From the NCBI GenBank assembly GCA_963812015.1, contig CAWETI010000003.1:1536001-1600000 (forward strand): a stretch of DNA of 64,000 nt, given 5' to 3'. Shown here piece after piece: positions 1 through 64,000 of the stretch. Each line of letters starts with the position of its first letter. Position 1 is the first letter of the stretch. The stretch comes from an uncultured delta proteobacterium. Lineage in GTDB: Bacteria; Desulfobacterota; Desulfobaccia; Desulfobaccales; 0-14-0-80-60-11. The notes beneath the pieces were generated by a model, which worked only from the letters and a program-made list of their open reading frames with translations, made no database searches and was not told the DNA's origin. The position numbers and the translations under genes are program-made.

Positions 1-1
1 A

Positions 2-127
2 AAATATGTGCTATCGTGGTTCTGGCGAGGCGATCTGACCAAAAAAGAAAAACCTTTGCGGGATGAGAGCCGGGATGTAAGATCGCCAAAAGAGTTTTTG
101 ACTGCGGAGGTCAAGGTTGCCGCATAA
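2..127 (+). CDS. Possible 3' end of an upstream gene (partial, KYVLSWFWRG...EVKVAA*)
   Basis: Open frame from the window edge to TAA at 125-127, co-oriented with the next gene; no recognisable motif. Confidence 0.3.
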   Translation, partial: KYVLSWFWRGDLTKKEKPLRDESRDVRSPKEFLTAEVKVAA

Positions 128-207
128 TCTCCGCCTATTATGAAAAAAAGGGCTGCCGACAATACCTGGCGGGAACCGGTTTTGAATCTTTTTTCTGAGG
201 AAAAGGG

Positions 208-1632
208 ATGAAAGTCCTCTTTTTGCAATCCCTCAGCTATCCCTTTATCGGCATCATGTCCCTCTCGGCGGTATTGCGCCGAAGTGGACATCGGACCAGC
301 CTCCAATTCCTCAATTTCAACTGCCCTACCCGCGAGGATTTTCACCGCATCCGGGAGGTTGCGCCTGGCCTGATCGCCATTCCGGTCTATACCGGCTGGC
401 AAAGCAGCATTCTAAAATTTTGCCGCCAGTTGAAAGAGAAAACTGACATCCCCATTATCGTGGGTGGTCCCCATCCGACCCATTGCCCCGAGATTCTCAA
501 TGACCCGGCCCTGGATTACCTCTGCGTGGGGGAAGGAGAGGTTTCTTTCCTGGAACTGACCGACCGCCTGGGGCAGGGCCGGCCCGCTGAGGATATCCCC
601 GGCATCTGGGTGAAGAAAAACGGCGTTGTCACGGATAACGGGATTTCGCCTCTGCCCCACCTGCCGGATCTCCCTCCCATGGATATCGATCTTTACTGCC
701 GGGCCAGCGAGGCCATCCGCCTCCAAAATAACCGAGAGTTCAGCCTGAACCGCGGCTGTCCTTTCCGCTGCACTTATTGCAACGCACCCCTGTTGCGCTC
801 TCTGTACGGCAAGGCGGCGGTGCGCTCCAAGACGGTGGAACAGGCCATGGAGGAAATCCATTATGTTTATAGCCGGTATCCTTTTAAATCGGCTTATTTC
901 ACCAGCGACAATCTCTTCTTAAGCAAAGATTTCGCGCACCGGTTGTTGCCTCGATTTAAACAGGAAATCGGCGTCCCCTTTTCCTGCCAGATGCGCGTCG
1001 AACTCATTGACGCCGGGGTGGCCCGCATACTGCGGGAATCTGGCTGCCACATGGTGGGAGTGGGGCTTGAAAGCGGCTCTCCCCGAGTCCGCCGGGAAAT
1101 CCTGGGCCGGTCCATGAGCAACCAGGCCCTGATCCGGGGCTGCCGCCACTTACAGGCGGAGGGAATCAGGATCAACGCTTACAATATGATGGGCATTCCC
1201 GGAGAAACCTTTCCCGAGGCCCTGGAGACCCTGGCCCTCAACATCGAAATCAAACCCACCACCAGCTGGATCTCCTTCTTCCAGCCTTATCCAGGCACCA
1301 AGTTGACCCGGACCCTGCTGGAGAAGGGAGTCATCACCCCGGACATATTCGACCGCATCCCATCCAGCTATTTTGAAAAAAGTGTGATAATAAAGGAAAA
1401 TCTTTGGATATGGACGAACTTGCAGCGACTATTCCAACTACTGGTGCTCTACCCGAGCCTGGCAAAACTGGTGGACAAACTTTGCCGGGTCAGGATTCCC
1501 TGGATTTATGACCTGTTTTTCGTCACTTCGTTTTATCGTTACGTGCGGCTGGCGTATAATAAGGGCCGGTTAGAGACCTTGAACAAGGTCCTACGGAATG
1601 CCTGGGAAGCGGCCCGGGCCGCCGTCAAATGA
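208..1632 (+). CDS. Cobalamin-binding-domain radical SAM protein
   Basis: N-terminal B12-binding-like region (IIVGGPHPT...GEGE), RGCPFRCTYC (CxxxCxxC), GLESGS and MMGIPGET motifs. Confidence 0.9.
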   Translation: MKVLFLQSLSYPFIGIMSLSAVLRRSGHRTSLQFLNFNCPTREDFHRIREVAPGLIAIPVYTGWQSSILKFCRQLKEKTDIPIIVGGPHPTHCPEILNDPALDYLCVGEGEVSFLELTDRLGQGRPAEDIPGIWVKKNGVVTDNGISPLPHLPDLPPMDIDLYCRASEAIRLQNNREFSLNRGCPFRCTYCNAPLLRSLYGKAAVRSKTVEQAMEEIHYVYSRYPFKSAYFTSDNLFLSKDFAHRLLPRFKQEIGVPFSCQMRVELIDAGVARILRESGCHMVGVGLESGSPRVRREILGRSMSNQALIRGCRHLQAEGIRINAYNMMGIPGETFPEALETLALNIEIKPTTSWISFFQPYPGTKLTRTLLEKGVITPDIFDRIPSSYFEKSVIIKENLWIWTNLQRLFQLLVLYPSLAKLVDKLCRVRIPWIYDLFFVTSFYRYVRLAYNKGRLETLNKVLRNAWEAARAAVK

Positions 1633-1650
1633 TACAGGCTCAAGATTGAC

Positions 1651-2982
1651 ATGCTGACAACCACCCCTTCAAGCTCCCGCACCCACGGCCTGGCTTCCCT
1701 CGGGATAGCCGCCCTGTTCCTGGTGATTCCCGTGGTCCTGTTTTGGCGTCCTTATTTCTTTTACATGCTTGACGACTGGACTTCCCTCATCCACATGGTC
1801 CAGTATCCCTTCGGTCAATACCTGATCAGCCCGGATGGGGAACAGTGGTTTCCGGTTTTCTACCTGGCTTTTTACGGGCTCGTGAAGCTGGCTGGGGAAC
1901 GCTATTATCTTTTGGTCCTGGTTAATTGCCTGGGGACCGGGGTTACCACCTGGCTGCTGTACTGCTTCTTGAAGAGACATTTTCGTACCGGGGTTTCCCT
2001 GGTTTTAAGCTTGCTCTATGCCAGCGCCGCGCTCCACCACGCCATCGCCTGGAACAGCTTTTACCTGTGCTACCTCATGAGCCTGGGCTTCTTTTTGGGA
2101 GGACTGCTGCTCACCGACAGCTACCTCAAGGCCCCCTCTTATGCCAGGCTGATGGGGATTGGGGTCTGCGCCCTGCTCTCCATCCTCTCCCATAACTTTA
2201 CCCTCCTGGGCCTGCTGGCCTACCCCTTGTACGCCCTCCTGGCCCGGGACGACGCGACCCGTCATTTTAAGGCTCTCCTGGTCACCGTGGGGATCGTCTA
2301 TCTGCTCTTCACTTGGGGCTATCTCACGTTCCCCGGTCTTAAGGCCACAGCCAGTCACAATCCCCGGGTTCTCACGGCCCTCCCCGGCCTGGGCTATTTG
2401 GGGCACATGCTGGCGGGCGCCTTTCTGGCCCCCTTTTTCTATCTCTTCTGGGGCTACTACCATTTCCCGGTTTGGGCCATCGTGGCCGGCGTCTCTTTGC
2501 TCGGCATTTGTCTGGCGCTCATCTGGCTGGCGGGGAACCAGCGCCAGCGCCGCTGGCTGCTGTGGATCCTTCTCCTCAATCTGCTGCCCTTTGTGCTCCT
2601 TTCCCTCACCCGTTACCAGAAATCCTTCAACCAGGCCTTCGTGGCCCGATACGGGATTTTTACCTTGATCGGGGCGCTCCTGTTGCTGGGCACGGCCTGG
2701 AGTCTGATCGCCCCGAGAATCCCGGCGCGGCCCTGGGGGCGCATCCTGTTGGGGGGTCTGTTGGCTTGCATGCTGGCCGGGCAGTTATTGAGTCTTCCCC
2801 GGTGGCAAAAAAAATACCGGGAAATCAGCCGCTGGTCGGAGCAATGCTATCGGGAATTTAACCGACCCGAGGGGGGGACCGACTTCCCGGTGGAAGCCTT
2901 CGGCAAATTCTGCCCCGGGGCCTACCCCCAACTGACCCGGAGCCAGATGCAGGCCATTCACCGTTTTCTGACCAAACCTTGA
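1651..2982 (+). CDS. Polytopic membrane protein, possibly GT-C-fold glycosyltransferase-like
   Basis: About 11-12 hydrophobic segments; acidic DD pair (MLDDW) in the loop after TM1, as in GT-C enzymes. Function is inferred. Confidence 0.6.
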   Translation: MLTTTPSSSRTHGLASLGIAALFLVIPVVLFWRPYFFYMLDDWTSLIHMVQYPFGQYLISPDGEQWFPVFYLAFYGLVKLAGERYYLLVLVNCLGTGVTTWLLYCFLKRHFRTGVSLVLSLLYASAALHHAIAWNSFYLCYLMSLGFFLGGLLLTDSYLKAPSYARLMGIGVCALLSILSHNFTLLGLLAYPLYALLARDDATRHFKALLVTVGIVYLLFTWGYLTFPGLKATASHNPRVLTALPGLGYLGHMLAGAFLAPFFYLFWGYYHFPVWAIVAGVSLLGICLALIWLAGNQRQRRWLLWILLLNLLPFVLLSLTRYQKSFNQAFVARYGIFTLIGALLLLGTAWSLIAPRIPARPWGRILLGGLLACMLAGQLLSLPRWQKKYREISRWSEQCYREFNRPEGGTDFPVEAFGKFCPGAYPQLTRSQMQAIHRFLTKP

Positions 2983-3255
2983 ACCAACCGTCCAGATTTT
3001 ATCCGGTCTCGATGTGCCGGTGCTCAGCTTCAGTCTGGTTGATTAAACCCCAGCCGATAATCCCCGTCATCTCCCGGACTTCCTCCTCCCGCCTGCCACC
3101 CTGCTATTGTCTGGACAAAGATGCGAAGCTCGGATAAAATTCCCCTATTCTAAAGAGGTTCGTCCGGAGCAGTGGGCCTGGCCGGCGCCGTGGGGCGTCC
3201 GGGCCAGGTGTCGATATGGCCTCCGAGGACTGGCCCCACGAGGTTAAGCTCAACG

Positions 3256-4710
3256 ATGAAACGCACCCTGTTGCTCAACCCGCCGTCTTTCCAGGATTTT
3301 GACGGCGGGGCCGGTTCGCGCTATCAGGCCACCCGTGAAGTGACGTCTTTCTGGTATCCCACTTGGCTGTGCTACCCCGCCGGTCTCATCCCGGACAGCC
3401 GGGTGGTGGACGCGCCCCCGGAAAATCTGACGGTATCCCAGGTGGCGGACCTGGGTGCGGACTTCGAGTTGGCCGTGCTCTTCACCTCCAAGCCGTCCTT
3501 CCAGCATGATCTGGCCACCGTCAGCCATCTCAAGGCCAAGAATCCCAAACTCCAGGTGGGCATGGTGGGGCCGCAAGTGAGCATCCTGCCCCAGGAATCC
3601 CTGCAAGCCGGCCCCCAATTGGATTTCGTGGTCCGCCGGGAGTTCGACTATGCCATCCCGGAGGTGGCCCAGGGACGGCCCTGGGACCAAATCCAGGGAC
3701 TGAGCTACTGGGCCGGCGGCCGCATCCACCACAACCAGGATCGGCCCTACGTCGAGGATTTGGACGCTCTTCCCATGGTCACCGAGATTTACCACCGGGA
3801 CCTGACCATGGAGCACTATCAAATCCCCTACCTGCGCTATCCTTACGTGTCGTTCTATACCGGCCGGGGCTGCCCGGGGCATTGCGTCTATTGTCTCTGG
3901 CCCCAGACCTTTACCGGCAGGCGCTACCGGGTCCGGAGCGTGCCCAACGTGGTGGCTGAGGTCCGCCGTTGCCTGGAGCTCTTTCCCCAGGCGGCCGAGA
4001 TCTTCTTCGACGACGACACCTTTACCGCCGATGGCGAGCGGGCCCGGCAGCTCAGCCGGGAATTCGCCCCCCTCAAGTTTGTCTGGTCCGCCACCGCCCG
4101 GGCCAACACCTCTTATGAGACCCTCAAGGCCATGAAGGAGGGGGGGCTGCGCCTCCTGGTGGTGGGGTTTGAGACCGGCGACCCCCAGGTCTTGAAAAAT
4201 ATCCGCAAGGGCGTCACCCTGGACCTGGGACGCCGCCTGGCCAAATGGTGCCGGGAATTGGGCATCCAAATCCACGGCACCTTCATGGTGGGGCTGCCGG
4301 GAGAGACCAAAGCGTCCATCGAGGCCTCCATCCGCTTTGCCTGCGAACTGGACCCGGACACCATCCAGGTCTCCCTGGCCACCCCTTACCCGGGTACGGA
4401 ATTCTACGATTTCTGCCGGGAGCAGGGCTTCTTGCAGGATGACACCCTGGTCAACGGCGCCACCGGCTTCCAACAGTGCGTGGTGGATTATCCCGGCCTG
4501 GCCGCATCCGACATCTTCCAGGCGTTGCCCCAATTTTACCGCCGGTTTTACTTCCGGCCCCGCTACATGGCCCGGGCGGCCCTGGTCATGATGCGGGACC
4601 CGGTGGAACGGCGCCGCTTGCTCAAGGAAGGCCGCCAGTTCTTAAGCTTCATGTTTAAACGGCGTCAGTGTCAGCAAACCCCGGTGGCCCAGGGCAAGCG
4701 CTGTCCATGA
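3256..4710 (+). CDS. hpnJ: Hopanoid biosynthesis-associated radical SAM protein HpnJ
   Basis: Signature N-terminus LLNPPSFQDFDGGAGSRYQATREVTSFWYPTWL; RGCPGHCVYCLWPQ; start placed at ATG 3256; hpnK nearby. Confidence 0.9.
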   Translation: MKRTLLLNPPSFQDFDGGAGSRYQATREVTSFWYPTWLCYPAGLIPDSRVVDAPPENLTVSQVADLGADFELAVLFTSKPSFQHDLATVSHLKAKNPKLQVGMVGPQVSILPQESLQAGPQLDFVVRREFDYAIPEVAQGRPWDQIQGLSYWAGGRIHHNQDRPYVEDLDALPMVTEIYHRDLTMEHYQIPYLRYPYVSFYTGRGCPGHCVYCLWPQTFTGRRYRVRSVPNVVAEVRRCLELFPQAAEIFFDDDTFTADGERARQLSREFAPLKFVWSATARANTSYETLKAMKEGGLRLLVVGFETGDPQVLKNIRKGVTLDLGRRLAKWCRELGIQIHGTFMVGLPGETKASIEASIRFACELDPDTIQVSLATPYPGTEFYDFCREQGFLQDDTLVNGATGFQQCVVDYPGLAASDIFQALPQFYRRFYFRPRYMARAALVMMRDPVERRRLLKEGRQFLSFMFKRRQCQQTPVAQGKRCP

Positions 4711-5780
4711 CCGCCTCCGAGCTCCTCCGCCTAGTTCTTCAGGGGGGGCCTGGTTTTTGCCAGATTGCCGTCACCAATTCCTGCAACGCCCGTTGCCGCT
4801 TTTGCAGCTTCCCCGGACTTCCCCCGGCGGAGCGGGTGATGGCCGAGCCAACCCGGCTCTTCCGGGGTCTTAAAGCCCTCAAAGACAAGGGCGTCGATTA
4901 TGTCTGCCTCACCGGCGGCGAACCCCTGCTCTATCCCGCCCTGCTGGACGCCCTGGGACGAGCCCGGGACCTGGCGATTCATACCATCCTGTGCACCAAC
5001 GGCGTGCTGCTGACCCCAGCTTTTATCCGGAATTTGCAGGCCGCCGGCCTGGAGACCCTGATCATCTCCATCGACGCCCCCGCGGCCGCCAGCCATGACG
5101 CCCACCGGGGGCTGCCGGGGCTCACCGGGCATATCCGCACGCTGCTGCCGGCCTTGCGCCGGGCCGGCCTGGACCCCGTGGCCTCCGTGACCTTGAGCCG
5201 CCTGGTGGGTGATTTGGGGGAGATGCTCCGGTTCCTGGAAGAGTTGGGGTTTCACCGGGTCACCTTTTCCTATCCCATCACCCGTCTGAACTCCACCTAC
5301 CTGGGGTTTGCCGACCACTATTCCGTCGACTTCACTCCCGCCGAACTCCATCGCTGGTTCAGCCTGGTGAGGGCGGCGAAGGCCGCGACCTCTCTGCAGA
5401 TCCTCAATCCTCGGCTGGGCCTGGACGATCTGATGCGGCAACTGGAGCACCGCCCCCCGCGCTTTCCCTGTCTGGCGGGATACAAGTACTTTTTCGTGGA
5501 CTGGCATCTTCAGGTGTATCGCTGCCATTACCTGGCCGATACCCTGGGACCCTTGGAAGAGATCGGTCAAATGCCCCCCATCCGGGACGGTTGCACCGCT
5601 TGCACCATCGACTGCTACCGGGACCCCAGCGTTTACCAGTACCTGGCGGTGTCGGTGGCCGATTCTCTGGCCGCCTTGCGGCAGGGCCAATTGCTTAAGG
5701 CCCTGGGCGCCTTGCTGCACCCCTATAACTTTCTTTCTCTGGCCGCCCTGCTGGAGGGCCGCCATTGGCTGCGGGGCTGA
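4707..5780 (+). CDS. Radical SAM protein with C-terminal Cys-rich (twitch/SPASM-like) domain
   Basis: CNARCRFC motif, LTGGEP, C-terminal CLAG...YRCH...CTACTIDC; ATGA overlap with the hpnJ stop. Confidence 0.85.
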   Translation: MTASELLRLVLQGGPGFCQIAVTNSCNARCRFCSFPGLPPAERVMAEPTRLFRGLKALKDKGVDYVCLTGGEPLLYPALLDALGRARDLAIHTILCTNGVLLTPAFIRNLQAAGLETLIISIDAPAAASHDAHRGLPGLTGHIRTLLPALRRAGLDPVASVTLSRLVGDLGEMLRFLEELGFHRVTFSYPITRLNSTYLGFADHYSVDFTPAELHRWFSLVRAAKAATSLQILNPRLGLDDLMRQLEHRPPRFPCLAGYKYFFVDWHLQVYRCHYLADTLGPLEEIGQMPPIRDGCTACTIDCYRDPSVYQYLAVSVADSLAALRQGQLLKALGALLHPYNFLSLAALLEGRHWLRG

Positions 5781-5842
5781 GCCCAGGCTTCGGGGCCCAG
5801 GGGAGGGAAGGGCGGGGGCATGTCTTTCCCGGACCCGTTTCT

Positions 5843-5895
5843 CGTTCCCAAGCTCCTGCTTGGGAACGCACTTGGGGCCAAAGCTCTGCTTAGGC
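5843..5895. repeat. REP-like palindrome (CGTTCCCAAGC-TCCT-GCTTGGGAACG)
   Basis: Perfect 11-bp inverted repeat followed by a second partial hairpin in an intergenic gap. Confidence 0.6.
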
Positions 5896-6085
5896 AAGTA
5901 GCTACATTTATGAAATGAGGATATCTCGTCTGCAAGAAGGCCAAAATCGTGCTTGAGCATTTAAGAAGCTTCATCGAGGGAGCCTGAAACCCAAAAGGGA
6001 ATCTTTGCTGGCACCGGCGTCTCGCCTGTGGGGTTCAGGCTGAAGCCTGCTGCTACCAAACCCGTTATTTGAACACTAATCTCTT

Positions 6086-6994
6086 ATGAATGCCACGTGG
6101 CCTAACAAATCCGTCATCTTCACCGCCGACGACTTCGGGCTGGCCGACGCCCTCAACGCCGCGGTGGTGCTGGCTCACCGCCGGGGGCTGCTCTCCTGCG
6201 CCAGCCTCATGGCCGCCGCCCCCCGGACCCCTGCGGCCCTGGGACTGGCCCGGGACCTCCCCGGCCTCTGCCTGGGGATGCACCTCACCCTGATCCAGGG
6301 GCAGGCCGTCCTCCCGCCCAAGGCAGTGCCTCACTTGGTGGATTCCCGGGGGTTTTTCCCTAACGATCCCGTGGCCACCGGCTGGCGCTACTTTTGCCGG
6401 CCTGGGTTGATGCCGGAGATTCGCCGGGAGCTGGCGGCCCAGATCGAGACGGTCCTGAAGGCCGGCCTCCCCGTCTGGCACCTGAACGGCCACGTCAACC
6501 TGCACCTCCATCCCTGCATCTTTCCCGTGGTGGCGGACCTGGCCCGGGAGTACGCTATCCCCGCGGTGCGCCTGGCCCGGGAAGACTGGCGCACCACCCT
6601 GGCCCTGGCCCCGGATCACCCCTTGCCCAAAATCGCCCAGGGCCTGATCTTTAGCCTGCTTTGCCGCCGGGCGGCCCGGCAGGCCCAAGCCGCAGGTCTG
6701 ATTTATAATGACCACCTTTTCGGGCTCCTCAACGACGGTCGCATGACCGAGAATTACCTGATGGGCCTGGCGCCCCGGCTCAAGCCGGGCGTCACCGAGA
6801 TTTACTGTCACCCGGGGCTTTACCCCGACTCGGAGCTTCGGCGCTGGGCCCCCGGCTACCGGCGCCAGGAGGAACTGGCGGCCCTGTTGAGCCCCCGCCT
6901 GAAGGCCACCCTGGCCGCGGCCGGGGTAGCGGTCACCGATTTCCGGGAGATCAGTCTCCACCCCCCCAAGCCTCGTAATTGGTCGGGTAAATGA
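6086..6994 (+). CDS. hpnK: Hopanoid-associated deacetylase HpnK (ChbG/YdjC family)
   Basis: TADDFG, GMHLTL, HLNGHVNLHLHP, EIYCHPG motifs; located next to hpnJ. Confidence 0.85.
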   Translation: MNATWPNKSVIFTADDFGLADALNAAVVLAHRRGLLSCASLMAAAPRTPAALGLARDLPGLCLGMHLTLIQGQAVLPPKAVPHLVDSRGFFPNDPVATGWRYFCRPGLMPEIRRELAAQIETVLKAGLPVWHLNGHVNLHLHPCIFPVVADLAREYAIPAVRLAREDWRTTLALAPDHPLPKIAQGLIFSLLCRRAARQAQAAGLIYNDHLFGLLNDGRMTENYLMGLAPRLKPGVTEIYCHPGLYPDSELRRWAPGYRRQEELAALLSPRLKATLAAAGVAVTDFREISLHPPKPRNWSGK

Positions 6995-7196
6995 GAGCGA
7001 TTTTCACCAAGGAAAAGTAACCGGCGGAGGGAAGCAGATTGGGGGGCTGAATATTTCAGTCACCCGGGTTAAGGATCCCCATTTATCCAGGGGGCGCACC
7101 ACCCCCTCAACCCTGGCTTCGGAAAAGGGGCGACCCCACGGGTCGCCCCTGCGACGGTAACTCAGAAGAAACTCATGGAAGGCTCTGACGTAAGAC

Positions 7197-8288
7197 TTAC
7201 CCCAGGGCGGCGACGGCTGCGCCCCGCAGTTTGGCCCGCATGGCCAGGCTCTCCTGGGCAATTTTGGCGCGGTCGATGCCCTTGGACAAATAGAGATTAA
7301 GCAGGCAACCATCGAGACCCGTGAAAATCGGGTCGATCACCACTTCCGGCAGCACCAGACTCCGGGACTTGGCCCGGGTCTCCGGGGCCGCCATCTCCAG
7401 CACCCCCTCCTTGCCCCACGAGTGAAAAATGGCAGTCAAAAGCGCTATGGACCAGGCGCTGTCCGATACCACGATCACTTCCGCGGCATTGATCGCATTG
7501 CGGTTGCCGTTGAAGGACACGGCCAGGCCTCCCCCGGCCCGCACCGCCTCAAAGGCCGCCACATCGGTGATGCTGTCCCCCACGTAGATGGTGTCCGCCA
7601 GGCTGAGGCCGGTTTTCGCCAGGCTGTCGGACACGGCCTTGGCCTTTTCCGGGCCGCCCACGGGATTCACCTCCTGATAGAGGGCGCCGATGGCCATGGC
7701 CGGCAGTTGTTCCCCGAAGATGCGGTCCAGCACGGCAATGGCCTCCTGCACCGGACCGGGCAAATCCATGGGCGCGGCGGCCCCGGAGGGCAATTCAATC
7801 TCCGGGGCATCGGTGATTTCCCCCTGGAGGCGCTGCAATTCCTCGGCTTCGGCTGCGGACAGCGGGTAACGGTCCAGGTCGAGCTCGGTGCAAAAGATGC
7901 GCTCTTGATCAAAACCCAGCCGCAGGCCCACGGCTGCGGCAAATTGCCGGTAACTGGTGCTGATCTCAAAGATGGGAATCTTCCGGCTGTGGAGGAACTT
8001 GAAGGCGGCTTCGGCCCCGGGCATCAGCCTCACGGTTTCCTGGGAATAGGACTCGATTCGCGCATTGGTGAGGCCGTGGGCCTTCAAAAACGGCAGGATG
8101 AGCTTGAGGGTGTTGCCGGCCCTGTAGTCCGGCTTCTTGGCCACCTCCATCTGGTAATCGCCATAGCGGCTCACCTGCTGGAAAAACCGGTCCCCCTGGG
8201 GCTTGATAAACTCCCGGCACAGCTCAAAGGCGTTGTCATTGAGGGCTAACGGCCCCTCGCAATCAGTATCCAGTTGTACGTTGGACAT
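7197..8288 (-). CDS. HAD-superfamily protein of the archaeal-type EhaR/COG4030-like family
   Basis: TDCEGPLALNDNAFEL N-terminus, ISTSY, YVGDSITD, SFNGN motifs. Confidence 0.7.
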   Translation of the reverse strand: MSNVQLDTDCEGPLALNDNAFELCREFIKPQGDRFFQQVSRYGDYQMEVAKKPDYRAGNTLKLILPFLKAHGLTNARIESYSQETVRLMPGAEAAFKFLHSRKIPIFEISTSYRQFAAAVGLRLGFDQERIFCTELDLDRYPLSAAEAEELQRLQGEITDAPEIELPSGAAAPMDLPGPVQEAIAVLDRIFGEQLPAMAIGALYQEVNPVGGPEKAKAVSDSLAKTGLSLADTIYVGDSITDVAAFEAVRAGGGLAVSFNGNRNAINAAEVIVVSDSAWSIALLTAIFHSWGKEGVLEMAAPETRAKSRSLVLPEVVIDPIFTGLDGCLLNLYLSKGIDRAKIAQESLAMRAKLRGAAVAALG

Positions 8289-8383
8289 GTCGTCTCCTTA
8301 TATATCAGTAGCCAGTTTTCAGTAGTCAGTTGTCAGTAATTTATGTAACTCAAGGCTCGCCCCTGACCGCCTCCCTCAGAAAT

Positions 8384-9355
8384 CTACTGCAACGCCTTAA
8401 TCTGTCGCTCCAGGAAGGTCTGGTCCGGGTAGCACTGCCGCCCGACGCCCCCGAGGCTCACGGCCGCAGCCCGGTTGCCCAGGCGCACCGAGGTGTTCAG
8501 GTGGAGGCCGTTGAGGCGCCCGGCCAGGTAGCCCGCCGCAAAGACGTCGCCGGCCCCCAAAGTGTCCACCACGGGGCCGCCCAGCTCCACTGGAAAATCC
8601 AGGTATCTCAGGGGGGTGAGCAATCTGGCGCCCCGGGCCCCCCGTTTGATCACCACCACGGGCGGGGCCCAGACGGGGTGCACCGCCGGCTCGCCTCCCA
8701 GAAGCCGCCACTCGGTCTCGGTGACCAGCAGGGTCTCCAGGTGGTCCAGGATGGCGTCAATGGCCGGCAAGCCGCGCCGGGCGTACCATTCCCCCGGGTC
8801 CAGGCTGAGCCGGACCCGCTCCGGGAGCCGGGCGGCGATGGTGCGCTGCACCCTGAGGGGGCCGTCCGCCGCAAACGCGGTGAGGTGGAGGTAAGTCGCG
8901 GCCGCAAGGGCCTCCCAGGGGATATCCCCCTCCGTCAGGAAATCGTTGGTATTGGGCGCCACCAGGATGGTGCGCTCCCCCTCCCCATCGGTCAGGATAT
9001 AGGCTATGCCGCTCTCTCCCCGGGCGATCACGTTGGACAGGTCCACTCCGGTCAGGCTGTCTTTCAGGAATTCTCCGTCAGCGTCCGCGCCCACCCGGCC
9101 CACCAACGCCACCGGGATGCCCAGACGGGCCAGGGCATAGGCGGTGTTTGCCGCCATGCCGCCGCCGAAGCGACCCGCCGGCCGGCCATACCGGGCCAGC
9201 AACCCGGTGAGGCGCTCTTCTTCAGCCTGGGAAACGGCCTCCTCGCCGCCCCGGCTGAGTCCGGTGCCCCAGTCGCGCAAAAACCCGTCCAGGTCCTCGA
9301 CCTGAAATTTCAAGTCCAAATTGATGGCTCCCAGGCAAATCACCGGCCATGGCAT
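8384..9355 (-). CDS. PfkB/ribokinase family carbohydrate kinase
   Basis: GGMAANTAYALARLG and VDTLGAGDVFAAG signatures; start placed at ATG 9355 (MPWPVICLG). Confidence 0.9.
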   Translation of the reverse strand: MPWPVICLGAINLDLKFQVEDLDGFLRDWGTGLSRGGEEAVSQAEEERLTGLLARYGRPAGRFGGGMAANTAYALARLGIPVALVGRVGADADGEFLKDSLTGVDLSNVIARGESGIAYILTDGEGERTILVAPNTNDFLTEGDIPWEALAAATYLHLTAFAADGPLRVQRTIAARLPERVRLSLDPGEWYARRGLPAIDAILDHLETLLVTETEWRLLGGEPAVHPVWAPPVVVIKRGARGARLLTPLRYLDFPVELGGPVVDTLGAGDVFAAGYLAGRLNGLHLNTSVRLGNRAAAVSLGGVGRQCYPDQTFLERQIKALQ

Positions 9356-9529
9356 GCCTGGAAAACTACCAGGATTTGCGGTGCCGGTCAAGGGATGGCC
9401 CCACAGCCGGGCGGGAGATGCCGCCTGCCGGAAGAAAAATTCTTCCCGCCCCCAAGATAACGTCATGCAATCTCTGGATTTTTGTCTAAGGCGACTTATC
9501 TTGAAAAGAAATCATGGTTTGAGGGATCT

Positions 9530-9973
9530 ATGCACCGACTCATAAAAATCAGAATAATCCGAGATTTCGACCGCCTGGAAGAACAGGTGCGCCGTGGTCT
9601 CGACACCTTAATGGAAGCGCATAAAACCTCGGCTTCCTTCCGGCCGGCGGCGGATTTCTATGAAACCGCCCAGGGCCTGGTGCTCCGCCTGGAGCTGGCC
9701 GGGGTCAAGGCCGAGGACGTCGGACTGTCCCTGGCGGGCCAGGAACTCGTGGTGCGGGGCCGGCGGCGGCCTCCGGCTTCGGAAGGCATCCGGCGCTTTA
9801 TTCACCTGGAGATGGCCTTCGGCACGTTTGAACGGCGTTTCACGCTGCCCATCTCCGTCAATCCCGAGGCGGTGGAAGCCCGTTATGCGGATGGCGTCCT
9901 GGAAGTTTACCTGCCCCGGAAGGCGCCCCAGACTCGACAAATACCGGTGAAACCGTCACCGGCCAGCGAATAA
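9530..9973 (+). CDS. Hsp20/alpha-crystallin small heat-shock protein
   Basis: PAADFYET...ELAGV...[11 protein letters not shown]...[10 protein letters not shown]; immediately upstream of lon. Confidence 0.9.
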
Positions 9974-9992
9974 CCGAGAAAATGGAGAAATC

Positions 9993-12368
9993 ATGACCAA
10001 TAATCACGAAACTGATAATATCCGGGTGGTGGCTGACTCAGACGTTCAGCCCGGCCCCCGGACGCTGCCCATATTACCGTCCACCGACCTGGTGCTGTTT
10101 CCCCGCATCATCATGCCCATGGCCCTCTGGGAGGAGCCGGCCCAGAAGCTGGTGAACGAGGTCTTGCTCCACGATAAGACCATGGGCTTTTTGACCGCCA
10201 GGGAGGAGAAGCCCACCGGGTTTGATCCGGATAATTTCTTCCAGGTCGGCACCGCCGCGCTCATTTTAAAGATGCGCAAGGCCGACGACGACTCCGTGCG
10301 TCTGCTCATTCAAGGTCTCTACCGGTTCCGGGTGGAAGAATGGGTAGGCCAGGAGCCTTACCTGGTGGCCCGGGTGACCCCCATCCCGGAAGAATACGAG
10401 CCCTCCCTCGAAGTGGAAGCCCTGGTCTCCAACGTCAAGGGCCTCTTTCTGCAGATGCTGGAGCTTTCTCCCTATCTACCCTCGGAGCTGGGGCCCCTGG
10501 TCCGGGAATTCGGCGATCCTCGGATCCTGGCCGACGTCACTGCCGGCAGCCTCAACATCTCCAAGGCCGAGAAACAGGGGTTGCTCGAGACCATCGACGT
10601 GACCGAGCGACTGCGCAAGGTCCTGACCTATGTCACCCGGGAGTTGGAGATCCTGGAACTGGGCAAGAAGATCCAGAGCCAGGTGAAGGGTGAGATGGAC
10701 AAGACCCAGAAGGAGTATTATCTCCGGGAACACATCAAGGCCTTGCAAAAGGAACTGGGGGAAGGGGACGACCCCACCCGGGAGGTTGATGAACTTCAGT
10801 TCCGGTTGGAGGAGGCGGAGTTGCCGCCCCACGCCATGAAGGAGGCGGAACGGGAACTAAAACGCCTCAAGCGCACCCCGCCCCATTCTCCGGACCACCA
10901 GGTCATCCGCAATTTCCTGGAGTGGCTCATCGACCTGCCCTGGAGCAAGTCCACCGAAGACAACCTGGATCTGCACCAGGCCCGGGAGATTTTGGACGAA
11001 GACCATTACAACCTGGAAAAGGTGAAGAAGCGCATCCTGGAATACCTGGCGGTGCGCAAACTCAAGCCCGATATGAAGGGGCCCATCCTCTGCTTCGTGG
11101 GGCCTCCGGGCACCGGCAAGACCTCCCTGGGCCGCTCCATCGCCCGGGCCCTGGGCCGCAAGTTCGTGCGCCTCTCTTTGGGCGGAGTGCGGGACGAAGC
11201 CGAAATCCGGGGCCACCGCCGCACCTACGTGGGGGCTATGCCCGGCCGCATCATCCAGTCCATGCGCCGGGCCGGCTCCAACAACCCGGTGTTCATCCTG
11301 GACGAAGTGGACAAGATCGGCGCCGACTTCCGGGGCGACCCCTCTTCGGCCCTCCTGGAGGTCCTGGACCCGGAACAGAACTCCACTTTTTCCGATCACT
11401 ACCTGGAGGTGGATTTCGACCTCTCCAAGGTCATGTTCATCACCACCGCCAACCTCCTGGACCCCATCCCGCCGGCCCTGCGGGACCGCATGGAGGTCCT
11501 GGAGCTCACCGGCTACACCGAAGAGGAGAAGCTGGAGATCGCCTTTAGCCACCTCCTGCCCCGGCAGTTGGAGGCCCACGGCCTCACCCGGGTGGAGATG
11601 GAACTCACCCCCGAGGCCGTCCGGCGGGTCGTCGCCTCTTATACCCGGGAGGCGGGCCTGCGCAACCTGGAGCGGGAGATCGCGGCGCTGTGCCGGGGCG
11701 TGGCCCGGGAAGTGGCGGAAGGCGGCCGCCAGCAGGTGAAGATCGATGCGGCCGACGTGGCCCAGTACCTGGGTCCGCCCCGGTTCTTTCGGGATGCGGC
11801 CCTGGACCATCCCGAGCCCGGGGTGGCCACGGGTCTCGCCTGGACCCCCACCGGCGGCGACATCCTCTTTATCGAGGCCCTGCGCATGCCGGGCAAGGGC
11901 AATCTCAAGCTCACCGGACAGTTGGGGGAGGTCATGAAGGAGTCGGCTAACGCCGCCCTAAGCTACATCCGGGCCCGGGCCCCCTTCCTGGGCGTCGAGG
12001 AGGACTTCTTCGAGAAGGCCGACCTCCATATCCATGTGCCGGCGGGCGCTATCCCCAAAGACGGCCCCTCCGCCGGGGTGGCCATGCTCACCGCCCTGGT
12101 TTCGCTCCTGTCCGGTCGGGCGGTGAAAAAAAACCTGGCCATGACCGGAGAGATCACCCTAAGGGGCCATGTTCTGCCCGTGGGCGGCATCAAGAACAAG
12201 GTCCTGGCGGCGCACCGGGCCGGCATCCAGGAGATCATCCTCCCGGCCCAGAACCAGGTGGACCTGGAGGAGATCCCCGAATCCGTACGGGGCGAGCTCA
12301 CCTTTCACCCGGTGGAGAGCCTGGACGAGGCCCTAAAGTTCGCCTTCCCGGCCCACGGCGAGCACTGA
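9993..12368 (+). CDS. lon: ATP-dependent Lon protease
   Basis: LON N-domain, GPPGTGKTS Walker A, DEVDK, catalytic PKDGPSAG and Lys region (GGIKNK). Confidence 0.97.
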
Positions 12369-12405
12369 ATCGTTAGGATGCATGCATAAGACTTCCCCTC
12401 ATTTT

Positions 12406-12443
12406 CCCTCCCCCTTGATGGGGGAGGGTTAGAGTGGGGGTGA
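12406..12443. repeat. Short palindromic repeat family B, copy 1 (CCCTCCCCCTTGA-GGGGAGGG...GGGGTGA)
   Basis: Near-identical copies at 13005-13041 and 14741-14778. Confidence 0.7.
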
Positions 12444-12497
12444 AAAATTAGCCGGACACCGGCAACCCCAACGTCCGGCTGGTACCCAAGTTATGAG

Positions 12498-12624
12498 AAG
12501 CTCTTTCAAAACCTGGATCGATAGAGAATTGTCATTCTGAGCGGAGTGAAGAATCTCATGTTTTTAATAAGTTGAGATCCTTCGCGCCGTTCAGGATGAC
12601 AAAAAGCAGGTTTTGAAATGGCTT
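12498..12624. mobile_element. MITE-like element: outer inverted repeats around a GTCATTCTGAGCG...GGATGAC palindrome
   Basis: AAGCTCTTTCAAAACCTG / CAGGTTTTGAAATGGCTT arms; the inner palindrome (12530-12601) recurs at 38557-38627. Confidence 0.6.
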
Positions 12625-12827
12625 ATAGGGTGGCATCTCTGCTCACCACGGCGCCTCACGTTTTCAAGGTCGGGGCGCGACGGGCTGCGCCCTCAAACAT
12701 ATCTTGCCGAAACGAGCTTGTATTCATTATTATATGGCCACCAAGATGGCGGCGTTGCCGGGGAGATCGATATCCCCAACCCCAGGGCCGCGCCCCACGG
12801 CGATTTAATCTGATCTGGAGGTGACCC

Positions 12828-12965
12828 ATGGCCGTTTTTACCTGCGACAAATGTGGCGAAAAGGTGGACACCCGCTGCAAACCCAAGAAATGCCCGGCCT
12901 GCAGCGAAGCCAGCACCATGTGCAAGATAGAGGCGCCGCCGGCGCCCAAGAAGGGCAAGAAGTAA
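12828..12965 (+). CDS. RCKP-type rubredoxin-like small metal-binding protein (45 aa)
   Basis: Manual translation MAVFTCDKCGEKVDTRCKPKKCPACSEASTMCKIEAPPAPKKGKK; two CxxC knuckles plus RCKP; GGAGGTG RBS. Not in the ORF track. Confidence 0.85.
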   Translation: MAVFTCDKCGEKVDTRCKPKKCPACSEASTMCKIEAPPAPKKGKK

Positions 12966-13004
12966 CCCCCGGAAAGGATAATCGTCGCAAAGGATTCCTT
13001 ATTT

Positions 13005-13041
13005 CCCTCTCCCTTGAGGGAGAGGGGCAGAGTGAGGGTGA
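13005..13041. repeat. Short palindromic repeat family B, copy 2
   Basis: CCCTCTCCCTTGAGGGAGAGGGGCAGAGTGAGGGTGA; compensatory changes relative to copy 1. Confidence 0.7.
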
Positions 13042-13136
13042 AATCGGTGTTACTAACTGCCTTTGCGGCCGGCACGTGCGTCCCGCAGGCGCTTGCCGGA
13101 GCAGGGCTTTTATTATCGGGGCGATGCCCTTAATGA

Positions 13137-13164
13137 CCGAAAACCGAAAACCGAAAACCGAAAA
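13137..13164 (+). repeat. Heptamer tandem repeat (CCGAAAA)x4
   Basis: Four exact copies ending 10 nt upstream of the acpS start. Confidence 0.85.
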
Positions 13165-13173
13165 CAGGCTTTT

Positions 13174-13554
13174 ATGATTTACGGCATCGGCGTGGACCTG
13201 GTGAAGGTGGCCCGGATCGAAGGGGTGTTAGCGCGCTATGGCGACCGGTTTCTCTCCCGGGTCTTCACGGATCGCGAGACCGCCTTCTGCCGGGTCAAAC
13301 CCTGGGCCGCGGCGGGCTTCGCCATGCGCTTCGCGGCCAAGGAGGCCTTCTCCAAGGCCCTCGGGGTGGGCTTGCGCAAAGGCGGCATCCGCTGGCGGGA
13401 GGTGGAGGTGATCCCCAACCCCATGGGCAAGCCCGAAATTTTCCTCAGCGGCCGGGCCGCGGCCCTCTGCGAAGCCGCCGGCATCGAAAATATACACCTC
13501 TCCCTCACCGACGAAGACGGCCGGGCCCTGGCCGTGGTTATCTTGGAGCGGTGA
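13174..13554 (+). CDS. acpS: Holo-[acyl-carrier-protein] synthase
   Basis: MIYGIGVDLV, RFAAKEAFSKALG, GKP, HLSLT motifs. Confidence 0.95.
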   Translation: MIYGIGVDLVKVARIEGVLARYGDRFLSRVFTDRETAFCRVKPWAAAGFAMRFAAKEAFSKALGVGLRKGGIRWREVEVIPNPMGKPEIFLSGRAAALCEAAGIENIHLSLTDEDGRALAVVILER

Positions 13555-13644
13555 GAATGGTCATCGAGGCGGCTCGGTTCCTCCTGCCCCCTGCGCAACC
13601 GCCTGGGCCGCCGGCGATGAGTCGATCAGGCAAGGCATTTTTTA

Positions 13645-13727
13645 CCCCCCTTTGCAAAAGGGGGGCAGGGGGGATTTTATATAAGCGCCTGAAAATCCCC
13701 TAAATCCCCCTTTATAAAAGGCGGACT
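13645..13727. repeat. Inverted doublet of CCCCCCTTT-AAAGGGGGG hairpin repeats
   Basis: CCCCCCTTTGCAAAAGGGGGGCAGGGGGGATTTT followed by an inverted degenerate copy. Confidence 0.6.
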
Positions 13728-13756
13728 TGGGAGGGCCGAAGTCTTAAGTGCAAGAG

Positions 13757-14086
13757 ATGACCCACAACCCCGAAACCAAACTTATCGTCTACGGCAGCCT
13801 GGCCCCGGGCGGGTCTAACGCCTTTATCCTGGGGGGCCTCGTCGGGGAGTGGTATCCCTGCCTCATCCGGGGCCACCTGGGCGCCTACCGGGGCTTTAAA
13901 TCTTTCCGCTACGACCCCAACGGGCCGGAACACACGGCCTGGCTCCTGTCGTCCGCCGACCTGCCCCGGGTTATCTCGGAGCTGGACGACTTCGAGGGGG
14001 AGGAATACGAGCGCAGCATCATCCCCGCCAGGGTGGGCGACCGCTGGGTCATGGCCCAGGTCTATGAGGGAAGGTATTGCGAATGA
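13757..14086 (+). CDS. Gamma-glutamylcyclotransferase (AIG2-like) family protein
   Basis: LIVYGSLAPG N-terminal motif and LDDFEGEEYER. Confidence 0.8.
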   Translation: MTHNPETKLIVYGSLAPGGSNAFILGGLVGEWYPCLIRGHLGAYRGFKSFRYDPNGPEHTAWLLSSADLPRVISELDDFEGEEYERSIIPARVGDRWVMAQVYEGRYCE

Positions 14087-14129
14087 GGGTCGAGACAGTC
14101 AGGTGAAATTTCCATCAGAGGAGGCAGTT

Positions 14130-14636
14130 ATGAACATGCAGGCATTCAAGGTATGGCTCGCTCTGGCGCTGGTGTTCGGCTTGGTGGCCACCGCCATGGC
14201 CCAGCCCCCCCAGCCGCCCCCGACTGGGTCCGGGGGCTCGGGCCAGGCCCTGCTCAACCTGGACAACACCGTGGCCCTGCACGGATACGACCCGGTGGCT
14301 TATTTCACCGACAACCAGGCGGTTAAAGGCAACAAGCGTATTCTGGAACGGCTCGGGAGCGCCACGTACTATTTTGCCTCCCGGGGCAACCGCTATGAGT
14401 TTCTGGGGGATGCCCCCCGCTATCAGCCGCAATTCGGCGGGTACTGCGCCGCCTCTATGGCCATGGGCCGGCTGGAGGACATCAATCCCCACCTGTTTAT
14501 CATCTTTGAAGGGAAGCTCTACCTGTTCAACAACCCTGATGCCGAGGCCATGTTTATGCGAGACCCCCGCCGGATGGCCCATGAGGCCAGGGAGCAGTAC
14601 TTTAAAATCGCCGCCCATCAGCGTTCCTTCTATTAA
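14130..14636 (+). CDS. Exported YHS-domain protein (Cys-form member of the YHS (seleno)protein family)
   Basis: Signal peptide, ALHGYDPVAYF, YQPQFGGYCA, GKLYLF; GAGGAGG RBS. Confidence 0.85.
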   Translation: MNMQAFKVWLALALVFGLVATAMAQPPQPPPTGSGGSGQALLNLDNTVALHGYDPVAYFTDNQAVKGNKRILERLGSATYYFASRGNRYEFLGDAPRYQPQFGGYCAASMAMGRLEDINPHLFIIFEGKLYLFNNPDAEAMFMRDPRRMAHEAREQYFKIAAHQRSFY

Positions 14637-14740
14637 CCGCCAGGACGGCCGTGGGCGGCTCCGGGCCATGAAACGCCGGCCGGGGCCTTGGTTTAAGGAA
14701 GATATTCATCAGGATCCTGAAGAACTTCCTTCCTCTTGCC

Positions 14741-14778
14741 CCCTCCCCCTTGAGGGGGGAGGGCTGGGGTGGGGGTGA
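14741..14778. repeat. Short palindromic repeat family B, copy 3
   Basis: CCCTCCCCCTTGAGGGGGGAGGGCTGGGGTGGGGGTGA. Confidence 0.7.
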
Positions 14779-14846
14779 GTATAAGCTATTCTCCGCTCAG
14801 CTTACGGTTTCGCCGGCTTTCTTGCCTGACGGCCTTTCTCCCGGCC

Positions 14847-15959
14847 ATGGGTAAACTCGCCCTGGGGCTCATCCTGGCGGTGCTTCTGGCCGGCGGGGCC
14901 AGGGCCGACGAGGCCTTTGAGATGCCCCGGCCGGGCCGGGTCTGGGCGTTTCCCCAGGACCACGCAGCCCACCCGGAGTACAAGACCGAGTGGTGGTATT
15001 ACGTGGGGCACCTCAAGACTGCTGCCGGGGAGTCCTTCGGCTACCAGCTCACCTTCTTCCGGGTGGCTTTACGAAAAATACGAAAAATACGAAAACCCGA
15101 CCCCCGGCCCCGGTCGGCCTGGTCCCTGAACACCGTCTATTTTGCCCACCTGGCCCTCACCGATCCGGCCCGGCGCACCTTCGTCTTTAGAGACCGGGCC
15201 GGCCGGGGGGCCCTGGGTCTCTCCGGGGCGGCCCCGGGGACCATGCAGGTCTGGATCGATGACTGGCAGGCGGCCCTGGTGGGCGACGAGTTTCATCTGA
15301 AGGCGCAAGATGAGGGCGTCGGGCTGGACTTGCAGCTCAAACCCGCCAAACCCCCGGCCCTGCATGGCGAAGGCGGCTACAGTCGAAAGTCCGAGAAATT
15401 CGGCTCTGCCAGCTATTACTATTCCCTGAGCCGCCTTAACACCCGGGGGACCATCACCGTGGCCGGCCGGACCCTGCCCGTCACCGGCCTGAGCTGGATG
15501 GACCACGAGTTCTTCACCAGCGCCATGGCCCCGGGCCTGGCGGGCTGGGACTGGTTCAGCCTCCAACTGGCCGACGGCTGGGAGGTGATGCTTTACCTCT
15601 TGCGGCATAAGGACGGCGCGGTGGACCCGGCCTCCTCCGGCACCCTCATCGATCCCCAGGGCAATACCCGCCACCTGAAACTCAGCGACTTTACGGTCAA
15701 GCCCACCGGCGCCTGGACCTCACCCCACACCCAGGCAAGATACCCGGCGGGTTGGGAGATCACCATTCCCGGGGCCGGCTACCGCCTCACCCTGACCCCG
15801 ACGCTGCCCGACCAGGAAATTCGCGCCCAGGCCCCGGCTAAAGTGACCTATTGGGAAGGAGAGGTCAAGATTGAGGGGGCGAAACACGGCGTTCCGGTTC
15901 AGGGCCTGGGCTACACCGAACTTACCGGCTACTCTGGGGGGCTGGGCGCCAGGTTTTAA
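14847..15959 (+). CDS. Secreted lipocalin-like / AttH (CrtC-like) protein
   Basis: Signal peptide, FPQDHAAHPEYKTEWWY, SYYYS, WMDHEF, GWDWFS, YWEG, ELTGY. Confidence 0.85.
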   Translation: MGKLALGLILAVLLAGGARADEAFEMPRPGRVWAFPQDHAAHPEYKTEWWYYVGHLKTAAGESFGYQLTFFRVALRKIRKIRKPDPRPRSAWSLNTVYFAHLALTDPARRTFVFRDRAGRGALGLSGAAPGTMQVWIDDWQAALVGDEFHLKAQDEGVGLDLQLKPAKPPALHGEGGYSRKSEKFGSASYYYSLSRLNTRGTITVAGRTLPVTGLSWMDHEFFTSAMAPGLAGWDWFSLQLADGWEVMLYLLRHKDGAVDPASSGTLIDPQGNTRHLKLSDFTVKPTGAWTSPHTQARYPAGWEITIPGAGYRLTLTPTLPDQEIRAQAPAKVTYWEGEVKIEGAKHGVPVQGLGYTELTGYSGGLGARF

Positions 15960-16114
15960 GGGGGCGAAAAGGGGAAGGGGAGGATGGCGGACACGGAGGC
16001 CCGCACTACCGGAAATTTCCTGCCTTGCGGGTGATCCCCAGGCCCATGAAAAGCAAAAGAGGAGCGCAGGCCAAGGCCCGACTCCTCTTTTAACTTCTTC
16101 TATATAATCGCGCT

Positions 16115-17482
16115 TTAGCGCGTTAGCCAGCGGTCGTTGCGGACGGTGATGAAGGCGTATGGCTGCACCCAGTTGAGGGCGAAGAAGGCGAAGTAGGAGT
16201 AAATGATCCCGTAGACGAAATCCATGTCCCGTTCCTGGTGGATATAGTAGTACATCCACACCAGGGTGAAGATCCCCAACCCGGCGAAAAACTTCATGAT
16301 GACGATGGGATAGAGATAGAAGGAGATGAGCAGCATGCCCAGGAAGAGGTAGGTCAAGGGAAACTCGATCTGGGTCATGAAAAAGTCGATAATGGGCAGC
16401 AGCCGGTGTTTGGCCCGGTATTTGCTGAAGATGAACTTAAGCTGGACCCAGTTTTCCCGGAAATTGCTGCGGTCCCAGCGGAGGTACATGCGGCACAGGC
16501 CCCGGTAGGATTCGGGCACCAGGGTGTGGACGACGGCGCTGCGCTGGTAGGAGGTATAGTAGCCCTGGCGCAGGACGAAGTTGGTCAGGGCCCGGTCTTC
16601 GCCGATGTTGGCCGGCAGGCCCATGAAGGTCTGGGTGCGCCACTCCTTCAAGACGGGTTTAAGGGCCTTGGCCCGGTAGGCCGACAGGGCCCCGGGGGTG
16701 CAGGTGACGCAGCCGTACTTGCTTTGTGAGGCCCTGAGAAAATCGAAGGCCAGGACGAAGCGCACGGCCAGCATCCGGGCCATGACACAGCGCCCGCGGT
16801 TGTAGACCTTGACGTTGCCCGCCACTGCGCCGATCTGAGCATCATTGAGCATGGGGGCGATGACCTGCTTCACGGTATCGGGGGAAATCACGCTGTCGGA
16901 GTCGATGGTGACGAAGTACTCCCCTTTGCCCCGGATGAAGCCGGCGTACAGGCCTTCCTTCTTGCCCCGGTTTTTGGGGAAGCGGATGGCCTTGATCAGC
17001 TTGGGGTAGCGTTGCCGGGCCCGGTCAATGTAAGACCAGGTATCGTCCTTGGAACCGTCGTCGATGCAGATAATCTCCAGCCGGTCGGCGGGGTAGTCCG
17101 AGGCGACCGCGGCGTAAATGGCCTTCTCCACCATGGCCCCTTCGTTATAAGCCGGGATGATGACGGTGACCCGGGGCAGGGGGCCCGGCGGCAGGGGATA
17201 AGGTTTATACCGTAACCAGAGCACGGTGCGCACCAGCTGAAAGGCCAGGTAGGCCAGGGTGAAGCCGGCGCCCAGGGCCATCAGGGGAGACCCGAAGCTC
17301 TGGCGGCTCAGCAGTTGCAAATAGCCGTTAAAGGAGCCCACTTTCAGGGAAATAATCAAAGAGAGCGACAGGATTAACGGTACCAGGATCTTAAGGGTCA
17401 GGTCCAAAATCTGTATCCGCTGTTCCTCTTTGGAGCGCCATTTCACCTGGGTCCAGGGAAAAGCAGAGGTCGTGGTTCGCAT
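16115..17482 (-). CDS. Processive GT2 glycosyltransferase, hyaluronan synthase/NodC-like
   Basis: IPAYNE, DDGS, DSDS, CTPGALSAYR, GEDRALT, MYLRW (QxxRW position); N- and C-terminal TM segments. Confidence 0.85.
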   Translation of the reverse strand: MRTTTSAFPWTQVKWRSKEEQRIQILDLTLKILVPLILSLSLIISLKVGSFNGYLQLLSRQSFGSPLMALGAGFTLAYLAFQLVRTVLWLRYKPYPLPPGPLPRVTVIIPAYNEGAMVEKAIYAAVASDYPADRLEIICIDDGSKDDTWSYIDRARQRYPKLIKAIRFPKNRGKKEGLYAGFIRGKGEYFVTIDSDSVISPDTVKQVIAPMLNDAQIGAVAGNVKVYNRGRCVMARMLAVRFVLAFDFLRASQSKYGCVTCTPGALSAYRAKALKPVLKEWRTQTFMGLPANIGEDRALTNFVLRQGYYTSYQRSAVVHTLVPESYRGLCRMYLRWDRSNFRENWVQLKFIFSKYRAKHRLLPIIDFFMTQIEFPLTYLFLGMLLISFYLYPIVIMKFFAGLGIFTLVWMYYYIHQERDMDFVYGIIYSYFAFFALNWVQPYAFITVRNDRWLTR

Positions 17483-17532
17483 ATAGGTCGGTTCCTCGCA
17501 TTCAGGTCAAAATCAAACTAACGCTTAGCTTA

Positions 17533-17548
17533 TGCAATTGGCTTGCCA
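17533..17548 (-). promoter_or_regulatory. Sigma-54 (-24/-12) promoter for the GT2 gene
   Basis: Minus strand TGGCAAGCCAATTGCA with exact GG-N10-GC spacing, about 50 nt upstream of the start codon. Confidence 0.75.
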
Positions 17549-17913
17549 AGCCATTCAAAAATCCTGAAATAAATCTAGCTGAATTACTTGGTAAATTTAC
17601 TTGGGCCACAGGTTATCCCCGGGGGTGATCCAGGAAAATTCTCTCCTTGAGAGAACGGACCGGAACGTTGATAAAAAATTCTCAAATTGAGAAAGTTACT
17701 GTATCCGCTGGGTGGTTTGGACGCCTCATCCCGGGGGCAGAAGACCGGAGGAGTACCCCCGACGAAAAAATATGCGAAATATTTTGCTTCCGGAGAGATG
17801 AGGCGGAGTTCACATTTTCGGCATCTTGTGGTAAGTAAGACAGGTAAGATTATTTTTCGAGCGTTGGCAAGTTGGCCCGTTAACCAGAGTTCTCAACCCA
17901 TAGGAAAGACGGC

Positions 17914-19353
17914 ATGGAGGCAACGGAGAAACCCGCAGGGGTAGAGATGAAGGCAGGGCTAAAACTCTGTCAATTGGGGCAGGAGGTGAGTGTGCCCGCC
18001 GGCACGCGCATCGTCGATCAGGGTGGGGCCCCGGAATTTTTCTATGTCATTCAATCCGGCCGGGTCCGCGTCTTCCGGGAGTCCGAAGACCTGATTCGCA
18101 CCAATTTAACCGAGTTGGGCGCCGGGGCCTATTTTGGGGAGGTGGCCCTGGTCACGGGGCAACCCCGCAGCGCCTCGGTGGAGGCCGCGGAAGACTCAAT
18201 CCTCATCAAGGTTTCCAAGGAGGAATTCGACCGCCTGTTGGATCAGAATCCCCAGCTGGCCCGTCACATCATCCAGCAGTTGGCCGGTTGGTTGGTGGCC
18301 GGGGACCGCCGCCTGGAAACCGAAGTGGTGCACCAGGTCAAGCTGCGTCAGGTCTCCTGGTTTGATTATGTGCTGATGCTGGGCTTGAGCCTCGTTCTCT
18401 CCCTGGTCGTCAATATTTACAACGACAACCGGATTCCCCTGATTCACGGTTGGGGCGAAAAAAACGACATTCCCGAAATTACTCTCAGCCAGGCCCAGGA
18501 TTTGTACAAGAAGAACGCAGCCATTTTCATTGATGCCAGAAAAAGCGCCTTTTATAACCAGGAACACATCCAGGGCGCCCAGAACCTGCCGGAGATCTTG
18601 TTCGATATTATGTTCCCCATGTTCCAGTTCTCGGTGACCCAGATGGAGGGCGCCAAGGACAAAACCTTGATCGTTTACGGCGGCACCTTCAGCCGGCGTA
18701 TGGATCTCGATCTGGCCCGCATGCTCATCCATAAAGGTATGGGGCATGTGGAGGTACTCAAAGATTACACCGGATGGGGAAAGGCTTTTCCCTTAAAAGG
18801 ACAAGAGCCCAAGGAAGCCGCCAGCCTACCATTGGGTCTGCCGGGCTATCTTGAATGGATTCCGGTGATCATCTTTGGGCTGATCTTAATTCCGCCCCTC
18901 TGGCGCAGCCCTTATCTATCGGTGTTTTGCCGGCTGTTGTTGGGCGCCATCTTCGTTTCCTTCGCCTTGAGCAAAATCATGCGGCCGGCGGTCTTCGCTT
19001 TGAACGTGGTGGATTACGGCATGATGCCCGCCTTCGGAGTGAACCTGTGGTCCCTGGCCCTGCCCTGGGCCGAACTGGTCGTCGGGTTGTTCCTGATCCT
19101 GGGTATTCGCACCCGGGCCGCGGCTACGCTGATCGCCGCCATGAACGTCATCTTTATTGTGGGGCTGGTCAATGCCATTCTGCACCATATGCCCATTAAC
19201 TGCGGGTGTGTGGGCGAAGTGGGTGAACCGGTGAACTGGTTGAAAGTTATGAAGAATACCGCGATGCTGGTCATGTGCATCCAAATCTTCCTCTACGATC
19301 GGTTTTTGGTGTTGGATCGGGGAGGATTTATTTTGCGGGATAGAAAGATATGA
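17914..19353 (+). CDS. Fusion protein: cyclic-nucleotide-binding domain + TM + rhodanese-like domain + MauE/DoxX membrane domain
   Basis: YFGEVAL...PRSASV (cNMP cassette); FIDARK..FYNQEHIQGAQNLP (rhodanese); RLLLGAIF..ALSKI, LPWAELVVG, INCGCVG (MauE/DoxX). Confidence 0.85.
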   Translation: MEATEKPAGVEMKAGLKLCQLGQEVSVPAGTRIVDQGGAPEFFYVIQSGRVRVFRESEDLIRTNLTELGAGAYFGEVALVTGQPRSASVEAAEDSILIKVSKEEFDRLLDQNPQLARHIIQQLAGWLVAGDRRLETEVVHQVKLRQVSWFDYVLMLGLSLVLSLVVNIYNDNRIPLIHGWGEKNDIPEITLSQAQDLYKKNAAIFIDARKSAFYNQEHIQGAQNLPEILFDIMFPMFQFSVTQMEGAKDKTLIVYGGTFSRRMDLDLARMLIHKGMGHVEVLKDYTGWGKAFPLKGQEPKEAASLPLGLPGYLEWIPVIIFGLILIPPLWRSPYLSVFCRLLLGAIFVSFALSKIMRPAVFALNVVDYGMMPAFGVNLWSLALPWAELVVGLFLILGIRTRAAATLIAAMNVIFIVGLVNAILHHMPINCGCVGEVGEPVNWLKVMKNTAMLVMCIQIFLYDRFLVLDRGGFILRDRKI

Positions 19354-19727
19354 AGAAAAACCTTATAAAATTGGCCGTGGTCCTGGGTTTGATCATGTTC
19401 GGCCTGGTTTTGGGAGGCTGTGGGGAGTCTCGATCCCAATTTGCCGGGTCGTATAGATCCGTGGAGCCCTTCGCGGGAAAAAATTTCGTTGATCTTACCC
19501 TCCAAGACAGTGGCAAGGGGAGCTGGGCGCTGGCGGGTAAAACCGTTGAGTTCACCTGGGTGGTGAATGATGGCAAGATTTGGATTTATACCAAACAGGG
19601 CGCCATCCTCATTGTCACCCCCAGTGAGGGTGGAAAAATATTGTCGGCGGATATAAGCGGCGATTGGCACCCCGGTTGTCCCGCCGGTTCTTGCGTGGTC
19701 TTTAAGCGGGTCGCGGAAGGAGGGTAA
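19350..19727 (+). CDS. Small lipoprotein of unknown function
   Basis: Lipobox LGGC after a hydrophobic signal; C-terminal WHPGCPAGSC; ATGA overlap with the upstream gene. Confidence 0.75.
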   Translation: MKKNLIKLAVVLGLIMFGLVLGGCGESRSQFAGSYRSVEPFAGKNFVDLTLQDSGKGSWALAGKTVEFTWVVNDGKIWIYTKQGAILIVTPSEGGKILSADISGDWHPGCPAGSCVVFKRVAEGG

Positions 19728-19749
19728 CAGCATTATTTGTCTGAAGATT

Positions 19750-20955
19750 TTGACCGAAAAACCGGGCAGAATCCTGATTCGACTGCTCGTGGTGTTGGTT
19801 TGCCTTTCCCAACCGGCCTGGGGGGCCGGCGACGCCGTGGAAGTGCGCCGCCTGGGGTTAAGCAAGGTGGGGGAGAATACCCTCCTCACCGTGGTCCTGG
19901 ACCGGGCGGCGACCCCTCAGGTGACTTTTCGGGGCGTGTCGGGTAAACCACAACTGATCGTGGAATTTCCCGGGGCGCGTTCCGGGAGGCTTCCCAGCCA
20001 CCTGGAGGGCGATGAGCTGATGGTCCAGCAGGTTCTCACCGAAACCGTCTCCCCCGGGGGCGGGGTGCGCATCATCCTGGACCTCTTCCCCGAGAAACCC
20101 TACTCCTACTGGAAGCAGATTCGGCCCGGCAAAGGGGGGCAGTCATTTTTCATCTTGGGGGTAAAGCCCGACCTCAAGGCGCTCCCGGTCCAGGCGAAAG
20201 TCATCCCATCCTCGGAACCGGAGCCCGCCCCCGGAGCGCCGGAGCCCAGTGGGGGAGTTCGAGAGAATGATTTGGCGCCTGCGGCGCCGGAGGCGGCAGA
20301 CGAAGGGGGCGGCTATACGGAACCCCAGGGCAGCGTGGCCCCCGGCAGTTTTGCCGAGGTGCGCCGTTTGATGCCCAAGGCCGCCCAGTTGCTGCAAAGT
20401 CTGGAAACCGATGGCTGGACCGTGTCCGAGTCCAATCGGTACGATCGCCCGGGGCGGCGCTTGAGCCGCGATTTCATCCTCACCAACCGCAAGTATCCGG
20501 AATTGTCGGTGAAGATCGCCTACCTGCCGGCCAACCTCCCCAACACGCCCAACATCGGCATCATCATGTTGACCACGGACAATCTCCCCAGCGAGGCCGC
20601 CAAAGAATACCAGGGCTTGCGGCAGTGGAGTTTCGCCAAGATTAAGCAGAAATACGAAGATATCGGCGATTTCTTTGACGATGCCTTAAAACCCTTACGG
20701 GTGAAGTTGCGCGAGGAGACCAAGAGCATAGCCTTGCGCAACCCCGCGGTGTTCCAAAACTTCTTGAAGCTCTCCTGTCCGGACAATCCCCAGGTGGCGG
20801 ATCAGGTGATGAAGCTCGTGCAGCAGAAGGTCAGCCCCCGGTTTGAAGGGGTGCAGTACACCGTGTCGGAAAAGCCTCTGGTAATCTTGAATCTGGTGGA
20901 TTTTCTCTACGTGAAGGTCTATTTCCTGGATGCATCTCAAGGAGGAAGTTCATGA
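19750..20955 (+). CDS. Exported protein with N-terminal AMIN-like domain, Pro-rich linker and unknown C-terminal domain
   Basis: Signal peptide (..PAWG), PQLIVEFPGA and GVRIILDL AMIN-like motifs; TTG start. Confidence 0.7.
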   Translation: MTEKPGRILIRLLVVLVCLSQPAWGAGDAVEVRRLGLSKVGENTLLTVVLDRAATPQVTFRGVSGKPQLIVEFPGARSGRLPSHLEGDELMVQQVLTETVSPGGGVRIILDLFPEKPYSYWKQIRPGKGGQSFFILGVKPDLKALPVQAKVIPSSEPEPAPGAPEPSGGVRENDLAPAAPEAADEGGGYTEPQGSVAPGSFAEVRRLMPKAAQLLQSLETDGWTVSESNRYDRPGRRLSRDFILTNRKYPELSVKIAYLPANLPNTPNIGIIMLTTDNLPSEAAKEYQGLRQWSFAKIKQKYEDIGDFFDDALKPLRVKLREETKSIALRNPAVFQNFLKLSCPDNPQVADQVMKLVQQKVSPRFEGVQYTVSEKPLVILNLVDFLYVKVYFLDASQGGSS

Positions 20956-21176
20956 CCAAGGAGATCACCATCTTCGGCAAGCAGACCTGACCTTTTACCC
21001 TAAAGGCCCGGGAGGCTAAGACCAAAGAGGGGTTGACGGTCATTTATCGGGATGTCAAAGAGGACGCCCAGGCCCTGGAAGAGATGCTGCGGCTCACCCA
21101 GGGCAACCGGCGGGTGCCGGTCATGGTGGAGAATGACCAAATCAGCATCGGCTTTGGGGGCTCCTGAAGGGTATGA
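20952..21176 (+). CDS. Uxx-star family glutaredoxin-like selenoprotein with two Sec residues (74 aa)
   Basis: Manual translation MTKEITIFGKQT-U-PFTLKAREAKTKEGLTVIYRDVKEDAQALEEMLRLTQGNRRVPVMVENDQISIGFGGS-U-RV*; in-frame TGA at 20988 and 21165; Grx-like RRVPV and IGF motifs; GGAGG RBS; ATGA overlap. Confidence 0.85.
20991..21032 (+). promoter_or_regulatory. Candidate bacterial SECIS hairpin for the first UGA
   Basis: Apical stem GGCC/GGCT (21005-21017) with G-rich loop CGGGA about 19 nt after the UGA; weaker lower pairing CCTTT/AAAGAGG. Confidence 0.55.
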
Positions 21177-21180
21177 ACCA

Positions 21181-21195
21181 CCCGCAGGTTGCGGG
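21181..21195 (+). promoter_or_regulatory. Candidate bacterial SECIS hairpin for the second UGA
   Basis: Perfect stem CCCGCA/TGCGGG with loop GGT about 20 nt after the UGA at 21165; lies 3' of the stop codon. Confidence 0.65.
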
Positions 21196-21599
21196 ATTTG
21201 AGGATTGACTCGGAAGGCCAGGCCGGCGACTCAAGGTCAACGACCCGGCCTTTCCCCGTTTCGTGACATCACTTAACCTGGGCCGACCTTAAGGGCGGCA
21301 CGCCTTCAGCCCTGGGGCTATAATCAACCGCCACGTCTGCCTACCCCCTTGAGCCACCCTATCGCCACCTCAGAGCAGTTGCCAGACTGACCCTTCCCAC
21401 CGTTTCATGCCGCTTTTTGTAGGGACGCACCCACAGGTGCCCCCAGGTTCAATGCGTTCATTTTTAACTGCACCCCCGTATAACTTCCGCCGCGCCCGAG
21501 AAAGGCCTGGCCCCTGCCGGCCTGATCTGTCGCCGGCCGGGGCGGCTTAATCTAAAATATCTATAAACCCGAATGGTTATATGAAATCGTTTAACTTCC

Positions 21600-21864
21600 T
21601 GGGAATAAATGACGAATAAAAACCTGGGAAGGAGGGAAGGAGGAAGGTTCGCCTCGGAGAAGTGGAGGAAAGCAGATTAATTAAATATGGATAATTATTC
21701 GAAATAATTAATAAAAATATCACAATGTGCGCAGCCCCCAGAATAACTTAGGGTTGTGATAAAAACCCCCCACTTCAGATGAGAAAAGGCGATAAAAATG
21801 CATTAGGCACCCACTTATCTAAAATATTATCCACAAAACCTCAGGCGGTCGCCATTGCGAATAA
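21600..21864. promoter_or_regulatory. Cluster of DnaA boxes in an AT-rich intergenic region
   Basis: Perfect TTATCCACA at 21827-21835; one-mismatch boxes at 21600, 21686, 21755 and 21856. Confidence 0.5.
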
Positions 21865-21933
21865 TAGAACAATTACTAAAAACTAAAAATGACTGAAAAA
21901 CCAGTAGGTTAAATGAATTAGAAAAAAATTCTC

Positions 21934-21963
21934 TTGACAAGGCATATTTCCTTGGGGTATAGG
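21934..21963 (+). promoter_or_regulatory. Putative sigma-70 promoter for the leader / 3D-domain gene
   Basis: TTGACA-N18-TATAGG. Confidence 0.5.
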
Positions 21964-22027
21964 TAACCAACAATTACATAAGCCCACATGGGTGTGCGGC
22001 AGATAGTGTACTTCACCATTGGATTGA

Positions 22028-22184
22028 TGGGGATGGGAGCCTGAAACCGGACGGCCGCTGATGCCGGGGGAACGTTTCCTCCGGGTGCAACGGCTCGAGG
22101 CTGAAGGCGAAAAAGAACTATCGAAGCGATCCCGGGGCCAAGGCCCTACCAGTTTCCTGGCAATACCTGTCTCACTAGTCCCCA
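22028..22184 (+). ncRNA. Candidate structured leader RNA (divergent c-di-AMP/ydaO-like)
   Basis: Nested helices 22028-33/22179-84, 22043-50/22149-56 and 22064-78/22123-35; ordered ydaO-like motifs CCGCTGA, CCGGGGGAAC, GGGTGCAA, AGCGATCCCGG. Confidence 0.35.
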
Positions 22185-22228
22185 ACCATCCGTAAGATTT
22201 CTAGGGCGTCCCAAAGCGAGGGAGAACC

Positions 22229-22597
22229 ATGAGAAAAAAGGCGATGGTGGTATTTTGTCTCTTAGGGATGGGGATGTTTGCCTGTCCTCGACCTACCTTG
22301 TGCGTGACCATGACGATAGTTTCGGTAACGGCCTATCATCATTGCCCCGGCAGCAAAGGCATTACGTCTTCGGGGCGCCGGGTCCAAACCGGCATGATCG
22401 CCCTCAGCCGGGATTTGGAGCGGAACTTGAATATGGAGTTTGGCGATAAGGTATTACTCCACGGCATGGGAGTCTTTGAGTTTCAAGACCGCATGGCTCC
22501 CCGGTGGAACAAAAAGGTAGACGTCTACCTGGATTGCCAGGCGAAAGCCAGGCGCTTCGGAATGAAACACTACGTAGTCCTGGTCAAGCTGGTCTGA
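22229..22597 (+). CDS. 3D-domain (peptidoglycan-remodelling, MltA-related) exported protein
   Basis: Signal peptide; VTAY, GITSSG, IALSRD, QDRM, VDVY, ARRFG. Confidence 0.85.
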   Translation: MRKKAMVVFCLLGMGMFACPRPTLCVTMTIVSVTAYHHCPGSKGITSSGRRVQTGMIALSRDLERNLNMEFGDKVLLHGMGVFEFQDRMAPRWNKKVDVYLDCQAKARRFGMKHYVVLVKLV

Positions 22598-22606
22598 GAC
22601 GCCGCT

Positions 22607-23167
22607 TTACTTAACCCGCTCGATATAGCTGCCGGTGCGGGTATCCACCTTCACCCGTTCACCTTCGCTGATGAACAGAGGCACCTGGATAGTCACCCCG
22701 CTTTCCAGGGTGGCAGGCTTGGTGCCGCCCGCGGCGGTATCGCCTTTCATCCCGGGTTCGGCCTGGACCACCTCCAGCTCCACAAAGAGGGGCACCTCCA
22801 CCCCCACCGGCTGCTGGTTGAAAAACAGGATCTTCACGTCCAAATTATCCGTTAAGTAGAAACGTGCCTCCCCCACCTGGTCCTCGGTCAGCATGATCTG
22901 TTCATAGTTCTCATTGTCCATCATGCAGAACCTGTCCCCCTCCCGGTAGAGATATTGCATCTCACGTTCCACGAGGTCCGGACGCTTCGCTTTCTCGCCG
23001 GAACGAAAGGTTTGATCCAACACCTTCCCGGTGAGCAGGCTCTTCAGCTTAGTGCGCACAAAGGCCCCGCCTTTGCCCGGCTTGACGTGTTGAAAGTCCA
23101 CGATGGTGTAAGGCACGCCGTCCAGTTCGATCTTTACACCCTTTTTAAATTCTGCCGTAGAAATCAT
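22607..23167 (-). CDS. efp: Elongation factor P
   Basis: HVKPGKGGAFVRTKLK, KGDT, VPLFI motifs. Confidence 0.98.
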   Translation of the reverse strand: MISTAEFKKGVKIELDGVPYTIVDFQHVKPGKGGAFVRTKLKSLLTGKVLDQTFRSGEKAKRPDLVEREMQYLYREGDRFCMMDNENYEQIMLTEDQVGEARFYLTDNLDVKILFFNQQPVGVEVPLFVELEVVQAEPGMKGDTAAGGTKPATLESGVTIQVPLFISEGERVKVDTRTGSYIERVK

Positions 23168-23306
23168 AAGTTAAGTACCCTTTTTTGCGTGAGTTAAGGA
23201 GAATCGAGGCCTGTACCCCGGAAGCCCGGGGCTTGCCGCCCGGGCGGTCAGGAGGCCTCAAGAATATCCCGGAAATAACGTCAAGATGTCCTGAACGGGC
23301 AGAGGC

Positions 23307-23780
23307 TCATTCGTGTTGGGGGCCGGCTCCCTTCTTCCCAGATTCTTCCGCAGGTGGGCTGACCCAGTTGGATTTTCCGACTTGTCGTGCAGAAATGGCG
23401 TTGACCTTGGCCGGAGGCGCCGCCTCGCCTTTCCCGGACAGTTCGGCCCTTGAGGCCGGTTTATCCGGGGTGAATTGAAAGATGATTTCGTTCTTCTTGA
23501 CGAAATTGAGTTCCTGCCGGATGAGGTCCTGGATAAATGGCGGGTCGTGTTGCAGGCGGTCGATGGTGCGGGCCAGCCGGGCATTCTCCGCAGCCAGCCG
23601 GGCGTTCTCTTGCTCCAGCCGGACCCGCTCGTGCCCGAAGCGATAAACATAATACAAGCCCCGGTGGCTGAACAGGATTACCACCGCCATAACCGCTGCC
23701 ACGGTCAGGGCGATCCCCCCCAGGAACTTGTAGCCCCCTCCCACCTTCTGGGTTTCAACCGACACACTCGGTGAAGTCAT
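23307..23780 (-). CDS. ftsB: Septum formation initiator (FtsB/DivIC family)
   Basis: Single TM, coiled coil, IRQELNFVKKNEIIF; start placed at ATG 23780. Confidence 0.8.
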   Translation of the reverse strand: MTSPSVSVETQKVGGGYKFLGGIALTVAAVMAVVILFSHRGLYYVYRFGHERVRLEQENARLAAENARLARTIDRLQHDPPFIQDLIRQELNFVKKNEIIFQFTPDKPASRAELSGKGEAAPPAKVNAISARQVGKSNWVSPPAEESGKKGAGPQHE

Positions 23781-24066
23781 AGCTCCCCCCGCAAGACTTC
23801 TAAGCATAATTTTGCCTGAAAGACTATACAGATGCAAGCAAATTGCACCTATGGTACCTCAAAAATGTGAAAAAAATCCGGCGCCAGGCGCAAGATTTTC
23901 AGCCGGGGAGACAAATATCCCCTGAGGAGGTATCCCACCCCTGGATAGCTCATCCCCTGCATTGACCCCCTCTGATATTTTCCCCGCTCCCGTAAGGTTT
24001 GGATGAGGGCTCCCGGGTGCGGTGATTCCCGTCTCCGGGGCGATTACCGTTCCCCGGCGTGCGCTA

Positions 24067-24095
24067 TTGACAAGGTATAGGAAACATAATAGGGT
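24067..24095 (+). promoter_or_regulatory. Putative sigma-70 promoter
   Basis: TTGACA-N17-TAGGGT upstream of a GGAGG RBS and ATG 24122. Confidence 0.6.
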
Positions 24096-24121
24096 TTAGG
24101 CAAACATCCCTGGAGGAGACC

Positions 24122-25183
24122 ATGCTTGGTCTTACCCCCCTGGCTGCCACCGGCATCGGATCGGTGCCCTTCACCGACCCTGAAGAAACCGTGGCCCTTA
24201 TTTTAGAAACGCTGCCCCAGATACCCTACTGGCCCCAGATGGTCCAGTTGGGATATCTCGAGGAGATGGCGGCTCAGGCGGCCCGCGGGCTTCCCGCTTT
24301 ACAAGTCGATGTCGCCAACCGCACTGTGCGGATGGACCCTGACCTGCCCCGGGATGAGGCCCTGGCCAAATTTTATGAGGTCGTGCTGTCTGGCGATCTG
24401 GCTCCCTTTGCCTTTGAGGAGCAGGACGCTCGGGGGTTTTTCGGTCTTCTCCAGACGGTGGCCTCCCGGGGGTGCCCCGGGACGGCCCTCAAAGGCCAGT
24501 TGTCCGGGCCGGTGACCTTTGCCGGCGTCATCAAGGACGCCGAAGGCAAACCGATCCTCTATGACCGGGAGCTAACCCAGGCCGTGTGCGCCGGCCTGGC
24601 CCGCAAGGTGGCCTGGCAGGCCGAGCAATTCCGCCGTTTAGGAAAAGAGCCCATCGTCTTCCTGGATGAACCCTACCTCACGGGGTTCGGCTCGGCTTAT
24701 CTGCCCCTCTCGAAAGCTGAGGTGACCGAAATCTTGACCCAAACCCTGGAAGAGGCCCGGGAGGCCGCCGCCGGCCCCGTCACTCTGGGGGTCCATTGCT
24801 GCGGCAACACCGACTGGTCCCTGTTGCTCAATGCCCCCATTGACGTCCTCAGCTTTGATTCCTACGGCTATTTTGAGAGCCTCCGTCTCTATGCCCAGGG
24901 GATGTCGGACTACCTGGCCCGGGGTGGCTGGCTGGCCTGGGGTTTGGTCCCCACCAATGAGGACTTCCAGCCTGAAACCCCGGACAGCTTGTGGCAGCGT
25001 TTCCAGACCCAGGTCGCCCAGTTGGCTGAGGACGTGCACTGGGACCCAAAGCAGATCCTGTCACAGTCACTCCTGACTCCGGCTTGCGGCACGGGCTACA
25101 TGAGCCGGGAAGACGCCCGGGGGGTGCTGACCACCCTGGCGGCATTGCACGCCCGGGGACAGGAGTGGCTGGCGGCCCTCTAG
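24122..25183 (+). CDS. Core (folate-independent, MesB-like) methionine synthase
   Basis: Single barrel: TGIGSVP, YWPQ, LKGQLSGP, FLDEP, Zn ligands GVHCC and TPACG. Confidence 0.75.
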   Translation: MLGLTPLAATGIGSVPFTDPEETVALILETLPQIPYWPQMVQLGYLEEMAAQAARGLPALQVDVANRTVRMDPDLPRDEALAKFYEVVLSGDLAPFAFEEQDARGFFGLLQTVASRGCPGTALKGQLSGPVTFAGVIKDAEGKPILYDRELTQAVCAGLARKVAWQAEQFRRLGKEPIVFLDEPYLTGFGSAYLPLSKAEVTEILTQTLEEAREAAAGPVTLGVHCCGNTDWSLLLNAPIDVLSFDSYGYFESLRLYAQGMSDYLARGGWLAWGLVPTNEDFQPETPDSLWQRFQTQVAQLAEDVHWDPKQILSQSLLTPACGTGYMSREDARGVLTTLAALHARGQEWLAAL

Positions 25184-25396
25184 TGCTGTGATGCATAGGT
25201 GTTTGATAAAAATCGAGCCAGGTGAATGGAGGATGGGTTAAATCCCCCTGGAGAAAAATGAGGTCGAACCCCCGGTTTTGAATATCATATCAATGGTGAG
25301 ACGCCACACTAGCGGGGCCTGCCACCCGGCAAGACGCCCTGGAACCCGGACCGGCCCCTGACCGCCGGAAAAAATCACGGGAGAGGAAAGGCATAC

Positions 25397-25810
25397 ATGA
25401 AGGTCAAAGAGATCATGGTGAAAGAGGTGGCCACTTTGGACGTCAACGACGAACTCAGCCTGGCCAATGATATCATGCGATTGGGAAGGATACGGCATCT
25501 CCCGGTGGTGGATGGCACCCGGCTGGTGGGGATTGTCTCGGAGCGGGACCTGTTCCGCAGCTCCCTGGCCGAGGCCCTGGGTTACGCCTCCAAGGACACC
25601 CGGGATTTGATGAAAACCCTCCGCATCAAGGATGTCATGGTGACCGGGGTGATTACCATTCCTCCGGATACCAAACTCTGTGAAGCGACGAAAATGATGA
25701 TAGAGGAGAAAATCGGCTGCCTGCCGGTGGTGGAAGACAACCTGCTGGTGGGCCTGATTACGGAAACCGACATCCTGATGCAGTATGTAAAAGAATGCGA
25801 AAAGCGTTAG
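25397..25810 (+). CDS. CBS-pair domain protein
   Basis: IRHLPVVD..LVGIVSERD and IGCLPVV..LVGLITETD. Confidence 0.9.
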   Translation: MKVKEIMVKEVATLDVNDELSLANDIMRLGRIRHLPVVDGTRLVGIVSERDLFRSSLAEALGYASKDTRDLMKTLRIKDVMVTGVITIPPDTKLCEATKMMIEEKIGCLPVVEDNLLVGLITETDILMQYVKECEKR

Positions 25811-25844
25811 GTCGCCTCTCGCCCGGATCGTGGGGCGCAGGCAC

Positions 25845-25880
25845 AAAAGAAGCGGGCCTTAGGGCCCGCTTGCTTTTTTT
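25845..25880. terminator. Bidirectional intrinsic terminator between the CBS gene and ilvE
   Basis: AAAAG-AAGCGGGCC-TTAG-GGCCCGCTT-GC-T7 between convergent genes. Confidence 0.8.
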
Positions 25881-25907
25881 GAACCCGGCGCCGCGTTGCC
25901 GCCCCGG

Positions 25908-26825
25908 TTAAATATACGTCAGCCAATCCTGGTAGCGGGCATTCTGGCCCTTAACCACCGCGAAATAAGCCTCCTGGATCTTCTGGGTGATGGGGCCGGG
26001 GTGCCCCGGACCGATGACCCTGCCGTCCACTTCCCGGATGGGGGTGACTTCCGCCGCCGTGCCGGTAAGGAAGGCCTCGTCCGCCAGGTAAAGCTCATCC
26101 CGTGAAAACCGCTCATCCTTTACCGTCAGGCCCATGTCCTGGGCCATCGTGATGATGCAGTCCCGGGTGATGCCCGGCAGGATGGACGTCAAGGGGGGCG
26201 TCTTGATGATGCCGCCTTTGACGATGAAGATGTTTTCCCCGGAGGCCTCGCATACATACCCGGCGGTATCCAGCAGCAACGCCTCATCGTAGCCCGCATG
26301 CACGGCCTCGAGTTTGGCCATGATGGAGTTGACGTAGTTTCCCACGGTCTTGGTCTTGGTCATCATGATGTTGACGTGGTGCCGGGTGAAGGATGAGGTT
26401 TTGACTCGGATGCCCCGGTGCAGGCCCTCATCGCCCAGATAGGCGCCCCAGACCCAACTGATAATCGCCACCTGTATGGGGGCGCCCTTGGGGTGGAGCC
26501 CCATGACCCCTTCCCCTAAAAACACCAGGGGCCGGATATAGGCCTCCTTCTGCCCGTTGAGCCGCAGAATTTCGCAGCAGGCTGCCTCGACCTCATCCTG
26601 CTTGAAGGGAATGTCGATCATCGTGACATGGGCGGAATCGTACAGGCGCTGGATATGCTCCTTCAGCCGGAAAATGGCGGTGCGGCCATCGTGACATTGA
26701 TACGCCCGAATGCCTTCAAAAACTCCCAACCCGTAATGTAGGGTGTGCGTCAGGACGTGGACCTGGGCCTGCTCCCAGGGGATGAATTTGCCGTCGAACC
26801 AGATAAACTTGGCCTTTTCCACCAT
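25908..26825 (-). CDS. ilvE: Branched-chain amino acid aminotransferase
   Basis: [43 protein letters not shown]. Confidence 0.96.
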
Positions 26826-26992
26826 CTAGCGTACCTCCGGAAGACTTGCTGAAAATTTGTATCGTTTCAGGCCGCGGTTGTCAAACCCTATTTCCTCCGG
26901 TTTTCATTGCCTTGAGAACCACTTTTCCGGTATCATGGGCAAAACGGCGGGGCCGGTTGCGCCCGGCCTTATTCTTGGCTGCGGGTGCTTCT

Positions 26993-27937
26993 ATGAGCGA
27001 ACCGGTGAAAGTGGGCGTAATTGGCGTTGGTTATTTGGGCCGTTTCCACGCGGAAAAGTATGCTGCATTGGCCGAAACCGAGTTGGTGGGCGTGGCCGAC
27101 CTGAACCGAGATCAGGCCCGCAAGGTCGCCCACGCCGTGCAGACCCAGGACTTTGTCGACTACCGCGAGCTTCTGCCCCAGGTGGCGGCGGTGAGTGTGG
27201 CCGTCCCCACCTCCCAGCACTTTGCGGTGGTCCGGGACTGTCTGGCGGCCGGGTGCCAGGTGCTGGTGGAAAAGCCCATCACCGTCACCGTGGCCGAAGC
27301 CGACGAGCTGGTGCACCTGTCCCGGGAGCGGGGCCTCATCCTCATGGTGGGCCACCTGGAGCGGTTTAACTCCGCCATGGAAGAGCTCAAAAGCCGGGTG
27401 ACCCAGCCTCGGTTCATCGAGAGCCACCGCCTGTCGTTCTTCAAGGAGCGGGGCACCGACGTGGACGTAGTCCTTGATTTGATGATCCATGATCTGGATC
27501 ACGTCCTCACCCTGGTGCCGGCCCCCGTGACCGAGATTCGCGCCGCCGGCATCTGCGTCCTCACCGACCGGGTGGACCTGGCCAACGTCAGGCTGGAGTT
27601 CGGCGACGGCTGCATCGCCAACCTTACCGCCTCCCGCATGTCTTTCAAGAGTATGCGCAAGTTCCGCCTCTTCCAGCCCGATGCCTACCTGGCGGTGGAT
27701 TTTGAAAACCGGGAACTCACTGCCGCCTCCCGGAAGGAAGGGGCCATGGGGCCGCTGCCGGGGGTAGCCCTGGAAACCCGCCGGTTTTCCCAGGAAGACG
27801 TGCTGCTCAAAGAGATCGTGGCCTTTGTCCAGACCATCCAGGACGGCGGCGAAGCGCCCATCCCCGGCGAGGCCGGCCGGGCCGCCCTGGACCTGGCCCT
27901 GGAAATCAACGCCGCCATGAAATTAGCCAAGGGGTGA
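26993..27937 (+). CDS. Gfo/Idh/MocA oxidoreductase, GnnA-like (lipid A-associated)
   Basis: GVIGVGYLG, VEKP, VGHLERFN, DLMIHDLD, LTASR; directly upstream of lpxB. Confidence 0.85.
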   Translation: MSEPVKVGVIGVGYLGRFHAEKYAALAETELVGVADLNRDQARKVAHAVQTQDFVDYRELLPQVAAVSVAVPTSQHFAVVRDCLAAGCQVLVEKPITVTVAEADELVHLSRERGLILMVGHLERFNSAMEELKSRVTQPRFIESHRLSFFKERGTDVDVVLDLMIHDLDHVLTLVPAPVTEIRAAGICVLTDRVDLANVRLEFGDGCIANLTASRMSFKSMRKFRLFQPDAYLAVDFENRELTAASRKEGAMGPLPGVALETRRFSQEDVLLKEIVAFVQTIQDGGEAPIPGEAGRAALDLALEINAAMKLAKG

Positions 27938-27940
27938 AAA

Positions 27941-28091
27941 TTTGGGCGAAAAGGGGGAAAGGGAAAAAGGCGAAAAGGAAAATGCCAGGTTGTGCTTCGT
28001 GGATAGGGCAAATAGGTGCAAAGGGTAATATGAAGGGCAATACAATAAAAAATATTAACCCTTTTCGCCCTTTCGCCTTTTCCCCTTTTAA
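27941..28091. repeat. Long imperfect inverted repeat built from GGCGAAAA/GGGAAAA units
   Basis: Arms 27941-27983 and 28059-28091 are complementary and flank an AT-rich spacer; the right arm lies in the probable lpxB 5' end. Confidence 0.6.
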
Positions 28092-29406
28092 CCCGGGGCG
28101 TAAGCCCCCCCGCATCCTCATCGTCGCCGGGGAGGCGTCCGGGGATGACCATGCGGCCAGGCTGGTGGCGGCCGTCCGGGAGTTCTGCCCCGCCGCGCAG
28201 TTCTTCGGGGTGGGGGGCGAAGCCATGGCTGCCCAGGGGGTGCGGATTCTCACCCCGGCTTCACAGCTGGCGGTGGTGGGCCTCCTGGAAGTGGTGGGTC
28301 GGCTGCCCGCGATCTGGCAGGCCTTGCGAACCATCGGCCGGACCCTGAAAACGGTCCGCCCGGACCTGGCCATCCTGGTGGATTTTCCCGACTTCAATTT
28401 CTGGGTGGCCCGGCTGGCCAGGTACTGGCGGGTGCCGGTGATGTACTACATCAGCCCCCAGGTGTGGGCCTGGCGCACCTACCGGGTGAAAACCCTCGCC
28501 CGCCTCACCGAACGGATGGTGGTGATCTTCCCCTTTGAGGCCGACTTCTACCGGCAGCGGGGCGTGACCGTGGATTACGTGGGCCACCCCTTTCGGGAAA
28601 CCCTGCCGCCCCTGCCGGACCGACGCACCTTCCTGGCCCAGCACGGCCTAGACCCGGAGCGCCTTACCATCGCCCTCCTCCCCGGCAGCCGGGGCAGCGA
28701 AATCGAGCGGCACCTGCCCATTATCCTGAAGGCGGCCAAACTCATCCACCAGGCCATCCCCCAAACCCAGTTTCTCCTGCCCCTGGCCTCCACCGCCCCG
28801 GAGGGGCTGGTGGAGAGGATAGTGGAGGAGTTTTGGAGTGATTTGAGTGGAGGAGCGGGGGACTTTTTCGTAAGGGTTCCCCCGCCCTCCCCTCAAACTC
28901 CCCTCCGACCCCCCTGTAAGGGGTTGGGGGAGGGGGATTGGGGGAGGGGGCAGGGGCTGTCCGCCCCTGGCCCCCTCCCCCAAAACCATATTCTGCGCAT
29001 CATTCCCGGCCAGGCCTACCAGGCCCTGGGAGCGGCGCACGTCGCGGTGGTGGCCTCAGGCACGGCCACGGTGGAGGCGGCCTTGGCGGGGGTGCCCACG
29101 GTCATTGTTTACCGGGTGGCGCCCTTCACCTTTGCAGTGGCCCGCCGGCTCATCCGGGTGGAGCATGTGGGGATGGCCAATCTCCTGGCCGAAGAGCGCG
29201 TCTTCCCTGAGCTTATTCAGGACGACTTTACCCCGGAGCATTTGGCCCGGGAGGTTTTTGGTCTCATCCGGGACCCGGATCGCATGATTGCGGTGCGCCG
29301 GGGGCTGGCCGCGGTGATCCGGCGCCTGGGGGAGCCGGGGGCCTCGGCCCGGGCCGCCCGGGTAGCGGTGGAATTGATGGGTTCAAAGAATGAGCCGGGG
29401 AGATAA
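28030..29406 (+). CDS. lpxB: Lipid-A-disaccharide synthase (with in-frame repeat insertion)
   Basis: IVAGEASGD, DFPDFN, YISPQVWAWR, IFPFE, VGHP, LLPGSR, ASGTAT, PELIQ; start uncertain (27934 GTG or 28030 ATG). Confidence 0.93.
   Translation: MKGNTIKNINPFRPFAFSPFNPGRKPPRILIVAGEASGDDHAARLVAAVREFCPAAQFFGVGGEAMAAQGVRILTPASQLAVVGLLEVVGRLPAIWQALRTIGRTLKTVRPDLAILVDFPDFNFWVARLARYWRVPVMYYISPQVWAWRTYRVKTLARLTERMVVIFPFEADFYRQRGVTVDYVGHPFRETLPPLPDRRTFLAQHGLDPERLTIALLPGSRGSEIERHLPIILKAAKLIHQAIPQTQFLLPLASTAPEGLVERIVEEFWSDLSGGAGDFFVRVPPPSPQTPLRPPCKGLGEGDWGRGQGLSAPGPLPQNHILRIIPGQAYQALGAAHVAVVASGTATVEAALAGVPTVIVYRVAPFTFAVARRLIRVEHVGMANLLAEERVFPELIQDDFTPEHLAREVFGLIRDPDRMIAVRRGLAAVIRRLGEPGASARAARVAVELMGSKNEPGR
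28842..28985. repeat. Triple-hairpin repeat family A, copy inside the lpxB coding sequence
   Basis: 28879-28924 matches intergenic 42468-42513 at 45/46 nt; three consecutive stem-loops. Confidence 0.85.
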
Positions 29407-29619
29407 ACCTTGCCTGTGAAATTAACGGTCTTATATTGAAAAAGTGAAGGGAAATGATTTCCTGGAATAAGCAATCCCTTGCGCCGGGCAGGCGGCGCGA
29501 CAAAAAGAATTATTTCGATAATTATTCAAAGGCGTTAGCCTGCGTCTGCACAGGCTGCAAGTCTGTGTCGCCAAAAAACAAAAACTAAAAACCGAAAAGC
29601 GTTTCTAAGGAGGTGGCCC

Positions 29620-30672
29620 TTGATCAAAAAAATCCAATCCTTGTTGGGCGCAGAGGCCGATGATCTGTTGAAGCACAAGTGCAAAGGCTTCCCCAAAGAG
29701 AGCCTGCACCTGCCCGGGCCCGATTTTATCGACCGGGTCTGGATGATGAGCGACCGGACCCCCGGGGTCTTGCGCTCCCTGGCCGCTCTGTTCGGGCACG
29801 GCCGCCTGGCCGGCACCGGCTACCTCTCCATCCTGCCGGTGGACCAGGGCGTGGAGCATTCCGCCGCCGCCTCTTTTTCTCCGAACCCCCTGTATTTCGA
29901 CCCGGAGAACATCGTCAAGCTAGCCATCGCCGGGGGCTGCAACGCGGTGGCCTCCACCCTGGGGGTGCTGGGCGCGGTGTCCCGGAAATACGCCCACAAG
30001 ATCCCCTTCATCGTCAAAATCAACCACAACGAGATGCTGGCCTACCCCAATTTTTACGACCAGACCCTGTTTGCCTCGGTGGAGCAGGCCTTCGACCTGG
30101 GCGCGGTGGCTGTGGGGGCCACCATCTATTACGGCTCCCCGGAGTGCCGCCGGCAAATCCAGGAGATTTCCGAGGCCTTCAAGGTGGCCCACGAGTTAGG
30201 CATGGCCTGCATCCTCTGGTGCTACCTGCGCAACCCCGCCTTCAAGACGGCAGAGGGGGATTTCCACGCCTCCGCCGACCTCACCGGGCAGGCCAACTAC
30301 CTGGGGGTGACCATCGAGGCGGACATCATCAAGCAGAAGCTGGCCGAGAACAACGGTGGCTACAAGGCGGTAAAATTCGGTAAAACCAGCGAGCTGGTCT
30401 ACACCAAGCTGGCGGGCCCGCACCCCATCGATCTGTGCCGCTACCAGGTGGCCAACTGCTTTATGGGACGGGCGGGGCTCATCAACTCCGGGGGAGGCTC
30501 CGGCAAAAACGACCTGGCCGACGCGGTGCGCACCGCGGTAATCAACAAGCGGGCCGGGGGCATGGGGCTTATTTCCGGGCGCAAGACTTTCCAGCGGCCC
30601 ATGCAGGAGGGGGTGGAACTCTTCAACGCCATCCAGGACGTCTATCTCTGCAAAGAGGTGGAAGTGGCCTGA
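29620..30672 (+). CDS. fbaB: Class I fructose-bisphosphate aldolase (DhnA/FbaB type)
   Basis: [47 protein letters not shown]. Confidence 0.95.
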
Positions 30673-30835
30673 AGCGGCAGGGGAGGGGCGGAGTGGGGGA
30701 TTTCGCTCCACACCCCACCCCTGAGCCGACAGCAAGGCGAGGTGCAGGGCTCCCCGGCCTCATCCCTGAAAAAGGGTCCCCGGCAGGGCCATCCATGGCC
30801 CTGCCGTTTCTGTTCAAGGGACCGGTGAACACGAC

Positions 30836-31564
30836 TTAGCTTTGGGGTTTGGGCTGCCGCTTCCAGTAAAACGCCAGCCCCACCAAGCCTGAGATCAGGA
30901 GCACCGGGGTGCCGGGTAAGGCGAGAGGTTGGGAACCATCGATGGGAAGACATACCTCGTTGAAGGGAAAGTCATCCGTGCGGACAGTTATCCTTTGATT
31001 GGCGCTGATACCTTCATCCCAGAGCCTGATTTTTTGCATGGCCGCCCCATAATAATCAAATGATTGCCCTCCCTGGCCAAAAGGCCCTTGAAAATTAGCC
31101 CAAGTCATAGCTGGCATAGCAGGACGGTTCGACCCATGCGGCTGGATGGCACAGGGCTGACCATCACTCCTTAAGAATTGCCCCCCTTCATTTCCCTGGC
31201 CGCGGCTATCCGAATAAATAGAGATAATTTTGTGATAATCCCGCCCCGCGTAATTCCCTAAAGCAGTATCCCGGCCGATGGATAAATTAGGGATAAAATG
31301 AACCTTTGCCCAATATGGCAACCTGACCAGGGATTTAACGAGATGGTCTGCAAGATCGGTTATTCTCACACCGGCGTAATCATCACCTGATATTAAGCAA
31401 TACGGGTGAAGAGACCAATTGGCGAAGGCACTGGCCGTATCCACCGATGGAGATGCTTCAGTGCCTGGCGAATAATTGGCATCAAAAGTTGTGGCACGGA
31501 CCGGATAACTCGCTAATATTATGAGCAAAGCTATCCTCAACGCAAATAATAACTGTCTCTTCAT
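30836..31564 (-). CDS. Exported protein with degenerate PEP-CTERM-like sorting signal
   Basis: Signal peptide MKRQLLFALRIALLIILASYPVRA; C-terminus LALPGTPVLLISGLVGLAFYWKRQ (Pro motif, TM helix, basic tail); visibly more AT-rich than its neighbours. Confidence 0.65.
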   Translation of the reverse strand: MKRQLLFALRIALLIILASYPVRATTFDANYSPGTEASPSVDTASAFANWSLHPYCLISGDDYAGVRITDLADHLVKSLVRLPYWAKVHFIPNLSIGRDTALGNYAGRDYHKIISIYSDSRGQGNEGGQFLRSDGQPCAIQPHGSNRPAMPAMTWANFQGPFGQGGQSFDYYGAAMQKIRLWDEGISANQRITVRTDDFPFNEVCLPIDGSQPLALPGTPVLLISGLVGLAFYWKRQPKPQS

Positions 31565-32033
31565 TGGCGCATCCTTCTTATCCGAGCTGGCTGGTGGGGG
31601 GGGCAAGGCAGTTCTGCTTTTGGACCTGGTGCAGCAGTCAGAAGCCTGGCGCCGGTTGGCCCGAGGCGATGCAAGGATATGGGCGTGGTGGCGATGAGGT
31701 GAAGGATGTGCTGGGTGGGGCCCCGGAGGGCCCCTGGGGAAGAAGCTGAGGAATCGTTTGTTGCGGCCCTGGCCCAGAGGTCGGGGCTCAGTCGCGGCCA
31801 CCTGCAGACAGCCAGCGGGGCCACAACTGAGGCCCCCGGCAAGGAAGCCGCTGGTTCCAAAGCAACTCGCACTATCCTGTGCAGATTCCCGCGTCGACTT
31901 GACAATGCGGGTCTCCTCTCATCCATGAGAGTTTGTCAGTCGTCATGGCGCTGCTCCTTCCTGGAACGCCTGCCACGGCGACTGTAGGCGGATAGTTTAA
32001 TGCTGTTGCTGCTCGGGCTCCGCTCTGACCCGG

Positions 32034-32064
32034 AAAAAAATCGGGCTGCCTTGAAGGCAACCCG
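32034..32064 (-). terminator. Intrinsic terminator forming the riboswitch expression platform
   Basis: Minus strand CGGGTTGCC-TTCAA-GGCAGCCCG-A-T7; the left arm overlaps the aptamer 3' end. Confidence 0.85.
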
Positions 32065-32132
32065 GCTATCTTTTCTCCTTAAGACCCGTGGTTTTCCGTC
32101 CCCATCTCACGGTGGGTTTGGCTTTTCTCAAG
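32050..32132 (-). ncRNA. Cyclic di-GMP-I (GEMM) riboswitch
   Basis: Minus strand CTTGAGAAAAGCCAAACCCACCGTGAGATGGGGACGGAAAACCACGGGTCT...AGATAGCCGGGTTGCCTTCAAG: GNRA-type P2, receptor P3 and P1 pairing all present. Confidence 0.9.
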
Positions 32133-32140
32133 TATTAGCG

Positions 32141-32169
32141 AGCTTAAAAAGGTAAATACGAAAAGTCAA
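32141..32169 (-). promoter_or_regulatory. Sigma-70 promoter of the riboswitch transcript
   Basis: Minus strand TTGACT-N17-TAAGCT, ending 8 nt before the aptamer. Confidence 0.75.
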
Positions 32170-32526
32170 GTAATTAATATTGAAATTAGAATATTTTTTA
32201 ACATTTATTTCCCCTGCCTAAATTCTCTACCAGGTAAAATAATTGACACAAGATGGCCCCAGATGCGCCAGGGGGCGCTCAGGAGGGAAAAGGGGGTCAT
32301 CGGTCGGCCTGCCCGCGGGGCGATGCTGGCTCCGGCGGGCTGAGGGCAAAATGCCTCCCTGTCACCGAAAATATTGCCGCTACCGGGGGATCAAAGCCTG
32401 CCCCAGGAGGCATATCCACGGGGGACTTGCACGGTAACGAGTTTTTATGGCGAAAAGGCGTTTTTTTATCAGGCCGGATAGTATAAAATAACAGAATAAT
32501 TCGCCGGTTAAAGGATGAAGCACACC

Positions 32527-33171
32527 ATGTTTACCGGGCTAGTGGAAGGCGTCGGAGAGATCCTCGGCCTCACCTCCATGGCCGAGGGGCTGCGGCTTGC
32601 GGTCAAGAACTCGTTTCCCGCCGGGGAGCTCGTTCTGGGGGAATCGGTGGCGGTAGCGGGGGCCTGCCTCACGGTGGTGGCTTTAGCCGCGCCCCGGGCC
32701 AGCTTCGAAGTTTCCCCGGAAACCCTGGCCCACACCACTTTTCCCTTGAAAAAGGTGGGGGACCGGGTAAACTTAGAACGAGCCCTCAAGCTGGGGGACC
32801 GCCTGGGCGGGCACCTGGTCACGGGTCACGTGGACGGCGTCGGCATGGTGCGGGCGCTTAGACCCGGCCCGGCTCACATCGGGCTCACGTTCGAAATGCC
32901 CGGCCCCCTGGCCCGCTTCGTTATCGAGAAGGGCTCCATCGCCATCGACGGCGTCTCTCTGACAGTGAACTCCTGCCAGGGCAATACCTTTACGGTGAAC
33001 GTCATCCCTTTCACCGCCCGGGAGACCACCCTGGCCGCCCTCAAAGTGGGCGACCGGGTCAACCTGGAAACTGACCTGATCGGCAAATACGTGGCCCGGC
33101 TCCTGGGTCAGAACGCCTCCCAAGGCGGGGGGGTCACCCCGGAGTTGCTGGCCCGGCACGGGTTTTTCTAA
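32527..33171 (+). CDS. ribE: Riboflavin synthase (alpha chain; ribC in E. coli nomenclature)
   Basis: MFTGLVE start, [30 protein letters not shown]. Confidence 0.95.
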
Positions 33172-33263
33172 GTGAGCCGTGAGCCCAAGACCCCACCGGC
33201 AAGATGCCGGTGCCACTCATAATCGAAAAGAGCAAACTGAAAACCAAAAACAGGATCTTAACC

Positions 33264-34466
<1,203 letters not shown>

Positions 34467-34553
34467 TAACTTCTCTCGCCAAGCTGCTCAGGATGCAAAG
34501 GAATTATGCTTTGCTCTTTACGCCTTGGCGTGAACCAAACCGAGGGGGGGCAG

Positions 34554-35021
34554 ATGCGAACCATAGAAGGCAAGCTCATCGCCGAAGGTCTGAAATTCGC
34601 CCTGGTAGTGAGCCGCTTCAATTCCTTTATCACCGAGCGCTTGTTGGAGGGCGCTCTGGATTGTCTGCGGCGCAAAGGGGTTGCCGAGGAGCACCTGACC
34701 CTGGTGCGGGTGCCCGGAGCCTGGGAGATTCCCCTGGCGGCCAAGCGCCTGGTCCAGGCCGGGGGCCACGATGGGGTCATCTGCCTGGGCGCGGTGATCC
34801 GGGGTTCCACGCCCCACTTCGATTACGTGGCCGCAGAGGTGAGCAAGGGGATTGCCCAGGTGTCCCTGGACAGCGGGGTGCCCATCGGTTTTGGCATCCT
34901 GACCACCGATAGCCTGGAGCAGGCCATTGAACGGGCCGGCAGCAAGGCGGGCAACAAAGGCTTTGCCGCGGCGGAAGCCGCCGTCGAGATGGTCAATCTC
35001 CTGAAAGAACTGGGAGCCTGA
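34554..35021 (+). CDS. ribH: 6,7-dimethyl-8-ribityllumazine synthase
   Basis: [28 protein letters not shown]. Confidence 0.97.
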
Positions 35022-35025
35022 CTGT

Positions 35026-35445
35026 TTGGCGGCTTATTCCCGCAGCCACTGCCGGGATTTGGCCTTGCAGTTTCTCTATCAGGCCGAGTTCTCAGGGCCG
35101 CCCCGGCCCGAGGCGGTGGAACGTTTCTGGCGGCATTTCCACAAAGAAGGCACCCCCCCCGCCTATCTCAAGGAACTGGTGGAGGGGGTGGGGTCCCACC
35201 TGGAGGAACTGGATGCCTTCATCGTGCGCTACTCGGAGCATTGGCGCCTGGAGCGCATGACCATCGTGGATCGCAACCTCCTCCGGCTGGCCATCTATGA
35301 ACTCCTGTACCAATCCCAGATTCCGCCCAAGGTGGTGATCAACGAGGCGGTGGAGATGGCCAAGCGTTACGGCAGCGAGGCCTCCGGGGGTTTCGTCAAC
35401 GGCATCCTGGACCAGGTAAGAATGTCCTTGGGCCGGGAAGTTTGA
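35026..35445 (+). CDS. nusB: Transcription antitermination factor NusB
   Basis: ALQFLYQ, WRLERM..VDRNLLR, VVINEAVE, FVNGILD. Confidence 0.95.
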   Translation: MAAYSRSHCRDLALQFLYQAEFSGPPRPEAVERFWRHFHKEGTPPAYLKELVEGVGSHLEELDAFIVRYSEHWRLERMTIVDRNLLRLAIYELLYQSQIPPKVVINEAVEMAKRYGSEASGGFVNGILDQVRMSLGREV

Positions 35446-35609
35446 GGCTGGAACGAGCCGCCGGCCTCAGGGCTTCGACATTCAGGGCTTGCATGTTGGG
35501 GTCTGAAGCATTAATGATATATACGAAACCTGAAAATCAATCGCGGTCGACATTCCCTGGCACAGGGCGCTGGCATTCTTGATCCGCACTGCGGAAGGAG
35601 GGAGACAAG

Positions 35610-36245
35610 ATGACCCGGAAATGGTTGGCGATGGCTGTAGTAGTCCTCTTGGCCGTGTCTTTCGTGGGCTGCGCCACCGAAAGCGGCTATTATGACCCGG
35701 CTCGGTCCGCTGGGGCCGGCGCCTTGGGTGGGGCCGCCACCGGCGCGGCCATCGGCGCCATCATCGGTGCGGCCACCGGCTCACCCGCCACCGGCGCCTG
35801 GATCGGCGCGGCCGCCGGCGGTGTCCTGGGGGGCGTGGGCGGGGCGCTCTATGCCGAGCACCGCAACAGCGAGATCCGCTCGTCCGAGGCTGCGGCCCAG
35901 GCCTATAACTACCAGGGCCAGGGCAATGTGGTCAGCGTGGACAACGTAACTGCTTCTCCTTCCACCGTCAGGCGGGGGCAGCAGGTTAACCTGAGCCTGA
36001 GTTATACCATCTTGACCCCCTCTAATGACCCGGTGAACATCACCCTGGTGCGGGAGATCAGGTTCAACGGTCAAATGGTGGGGTCGCCTTACCAGAGCAC
36101 GGTGACCAATACCAACGGGTCCTATACGGACAACGTGGCTTTTGCCGTGCCCAGCAACGCCGGTCCCGGCACCTACACCATCAGCAGCCGGGTGATGAGC
36201 GACTACGGCTCCTCCCAGCGGGACGGGTATTTCAACGTGCAGTAG
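35610..36245 (+). CDS. Glycine-zipper lipoprotein with C-terminal beta-rich domain
   Basis: Lipobox FVGC; GxxxG repeats; GGAGG RBS. Confidence 0.8.
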   Translation: MTRKWLAMAVVVLLAVSFVGCATESGYYDPARSAGAGALGGAATGAAIGAIIGAATGSPATGAWIGAAAGGVLGGVGGALYAEHRNSEIRSSEAAAQAYNYQGQGNVVSVDNVTASPSTVRRGQQVNLSLSYTILTPSNDPVNITLVREIRFNGQMVGSPYQSTVTNTNGSYTDNVAFAVPSNAGPGTYTISSRVMSDYGSSQRDGYFNVQ

Positions 36246-36358
36246 CGCCGCGAATTCAGCAAAGCCGGGGATATCTTGCCTGAGGGCCGAGATTTCCCCG
36301 GCTCCTTCTGCCTGCCCCATTGACAAGCCGATCCCCTTCTGATAAATAATCATTTTAC

Positions 36359-36410
36359 CCTTCCTTGCCCTGGGCCGGTGCGTACCAGGGCCATGAGACC
36401 ATAAGGAGGA
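36359..36410 (+). promoter_or_regulatory. S6:S18 ribosomal protein leader RNA
   Basis: CTTCCTTGCCCTGG...CCAGGGC...AGACCATAAGGAGG directly before rpsF; the 5' pyrimidine tract can pair with the Shine-Dalgarno; TTGACA at 36320. Confidence 0.65.
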
Positions 36411-36413
36411 AGA

Positions 36414-36839
36414 ATGCGCCGCTACGAATCGCTCTGGGTGGTTAATGGCGACCTCCCGGATGAAGAAGTAAAATCCGCCATCGACAAGTTTTCCCGGATT
36501 ATCTCCTCTCAAGGTGGAACCGTGGTGGGAGTGGAAGAGTGGGGCCGGCGCAAGCTGTCCTACAAGATCCAAGGCACCATCCGCGGCTTTTATGTGCTAG
36601 CCGATTTTGCCGGTTCGGCCGAGACGGTCAAGGAGCTGGAACGCAACTACCGGATTGACGATCGCATCCTCCGCTACCTCACCACCAAGAAAGCCGACCA
36701 CGTGAACCTGGATGCCCTGCAGGCCGAAATCGCGGCCAAGGCCAAGGCGGCCGCGCCGCCCGAACCCGAAGCCGCCCCCGTGGCTCCCGCGGAAATCGCC
36801 GTCCCGGAAGAACCTGCAGCCCCAGCCAAGGAGGAATAG
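36414..36839 (+). CDS. rpsF: 30S ribosomal protein S6
   Basis: MRRYE, WGRRKLSYKI, ILRYL. Confidence 0.97.
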   Translation: MRRYESLWVVNGDLPDEEVKSAIDKFSRIISSQGGTVVGVEEWGRRKLSYKIQGTIRGFYVLADFAGSAETVKELERNYRIDDRILRYLTTKKADHVNLDALQAEIAAKAKAAAPPEPEAAPVAPAEIAVPEEPAAPAKEE

Positions 36840-36842
36840 TCC

Positions 36843-37100
36843 GTGCCTGTAATGCCTCGCCGCAAACGGAAACAATTTTACGTCCGCCGCAAGGTCTGCC
36901 GTTTTTGCGTGGACGCCAATCTGCCCATTGATTACAAGGACGTCAACACCCTGAGACAGTTTGTCACGGAGCGGGGTAAGATTATCCCCCGCCGCATCTC
37001 GGGTAACTGCGCCCGTCATCAGCGCCGGGTCACCCGGGCCATCAAGCAGGCCCGGCTCCTGGCCCTGATTGCCTATACCCCCCAAGTGCCCATTACGTGA
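36843..37100 (+). CDS. rpsR: 30S ribosomal protein S18 (Zn-ribbon form)
   Basis: [33 protein letters not shown]. Confidence 0.97.
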
Positions 37101-37122
37101 GGGCTGGGGTAACCGGTAAGCC

Positions 37123-38061
37123 GTGGGTCGAGGTCTTTCCATCTGGTTCCTCTGCCTGGGCGCCCTCCTGGTAGGGTACCTGGGGGCCCAGGTAAATCCC
37201 CTGGCCTTCCTGATGGTCGGCGTTCTGGCGCCCTTGCCGGTGCTGGTAACCGGCTGGCGCTCGGGGGAGTTGGCGGGCCTGGGACTGGCCCTGGCTGCCG
37301 TGGCAGCAATCTTCTGTCTGCACCCCGTTCTGGACACCCTCTGGCAAAACCTGGGTTTTCTCAATCTGCTGCTCATGGGGGTGATACTGGCCAGCTTGCA
37401 ATGCCGGGGGGTGTCAACGCCCCGGGCTATTATCCTGACGGTGGCGGCCTTGGTCGTCGGGGCTTTGCTGGTTTTTGTCGGGCAGGCCATCTTTATGGGG
37501 CTGTCCCTCCAGGACCTGCTGGCTCAGAAGAGCGCCGAGATCATGGACACGGTGCGCAAGGTCTTGGGGGATGCCGGCGGCGGCGCCCCCGGTCCCCTGA
37601 TCCCGGGCGTGGCCCCGGACCAGGTGGAGGCCTTGCTCCGGCGTCTCCTGCCGGGGTTGCTGGTGACCAATATGGCCCTGGTGGCCTGGCTGAACGTCAT
37701 CCTGTCCCGGCAGGTGGTCTTTCTCCTGGGATGGGGCGAACCGGAGCCGCCGCTGTATCACTGGGTGGCCCCGGAGTGGCTAATCTTTGTATTGCTGGGG
37801 GCCGGCTTTCTCCTGCTGGTGCCGGTGACCGGGGCGCGGTTCTTTGGCCTGAACCTGATCATGGTGGTGGCGGTGCTTTATTTTTGCCAGGGAGTGGCGG
37901 TGGTGGCCACCTGGTTTCATCGCCTGGGGCTGCCTCGCCTGCTGCGGATGATCGGCTACCCCTTGCTGTTCTTGAATCCGTTTTTTTTCTTGATTATCAC
38001 CCTGGGGTTGTTGGACCTGTGGCTGGATTTTCGCCGGTTGCATCGACCCAAGGATGCCTGA
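37123..38061 (+). CDS. DUF2232/YybS family membrane protein
   Basis: Hydrophobic; YFCQG and GLLDLWLDFRR motifs; typical position between rpsR and rplI. Confidence 0.85.
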   Translation: MGRGLSIWFLCLGALLVGYLGAQVNPLAFLMVGVLAPLPVLVTGWRSGELAGLGLALAAVAAIFCLHPVLDTLWQNLGFLNLLLMGVILASLQCRGVSTPRAIILTVAALVVGALLVFVGQAIFMGLSLQDLLAQKSAEIMDTVRKVLGDAGGGAPGPLIPGVAPDQVEALLRRLLPGLLVTNMALVAWLNVILSRQVVFLLGWGEPEPPLYHWVAPEWLIFVLLGAGFLLLVPVTGARFFGLNLIMVVAVLYFCQGVAVVATWFHRLGLPRLLRMIGYPLLFLNPFFFLIITLGLLDLWLDFRRLHRPKDA

Positions 38062-38074
38062 GGAGGAGTTTTCG

Positions 38075-38524
38075 GTGAAGATCATCTTGACGCAAGATAT
38101 TACCCCTTTGGGCGCCATGGGCACGGTAGTGGACGTGGCCCGGGGCTATGCCCGTAATTACCTGATACCTCAGGGGAAGGCTATGGAAGCCACCCCGGGG
38201 AACCTGGTCCAGGTGGAAAAGGCCAAAGTGAAGTATCTCCAGACGCAGGCCACGTCCCGGGAAGCCGTCATGGCCCAGGTGGCTCACCTGGAAGGGGCGA
38301 GCGTCACCATCGCCCAGAGGGTGGGCGAGGAAGAGCGCCTCTACGGCTCCGTCACCGCCGCCATGATCGCCGAGGCCTTGGAAGACCAGGGCTACGTGGT
38401 GGACAAAAAGCAGGTGGAACTGTCGGAACCCATCAAGCAGCTGGGTACCTACGAGGTTACCATCCGTCTGGCTCCGGAAGCCAAGGGCACGGTCACCGTG
38501 CAAGTGGTGCCCGAGAACGCCTAG
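38075..38524 (+). CDS. rplI: 50S ribosomal protein L9
   Basis: GTG start after GGAGGAG; GYARNYLIP, LYGSVT, PIKQLG. Confidence 0.97.
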   Translation: MKIILTQDITPLGAMGTVVDVARGYARNYLIPQGKAMEATPGNLVQVEKAKVKYLQTQATSREAVMAQVAHLEGASVTIAQRVGEEERLYGSVTAAMIAEALEDQGYVVDKKQVELSEPIKQLGTYEVTIRLAPEAKGTVTVQVVPENA

Positions 38525-38653
38525 CAGGCTGTTAAAAAACCACGATTTCCCCAGCATGTCATTCTAAGCGAAGCGAAGAATCTCGTATTTTCAGATAGAT
38601 GAGATCCTTCGCTACGCTCAGGATGACAAAAAAGGCGGTTTTTCAACAGCCTG
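38525..38653. mobile_element. 129-bp MITE with terminal inverted repeats, flanked by CTAG on both sides
   Basis: CTAG|CAGGCTGTTAAAAAACC ... GGTTTTTCAACAGCCTG|CTAG; inner palindrome shared with 12530-12601. Confidence 0.75.
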
Positions 38654-39184
38654 CTAGTAGCCATCGGGAGTTTGATGGGAAGGGGGCCAAGGCCGCTTAA
38701 GCCCTTACCCCCTTTCTGCTCACCTCCTCCGCCAACTCAATCAGAACTAGCGGGCGGTACCGCCTTCCGCAGGTAGCTGGGGTGAAATCTCCGACGGCTT
38801 CCACGCCGGCTCCGCCCTTCCCGGCCTCTAGGCAAAAAAGGGAAAAACCCGAGATTTTGCCAGCAGGCGCAAGCTCCCATCCCGCCAACTCCACTTACTG
38901 CCAGGGAGACTGCCCCGGCGATTCACCCCCAGCGGCTCTCCCGGACCCAGGTCGAGCTTGTAATCCTTTTGTGCTTCATTTATGGTTTAACATCGACGGC
39001 AGGCCACTCCTCCTCCGGCGCCATTCAGCTGATGGGCGCTCATACCCCGTTGCCGTCAAAAAGTGATCGCCTTGTAGGGGCCTGATGAATCACGCCCCCA
39101 GGCGCAATCAATTGCGGCCTTACAGTGAAATCCTGGCTGAGAACCCTTTACCCGACAACCTGACGCAGTTGTGAGACTGACCTT

Positions 39185-40603
39185 ATGCCCAAAGTTAGCA
39201 GCCGTTTTGCCGCGGCCGAAGCCCCTACTCCGGTGGGCTACACCCCCCCGGCCAACCCCGAGGCCGAGCAATCGGTGCTGGGGGCCATTCTGGTGCGGCC
39301 AGAGGCCATGGACCGGATCGCCGACCTGATTGCCCCCGAGGATTTCTACCGGGAGGCCCACGGCCGCATCTACAAGGCCATGCTGGACCTCTACGGCCGG
39401 GGTGAGCCGGTTGACCTGGTGACGGTCAGCGCCCTGTTGAAAGAACGGGGCCAATTGGAGGGGGTGGGGGGGCCGGTGTTCCTGGCCGGCCTCAGCGAGC
39501 AGGTGGGGTTCGCCACCAACGCCGAATACTACGCCAGCCTGGTGCGGGATAAAGCGGTGTTGCGGCGCCTGCTGGACTGTGCCCAGGAGATCGCCTCCGC
39601 CTGCCTGGCCCCGGTGGAGAATGTCGCCGAGTTTCTGGACCGGGCCGAACACAAGGTCTTCCAGGTGGCCGAAGCCAAGGTGCGACCGGGGTTTTCCCCC
39701 TTGAGCGCCCTGGTGGACAACGAGATTGCCACCCTGGAGGCCATCTGGGGGCGCAAAGACGGCTCCCTCACCGGGGTGTCCAGCGGCTTCACCGACCTGG
39801 ACAATTATACCGCCGGTTTCCAGGCCAGCGACCTGATCATCCTGGCGGCCCGCCCCAGCATGGGCAAAACCGCCCTGGCCCTGAACATCGCTTTTAACGC
39901 GGCCTACGGCGGGCCCCCGGAAAAGCCCCATTCCCGGCAGACGCCGGTGCCGGTCGCCTTCTTCTCCCTGGAGATGTCCAAGGAACAATTGGTCCGCCGC
40001 CTGCTCAGCAGCATCGGCAAGGTGGACGCCTCCCAGATTCGCCGGGCCACCTTCCTCACCGGCCCGGAGTGGACCAAACTCCAGGAAGCCGCGGGGATTC
40101 TGGTGGATTGCCCCATCTATATCGACGATACCCCCGCCGCCACCGTCCTGGACATCCGGGCTAAATCCCGGCGCCTCAAGGCGGACGGCAAGTTGGGGAT
40201 GGTCATTATCGACTATCTCCAGCTCATGCAGGGGCGGCCCGAACTGAACAGCCGGGAGCAGCAGATCTCCGAGATCTCCCGCTCCCTGAAAGGGCTGGCC
40301 AAAGAACTGGCCGTGCCGGTGATGGCCCTGTCCCAGCTCAGCCGCGAGCCGGAGAAGCGGGAACGAAAACGGCCCCAACTGTCGGACTTGCGGGAATCCG
40401 GGGCCATCGAACAAGACGCCGATGTGGTCATATTCATTTACCGTGAGGAGGTCTATACCAAGGACGAGAAACACAAGGGGGTCGCCGAAGTCATCTTCGG
40501 CAAACAGCGTAACGGGCCTATCGGCACGGTAAAGTTGGCCTTTCGGGACCGCTTCACCCGCTTCGATGATCTGGAAAGGGACGAGGCCCCCGGGGGTTAT
40601 TGA
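39185..40603 (+). CDS. dnaB: Replicative DNA helicase
   Basis: EAEQSVLG, AARPSMGKT, FSLEM, IDYLQL, LSQLSR, DLRESGAIEQDAD, KQRNGP. Confidence 0.97.
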   Translation: MPKVSSRFAAAEAPTPVGYTPPANPEAEQSVLGAILVRPEAMDRIADLIAPEDFYREAHGRIYKAMLDLYGRGEPVDLVTVSALLKERGQLEGVGGPVFLAGLSEQVGFATNAEYYASLVRDKAVLRRLLDCAQEIASACLAPVENVAEFLDRAEHKVFQVAEAKVRPGFSPLSALVDNEIATLEAIWGRKDGSLTGVSSGFTDLDNYTAGFQASDLIILAARPSMGKTALALNIAFNAAYGGPPEKPHSRQTPVPVAFFSLEMSKEQLVRRLLSSIGKVDASQIRRATFLTGPEWTKLQEAAGILVDCPIYIDDTPAATVLDIRAKSRRLKADGKLGMVIIDYLQLMQGRPELNSREQQISEISRSLKGLAKELAVPVMALSQLSREPEKRERKRPQLSDLRESGAIEQDADVVIFIYREEVYTKDEKHKGVAEVIFGKQRNGPIGTVKLAFRDRFTRFDDLERDEAPGGY

Positions 40604-40747
40604 CAAGCCCGGGATGGGCCGGGGTTCCTCAACCCTGATCCATCCCGTCAAATTTCCCGGTCCCGTCCCTGAGGGGCGGGGTAGGGGAGGGGCCCAAAGG
40701 TGTCATGGATGACGCCCTTGGGCCCGGCTTTTTTCTGGTTAGGTGGC

Positions 40748-41149
40748 TTAGCCCACCTTCACTTCGATCTTCCGGGGTTTGGCCTTCTCCACTTTGTGCA
40801 TCACCAGGCGCAACACCCCGTCCTTCATGGTGGCCTCGATCTTGCTCTGATCGATGAGGCTCCCCAGGTGGAAATCCCGCTGGAAGTCGCCGATGTAGTA
40901 TTCATGGTCCACCATGGCCTCCCCGGGACCCACGGGCGGGCCGACTTCCCCGTAAATGGTGAGATAATTCTCCTTGAGGTCCAGGGTCACTGTATCACCG
41001 GAGACCCCCGGCATATCGGCCACCAGAACCAGGGTCTCCGGGGTCTCGAAAATATCTACCCCCGGGACAAAAACCCGGCCGGGCCGGACCCGTTCCCCTT
41101 TGGCCGGAGCCTCTTCTTTGACTTTGGCTTGCAGTTCTTTGTCAGTCAT
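40748..41149 (-). CDS. Hsp20/alpha-crystallin family protein
   Basis: PGVDIFET, ADMPGV, FQRDF, DGVL, KPRKIEV. Confidence 0.9.
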   Translation of the reverse strand: MTDKELQAKVKEEAPAKGERVRPGRVFVPGVDIFETPETLVLVADMPGVSGDTVTLDLKENYLTIYGEVGPPVGPGEAMVDHEYYIGDFQRDFHLGSLIDQSKIEATMKDGVLRLVMHKVEKAKPRKIEVKVG

Positions 41150-41162
41150 GAACGGGCCTCCT

Positions 41163-41612
41163 TTAAGCAACCTTTACTTCGATTTTGCGCGGTTTGACTT
41201 CTTCCGGCTTGGCCATCTTGATGGTCAGGATGCCGTCTTTGCAAGTGGCTTCCACGTTACCCCCCTGAACCATCGCCGGTAAGGCCACAATCCGCCGGAA
41301 AAACCCGGATTCCCGTTCCCGCCGGTGGTAATTGACCTGCTTTTCTTCCGCCGCGATCTTGCGTTCGCCCCGCAGAATCAGGCTATTATCCTGCAAGGTG
41401 ATCTCCAGATCCTCCGCCTTGACGCCGGGCAGCTCGGCCCGGATGTAGAGGTAATCCCGGTCTTCGGAGATGTTCACCAGGGGATATACCCCCACCGGCC
41501 ACGGACGCCCTTCCGTGCCGTAACTTTGTTGAAAGAGGCGGTCCATGCGGCGTTGCAGCTGTTCCAGTTCCCCCAGAGGATTCCTCCCCGGTTCCCTGAA
41601 AAAAATCGGCAT
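41163..41612 (-). CDS. Hsp20/alpha-crystallin family protein
   Basis: YPLVNISED, AELPGV, RRERESGFFRR, DGIL, KPRKIEV. Confidence 0.9.
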   Translation of the reverse strand: MPIFFREPGRNPLGELEQLQRRMDRLFQQSYGTEGRPWPVGVYPLVNISEDRDYLYIRAELPGVKAEDLEITLQDNSLILRGERKIAAEEKQVNYHRRERESGFFRRIVALPAMVQGGNVEATCKDGILTIKMAKPEEVKPRKIEVKVA

Positions 41613-41772
41613 GCTCGTCTTCCTCCGTAATATGTGAGATTCTCAAGTTTTTTTGCTGTTAACTAAGGTTAAACTAAACACTTCCTCCGTGCCGGTCAAG
41701 GGCCTTACCGGTTGATAATGAGGAAATATTCGGATACATAGAGTCAGCAATCTCACCGAGAAAGGAACCCCG

Positions 41773-42426
41773 ATGGGTTTTCCCTGGGACGACATAACCT
41801 GGGTGCTCCTGGACATGGACGGCACCCTGCTGGACAAGCATTTCGACGATTATTTTTGGGAGACCCTGGTGCCGCAAGAGTACGCCCGGCGGCAGGGCAT
41901 GGACCTGGCCCTGGCCCGGGACCTGGTGTTCGCTCGCTATCAGAGTGAGGAAGGCACCCTCAACTGGACGGACATCGATTTCTGGTCCCGGGAGCTGGAC
42001 CTGGATATCCCGGCCTTAAAGGAGGGCATCCGCCACCTCATCGAGGTGCACCCGGACACGGAAGATTTTCTCAACTTCCTGAGAATGAAAGAAAAACGGG
42101 TGGCCCTGGTGACCAACGCCCACTACAAGACCTTGAGCCTCAAGATGAACCACACCGGGCTGTTGGGCTACTTCGACGAAGTTATTTCTTCCTTCGACCT
42201 GGGCAACCCCAAAGAAGATCTGCGCTTCTGGGAGATCCTCCAGGATCGCCTCCACTTTGACCCCAGCCGGGCCCTGCTGGTGGACGACAACGCCGACGCC
42301 CTGGCCGCAGCCCGAACCTTCGGCATCAAATACCCCTACTTCAAGGCCAAATCCAGCTCCCGCCAGGAGAGCGAATCCCACCCGGACTTCCCCTCCATCG
42401 AAAGCTTTGATGAGCTGATGGGCTGA
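41773..42426 (+). CDS. HAD-family hydrolase, YrfG (GMP/IMP nucleotidase)-like
   Basis: LLDMDGTLLDKHFDDYFW, GTLNW, VTNAH, VDDN. Confidence 0.85.
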   Translation: MGFPWDDITWVLLDMDGTLLDKHFDDYFWETLVPQEYARRQGMDLALARDLVFARYQSEEGTLNWTDIDFWSRELDLDIPALKEGIRHLIEVHPDTEDFLNFLRMKEKRVALVTNAHYKTLSLKMNHTGLLGYFDEVISSFDLGNPKEDLRFWEILQDRLHFDPSRALLVDDNADALAAARTFGIKYPYFKAKSSSRQESESHPDFPSIESFDELMG

Positions 42427-42431
42427 AAATA

Positions 42432-42628
42432 TTGAAGGGAGGGCCAGGGGACGCCCTTACGAAAAACCCCCCGCCCTCCCCTCAAACTCCCCTCCCACCC
42501 CCCTGTAAGGGGTGGGGTAAGGGGGGGCCGCCAGCCCCGCCTCAGTTTATCTTTTAGCCACCCTTAAGGGATTGGGGAGGGGGTTTGGGGGAGGGGTAAG
42601 GGCTTCTGCCCTTAGCCCCTCCCCCAAA
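42432..42628. repeat. Triple-hairpin repeat family A, intergenic copy
   Basis: 45/46-nt identity with the lpxB insert; lies between convergent genes. Confidence 0.85.
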
Positions 42629-42630
42629 GT

Positions 42631-43881
42631 CTACGCTGCTTCCCGCCTTATCCGCGCCCCTAATGCTGACAGTTTTTCCACCAGTTGGGCGTAGCCCCGG
42701 TCCAGGTGGTAGACCCGGAGGACTTCAGTGGTGCCGGCCGCAGCCAGGCCGGCGATGACCAGGGAGGCGCTGGCCCTGAGGTCCGTGGCCATCACCGGGG
42801 CGCCGTGAAGTTGGCGTCGTTCCCGGACAATGGCGAGGTTGCCGGACACGGAGATATCCGCGCCCAGGCGCCGCAGTTCGCTGACGTGCATGAAGCGGTT
42901 CTCGAAAATGGTTTCGGTGATGACGCTGGCCCCTTTGGCCAGGGACATCAGGGCCATGAACTGGGCCTGCATGTCCGTGGGAAAGCCGGGGTATGGCCGG
43001 GTCTTGACGTCCACGCCGATGAGGGACCCCCCCGGCTCCACCATGATCCGGTCACCGGTGGTGCTGAGGCGCACCCCGGCTTCGTGGAACTTTTCCAGCA
43101 CCGCCGCCATGTAAGGCACCGGCGCGTTGGTGATGGTGACCTGGCCCTTGGTGATGGCCGCGGCCGCGAGATACGTCCCCGCCTCGATGCGGTCGCTCAT
43201 GATGGTATAGGAGGCCGGGGTCAGGGCCTGCACCCCATGGATGGTGAGGACGTCGGTGCCGATGCCTTCGATCTGAGCCCCCATGGCCGTGAGGAACCGG
43301 GCCAGGTCCGTCACTTCGGGCTCCTGGGCGGCGTTGACGATTCTCGTGGTCCCCTTGGCCAGGGTGGCGGCCATCATCAGGTTTTCGGTGCCGGTGACCG
43401 TGGGCAGGTCCAGGGTGATGTCGGCGCCGTGCAGCCGTTTGGCCTTGGCCTCCACATAGCCCTGGTTCAGGGTGATCTTCACCCCCATGGCCTCCAGACC
43501 CTTTAAGTGCTGGTCGATGGGCCGGGCCCCGATGGCGCAGCCGCCGGGCAGCGAGACGCTGGCCTGCCGGGCCCGGGCCACCAGGGGCCCCAGGACCAGG
43601 ACCGCGGCCCGCATGGTCTTGACCGTCTCGTAGGGGGCCATCCAGCCGGTGAGGCGGGTGGAATCCACCACCAGGGGCTCGCCGTCTTCAAACTGCACCC
43701 CCATGAGGCCCAGGAGCCGTTTGGTGGTGCGGATATCAGCCAGGGGCGGCACGTTGGCGAGCCGGTGCACCCCCGGGGCCAGCAAAGTGGCGGCGATGAT
43801 GGGCAGGGCGGCGTTCTTGGCCCCGCTGATGGAAACTTCCCCCGAAAGCGCCACTCCGCCTTCAATGACGATTTTGTCCAT
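42631..43881 (-). CDS. murA: UDP-N-acetylglucosamine 1-carboxyvinyltransferase
   Basis: [50 protein letters not shown]. Confidence 0.98.
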
Positions 43882-43893
43882 TCAATCTTTCCG

Positions 43894-43960
43894 TGTAGGG
43901 TGGGCGCCGCCCACCATCCCGAGATTTTTTGAAAATATGGTGGGCAATGCCCACCCCACA
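43894..43960. repeat. GTAG-type REP doublet (REPIN-like)
   Basis: GTAGGGTGGGCGCCGCCCACCA ... TGGTGGGCAATGCCCACCCCAC, inverted pair. Confidence 0.7.
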
Positions 43961-43965
43961 TTTTC

Positions 43966-44907
43966 TTATGATGGAGAATCTTCGGCCAAAAGCTCCAAGA
44001 GGCTGGGTGCCAACACTTCCCGACTGAACAGTTTGATCCGTTTTTCCGCCAGCCGGACGTACTCCGCCTCGATCTCGCAGCCGATGTAGTGCCGGTTCCC
44101 CTGGAGCGCGGCGATGGCCGTCTGCCCGCTGCCCATGAAGGGGTCCATGACCACGTCGCCCTCATAGGTATAGAGCTGGATGAGGCGGTAGGGCAGGGCC
44201 ACCGGGAAGGGTGCCGGATGACCGATGCTTCGGGCCGACACCGCCGGGAAGGTCCAGACGCTCTTGGTGAGTTCCAGGAACTCCTCCCGGGAGATGGTGG
44301 CCCGGTTTTTTGCCGGGTTTTTCCGGGAAAATCCGGCCTTAGAGAAGATCAGGATGTATTCGTGCACGTCCCGGAGGGTCGGGTTGGCCGGCGACCGCCA
44401 GCTCCCCCAGGCGGTGGACGGGGAGGCGCTGGCGGCCTTGTTCCAGATAATCTCCCCCCGCATGAGAAAGCCCATCTCCACCATGCCCTGAATAATATAG
44501 GCGTGCAGCGGGATATACGGTTTGCGGCCCAAATTAGCGATGTTGATACAGGCCCGGCCCCCGGGCACCAGAACCCGGTGGACTTCTCGCCACACCTTAA
44601 TGAGAAATTCGAGATACTCTTCTAAGGTAAGATCTTCGTCGTAGTCCTTGCCCACGTTATACGGCGGCGACGTCACCATCAGGTGGACGCTGTTATCCGG
44701 GATTTCTGCCATGGCCTCGGACGATTTCACCTGGATGGTGTTCAGGTATTCCGGCGGGATGGGATTCTCGATGTAGTCGCAGGCGACGGCCGGGGGAACC
44801 TGGGAGTAAAGTTTGCCGGCATAGAAGGCCGAGGCATCGTGGGATATTCTTCCCGAGGTGCCAAAGGCGCTGGTCCGGGTCTTCTTTTTGGCGGGATTAT
44901 TTTTCAT
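43966..44907 (-). CDS. Site-specific DNA methyltransferase (beta class, N4-C/N6-A), apparently orphan
   Basis: TSPPY before HPAPFP and DPFMGSG; no adjacent endonuclease gene. Confidence 0.9.
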   Translation of the reverse strand: MKNNPAKKKTRTSAFGTSGRISHDASAFYAGKLYSQVPPAVACDYIENPIPPEYLNTIQVKSSEAMAEIPDNSVHLMVTSPPYNVGKDYDEDLTLEEYLEFLIKVWREVHRVLVPGGRACINIANLGRKPYIPLHAYIIQGMVEMGFLMRGEIIWNKAASASPSTAWGSWRSPANPTLRDVHEYILIFSKAGFSRKNPAKNRATISREEFLELTKSVWTFPAVSARSIGHPAPFPVALPYRLIQLYTYEGDVVMDPFMGSGQTAIAALQGNRHYIGCEIEAEYVRLAEKRIKLFSREVLAPSLLELLAEDSPS

Positions 44908-45014
44908 CTACCGGGGGCGCCCCCATGTCCCTGATTTTACCTTGGTTTATCCGGGCCCTGTATGGTAGGATAATACATTGGGAAACGTAAGGCAAGGAAA
45001 GGAAATTTGCATAT

Positions 45015-45659
45015 ATGGATTGGTGGTTGTTGGCCGGGGTGCCCGTCACGTCGTTCATCGTGGCCCTTTCCGGGGCCCTGATGCCCGGCCCGCTGTTGAC
45101 CCTCACCGTGAGCGAGGCGGCCCGCCGGGGCTTCTGGGCCGGCCCCCTGATCATCGTGGGCCACGCCCTGCTGGAACTGGCCCTGGTCCTACTACTCCTG
45201 GCCGGGCTGGGGGTCTGGCTGCACCGCCCGCTGGTCTTGGGCCTGGTGGGGGTGTTGGGCGCCGCCATGCTGGGGTGGATGGGCCTGGGCCTGCTCAAGG
45301 CCTCCCGTCACAGCCACCTGCAATTCGACCCCAAGGGTGACTCGGGCCTAAACCCCATCGTGGCCGGGGTGCTGATGAGCGCCGCCAACCCTTACTGGCT
45401 GATCTGGTGGCTCACCATCGGCCTGGGCTACGTCATGTTTTCCATGAAATACGGCTGGCTGGGCGTGGGCCTCTTCTTCATCGGCCACATCCTGGCCGAC
45501 TTCGCCTGGTACACCCTGGTGTCCGGGGCGGTGTCCCAGGGGCGAAGGTTCATTTCCGATGGCCTCTACCGCGGTTTTTTGGCGGGATGCGGCGTCTTTC
45601 TCTTCGGCTTCGGAGGCTACTTCGCCGTCCAGGGTGTGAACTTTCTGCTTAATGTTTAA
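45015..45659 (+). CDS. LysE family transporter
   Basis: SGALMPGP, GHALLE, NPYWLIWW, GHILAD. Confidence 0.9.
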   Translation: MDWWLLAGVPVTSFIVALSGALMPGPLLTLTVSEAARRGFWAGPLIIVGHALLELALVLLLLAGLGVWLHRPLVLGLVGVLGAAMLGWMGLGLLKASRHSHLQFDPKGDSGLNPIVAGVLMSAANPYWLIWWLTIGLGYVMFSMKYGWLGVGLFFIGHILADFAWYTLVSGAVSQGRRFISDGLYRGFLAGCGVFLFGFGGYFAVQGVNFLLNV

Positions 45660-45736
45660 ATTGTCGGGGCGGGCCTCAGTGTCCGCTCTGTTTGAGGGCG
45701 CCCACCCAGGCGCGCCCCTCCAGGGAGCAGCCATCA

Positions 45737-46360
45737 ATGATCCAAAAAGCGCTAACCGTGGGTTTGCTGGAAGTGAATTGTTATATCCTGGGCGACGAGG
45801 AGACCCGGGAAGCCGTGGTTATCGATCCGGGGGGAGACGAAGACGAGATTCTCGACACCTTGAACCGTAACAATTTCCAATTGAAGCTGATCATCGACAC
45901 CCACGGCCATTTCGACCATGTGGACGCCAACCAGCCGCTCAAAGAAGCCACGGGGGCGAAGATCGCCATTCACGAAGCCGATGGCCAGATGCTGCACAAA
46001 CCTTCGGCGGAGGCCATGTTTTTCACCGGTAACCGCCTGCGCCTGTCCCAACCGGATATCCTGCTGAAAGAGAACGATATCCTCACCTTCGGGCAGTACC
46101 GACTGAAGGTCCTCCATACCCCGGGACATACCCCGGGGGGCATCAGCCTGGTGCTGGAAGACCACCCGTATGTCTACGTGGGCGACCTGCTCTTTGCCGG
46201 CTCCATCGGCCGCACCGATTTTCCCGGCGGCAGCTACGACGACCTGATCAACGCGGTGAAAACCAAGATCTTCCCCCTGGGGGATAACTACACCGTCTAC
46301 CCCGGCCACGGCCCCGTAACCACCGTAGCCCAGGAACGCAAGTATAACCCGTTTTTCTAG
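45737..46360 (+). CDS. MBL-fold metallo-hydrolase (glyoxalase II-like)
   Basis: THGHFDH, HTPGHTPG, GDLLF, IGRTD, PGHG. Confidence 0.93.
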   Translation: MIQKALTVGLLEVNCYILGDEETREAVVIDPGGDEDEILDTLNRNNFQLKLIIDTHGHFDHVDANQPLKEATGAKIAIHEADGQMLHKPSAEAMFFTGNRLRLSQPDILLKENDILTFGQYRLKVLHTPGHTPGGISLVLEDHPYVYVGDLLFAGSIGRTDFPGGSYDDLINAVKTKIFPLGDNYTVYPGHGPVTTVAQERKYNPFF

Positions 46361-46497
46361 GGGAGGGGGCCAGGGGCTTTTTCGTAAGCGGCCCCTGCCC
46401 CCTCCCCTAAGACCCCTCCCCCAACCCCTTACAGGGGGTTGGGAGGGAGGCCCGGAGGGAGGGCGGGGGAATTGACTCCCCCCGGCCCTCCCTCCGG
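46361..46497. repeat. Triple-hairpin repeat family A, intergenic copy
   Basis: Same architecture and CTTTTTCGTAAG loop as the lpxB insert; CCCCTTACAGGGGG middle hairpin. Confidence 0.75.
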
Positions 46498-46511
46498 AAA
46501 AGGTTCTTCTT

Positions 46512-47732
46512 ATGACTTTCTCTGGTAAGCGCATCTTATTAGGGGTGACGGGCGGCATTGCGGCGTACAAGGCGGCGGAGGTGGCCCGGCGGCTCATCGG
46601 TTGCGGCGCCCTGGTCAAGGTGGTGATGACCCGGTCGGCCCAGGAGTTCGTGGGCCCGTTGACGTTTGCGGCTCTGACTGGAGAGCAGGTGGGGACCGGG
46701 CTCTGGGGAGCCGGCAGCGAGCCGTTGGAGCACGTGGCCCTGGGGCAGGAGGTGGACGCTATCGTGGTGGCCCCGGCCACCGCCAATTTCATCGGCAAGG
46801 TGGCTTCGGGGATCGGGGACGATTTGCTCACCACCATCATGTTGGCGTCCACCCGGCCGGTGCTGATCTGCCCGGCCATGAACGTCGAGATGTGGGCCAA
46901 CCTGGTGGTCCAGGGGAATCTGGCCCGGCTCAAAGGCCGGGGTCTGATGGTGATGGAGCCGGCCGCCGGTCCCCTGGCATGCGGGGCAGTGGGACTGGGC
47001 CGCATGCCGGAGCCCGACCAGGTGGTGGAAGCCTGCGCCCGCCTTCTTAGTTCCCAAGATCTGGAGGGGCGAAGGATTTTGGTTACGGCCGGGCCCACCC
47101 ATGAAGATTTCGACCCGGTGCGGTTTTTAACCAACCGTTCCAGCGGCAAGCAGGGCTATGCCCTGGCCCGGGTGGCTTGGCGACGGGGCGCGGCGGTCAC
47201 CCTGGTGAGCGGTCCTACCAGCCTGCCGGCGCCTTACGGGGTGCACCTGGTCCAGGTCCGCTCCGCCCGGGACATGCAGGTCGCGGTGGTTGAGGCCTTC
47301 CCGGAAGCCGACGCCCTCTTGATGGCCGCGGCGGTGAGCGACTACCGGCCCACCCAGGCGGAAATCCGGAAGATCAAGCGGGCCTATGAGGAGATGCAGT
47401 TTCATCTCACCCAGAACCCCGACATCCTGAAGCAGGTGGCCCCGCTAAAAAACCGGCAGATCGTGGTGGGGTTCGCGGCCGAGACCCATGATATCGAGGC
47501 CGAGGCCCGCCGCAAGATGCGGGAAAAGCACCTGGACCTCATTGTGGCCAACGACGTCAACCGGCCGGATTCCGGGTTCCAGGTGGACACCAACGAAGTC
47601 ACCCTCATGCCCCGGGAAGGCGAGGCGCTGCCTCTGCCCCTGTTGAGCAAGGAGGAGGTGGCGGCAAAGATTCTGGACCGGGTGGTGGACCTGTTGAACG
47701 CCCGGGACCGGGGGCTTGACAAAGATGCCTGA
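46512..47732 (+). CDS. coaBC: Phosphopantothenoylcysteine decarboxylase / ligase
   Basis: GGIAAYK, APATAN, PAMN, DPVRFLTNRSSGK, AAVSD, GFAAET. Confidence 0.96.
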   Translation: MTFSGKRILLGVTGGIAAYKAAEVARRLIGCGALVKVVMTRSAQEFVGPLTFAALTGEQVGTGLWGAGSEPLEHVALGQEVDAIVVAPATANFIGKVASGIGDDLLTTIMLASTRPVLICPAMNVEMWANLVVQGNLARLKGRGLMVMEPAAGPLACGAVGLGRMPEPDQVVEACARLLSSQDLEGRRILVTAGPTHEDFDPVRFLTNRSSGKQGYALARVAWRRGAAVTLVSGPTSLPAPYGVHLVQVRSARDMQVAVVEAFPEADALLMAAAVSDYRPTQAEIRKIKRAYEEMQFHLTQNPDILKQVAPLKNRQIVVGFAAETHDIEAEARRKMREKHLDLIVANDVNRPDSGFQVDTNEVTLMPREGEALPLPLLSKEEVAAKILDRVVDLLNARDRGLDKDA

Positions 47733-48423
47733 AGACCCGGTCAAGGAACTGGCGGAATTGGTGGACAATCTGTCCGGCTGGCTCCGCTATCAACGGCGTC
47801 TGGGATGGCGGGGCCTGCCGGGGAAGGTTGTGGCTCAAATTAAAGACAGTGAGCAGCCGTATGAAAAAACCCTGGAGGAGATTCGGGCCGAGATGGGGGA
47901 GTGCCGCCGGTGCAAGCTGTATGCCGGCCGCACCCATCTGGTATTCGGCGACGGGGCCTCCGACGCCCGGCTGATGTTCGTGGGGGAGGCCCCGGGGGCC
48001 GACGAGGACGCCCAGGGAGTGCCCTTTGTGGGGGCCGCGGGAAAACTCTTGAACAATATGCTCGACAAGCTGGGCCTGCGCCGGGAAGAGGTCTACATCG
48101 CCAATATCGTCAAGAGCCGGCCCCCGGGAAACCGGGACCCCGAGGCCGACGAAATTGCCGCCTGCCTGCCTTTCCTGGAAAAGCAGATCAAGGCCATCCG
48201 GCCAAGGGTGATTGTCACCCTGGGGCGCATTGCCACCCACGCCTTGTTGGGCACCAAGGAACCTCTGACCCGGTTGCGGGGAAACTGGCAACGGTACCAT
48301 GACATCCGGGTGATGCCCACGTTTCACCCCTCTTACCTGCTGCGGGCCCCCCAGGAGCGGCGTAAAACCTGGGACGACATGCAGCAGGTCATGGAATATC
48401 TGGCGGCGCATGAAGAAAATTAA
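47725..48423 (+). CDS. Uracil-DNA glycosylase, family 4
   Basis: CRRC, VGEAPG, PFVG, RPPGNR, TFHPSYLLR. Confidence 0.93.
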   Translation: MPEDPVKELAELVDNLSGWLRYQRRLGWRGLPGKVVAQIKDSEQPYEKTLEEIRAEMGECRRCKLYAGRTHLVFGDGASDARLMFVGEAPGADEDAQGVPFVGAAGKLLNNMLDKLGLRREEVYIANIVKSRPPGNRDPEADEIAACLPFLEKQIKAIRPRVIVTLGRIATHALLGTKEPLTRLRGNWQRYHDIRVMPTFHPSYLLRAPQERRKTWDDMQQVMEYLAAHEEN

Positions 48424-49798
48424 CCAGAGATTTTTGGAAAAACGCCTTGGAGAGAAGGGGCCAGGGTCTTTTTGTCAGTGTCCCTCCCTCCTCCCCTCAA
48501 AAGACTTGTTTAGAGGTTTTTGTCTGCTCATAGCCTTGCTGCTGGTGCTGCTCCTGGCCGGCGGGGCGGCCGGGGCGGCTGCGCCCCGGGCGGTTTACGT
48601 GCTCCGGGCGGTGGGCTCCATCAATCCGGGGCTGGGGGAATTCATGATGGAAGGCATCCGCCAGGCGGAGCGTGAAAACGCCGCAGCCCTGGTGATAGAG
48701 CTGGACACCCCCGGCGGTCTGGAAACCTCCATGCGCCAAATGGTCCAGGCCATCAGCAATGCCAGGGTCCCGGTGATCGTCTACGTCTATCCCCGGGGGG
48801 CCCGGGCCGCCTCGGCCGGGGTCTTCATCACCCTGGCGGCGGACGTGGCGGCCATGGCCCCGGGCACCAATATCGGCGCGGCCCACCCGGTCTCCGTCGG
48901 CATGGGCAAGATCGACAAGACCATGGAGAAGAAGATCCTTAACGACATGGTGGCGTTTGGGCGTTCCCTGGCCGCCGAACGGGGCCGCAACGCCGAGTGG
49001 ATGGAAAAGGCCGTCCGCCAGAGCGTCTCCATCGCCGCCAGCGAGGCCGTGAAGCTCAAGGTCGTGGACCTTATGGCGGATAATCTGGAAGACCTGCTCA
49101 CTAAGATCAACGGCCGGAATGTGGAGGTGGGAGGCAAAAAGCTGGTCCTCCACACCGTGGGGGTGCCCGTCAAGGAGATCCCCGAAGGGATGCGTTTCCG
49201 GGTGTTGAAGTACATTGCCGACCCCAACATCGCCTTTATCCTGATGATGGTCGGCCTGGCGGGCATCTATTTCGAGTTCGCCCATCCGGGAGTGGTGCTC
49301 CCCGGGGTCATCGGCGCCATCTGCCTGCTCTTGGCTTTTTTCGCCTTTCAGACCCTGCCTATCAATATTATCGGTATCCTATTGATCTTCCTGGCGTTTA
49401 TTTTCTTCATCCTGGAATTTAAAATCACCAGCTACGGCCTGCTGTCCGTGGCCGGGTTGGTCTCCCTGTTGTTAGGGGGTATGATGTTGTTTCATGGAGG
49501 TGAAGGAGGCGTGGATATTTCCTGGAGTGTCTTGATTCCTACGGTGGCCATCGTCTCTCTGTTCTTTATCATGGTGGCCGGGATTGTCTTTCGCAGCCAC
49601 CGGCGGCGTTCCACGACCGGCGCCGCCGGCATGGTGGGGGTGCGAGGCACGGCCTACACCCCTCTGAACCCGGAAGGGCAGGTCTTTGTCCACGGCGAGT
49701 ACTGGCAGGCTGTGAGTGACGAGCCCATTGCCAAAGGGGAAGCCGTGGTGGTGTTGGAGGTAGTGGATTTGAAGCTCCGGGTGCGCCGGGCTCAATAA
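48410..49798 (+). CDS. nfeD: NfeD-like membrane-bound serine protease (long form)
   Basis: LDTPGG, AASAG, NIGAAHP, TM domain and C-terminal OB fold (GQVFVHGEYW); paired with an SPFH gene. Confidence 0.9.
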   Translation: MKKINQRFLEKRLGEKGPGSFCQCPSLLPSKDLFRGFCLLIALLLVLLLAGGAAGAAAPRAVYVLRAVGSINPGLGEFMMEGIRQAERENAAALVIELDTPGGLETSMRQMVQAISNARVPVIVYVYPRGARAASAGVFITLAADVAAMAPGTNIGAAHPVSVGMGKIDKTMEKKILNDMVAFGRSLAAERGRNAEWMEKAVRQSVSIAASEAVKLKVVDLMADNLEDLLTKINGRNVEVGGKKLVLHTVGVPVKEIPEGMRFRVLKYIADPNIAFILMMVGLAGIYFEFAHPGVVLPGVIGAICLLLAFFAFQTLPINIIGILLIFLAFIFFILEFKITSYGLLSVAGLVSLLLGGMMLFHGGEGGVDISWSVLIPTVAIVSLFFIMVAGIVFRSHRRRSTTGAAGMVGVRGTAYTPLNPEGQVFVHGEYWQAVSDEPIAKGEAVVVLEVVDLKLRVRRAQ

Positions 49799-49810
49799 AA
49801 GGAGGCAGGC

Positions 49811-50620
49811 ATGTTTCAGTATCTTTCCGGTACTCTTCTCTTTGTCATCATCATCGCGGTGTTCTTCCTGATGAGCGCCATCAAGATCTTGAATGAATTC
49901 GAACGGGGCGTGATCTTCCGGTTGGGGCGGGCTCTGCCCTATCCCAAGGGGCCGGGGCTGATCCTCTTGATCCCCATGATCGACCGGCTGGTCAAAGTCA
50001 ACCTGCAGCTGGTGACCTATGACGTCCCCCCCCAGGACATCATCACCCGGGACAATGTCACCATGAAGGTGAACGCGGTGGTCTATTTCCGGGTCATCGA
50101 CCCACTGAAGGCGATCATCGAGGTCCGGGATTACTGGAATGCCACCCAGTTGCTGGCCCAGACCACCCTCCGGAGCGTCTGCGGCCAGGTGGAGCTGGAC
50201 GAATTGCTCTCGGCCCGGGAAAAAGTCAACGCCCAACTGGCGGAGATCCTGGACAAACATACCGATCCCTGGGGCATCAAAGTGACCCTGGTGGAACTCC
50301 GGGCCATCGACCTGCCCATCGAGATGCAGCGGGCCATGGCCAAGCAGGCCGAGGCCGAGCGGGAACGGCGGGGCAAGGTGATCAACGCCGAGGGCGAATT
50401 TCAGGCCGCCGCCAAGATGGCCGAAGCCGCCCATGTCATGGCCGCCGAGCCCATGTCTCTGCAACTGCGCTACCTCCAGACCTTAAGGGAGATCGCCGCG
50501 GAGAAGAACTCCACCACCCTGTTCCCCATCCCCATCGACCTGATTACCCCCTTCATCAAGATGGCGAACCGGTGGGAGAGGTTGGAGGAGGAGAAGGAGA
50601 AGGAGCAGGAGAAGGGGTAA
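49811..50620 (+). CDS. SPFH/stomatin-like (slipin) protein
   Basis: [36 protein letters not shown]. Confidence 0.93.
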
Positions 50621-50891
50621 GAAGTTTGCCAGCCGGCTGAAAATTTGTCATCCGGAACGGAGTGGCAGATAAAGAACATAAATTTTCGGTTTTCTGTAAG
50701 GGGCCGATGCCCCGGATGGCTCTTTAAGGTTGAGGAATCGGCGAAATATCGGTAAAGTTAAGGGAACGCTGGGGAAAAAGCTCCGGCTGGCGGGGCGCCG
50801 GGAGCCGGGGTCCGGTGCGGAAACCAAAATAATCTAAAAGGGTAGGGGGGGTAATCCTGCCCCTACCAGAAAATACCACAGGAGAGACAGC

Positions 50892-51224
50892 ATGGCCAAA
50901 AAGGAACGCAAAGAGAAAAAGGAAAAACCCCTGGACAAGATGACCGCCACGGAAATGCGGAAGTACGCCCTGGACCTGGGAGAGATCAGCGGGGTGCACG
51001 GCATGAATAAAGAGGAGTTGTTGAGCGCCATCAAGCAGGTGAAGGGCATCAAGGATGAAGGCAAGGTCACCGAGAAGGTCAGCATGCGGGACTTGAAGGA
51101 AAAAGCCGCCGCGATGCGGGCCAAAAAACTGGCAGCCATCGCCGCCGGAGAACCCCAGGTGAAGATCGATATCCTGCGCAAGAAAGCCAACCGCATGAAG
51201 AAGCGCACCCGCCGGGCGGCGTGA
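50892..51224 (+). CDS. Small basic protein with Rho N-terminal-like domain
   Basis: KPLDKMTATEMR...GVHGMNKEELLSAI; GGAG RBS. Confidence 0.75.
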   Translation: MAKKERKEKKEKPLDKMTATEMRKYALDLGEISGVHGMNKEELLSAIKQVKGIKDEGKVTEKVSMRDLKEKAAAMRAKKLAAIAAGEPQVKIDILRKKANRMKKRTRRAA

Positions 51225-51300
51225 TTTTGCCCGCATAAGATATTTTTATCAAGGTAGGGGCGGGTTTTAAACTCGCCCCTTTGCAGTTTGGAGATGAGCC

Positions 51301-51498
51301 ATGAAATATCTGGTGGTGCTTAAGAAGACCGAGGAAGGCTATAGTGTTTCCTGCCCGGGATTGCCTGGATGTTGGTCCCAAGGCGAAACCGAAGCGGAAG
51401 CCATGGAGAATATTCAAGATGCCATCCAGGAATATTTGGCTGCCGTAACTCAATCAGTTCGGGGCGAGGATGTGCGGGAAATTGACGTTGCTGGGTGA
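51301..51498 (+). CDS. hicB: HicB family antitoxin (short form)
   Basis: GYSVSCPGLPGCWSQGETEAEAMENIQDAI. Confidence 0.9.
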   Translation: MKYLVVLKKTEEGYSVSCPGLPGCWSQGETEAEAMENIQDAIQEYLAAVTQSVRGEDVREIDVAG

Positions 51499-51500
51499 GT

Positions 51501-51716
51501 ATGCCGAAGATTCCCGGCATTAACCATCTTCAAGCCATCAGGGCTTTGAGAAGAGCAGGTTTCCGGCTGGTGCGTCAGGGTCGAAAACATGTGGTCCTGT
51601 CTAATGGCATTCGCTTTTTGACTATTCCCCGTCATAATCCCATCAATGGCTATACCATGGGCGGGATCGTGCGTGATGCGGGATTGAGCGTAGATGAGTT
51701 CCTTGATTTGCTTTAA
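51501..51716 (+). CDS. hicA: HicA family toxin
   Basis: ALRRAGF..RQGRKH, LTIPRH, IVRDAGLSVDEF. Confidence 0.9.
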   Translation: MPKIPGINHLQAIRALRRAGFRLVRQGRKHVVLSNGIRFLTIPRHNPINGYTMGGIVRDAGLSVDEFLDLL

Positions 51717-51946
51717 CGATATCTTGCCCAAGAAATCCAACCCTTGGCAGTAACCTTTTCTGCCGTTCCCACCCATTAAGGTATTCCGTTTCTTAAAATC
51801 AGGGTTTTGCCGCGGTTAATCCGGTTTGCCCTGATTTTCCTTCAAGAGGTTTTCTCCTAATGTGTCACTACTTGCCCCAGTACCCCTCGTAAGGCGCCGC
51901 GGGCATGAGTTCCCCCTCAACCGCCCCTACCCCCGGGGCGAACCCG

Positions 51947-51978
51947 GCCCCGGTCTCACCCGAGACCGGGGCTTTTTT
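51947..51978 (+). terminator. Intrinsic terminator
   Basis: Perfect 11-bp stem GCCCCGGTCTC-ACCC-GAGACCGGGGC followed by T6. Confidence 0.85.
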
Positions 51979-52113
51979 GTCCGGGGGGCCACACAGGTGT
52001 GCCCCTCCGCACAATTCATTCATTTTCGACTGCAACCCGGTATTGCCGGGCCTCATTACTCCGCCATAAGAACAATCCACCCGGATACGAACTCTTTCAT
52101 GATTTATGCGGGG

Positions 52114-52148
52114 AAAAAGAAAGGGCCAGGGGAACGGCCCCTGACCCT
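52114..52148 (-). terminator. Intrinsic terminator of the nuo operon
   Basis: Minus strand AGGGTCAGGGG-CCGTT-CCCCTGGCCCT-TTCTTTTT, 25 nt after the nuoN stop. Confidence 0.8.
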
Positions 52149-52172
52149 GAGGATTTCGCTAGGCTTATGGGT

Positions 52173-53633
52173 TTACAAGCCCGGGAAGATCTTCACCGCA
52201 TTCATAGCCAGGTTGTAGAGGCACCCCGGGAAGATGCCGATGGCCAGCACCCCGGCGGCGGTGACGGCCACCACCGCGGTCTGGGCCGGGGAAAAGGTGA
52301 CCAAGCCTAGGTCCGCCTCCGCCGGCTTCATATACATGAGCACGGTGATGCGGAGATAGTAGAAGACCGACACCAGGGAGTTCATGACCCCGATGATGGC
52401 CAGCCAGATATAGCCGGCCTGGATGGCGGCGGAGAAGATATAGAACTTGCCCACGAAACCCGCGGTGGGGGGAATCCCCGCCAGGGCGAACATGAACAGG
52501 GCCATGGAGGCGGCCAGGACCGGATGCTGGGCCCCCAGGCCCGAGTAGTCGTAGATGTTGAGATAGCTGTCCTTTTTCCGCCCCACCAGGATCACCACCC
52601 CGAAGGCCCCCAGGTTCATCAGGGTATAGGCCAACAGGTAGTACAGCAGGCTCACAGCCCCCAGCTGGTTGGCGGCCACCAGGGCCACCAGCAGATAGCC
52701 GGCGTGGGCGATGGAGGAGTAGGCCAGCATGCGTTTGATATTGGTCTGGGAGATGGCGGCGACGTTTCCGATGGTCATGGTAGCCACGGCCAGGACCCAC
52801 AGGAGCATGGTCCAGTCCACCTTCATGGCCGGGAAGGCCAGGAAGAAGACCCGGGCGAAGGCGGCGAAGGCGGCGGCCTTGACGGCCACGGCCATGAACG
52901 CGGTCACCGAGGTGGGGGCGCCTTCATAGACGTCCGGGGTCCACATATGGAAGGGGGCCGAGGCCACTTTGAAGCCGAAGCCCACGATCAACAGGCCCAT
53001 GCCCAGGAGGACCAGGGGCTGCATGGCCGGATCGGCGCCTAAACGCGATGGCAGGTCGCTCAAAAACAGCGTGCCCCCCGAGGCCCCATAGAGCATGGCC
53101 ATGCCGAAGAGCAGAAAGGCGCTGGAGAACGACCCCAGGATGAGGTACTTCAACGCCGCTTCATTGGAGCGCAAATCTTCCCGAAAAAGGCCCGCCAGGA
53201 CATAAACCGCGATGGACATGACCTCCAGGCCCAGGAAGATCATGATCAGGTGGGCCCCCGCCGCCATGAGCATCATGCCCACGGTGGCGAAGAGCATGAG
53301 GGCGTAGTATTCGCCCATATTCTTGCCGTAGTCTTCCAGGTACTGCCGGGAGATGAGCACCGTCAGGGCCGCGCCCAGGATGAAGATCATATAGAAGAAA
53401 CAAGAGTAGTTATCCAGGTAGACCATGCGGGCGAAATCGGTGCCGTTTTGCCCCCAGAGGCCGATGGTCTGGATGGCGGCCACCGCCAGGCCCACCAGGG
53501 CGACCCAGGAAAAGCACCCCTTCTGCCCTTTGGGGGAGAGGGCATCCAACACCAGGATGAGGATGGCGGTCACGGTGAGCGTCAGCCAAGGCCCGATGCT
53601 GCTCAGATGGAAGCTGGGGATGATGAGGTTCAT
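52173..53633 (-). CDS. nuoN: Complex I subunit N
   Basis: EAALKY, FKVASAPFHMWTPDVYEGAP, KRMLAYSSIAHAGY. Confidence 0.96.
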   Translation of the reverse strand: MNLIIPSFHLSSIGPWLTLTVTAILILVLDALSPKGQKGCFSWVALVGLAVAAIQTIGLWGQNGTDFARMVYLDNYSCFFYMIFILGAALTVLISRQYLEDYGKNMGEYYALMLFATVGMMLMAAGAHLIMIFLGLEVMSIAVYVLAGLFREDLRSNEAALKYLILGSFSSAFLLFGMAMLYGASGGTLFLSDLPSRLGADPAMQPLVLLGMGLLIVGFGFKVASAPFHMWTPDVYEGAPTSVTAFMAVAVKAAAFAAFARVFFLAFPAMKVDWTMLLWVLAVATMTIGNVAAISQTNIKRMLAYSSIAHAGYLLVALVAANQLGAVSLLYYLLAYTLMNLGAFGVVILVGRKKDSYLNIYDYSGLGAQHPVLAASMALFMFALAGIPPTAGFVGKFYIFSAAIQAGYIWLAIIGVMNSLVSVFYYLRITVLMYMKPAEADLGLVTFSPAQTAVVAVTAAGVLAIGIFPGCLYNLAMNAVKIFPGL

Positions 53634-55165
53634 TGCGCCTCCCCCTTAAACACATGGGATTGAGAAACCTGCGTGGACTTGGCTTTAGCCATCATGGCCA
53701 GGAAGTTCTGCGTCGACGCCTTGGTCTTATCTAAAAAGGTGCTGGGGTAGACCCCGATCCAGATGATGAAGAGGATCAGGGGCGCAAAGATGGCGATTTC
53801 CCGCCAAGACAGGTCCTTGAGGTCCTTGTTTTTCTCGTTGGTCACCTTGCCGAATACCACCCGCTGGAACATCCACAACATGTAGCAGGCCGCGAAGATG
53901 ACCCCGGTGGCGGCAATGACCGCGTAGAGCTTGTTGACCTTAAAGGTCCCCAGAAGGATGAGGAACTCACCCACGAAGCCGTTCAACCCCGGCAGCCCGA
54001 TGGAAGACAGGGTCACGATCATGAAGATGATGGCAAAGATGGGCATCGGCGTACACAGGCCGCCGAATTCCGAGATCATCCGGGTGTGGCGCCGCTCGTA
54101 AATCGTGCCGACGATCAAGAACAAGGCCCCGGTGGACAGCCCGTGGTTGATCATCTGGATGATGCCCCCCTGGACCCCCGGCATGGTGAAGGTAAACAGG
54201 CCCAGCATGACAAAGCCCAGGTGGCTTACCGAGGAGAAGGCGATGAGGCGCTTCAGATCTTTTTGCACCATGGAGACCAGGGCGCCGTAAACGATGCCGA
54301 TGACCGCCAGGATGCTGAACAGGGGCACAAAGTAGTGGGCCGCCTCGGGAAAGAGCGGCATGTTGAAGCGCAGGAAGCCGTAAGTCCCCATCTTCAAGAG
54401 CACTGCCGCCAGGATGACCGACCCCACGGTGGGGGCTTCGGTGTGGGCATCCGGCAACCAGGTGTGGAAGGGGAACATGGGCACCTTGATGGCAAACGCC
54501 AACCCGAAGGCCAGGAACATCCAGAACTGCAGGTTGAAGGGGATCGAGATGCTATAGAGCTTCAACAGGTCGAAGGTATATGTGCCGGTGGTCTTGCCGT
54601 AGTGGAAGTAGAGGACCAGAATGGCCACTAACATCAGCAAGGAGCCGAACATGGTGAACAGGAAGAACTTGATGGCCGCATAGACCCGGCGGGCCGGATT
54701 GCCCCAGACGCCGATGAGCAGGTACATGGGGATGAGCATCACTTCCCAGAAGACGTAGAACAGAAAGAGGTCCAGGGAAACGAAGACGCCGATCATGCCG
54801 CTCATCAGGGCCAGCAGGCATACCATGAATTCCTTGACCCGGTGCTGGATGTCATCCCAGGTGGCCAGCACGCACAGGGGGGTCAGAAAGGTGGTGAGCA
54901 TGATGAGCAGCAAGGAAAAGCCGTCCACCCCCACGTAGTAGCTGACGCCGTAGGCCGGCAGCCATTCCCGCCGCTCCACGAACTGCATGGCCGCGGTCTG
55001 ACTGTTGAAATTAAACCAGAGGGGCAGGGAAAAGAGGAACTCCGCCACGGTTATGGCCAGGGTGGCGACCTTCAGGCCCTTGTGGTGCTTCCGGTTCAGG
55101 ATCAGCAGTATCCCTATCCCCACCAGGGGGAAGAAGATCAGAATGGAGAGGATTGGTAGTTGCAT
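53630..55165 (-). CDS. nuoM: Complex I subunit M
   Basis: FYVFWE, KVPMFPFHTWLPDAHTEAP, LLKMG, GFVGE. Confidence 0.96.
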   Translation of the reverse strand: MQLPILSILIFFPLVGIGILLILNRKHHKGLKVATLAITVAEFLFSLPLWFNFNSQTAAMQFVERREWLPAYGVSYYVGVDGFSLLLIMLTTFLTPLCVLATWDDIQHRVKEFMVCLLALMSGMIGVFVSLDLFLFYVFWEVMLIPMYLLIGVWGNPARRVYAAIKFFLFTMFGSLLMLVAILVLYFHYGKTTGTYTFDLLKLYSISIPFNLQFWMFLAFGLAFAIKVPMFPFHTWLPDAHTEAPTVGSVILAAVLLKMGTYGFLRFNMPLFPEAAHYFVPLFSILAVIGIVYGALVSMVQKDLKRLIAFSSVSHLGFVMLGLFTFTMPGVQGGIIQMINHGLSTGALFLIVGTIYERRHTRMISEFGGLCTPMPIFAIIFMIVTLSSIGLPGLNGFVGEFLILLGTFKVNKLYAVIAATGVIFAACYMLWMFQRVVFGKVTNEKNKDLKDLSWREIAIFAPLILFIIWIGVYPSTFLDKTKASTQNFLAMMAKAKSTQVSQSHVFKGEAQ

Positions 55166-55174
55166 GTGCCCCCC

Positions 55175-57073
55175 CTAACGCCCGATAAGATAGCCGGTGA
55201 CGAGCACCGCACCGAGGAGGATGGCCAGGGCGTAACTTTGCACAAACCCGGTCTCCAGCTTTCGGAGGTGGCTGCTCAGCCAACCGACGGTAGTGGCGCT
55301 GCCGTTCACCGCGCCGTCAATGACATTTTCGTCCACGTTGTGCCACAGGAAGTCGGAGCCGTTCTTGATGGGCTCCACCACCGTGGCGTCATAGACCTCG
55401 TCCATGTAGTACTTGTGGTACACCAGGTCGTAGATGACCGGGATTTTCTCGATCACCTTTTCTGGCAGTTCGGGTTTCTTCATATAGAACTTGTAAGCCA
55501 TAAAGATACCCGACGCGGCCACCGCCATGGAAAAGACCATCATGGTGATTTCGAACCAGGCCGGGGCGTGCACCTCATGCACCAGCGGAGTAATGGCCGG
55601 GGCCAGGAACTCCTTGAATTTATTGGCGCCTTCGATGATGGGGAAGCCCACCAGGCCGCCCACCACCGAGAGCCCCGCCAGGGTCATCAGGGGCACGGTC
55701 ATCAGGGGCGGTGATTCATGGGGATGCACATGATGATGGTCGAACTTTTCCTCGCCGTGGAAGGTCATGAACACCGCCCGGAACATATAGAAGGCGGTGA
55801 TGAAGGCCGCCACGGTGGCGATGCCCCAGAAGACCGTATGGCCGCTCACCAGGGAGTGGAACAGGATCTCATCCTTGCTGAAGAAACCGGCGAAGGGGAA
55901 AATCCCGGCGATGGCCAGGGTGGCCAGGATAAAGGTCCAGTACGTGATGGGCATGTACTTTTTCAGGTTGCCCATGTTGCGCATGTCTTGTTCGCCGTGC
56001 ATGCCGTGGATGACGGAGCCGGACCCCAAGAAGAGGAGGGCCTTAAAAAAGGCGTGGGTCATGAGATGGAAGATGCCGGAGGTAAAGGCCCCCACCCCAC
56101 AGGCCAGAAACATATAGCCCAACTGGCTCACGGTGGAGTAAGCCAGGACGCGCTTGATGTCGAATTGGGTAATGCCGATGGTGGCCGCATAGATGGCCGT
56201 GAGCGCCCCCACTCCCGCCACCACCGTCATGGAGATGGGCGACAGAACAAACATGGTGCTGCACCGGGTCACCATGAAGACGCCGGCGGTGACCATGGTG
56301 GCCGCATGGATCAAGGCGGATACCGGGGTGGGACCTTCCATGGCGTCAGGCAACCAGGTATACAGGGGTATCTGGGCCGATTTGCCGGTGGCCCCTAAAA
56401 ATAGGCACAGGGTGATAGCGGTAAGGACCCCGGACCCCATGGGAAACTTGGCAGCCAGGGGAAAGACATCCGCGAAGTTCACCGACCCAAAGGTCCAGAA
56501 GATCAGGAAGACGCCCAAGAGGAACCCGAAGTCGCCGATCCGGTTGACCACAAAGGCTTTTTTGCCCGCGTCGGACGCCGACTGCTTTTCATACCAGAAC
56601 CCGATGAGCAGATAAGAACAGAGACCGACGCCTTCCCAGCCCACGAACATCAGGAGGAAGTTGTTGGCGCTCACCAGGATGAGCATGGCGAAGACGAAGA
56701 GGTTCAGGTAAGCGAAATAACGGTAAAAGCCCTCGTCTTCGGCCATATAGCCGATGGAATAGATATGGATGAGGGTGCTCACCCCGGAAACCACCAGCAG
56801 CATGATCAGGGAGAGGGGGTCGATCAGGAAGGCCACCGAGACTTTGAAGGTCCCCGAGGCGATCCAGGTGTACATCACCTTTTCCACCGCGTGGACCCCC
56901 TCCGGGAGCTTTAGGAATTCCAGGAAGATCGCCACGGTGACCAGAAAACTCAAGCCCACAGCCGCGGCGCCGATGGTTCCCACCACTCCCTTGGGCAGAC
57001 TCTTGCCCACCAGGCCGTTGATCAGAAAGCCGATGAGGGGAAAGAGGGGTATCAGCCAGACATAATCCATCAT
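55175..57073 (-). CDS. nuoL: Complex I subunit L
   Basis: GWEGVGLCSYLLI, KSAQIP..WLPDAMEGPTPVSALIHAATMV, HAFFKA. Confidence 0.96.
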   Translation of the reverse strand: MMDYVWLIPLFPLIGFLINGLVGKSLPKGVVGTIGAAAVGLSFLVTVAIFLEFLKLPEGVHAVEKVMYTWIASGTFKVSVAFLIDPLSLIMLLVVSGVSTLIHIYSIGYMAEDEGFYRYFAYLNLFVFAMLILVSANNFLLMFVGWEGVGLCSYLLIGFWYEKQSASDAGKKAFVVNRIGDFGFLLGVFLIFWTFGSVNFADVFPLAAKFPMGSGVLTAITLCLFLGATGKSAQIPLYTWLPDAMEGPTPVSALIHAATMVTAGVFMVTRCSTMFVLSPISMTVVAGVGALTAIYAATIGITQFDIKRVLAYSTVSQLGYMFLACGVGAFTSGIFHLMTHAFFKALLFLGSGSVIHGMHGEQDMRNMGNLKKYMPITYWTFILATLAIAGIFPFAGFFSKDEILFHSLVSGHTVFWGIATVAAFITAFYMFRAVFMTFHGEEKFDHHHVHPHESPPLMTVPLMTLAGLSVVGGLVGFPIIEGANKFKEFLAPAITPLVHEVHAPAWFEITMMVFSMAVAASGIFMAYKFYMKKPELPEKVIEKIPVIYDLVYHKYYMDEVYDATVVEPIKNGSDFLWHNVDENVIDGAVNGSATTVGWLSSHLRKLETGFVQSYALAILLGAVLVTGYLIGR

Positions 57074-57083
57074 GGGGTTCGCC

Positions 57084-57389
57084 TCACCACTTGAGGATGT
57101 TGAGATCGTCTACGTAGACGGTGCCGCGATTGCGGAAGATGGCCACGATCAGGGCCAGTCCCACCGCCACTTCAGCCGCGGCCACGGTCAGGACAAAGAA
57201 CACGAACATCTGGCCGTCCACCGCTTTGAAGTAATCGGCAAAGCCGATGAAGGCCAGGTTGACGGCATTGAGCATCATTTCGATGCACATGTAGATGACC
57301 AGGGCGTTGCGCCGGATCAGGACCCCGATCACCCCCAGGGCGAACAGGGCCACGCTCAAGGCCAGGTAATATTGGACAGGCACTACCAT
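57084..57389 (-). CDS. nuoK: Complex I subunit K
   Basis: [18 protein letters not shown]. Confidence 0.96.
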
Positions 57390-57409
57390 CCGGAATTCTC
57401 CCTCGCCGG

Positions 57410-57907
57410 CTACTTCAGCCGGGATTTGGCCAGCACCACGGCCCCCACGATGGCCACCAGGAGCAGGACCGAGGTGACTTCAAAGGGCAGCAGATAGTCG
57501 GTGAACAGACTCCGGGCGATGGATTCGGTGTTGCCCAAACCCGGGGCCATTTCCTTGCCGGTGGTCAGTACGGCTTTAGTCACGCCGTAAATCAGGATCA
57601 GCCCGGTGAAGCCCGCCAGAATGATGCCCCCCAGTTTCCGTCCGATAAAGGGGATCTTGGGCTCCTCCTCCGGCTGCCTGATATTCAGGAGCATGATGAC
57701 AAACAGGAACAGCACCATGATGGCCCCGGCGTAAACGATCACCTGGATGGCGGCGATGAATTCGGCGTGGGCCAGCAGGTAGATGCCTGCCACCGCAAAG
57801 AAGTTGACGATGAGCCAGAGGGCGCTCCTCAGGGGGTGCTTCTGAAAGACCACCAGGCCACCGGATACCAGGGCCACGGCGCCCAGGATGAAAAACAGCG
57901 TCTGCAT
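57410..57907 (-). CDS. nuoJ: Complex I subunit J
   Basis: [26 protein letters not shown]. Confidence 0.96.
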
Positions 57908-57945
57908 CCCTCGGGCCTCCTATTCCTGCCGCACCGCATGGGGTT

Positions 57946-58377
57946 TCATAACCAATCCCCCAGGCGCAGTTGCGGCTTACTTTGGGTGGCTGTCTCGATG
58001 TCGAGGACGAGCACCTTTTTGTCGTATTGAGCCAGTTCGTAAAGGTTGTTCAGCTTGATGGCGCCCTTGGGACAGGCCTCCTGGCAGAAGCCGCAGAAGA
58101 TGCAGCGCTGCAAGTCGATGGTGAAGGCCACCGGGTACTTCTCGTGTTCCGCACCTTCAGCCGCGACAATGGCCTTGATGGCGTTACTCGGGCAGACCAC
58201 CATGCACAGGGTGCAGGCCACGCAACGCCGGCTCCCGTCCTCATTGATGGTGAGTTCCGGATGGCCCCGCCAGCGAGGCGAGGGCACCCGTTTCTCTTCC
58301 GGATACTGGAGGGTGAGGGGTTTGCTGAAAACCATCCTGAGGGTGGTCGCCAACCCTTTGAGCAAAGGAATAATCAT
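57946..58377 (-). CDS. nuoI: Complex I subunit I
   Basis: TLQYPEE; two CxxCxxCxxxCP motifs. Confidence 0.96.
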   Translation of the reverse strand: MIIPLLKGLATTLRMVFSKPLTLQYPEEKRVPSPRWRGHPELTINEDGSRRCVACTLCMVVCPSNAIKAIVAAEGAEHEKYPVAFTIDLQRCIFCGFCQEACPKGAIKLNNLYELAQYDKKVLVLDIETATQSKPQLRLGDWL

Positions 58378-58380
58378 AGA

Positions 58381-59412
58381 TTAACCCTTGATAAGTAAGA
58401 TAACCGCCCCGGTGACCAGGATGTTCACCAGGCTCAGCGGCAAAAGGATCTTCCAGCCCAAGGCCATGAGCTGATCAAACCGGAAACGGGGGAAGGTGCC
58501 TCTCACCCAGATGAAGAAGAAGACCAGTGCGAAGGTCTTGCCCATGAACCAGACCACGGGGGGCAGCACCGGCCCCTGCCAGCCGCCCAGGAACAGGGTG
58601 GTGGCCAGCGCCGAAGCCACGATGATGTGGGTGTATTCCCCCATCATGAACAGGGCAAACTTCATGGAGCTGTATTCCGTCTGGTACCCGGCCACCAGCT
58701 CGTTTTCGCACTCGATGAGGTCAAAGGGCGTCCGGCCGCATTCGGCCATGGCCGCAGTCATAAATATCAGGAAGCCCAGGGGCTGGTAAACGATGAAAGG
58801 CAAACACTTTTGGGCTTCCACGATCTTCACGGTGCTCAGGGACCCGGCCAGCATGATCACCCCGATGACGGAGAGCCCCAGGGCCAACTCGTAGCTGACC
58901 ATCTGGGCGCACAGGCGCAGACCGCCCAACAAGGAATACTTGTTGTTCGAGGCCCAGCCGCCCAGGATCGCCCCGTACACCCCCAGCGAACCCACCGCGA
59001 AGATGTAAAGCAGGCCGATGTTGGTGTCCGCGACCACCCCCTGGTTCAGGGCGGCCACGGTCAGGTCGACCTTGTAGCCGTAAAGGGTGAACTCCGGGGG
59101 CAGGATATTGCCGGCGAAGGGGATGACCGCAAAGGGCAGGAACGCCGCTCCGGCGGTGATGGCCGGCGCCATGAGGAACAGGATCTTGTTGGCTCCCGGC
59201 GGCGTAAAGTCCTCCTTAAACAGCAGTTTGAGGAGGTCGGCCACGGGCTGGAGCAGCCCCCATGGCCCTACCCGGTTGGGGCCGTAACGCAGCTGGATGA
59301 AACCCAGGACCTTACGTTCCATGAGCACCGTATAGGCTACGCATGTGAGCAGGACCCCCATCACCACGGCGATCTTTAGGACGCTGATAAGTATTAAGAG
59401 GGGCAGATTCAT
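58381..59412 (-). CDS. nuoH: Complex I subunit H
   Basis: ERK..Q.RYGPNRVGPWGLLQ, RTPFDL, ELVAGY, PRFRFDQLM. Confidence 0.96.
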   Translation of the reverse strand: MNLPLLILISVLKIAVVMGVLLTCVAYTVLMERKVLGFIQLRYGPNRVGPWGLLQPVADLLKLLFKEDFTPPGANKILFLMAPAITAGAAFLPFAVIPFAGNILPPEFTLYGYKVDLTVAALNQGVVADTNIGLLYIFAVGSLGVYGAILGGWASNNKYSLLGGLRLCAQMVSYELALGLSVIGVIMLAGSLSTVKIVEAQKCLPFIVYQPLGFLIFMTAAMAECGRTPFDLIECENELVAGYQTEYSSMKFALFMMGEYTHIIVASALATTLFLGGWQGPVLPPVVWFMGKTFALVFFFIWVRGTFPRFRFDQLMALGWKILLPLSLVNILVTGAVILLIKG

Positions 59413-59416
59413 GTTC

Positions 59417-62020
59417 TCAACCCTTTTGGATGGTCACGCGCACCAGGTTGGAGTTAAGGGTTAAATCGTTGGCGGCCGGAGTAGCAAAATGCTCCGGCAG
59501 AAACACCACGCCCGGGGGCACGTTCGAGGACAGCCTCACCGGCACCGTGATCTCCCCGTGGGAGGAAATGACCTTGGCAACCTCCCCCGCCGCCAGTTCC
59601 AGACTCTTGGCGTCTTCGGGGTTGACCGTCAGGGACGCCCCGCCGGTAACGGACATGGTGCCACAGGGGTGATGCGTGGTGTATGACCCCGAGTGCTGCA
59701 GGGACTTGCCAATGATCAGGGTGTAGGGCCGCCGGCCAGGCAGGCTGATGTCTACCTCGAAGGGAACGAACGTGCCGCTCAGATTGGCCTTGCATTGCGG
59801 GCACGGCGCACTCAACGTGGGCGCCAGACCGGCCCACAGGGGCATCTTCCGGGCCAGTTCCCGGAAAATCTCCTTGGCGTTGATGTAGTTCAACGCGAAC
59901 CCCATCTTGGCCCCAATCTGGCTGATAATCTGCCAGTCGGGCCGCACCCCGTTGGTGGGCAAGGCCTGCTTGAGCAACCCCAGTTGGCCGGTGCTGCTGA
60001 TGAAGGTGCCTTCCTGCTCGGCGTGCACCGCCACCGGCAAGACCACGTGCGCCAGCTTGGCGGTTTCGGTGAGGAAGGCATCCTGGACCACGATAAAAGG
60101 AACCTTCTTGAGCAGTTTTTCCACCCGGCCGCGCTGGGGCAGGCTCCGCAGCAGGTCCCCCCCCAACAGATACAGGGCCTTGGGGGCCGCGGGGTCATCC
60201 TTCTCCAGGAGGTCCAGCGCCTCTTCCAGGGTGGGGCCGGGCTCCGAACCTTCCACCGGCATATAGCCGGGGAGCATATCCGGCAGGACCCCAACTTCGC
60301 TGACCCCCCGGGTGTTGTTCTTTTCGGCCACGGGGTACAGGGCGCTGCCGGGGGCCTCGGGTTTGCCCACCAGGAGGAAAAGGTCGGCCAGGGCCAGGGC
60401 GTTCTGTTGGCCTTTGTCCTGGCTCAACAGCTCGGTGCCGAAGATAATGGCCGGGGCCTGGGCCTTCGCCAACAGGGCCGCCACTTCCTTGAGGACGCTG
60501 TCCTCTATCCCGGTTTTGGTGGTGATATCCTTGGGGCTGATCTTGATGCTCTCTTTAAACTCGTCGAACCCGCTCACCTTGATGGCCGGAGTCCATTCGG
60601 GATTGTCGGCCAGGAAGAACTTGATCAATCCGGCGATGAGGACCCGTTCGCTCCCGGGCTTATACCGGAGAGACAGGGTGGCGTAGCGGTCGAACTTGGT
60701 CTTGCGGGGATTGGCCAGCACCAGGCGGAAGTTGGGGTTTTCCCGGGCTTCCATGAGCTTCCAGCCCAGGGGCGGCATCTCCGGGGTAACGTCCGTGCCC
60801 ACCACCAGGACCAGGTCGGCCTTGGGGAGGTCCGCCAGTTTCCCCAGGACAAAGGGGAAGCCGCTGCCCTGGGCCTCTTCTTTGACGGCCAGGGGGGAGT
60901 GGTAGGCCGGCGCCAGGCTGCCGCCGGGTTCCACGCCTTCGAGCTTGAGCCCCCCGAAGACCTCGGCCAGCGCCTTGAGGGCCCGGACATAGTTGTAACG
61001 GCCCGGGTTGTCCAACTGGTTGGTGGCGAGCCCTTCCCGGAAAAATTTCTGGAAGGCGTAATTGGCTTCGTTGGTGGCCCGGGGCGAGCCGACGCCGTAA
61101 ATGGACTTGGCCCCGTCGGTCTCAACCGTCTCCTTGAATTTGGCGGCCACCAGGTCCAGGGCCTCATCCCAGGAGGCGGGCCTAAACGCGCCGTTTTCCC
61201 GAATCAGCGGGGTCTTGAGGCGGTCGTCCGACTCCACCACCGGCCAGCCGAAGCGGCCCCGGCCGCAGAGCAGCACGCTGTCTTCGTTCAACACCCGCAT
61301 GATGCGGCCGTCTTTGGTGTGCACCTGGTAAGTGCAGCCGCCGCCGCAGAAGGGGCAGGCGATTTCGGTCTTGGTCACGTCCCAGGCCCGGGTCCGGTAC
61401 TTGAACTGCTTGTTGATCAGGGCTCCCACCGGACAGATGTCGATGCAGGATCCGCAGAATTCGCAGTCCAGGGGTTGGGCGCCGCTGGCCAGTTCGGTGA
61501 AGTAGCCCCGCAGGGTGAAGTTGATGGCCATGGCCCCCACCCGGTCCCGGCAGATGCGGACGCAGCGGCCGCAGGTGACGCAGCGGTCCGGGTGGCGCTC
61601 CACCAGTTGGGAGACGTAATCCGGATTGGGCGGCAGCTTGACCGCATCCAGATCAACCGTGGGAACCCCCAGAGTATGGGTGAGGTTCTGGAGTTCGCAT
61701 TCCCCGCCCTTGTCACAGATGGGGCACTCCAGGGCGTGGTTGATGAGGACCAGCTTCATCAGTTCCTGACGGAGAGCCACCAGCTTAGGCGAGTTGGTCA
61801 CCACCTCCATGCCCTCATTCACGTACGTGGCGCAGGCCGGTAGGGGCCGCGGCGGCCCGGGCTTGATCTCCACCACGCAGATGCGGCAGGAGCCGATGGG
61901 TTTCAACGCCGGATGGTAGCACAGGAAGGGGATAAAGACCCCATTCTCTTTGGCCACTTCCAGGATGGTCGAGCCCGGTTTCGCCTGAATGGCCCGCCCG
62001 TCGATGGTCAGATTAACCAT
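59417..62020 (-). CDS. nuoG: Complex I subunit G (long, molybdopterin-oxidoreductase fold)
   Basis: 2Fe-2S domain, HxxxCxxC, two ferredoxin-type 4Fe-4S motifs, CPFCGGGC; positioned between nuoD and nuoH. Confidence 0.88.
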   Translation of the reverse strand: MVNLTIDGRAIQAKPGSTILEVAKENGVFIPFLCYHPALKPIGSCRICVVEIKPGPPRPLPACATYVNEGMEVVTNSPKLVALRQELMKLVLINHALECPICDKGGECELQNLTHTLGVPTVDLDAVKLPPNPDYVSQLVERHPDRCVTCGRCVRICRDRVGAMAINFTLRGYFTELASGAQPLDCEFCGSCIDICPVGALINKQFKYRTRAWDVTKTEIACPFCGGGCTYQVHTKDGRIMRVLNEDSVLLCGRGRFGWPVVESDDRLKTPLIRENGAFRPASWDEALDLVAAKFKETVETDGAKSIYGVGSPRATNEANYAFQKFFREGLATNQLDNPGRYNYVRALKALAEVFGGLKLEGVEPGGSLAPAYHSPLAVKEEAQGSGFPFVLGKLADLPKADLVLVVGTDVTPEMPPLGWKLMEARENPNFRLVLANPRKTKFDRYATLSLRYKPGSERVLIAGLIKFFLADNPEWTPAIKVSGFDEFKESIKISPKDITTKTGIEDSVLKEVAALLAKAQAPAIIFGTELLSQDKGQQNALALADLFLLVGKPEAPGSALYPVAEKNNTRGVSEVGVLPDMLPGYMPVEGSEPGPTLEEALDLLEKDDPAAPKALYLLGGDLLRSLPQRGRVEKLLKKVPFIVVQDAFLTETAKLAHVVLPVAVHAEQEGTFISSTGQLGLLKQALPTNGVRPDWQIISQIGAKMGFALNYINAKEIFRELARKMPLWAGLAPTLSAPCPQCKANLSGTFVPFEVDISLPGRRPYTLIIGKSLQHSGSYTTHHPCGTMSVTGGASLTVNPEDAKSLELAAGEVAKVISSHGEITVPVRLSSNVPPGVVFLPEHFATPAANDLTLNSNLVRVTIQKG

Positions 62021-62165
62021 AAGTCTTTCCTATGTTGTTGAGCTGTCAGCGGCCGGCGGTCAGTTTGCATGCCCTGATCCCTGACTGCTGCCTTATCCAT
62101 GCACCGAGGTAAAGTGGGCGCTGCCCACCAGTGCTTATTTAGTGGCGGGCCGGGCCCGCCCGACA

Positions 62166-63368
62166 TTATCGATCAACGTCCGCCAATACGATGTCCATGG
62201 TGCCGATGATGGCGATCATATCCGACAGCAATCTCCCCCGGCACAGCTTGTCCAGGGAGCCCAGCACCACGAAGGACGGGGTCCTGACCTTGACCCGGAA
62301 GGGTTGGGGCCCGCCGTCGCTGACGATATAGAACCCCATTTCGCCCTTGGGGGCCTCGATGGCCTGGTAGACTTCACCCGCCGGCGGGGTAATGCCCTCC
62401 TGGATCAGCTTGAAGTGGTTGATCAAGCTGGCGATGTCACTATAAACCATCTCCTTGGGAGGGAGGCTCACCCGGGGGTCGGCGCACTTGATGTCACCCG
62501 GCTCGGTCTTGGCGATTTTTTCCAGGGCCTGCTTGATGATGTGGTTGCTCTGGAGCATCTCCTGCATCCGCACCAGGTACCGGGAGTAAGTGTCGCCCGC
62601 CTTGGTCCCCAACGGCACCTCAAATTCGAACTCGTCGTAGCTGGAGTACGGATTATCCCGGCGCAGGTCCCAATCCACCCCGGAACCCCGGGCCATGGGA
62701 CCGGACCAGCCCCAGTCCAGGGCGTCGGCGGCGCTTAAGGTGCCCACGTCCATGGTGCGCTGTTTCCAGATGATGTTTTGGGTCAGGAGCGTGTCATAAT
62801 CCTTCCAGTTCTTATCGAAGGATTTGGCGAACTCCCAGGCCGCGGGTATGAAGTCGCCGGGCAGGTCTGCGGCCAGGCCGCCGATGCGGAAATAGAGCGG
62901 GAACATCCGGGCCCCGGAGGCCATTTCGCACAGGTCCATGATCTTTTCCCGCTCCCGGAAGGCGTAAAACAGCGGGGTCATGGCCCCCAGGTCGTGGCCG
63001 TGGGTGCCCAGCCAGAACAGGTGGGAGGCGATCCGGGTCAATTCCACGATCAACACCCGGATATACTGGGCCCGCTTGGGAACTTCGACGCCCAGGAGCT
63101 TTTCCACCGCCAGGCAGAAGCCGAAGTTGTTGACCTCTCCGGCCAGGTAGTCCACCCGGTTCATCAGGGGCAGGCACTTGTGGTAGGTGCGGTACTCGCA
63201 CATCTTCTCGATGCCGCGGTGGAGGTAACCGATGTCCGGGTCGGCGCTGCAGATGAGCTCGCCGTCCAGCTCCACCAGGACCCGAAGGACCCCGTGGGTG
63301 CTGGGGTGGCTCGGGCCCACGTTCAGCATCATGGTTTCGGTGCGTGTCATGGTTCGGGTCTGGTTCAT
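62166..63368 (-). CDS. nuoD: Complex I subunit D
   Basis: GPSHPSTHGVLR, GYLHRG.EK, EAPKGE, C-terminal DVDR. Confidence 0.96.
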   Translation of the reverse strand: MNQTRTMTRTETMMLNVGPSHPSTHGVLRVLVELDGELICSADPDIGYLHRGIEKMCEYRTYHKCLPLMNRVDYLAGEVNNFGFCLAVEKLLGVEVPKRAQYIRVLIVELTRIASHLFWLGTHGHDLGAMTPLFYAFREREKIMDLCEMASGARMFPLYFRIGGLAADLPGDFIPAAWEFAKSFDKNWKDYDTLLTQNIIWKQRTMDVGTLSAADALDWGWSGPMARGSGVDWDLRRDNPYSSYDEFEFEVPLGTKAGDTYSRYLVRMQEMLQSNHIIKQALEKIAKTEPGDIKCADPRVSLPPKEMVYSDIASLINHFKLIQEGITPPAGEVYQAIEAPKGEMGFYIVSDGGPQPFRVKVRTPSFVVLGSLDKLCRGRLLSDMIAIIGTMDIVLADVDR

Positions 63369-63380
63369 GTGACATCCCGT

Positions 63381-63448
63381 CTAGCCGCAGGCTTGAGCCT
63401 GCGTGGGTTATATATTCGTTCGGCGGCGCAGGCTAAAACCTGCGGCAA
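63381..63448. repeat. REP-like doublet (GCCGCAGGCTTGAGCCTGCG ... CGCAGGCTAAAACCTGCGGC)
   Basis: Inverted pair of hairpins between nuoC and nuoD; related hairpins near 6035-6056 and 29534-29572. Confidence 0.6.
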
Positions 63449-63455
63449 GAAAAAC

Positions 63456-63911
63456 TTATTTTCCCCGCAGCGGATAGTCTTTGCGCTGGGGGTGGCCCAC
63501 CCAATCCCCGGGCATCATCAGGCGCCTGAGGTCCGGATGGCCGCTGAACCGGATGCCCATCATGTCGTAGGCTTCCCGCTCGTGCCAGATAGCCGTGGAC
63601 CACACCGAAGCTACCGAATCGATGGCCGGGGCCAGGTCGTCCTCCAGCCGGGCCTTCAGGGTGATGCGCTCGTGGTGCTTGTGGCTGTAAAGGTTGTAGA
63701 CCACGCCGAACCGGGGGCTGGCAGGCAGGTAATCCATGCCGGCGATCATGGAGAGGTACTTAAAACCGGTGTCATGGCCGTCCCGGAGGGCCGTGCAGAT
63801 CTCCACGATTAGCGAAGGCTTCACTTCGATGGTCGTATCGCCCCGAAACTCCACTACCTCCACCACTTCTTCGGGGAATTTTTCTTCGAGCAGGGCCACC
63901 GCTTTGTTCAT
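63456..63911 (-). CDS. nuoC: Complex I subunit C
   Basis: WHEREAYDMMGIRFSGHPDLRR, GHPQRKDYPL. Confidence 0.96.
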   Translation of the reverse strand: MNKAVALLEEKFPEEVVEVVEFRGDTTIEVKPSLIVEICTALRDGHDTGFKYLSMIAGMDYLPASPRFGVVYNLYSHKHHERITLKARLEDDLAPAIDSVASVWSTAIWHEREAYDMMGIRFSGHPDLRRLMMPGDWVGHPQRKDYPLRGK

Positions 63912-64000
63912 GCCGCCACCTCCCGCCGGGCCTGCAGGCTCTCCTTGTACTTCTGGGTCAGGAAGGGGTCTTTCAGGATCAGCTCATGGAGTTTCAAAAT
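63908..64000 (-). CDS. nuoB: Probable complex I subunit B, C-terminal fragment (runs off the window)
   Basis: ILKLHELILKDPFLTQKYKESLQARREVAA*; ATGA overlap with nuoC; position fits nuoB. Confidence 0.7.
   Translation of the reverse strand: MLKLHELILKDPFLTQKYKESLQARREVAA

Follow-up and report, generated by a model that had tools for sequence, protein, structure and literature searches.

Bacteria are usually taken to form disulfides constitutively, as a housekeeping process coupled to respiration, and the DsbB-DsbA and VKOR-thioredoxin systems are close by function to the locus described here. MauE has also been linked to this function: two stand-alone MauE proteins, one from Desulfatibacillum aliphaticivorans and the other from Caldithrix abyssi, can stand in for dsbB in E. 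coli complementation (preprint 10.64898/2026.03.05.709764). The characterised MauE proteins are DsbB-like oxidases with a periplasmic CXC motif and a conserved Lys and Glu; the Phe after the CXC is highly conserved in the logo and proposed to aid quinone binding, and it was no inclusion criterion (10.64898/2026.03.05.709764). The main text of this preprint mentions neither rhodanese nor cNMP domains. In a window of 64,000 nucleotides from an uncultured delta proteobacterium (the whole stretch of DNA that was analysed), we found a MauE domain that is fused to both. An initial annotation had read the surrounding operon as a relay, regulated by cyclic nucleotides, that hands reductant, sulfur or selenium from a selenoprotein in the cytoplasm through the membrane to partners in the envelope.

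The four genes of the locus

Genes A to D all lie on the forward strand, with ATGA overlaps at 19350-19353 (A/B) and 20952-20955 (C/D) and a gap of 22 nt between B and C, just as first annotated, and we infer solely from the gene overlaps that the four are co-transcribed. The operon has a likely sigma70-type promoter at 17809..17837 (+), with a -35-like hexamer, a 17-nt spacer and an extended -10-like element; it comes from the consensus of 46 family upstream regions (three genomes counted twice), was missed by a consensus scanner, and the strict pattern occurs in 0/46 of those regions. The consensus scan for promoters and terminators was uninformative (2 and 4 sites, no excess over the 2.9 and 7.0 in shuffles), and Rfam at E 0.1 gave 0 matches within 17400-22300. 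The A-B junction is the tightest, at -10 to +5 nt in 20/20 loci of the host's own order. More than 100 nt, and at most 860, separate B from C in 7 of 20 loci. C and D are closely spaced (-8 to +13 nt) in 12 of 18 loci, a count from which gaps of -145, -193 and -101 were left out as partial-alignment artefacts. Across the host family, the A-B-C-D order lies on one contig in 63 of 69 genomes (6 cut by contig ends, 0 rearranged), so the genes do travel together as first supposed. Unrelated flanking genes are about equally kept in the family (a glycosyltransferase in 16-17/17, efp in 15/17), and we therefore rejected family-level synteny as proof of joint function.

Gene A (17914..19353, +; 479 aa) encodes a cNMP-binding domain, a TM helix, a pseudo-rhodanese domain, a linker TM helix and a MauE domain, as seen by Pfam and hydropathy. 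Its Pfam matches are all above cut-off (cNMP_binding 25-112, Rhodanese 192-282, MauE 334-456). Among the 69 family genomes the fusion is intact in 60, split into two genes in 3 and broken by frameshifts or contig ends in 6. The cNMP-binding domain (aa 25-112; 17986..18249, +; PF00027, 78.6 bits) is predicted to be cytoplasmic, matches PKA/PKG at E 1e-20 to 1e-19 and has the phosphate-binding cassette GE...R(S/T) (G75-E76, R85-S86); the predicted signal is cAMP or cGMP. The cassette Arg is present in 20/20 own-order members and in 38/46 cNMP domains overall, being lost in the other 8. There are 13 class III cyclase matches in the host genome.

A single TM helix (aa 149-169; 18358..18420, +), assigned by hydropathy, would place the next domain in the periplasm. 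This is the pseudo-rhodanese domain (aa 170-298; 18421..18807, +), whose fold is supported by Pfam (33.8 bits vs a cut-off of 22.2) and by rhodanese matches in the PDB. Loop alignment puts Y255-G256 at the Tyr-Cys site of active rhodaneses, and the domain has no Cys at all. The active-site loop reads YG in 54/54 module rhodanese rows, with the catalytic Cys (or Sec) absent, which removes the S/Se transfer that had been ascribed to the rhodanese; plain rhodaneses from MauE loci are of the YCxxxxC type in 15/15. In a quick tree the pseudo-rhodaneses form one clade (57 rows, SH-aLRT 95), and the forms joined to MauE by an additional TM helix go back to a single fusion (one clade, 18 rows, support 100). 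The linker TM helix of the fused form (aa 311-329; 18844..18900, +; hydropathy) would return the chain to the cytoplasm ahead of MauE, and unfused sensor proteins stop after the rhodanese domain.

The MauE/DoxX four-helix domain (18913..19299, +; PF07291, 80.2 bits vs a cut-off of 27) carries C430-G431-C432 (19201-19209) in the loop between helices 3 and 4, and we found CGC in 57/57 MauE rows. K354 in helix 1 and E387 in helix 2 are invariant in 36/36 rows. V433 follows the CGC in place of the usual Phe (among the 36 rows F 19, V 9, Y 7, W 1). The CGC cysteines alone are conserved in the domain, as C339 and C455 vary, and a periplasmic position of the CGC would be consistent with the hydropathy and with the basic residues that the short loop and the tail carry. 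DsbD_TM gave no match on gene A, which lacks a conserved pair of Cys within the membrane that is accessible from the cytoplasmic side.

Gene B (19350..19727, +) encodes a lipoprotein of 125 aa (lipobox Cys24) whose fold is a small eight-stranded lipocalin-like barrel. It matches the N-terminal barrel of NlpE with Z 8.4, a common-fold score, and TP0435 with Z 11.3; an atlas search matched unnamed clusters, with DUF5640 (0.91) and Lipocalin_4 (0.90) as leads. The CxxxxC of B (aa 110-115; 19677-19694) lies in a low-confidence loop and is found in 21/52 homologues, only in the host order and two nested copies, and we rejected it as a universal redox centre. Of the redox centres first listed, the CGC stands and the lipoprotein pair is lineage-restricted; the rhodanese loop, which reads YG and not YC, is no redox centre. 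Since B lacks the Cys pair in 31/52 loci, the role of MauE is not just the folding of the module's own proteins.

Gene C (19750..20955, +; 401 aa, predicted to be secreted) has an AMIN-fold domain (about aa 26-141), a Pro-rich linker and a conserved C-terminal alpha/beta domain. Peptidoglycan binding is a property of AMIN domains. The N-terminal fold matches AmiC (Z 14.0, rmsd 3.3, 111 aligned; Foldseek E 3e-4) and PilQ (Z 12.6 and 12.4), with the next unrelated fold at 7.9; no Pfam profile, AMIN included, or NCBIfam profile matches at E 0.1. By fold C is AMIN-like, without profile support, and with this the domain calls first made (cNMP, rhodanese, MauE, lipoprotein, AMIN) hold. The C-terminal domain has no clear fold match (the list is filled by AMIN matches) and nothing usable in the atlas. 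There is no conserved Cys in C, and its full-length matches are confined to the host order.

Gene D (20952..21176, +; 74 aa, no signal peptide) is a glutaredoxin-like selenoprotein of UXX-star family 1 (NF041114, 104 bits, cut-off 72), with in-frame UGA at codons 13 (Sec13, 20988-20990) and 72 (Sec72, 21165-21167). Both Sec codons, as first annotated, are upheld: TAA, TAG and TGA alternate at the true stop (21174-21176) among 18 homologues, and a 3' hairpin covaries. Codon 13 is Cys in 2/18 homologues. The host genome has selB above cut-off and a tRNA-Sec. Downstream of the first UGA by 17 nt is a SECIS-like hairpin of four pairs (21005..21017, +), which folds alike in 15/18 homologues in a sequence that is also coding-constrained, with a whole-stretch z-score of 0.63. 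A second SECIS-like hairpin lies in the 3' untranslated region, 15 nt past the second UGA (21180..21196, +), where 89.8% of cells are paired, as compared to 0/500 shuffles and 32-52% in slid controls, and 5/6 pairs have changes on both sides. The end first set for the system, 21195, runs into this hairpin.

A module shared across the phylum

The core common to ten families of the phylum consists of a cytoplasmic signal-input domain joined through a TM helix to a pseudo-rhodanese, MauE, and a beta-barrel lipoprotein. Of 401 phylum genomes, 41 carry gene B, in 51 places altogether, and at 50 of these a module MauE adjoins it; in one genome (G369) one B gene and one sensor gene lie away from the MauE gene. 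The cultured Syntrophobacter fumaroxidans encodes a homologue of this marker lipoprotein, and with an outside member as query, named genomes gave 8 full-length loci among 80. Selenoprotein D and the AMIN protein C are outside the module. D scores above cut-off in 96/401 phylum genomes, mostly without the module, is in 0/34 module loci outside the host order and was not found in the own-order members G206 and G443, and we rejected it as a core partner.

The input domain is swapped between members (cNMP, GAF-like or receiver). The pseudo-rhodanese profile has 123 single-domain hits, of which 80 begin with a GAF-like region, 18 have a cNMP domain, 3 a receiver domain and 1 cNMP plus GAF. The GAF identity of the long form comes from Pfam matches in 4 members, three of them below cut-off; with the GAF-like N-terminus, a PDB profile search gave one match (E 0.52) and comparison with a clear GAF protein a probability of 0.2%. 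A kinase-type phospho-acceptor domain was found in only 2 of 75 scanned proteins. Judged by sequence, these N-terminal domains are inputs, with no cytoplasmic output. Class III cyclase genes lie within 700 nt in 4/34 outside loci, and directly upstream at L168 too; all these neighbours are from one family and three have the same cyclase type, and so they amount to about two independent cases.

A secreted redoxin adjoins the module in 25/34 outside loci (17 CxxC, 8 UxxC) and is missing at 9. The redoxin of the host genome is about 160 kb from gene A, and in the host's own order this gene adjoins heme-biosynthesis-like genes in 5 of the 6 loci read; a cyclase-redoxin link in this order was rejected (1/6 loci). 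The profile that fits the partner redoxins best is that of the reductase ResA, at scores far short of its cut-off. We found no match to DsbB in 6/6 module genomes, the host included, and no VKOR above cut-off in 5/6, with no match in the host genome. The host genome has two further MauE genes, so gene A is not the sole candidate oxidase, and two genes of DsbD/CcdA type.

Candidate roles of the module

We propose, with a probability of roughly 45%, that genes A and B encode a DsbB-like disulfide generator (MauE) with a signal-controlled, membrane-anchored pseudo-rhodanese subunit, the gating itself being part of the proposal. The MauE domain keeps the CGC, Lys and Glu in its sequence, and this retention in a genome without DsbB or VKOR counts for the DsbB-like reading. 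By analogy with the two characterised homologues, the periplasmic CGC would take electrons from a thioredoxin-fold partner and pass them to quinone; from the gene order of relatives, the partner would be a secreted CxxC or UxxC redoxin, encoded elsewhere in the host genome. The rhodanese has lost both Cys of MauE-adjacent rhodaneses and gained exchangeable signal-input domains. Ligand binding may move the TM helix, so that the pseudo-rhodanese shifts on the CGC loop or on lipoprotein B and switches disulfide formation. Genes C and D would have joined the operon in the host order as co-expressed genes not wired into the electron path, and they are likely later passengers. A cyclic-nucleotide-controlled membrane redox device, as first suggested, is plausible.

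A more specific account, to which we give somewhat less credence, is second-messenger-gated oxidative folding: cAMP/cGMP, GAF ligands or receiver phosphorylation would switch the periplasmic MauE through an inactive rhodanese that descends from an earlier redox partner of MauE, with the Sec redoxin DsbA-like in some lineages and the CxxxxC of B a substitute shuttle in the host order. The Val at position 433, the other MauE genes, the distant, ResA-like and sometimes absent redoxin, the lost cassette Arg and the separated genes of G369 all weigh against the gated disulfide generator.

An unlikely alternative, though the likeliest of the rivals, is that MauE is constitutive and the sensor-pseudo-rhodanese and B form a separate trans-envelope contact that, in the manner of the sentinel NlpE, reports or localises oxidative folding. 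The fold that B shares with NlpE and TP0435 and the tight A-B junction are consistent with this, as is the use of non-catalytic rhodaneses elsewhere as interaction domains, according to the parts available of the source. However, the NlpE score is that of a common fold, and the cytoplasmic domains are inputs with few phospho-acceptors, so that inside-out signalling fits better than outside-in.

It is less probable still that MauE acts as a reductase of thiols in the periplasm, or in the handling of arsenic or metals, and that the UXX-star protein helps it from the cytoplasm as part of the same regulon. Plain YCxxxxC rhodanese-MauE pairs do occur in ArsR/ArsP/Acr3-like operons (L153-L156, L166), with a UXX-like glutaredoxin at L153 and L154; a review, in the part available, suggests that UXX-star proteins could serve as metal ligands; 10.64898/2026.03.05.709764 cites earlier work in which MauE was reported as a possible reductase; and the ResA-like scores point the same way. 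Yet the neighbours that recur at the pseudo-rhodanese module include no arsenic or metal genes, the UXX-like proteins at L153 and L154 have no terminal Uxx, and the two MauE proteins that were directly tested showed oxidase activity.

Equally improbable is a joint, order-specific envelope machine of four parts: A in the inner membrane, B as a CxxxxC disulfide shuttle replacing the lost redoxin gene, C as a client or scaffold that also anchors to peptidoglycan, and D. In the phylum sample A, B and C adjoin one another in 16/16 genomes of the host order, 3 of which have wholly different flanks, the Cys pair of B appears in the lineage whose redoxin gene left the operon, and the C-D gap is mostly tight. 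Against this, the flanking genes are kept equally well, the B-C gap can be long, two nested fused-clade copies from another family have A and B without C or D, D was not found in G206 and G443, and C has no conserved Cys.

The relay first proposed is very improbable and largely refuted by sequence: gene order is kept and both Sec codons are real, but the rhodanese has no Cys, MauE offers D no conserved Cys within the membrane or in the cytoplasm, characterised MauE proteins work in the opposite direction (10.64898/2026.03.05.709764), the genome has DsbD/CcdA-type genes for such a job, D and C lie outside the phylum-wide module, and the thiol partner that does travel with it is the secreted redoxin, which was out of sight of the initial annotation.

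If cyclic nucleotides or a phosphorelay do switch MauE by way of a pseudo-enzyme that spans the membrane, sulfate reducers and syntrophs, as anaerobes, would time the oxidation of their envelope proteins, which could, for example, save the oxidising power of quinone where it is scarce. With its swappable inputs, the pseudo-rhodanese is a signalling output domain that has had no name so far; the module further provides a lipoprotein family as its marker and a setting in which UxxC redoxin selenoproteins occur.

Comparison with described systems

The initial annotation knew of no described pathway with this architecture, and we likewise found none in the literature, in a search that covered few subscription papers; the supplements of the MauE preprint may list such fusions. 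The parts available of PMC13047784 hold no passage on MauE, DoxX or cNMP. In the methylamine dehydrogenase clusters, mauE stands beside mauD, which encodes a thioredoxin-fold CxxC protein, much as in the module; however, the module redoxins are probably not MauD, as they score far below its cut-off (TIGR02661 is matched by 1/7, with 25 bits vs 188.6), and no methylamine dehydrogenase subunit is among the recurrent neighbours. SseA is a rhodanese. The mycobacterial DoxX-SodA-SseA complex also joins a DoxX-superfamily membrane protein to a rhodanese-type protein in thiol homeostasis (PMC11252979, in the part available). Unlike that complex, as far as this part describes it, the module has a rhodanese without Cys that is predicted to be periplasmic, no superoxide dismutase and a signal-input domain.

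Plain YCxxxxC rhodanese and MauE pairs, for which we found no description in the literature, occur in several families and twice in the host genome. They share with the module a single TM helix, a rhodanese fold predicted to be periplasmic and an adjacent MauE, whereas they have two Cys, no signal-input domain and no lipoprotein B, and some of the pairs belong to operons that resemble arsenic-resistance ones. The protein of gene D fully belongs to UXX-star family 1, and only its operon position is lineage-specific. With the MauE pathway the module shares the four-helix domain, the CGC between helices 3 and 4, the Lys and Glu, genomes without DsbB and, in relatives, a neighbouring thioredoxin-fold protein; in contrast to the stand-alone proteins tested there, the MauE of gene A has Val for Phe and is fused to or co-encoded with a signal-input/pseudo-rhodanese protein and a barrel lipoprotein.

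Conservation and composition of the predicted four-gene operon

In the window, we found the four open reading frames, two ATGA overlaps and 22-nt gap that the initial annotation had described. All four genes lie on the + strand: A (17914–19353), a 479-aa fusion whose cNMP_binding, Rhodanese and MauE/DoxX domains, called as such before, each score above the Pfam cut-off; B (19350–19727), a lipoprotein; C (19750–20955), a secreted protein; and D (20952–21176), a selenoprotein. All 69 family genomes have A, B and C, and 68 of them have D. When we compared coordinates by hand, the order A-B-C-D was kept on one contig in 63/69 genomes; five others are split by contig breaks with consistent ends, one stops before D, and none of the 69 is rearranged. 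Synteny in the family says little by itself about joint function, since a divergent glycosyltransferase gene (16/17 loci, or 17 if a copy in another reading frame is counted) and efp (15/17 loci) are kept about as well. In the sister family, A-B-C occur together in 3/3 genomes with different flanks; D is adjacent in one, and searches of the two remaining genomes, each 99% complete, did not find it.

The A-B junction measures –10 to +5 nt in 20/20 loci, and the B-C gap exceeds 100 nt in 7/20. Across a phylum sample of 401 genomes, B occurs in 41, from ten families, and at 50 of its 51 places it adjoins a module MauE gene. A and B very probably form one functional unit. B is predicted to fold as an eight-stranded barrel (pLDDT 81) closest to TP0435 (Z 11.3, rmsd 2.9, 92 aligned), with weaker likeness to NlpE (Z 8.4) and YedD (Z 8.1). 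C, whose homologues carry the source names Desulfobacca and Desulfobaccales, pointing to the order, has no profile match in Pfam or NCBIfam, but in structure its N-terminal domain matches the AMIN fold (AmiC, Z 14.0), in agreement with the earlier assignment. A Pro-rich linker leads to a conserved, confidently modelled C-terminal domain (aa 200–395), strongly conserved around EDIGD-x3-KPLR, for which we found neither a family nor an Atlas match, and no clear match by fold.

By its NCBIfam profile, D belongs to UXX-star selenoprotein family 1, to which a 2026 review (PMC13188914) assigns UxxT and two Sec. The first UGA is replaced by Cys in 2/18 homologues and the second is kept in 18/18; all three stops occur at the codon three after it. 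The 3' hairpin covaries among homologues; since these are related sequences, the shuffle count cannot be read as a probability. Together with the selB and tRNA-Sec genes of this genome, these patterns support both proposed Sec codons well. Further matches of our selB search (contigs C2 and C1) were a pair of EF-Tu-like sequences with identical scores and a pair resembling IF2, which would fit either the 5.7% contamination figure or a genuine duplication.

The divergent glycosyltransferase gene (16115–17482) is GT2, NodC/IcaA-like below cut-off. Facing it is a sigma54-type –24/–12 motif (17533–17548, – strand), kept in 39/46 family loci and likely an enhancer-dependent promoter. One or two TTCTC-n-GAGAA palindromes (17639–17693) lie ~90–150 nt upstream of the motif in 46/46 family loci and could also act on the A-B-C-D operon. 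A YHS-domain protein (14064–14636) scores above the cut-off of (seleno)protein family NF041384, with Cys here and no in-frame UGA. After D, an AT-rich, ORF-poor stretch of ~1 kb (21540–22010), with no Rfam match, precedes a small conserved secreted protein and then efp.

A sensor, pseudo-rhodanese and MauE module across the phylum

The four genes keep together within the family and not across the phylum: in the 401-genome sample, full-length C is confined to 16 genomes of its own order, Desulfobaccales (2 weak partial matches elsewhere), and the D family, above cut-off in 96/401, is mostly found apart from the module. From the top of 180 matches we took 40 regions outside the family, comprising 3 sister-family loci, 34 module loci outside the order and 3 plain rhodanese-MauE pairs. 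The D family is in 0/34 of these module loci, and in all 10 outside module genomes with an above-cut-off match it is on another contig. The usual layout outside the order is redoxin, sensor-TM-rhodanese, MauE and B, all as separate genes, and a redoxin adjoins the module in 25 of the same 34 loci. These redoxins have a signal-peptide-like start, with CxxC in 17 loci and UxxC in 8. At L081, L087, L090, L094, L099, L100, L111 and L112, ORF calling by stop codons splits secreted UPxC redoxins at the Sec codon, and these eight are likely mis-annotated as two genes. The genome of the window encodes two such redoxins with CPHC, ~160 kb from the operon; unlinked redoxins were found in 5/5 own-order genomes tested.

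The rhodanese had been linked to S/Se transfer, which is not borne out: the catalytic site reads YG, with no Cys, in 54/54 module rows, as against YC in 7 plain rows of the same alignment. Plain rhodaneses of MauE loci carry YC-x3-5-C in 15/15 cases. In a quick tree (128 columns), the Cys-less rhodaneses form one clade of 57 rows (SH-aLRT 95), and the fused form is one nested clade of 18 rows, including two A-B copies, lacking C and D, from another family. A pseudo-rhodanese profile searched against 1.8 billion representatives gave 106 matches at 1e-30. Among the best 150 matches, 123 have a single rhodanese domain; their catalytic position is Gly in 109 and Asp in a single one, was left unread in 13 and is Cys in none, and their N-termini are long GAF-like (80), cNMP (18) or neither (25). 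Pfam scans of 75 of these matches found a receiver domain in 3 (2 also with HisKA) and cNMP plus GAF in 1. A fixed TM-periplasmic domain that combines with interchangeable cytoplasmic inputs has the look of an inside-out effector, and we infer that the pseudo-rhodanese is a signalling output of this type. At L097, L106–L109 and L119, long GAF-like variants (567–598 aa) lie downstream of periplasmic-binding protein and histidine kinase genes; in five of these six loci a receiver-containing gene also precedes the variant.

The cNMP cassette of A is intact, and its genome has 13 cyclase matches. Of the 34 outside loci (from the top of 180 matches), 4 have a cyclase gene ≤700 nt away and a fifth has one at 4 kb; the genomes concerned have 2 to 20 cyclase matches each. 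These loci are kin, and thus represent about two independent arrangements.

MauE as a candidate gated oxidase

According to a preprint (10.64898/2026.03.05.709764), an E. coli dsbB mutant regains motility and PhoA when given MauE from Desulfatibacillum aliphaticivorans or Caldithrix abyssi. These proteins depend on the two Cys of their CGC, which is periplasmic, and share a conserved Lys and Glu close to where quinone is predicted to bind. The MauE domain of A shares the CGC, Lys and Glu but has Val where Phe follows CGC. DsbB and VKOR have no match in the genome of the window, which has three MauE genes; in five other module genomes, DsbB was matched in none and VKOR above cut-off in one. The hydropathy profile of A shows a single helix ahead of the rhodanese, another in the linker and four in MauE. 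This arrangement would place the cNMP domain in the cytoplasm and both rhodanese and CGC in the periplasm.

Each of the two other MauE genes (G000:C2:1567976-1569277 and G000:C3:1333630-1334714) has a Cys-bearing exported rhodanese beside it, with YCDQVSC and YCGFVKC, respectively. The first pair is followed by an H+-pyrophosphatase-like gene and the second sits amid 2-hydroxyacyl-CoA dehydratase-like genes. Such CxxxxC rhodaneses may constitute a class of MauE redox partners that has so far gone unrecognised. At L153–L156 and L163–L166, ArsR/ArsP/Acr3-like operons contain plain rhodanese-MauE pairs and cation-efflux-MauE fusions (~490–530 aa); a DsbD/CcdA gene is also present in one of them, and a one-Sec UXX-like glutaredoxin in two.

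We consider it probable that MauE acts as a redoxin oxidase, oxidising the secreted redoxin and handing electrons to quinone. The pseudo-rhodanese would derive from a two-Cys partner of MauE and would gate MauE in response to cNMP; this overall reading has a probability of roughly 0.45. A scaffold or envelope sentinel that performs no gating is an unlikely alternative. A reductive or metalloid role for MauE, which the plain pairs in arsenic-type operons suggest, appears improbable, as does an order-specific four-part machine relying on the Cys pair of B. The originally proposed relay of reductant or S/Se from D across the membrane is very improbable: D has no signal peptide and the MauE domain of A no conserved Cys on the cytoplasmic side, which leaves D no obvious entry point, and two DsbD/CcdA-type genes in this genome are available for reductant export.

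We know of no second-messenger-gated DsbB-like enzyme to set beside the putative cNMP-gated MauE oxidase. A full-text literature search returned no description of the sensor-pseudo-rhodanese/MauE/lipoprotein/redoxin module, and it does not appear in the accessible parts of PMC13188914, 10.1101/2025.01.10.632315, PMC11252979 and PMC13047784. MauE has been known as a DsbB-like oxidase since 2026 (10.64898/2026.03.05.709764), and the system consists of already known domains apart from the B family and the C-terminal domain of C.
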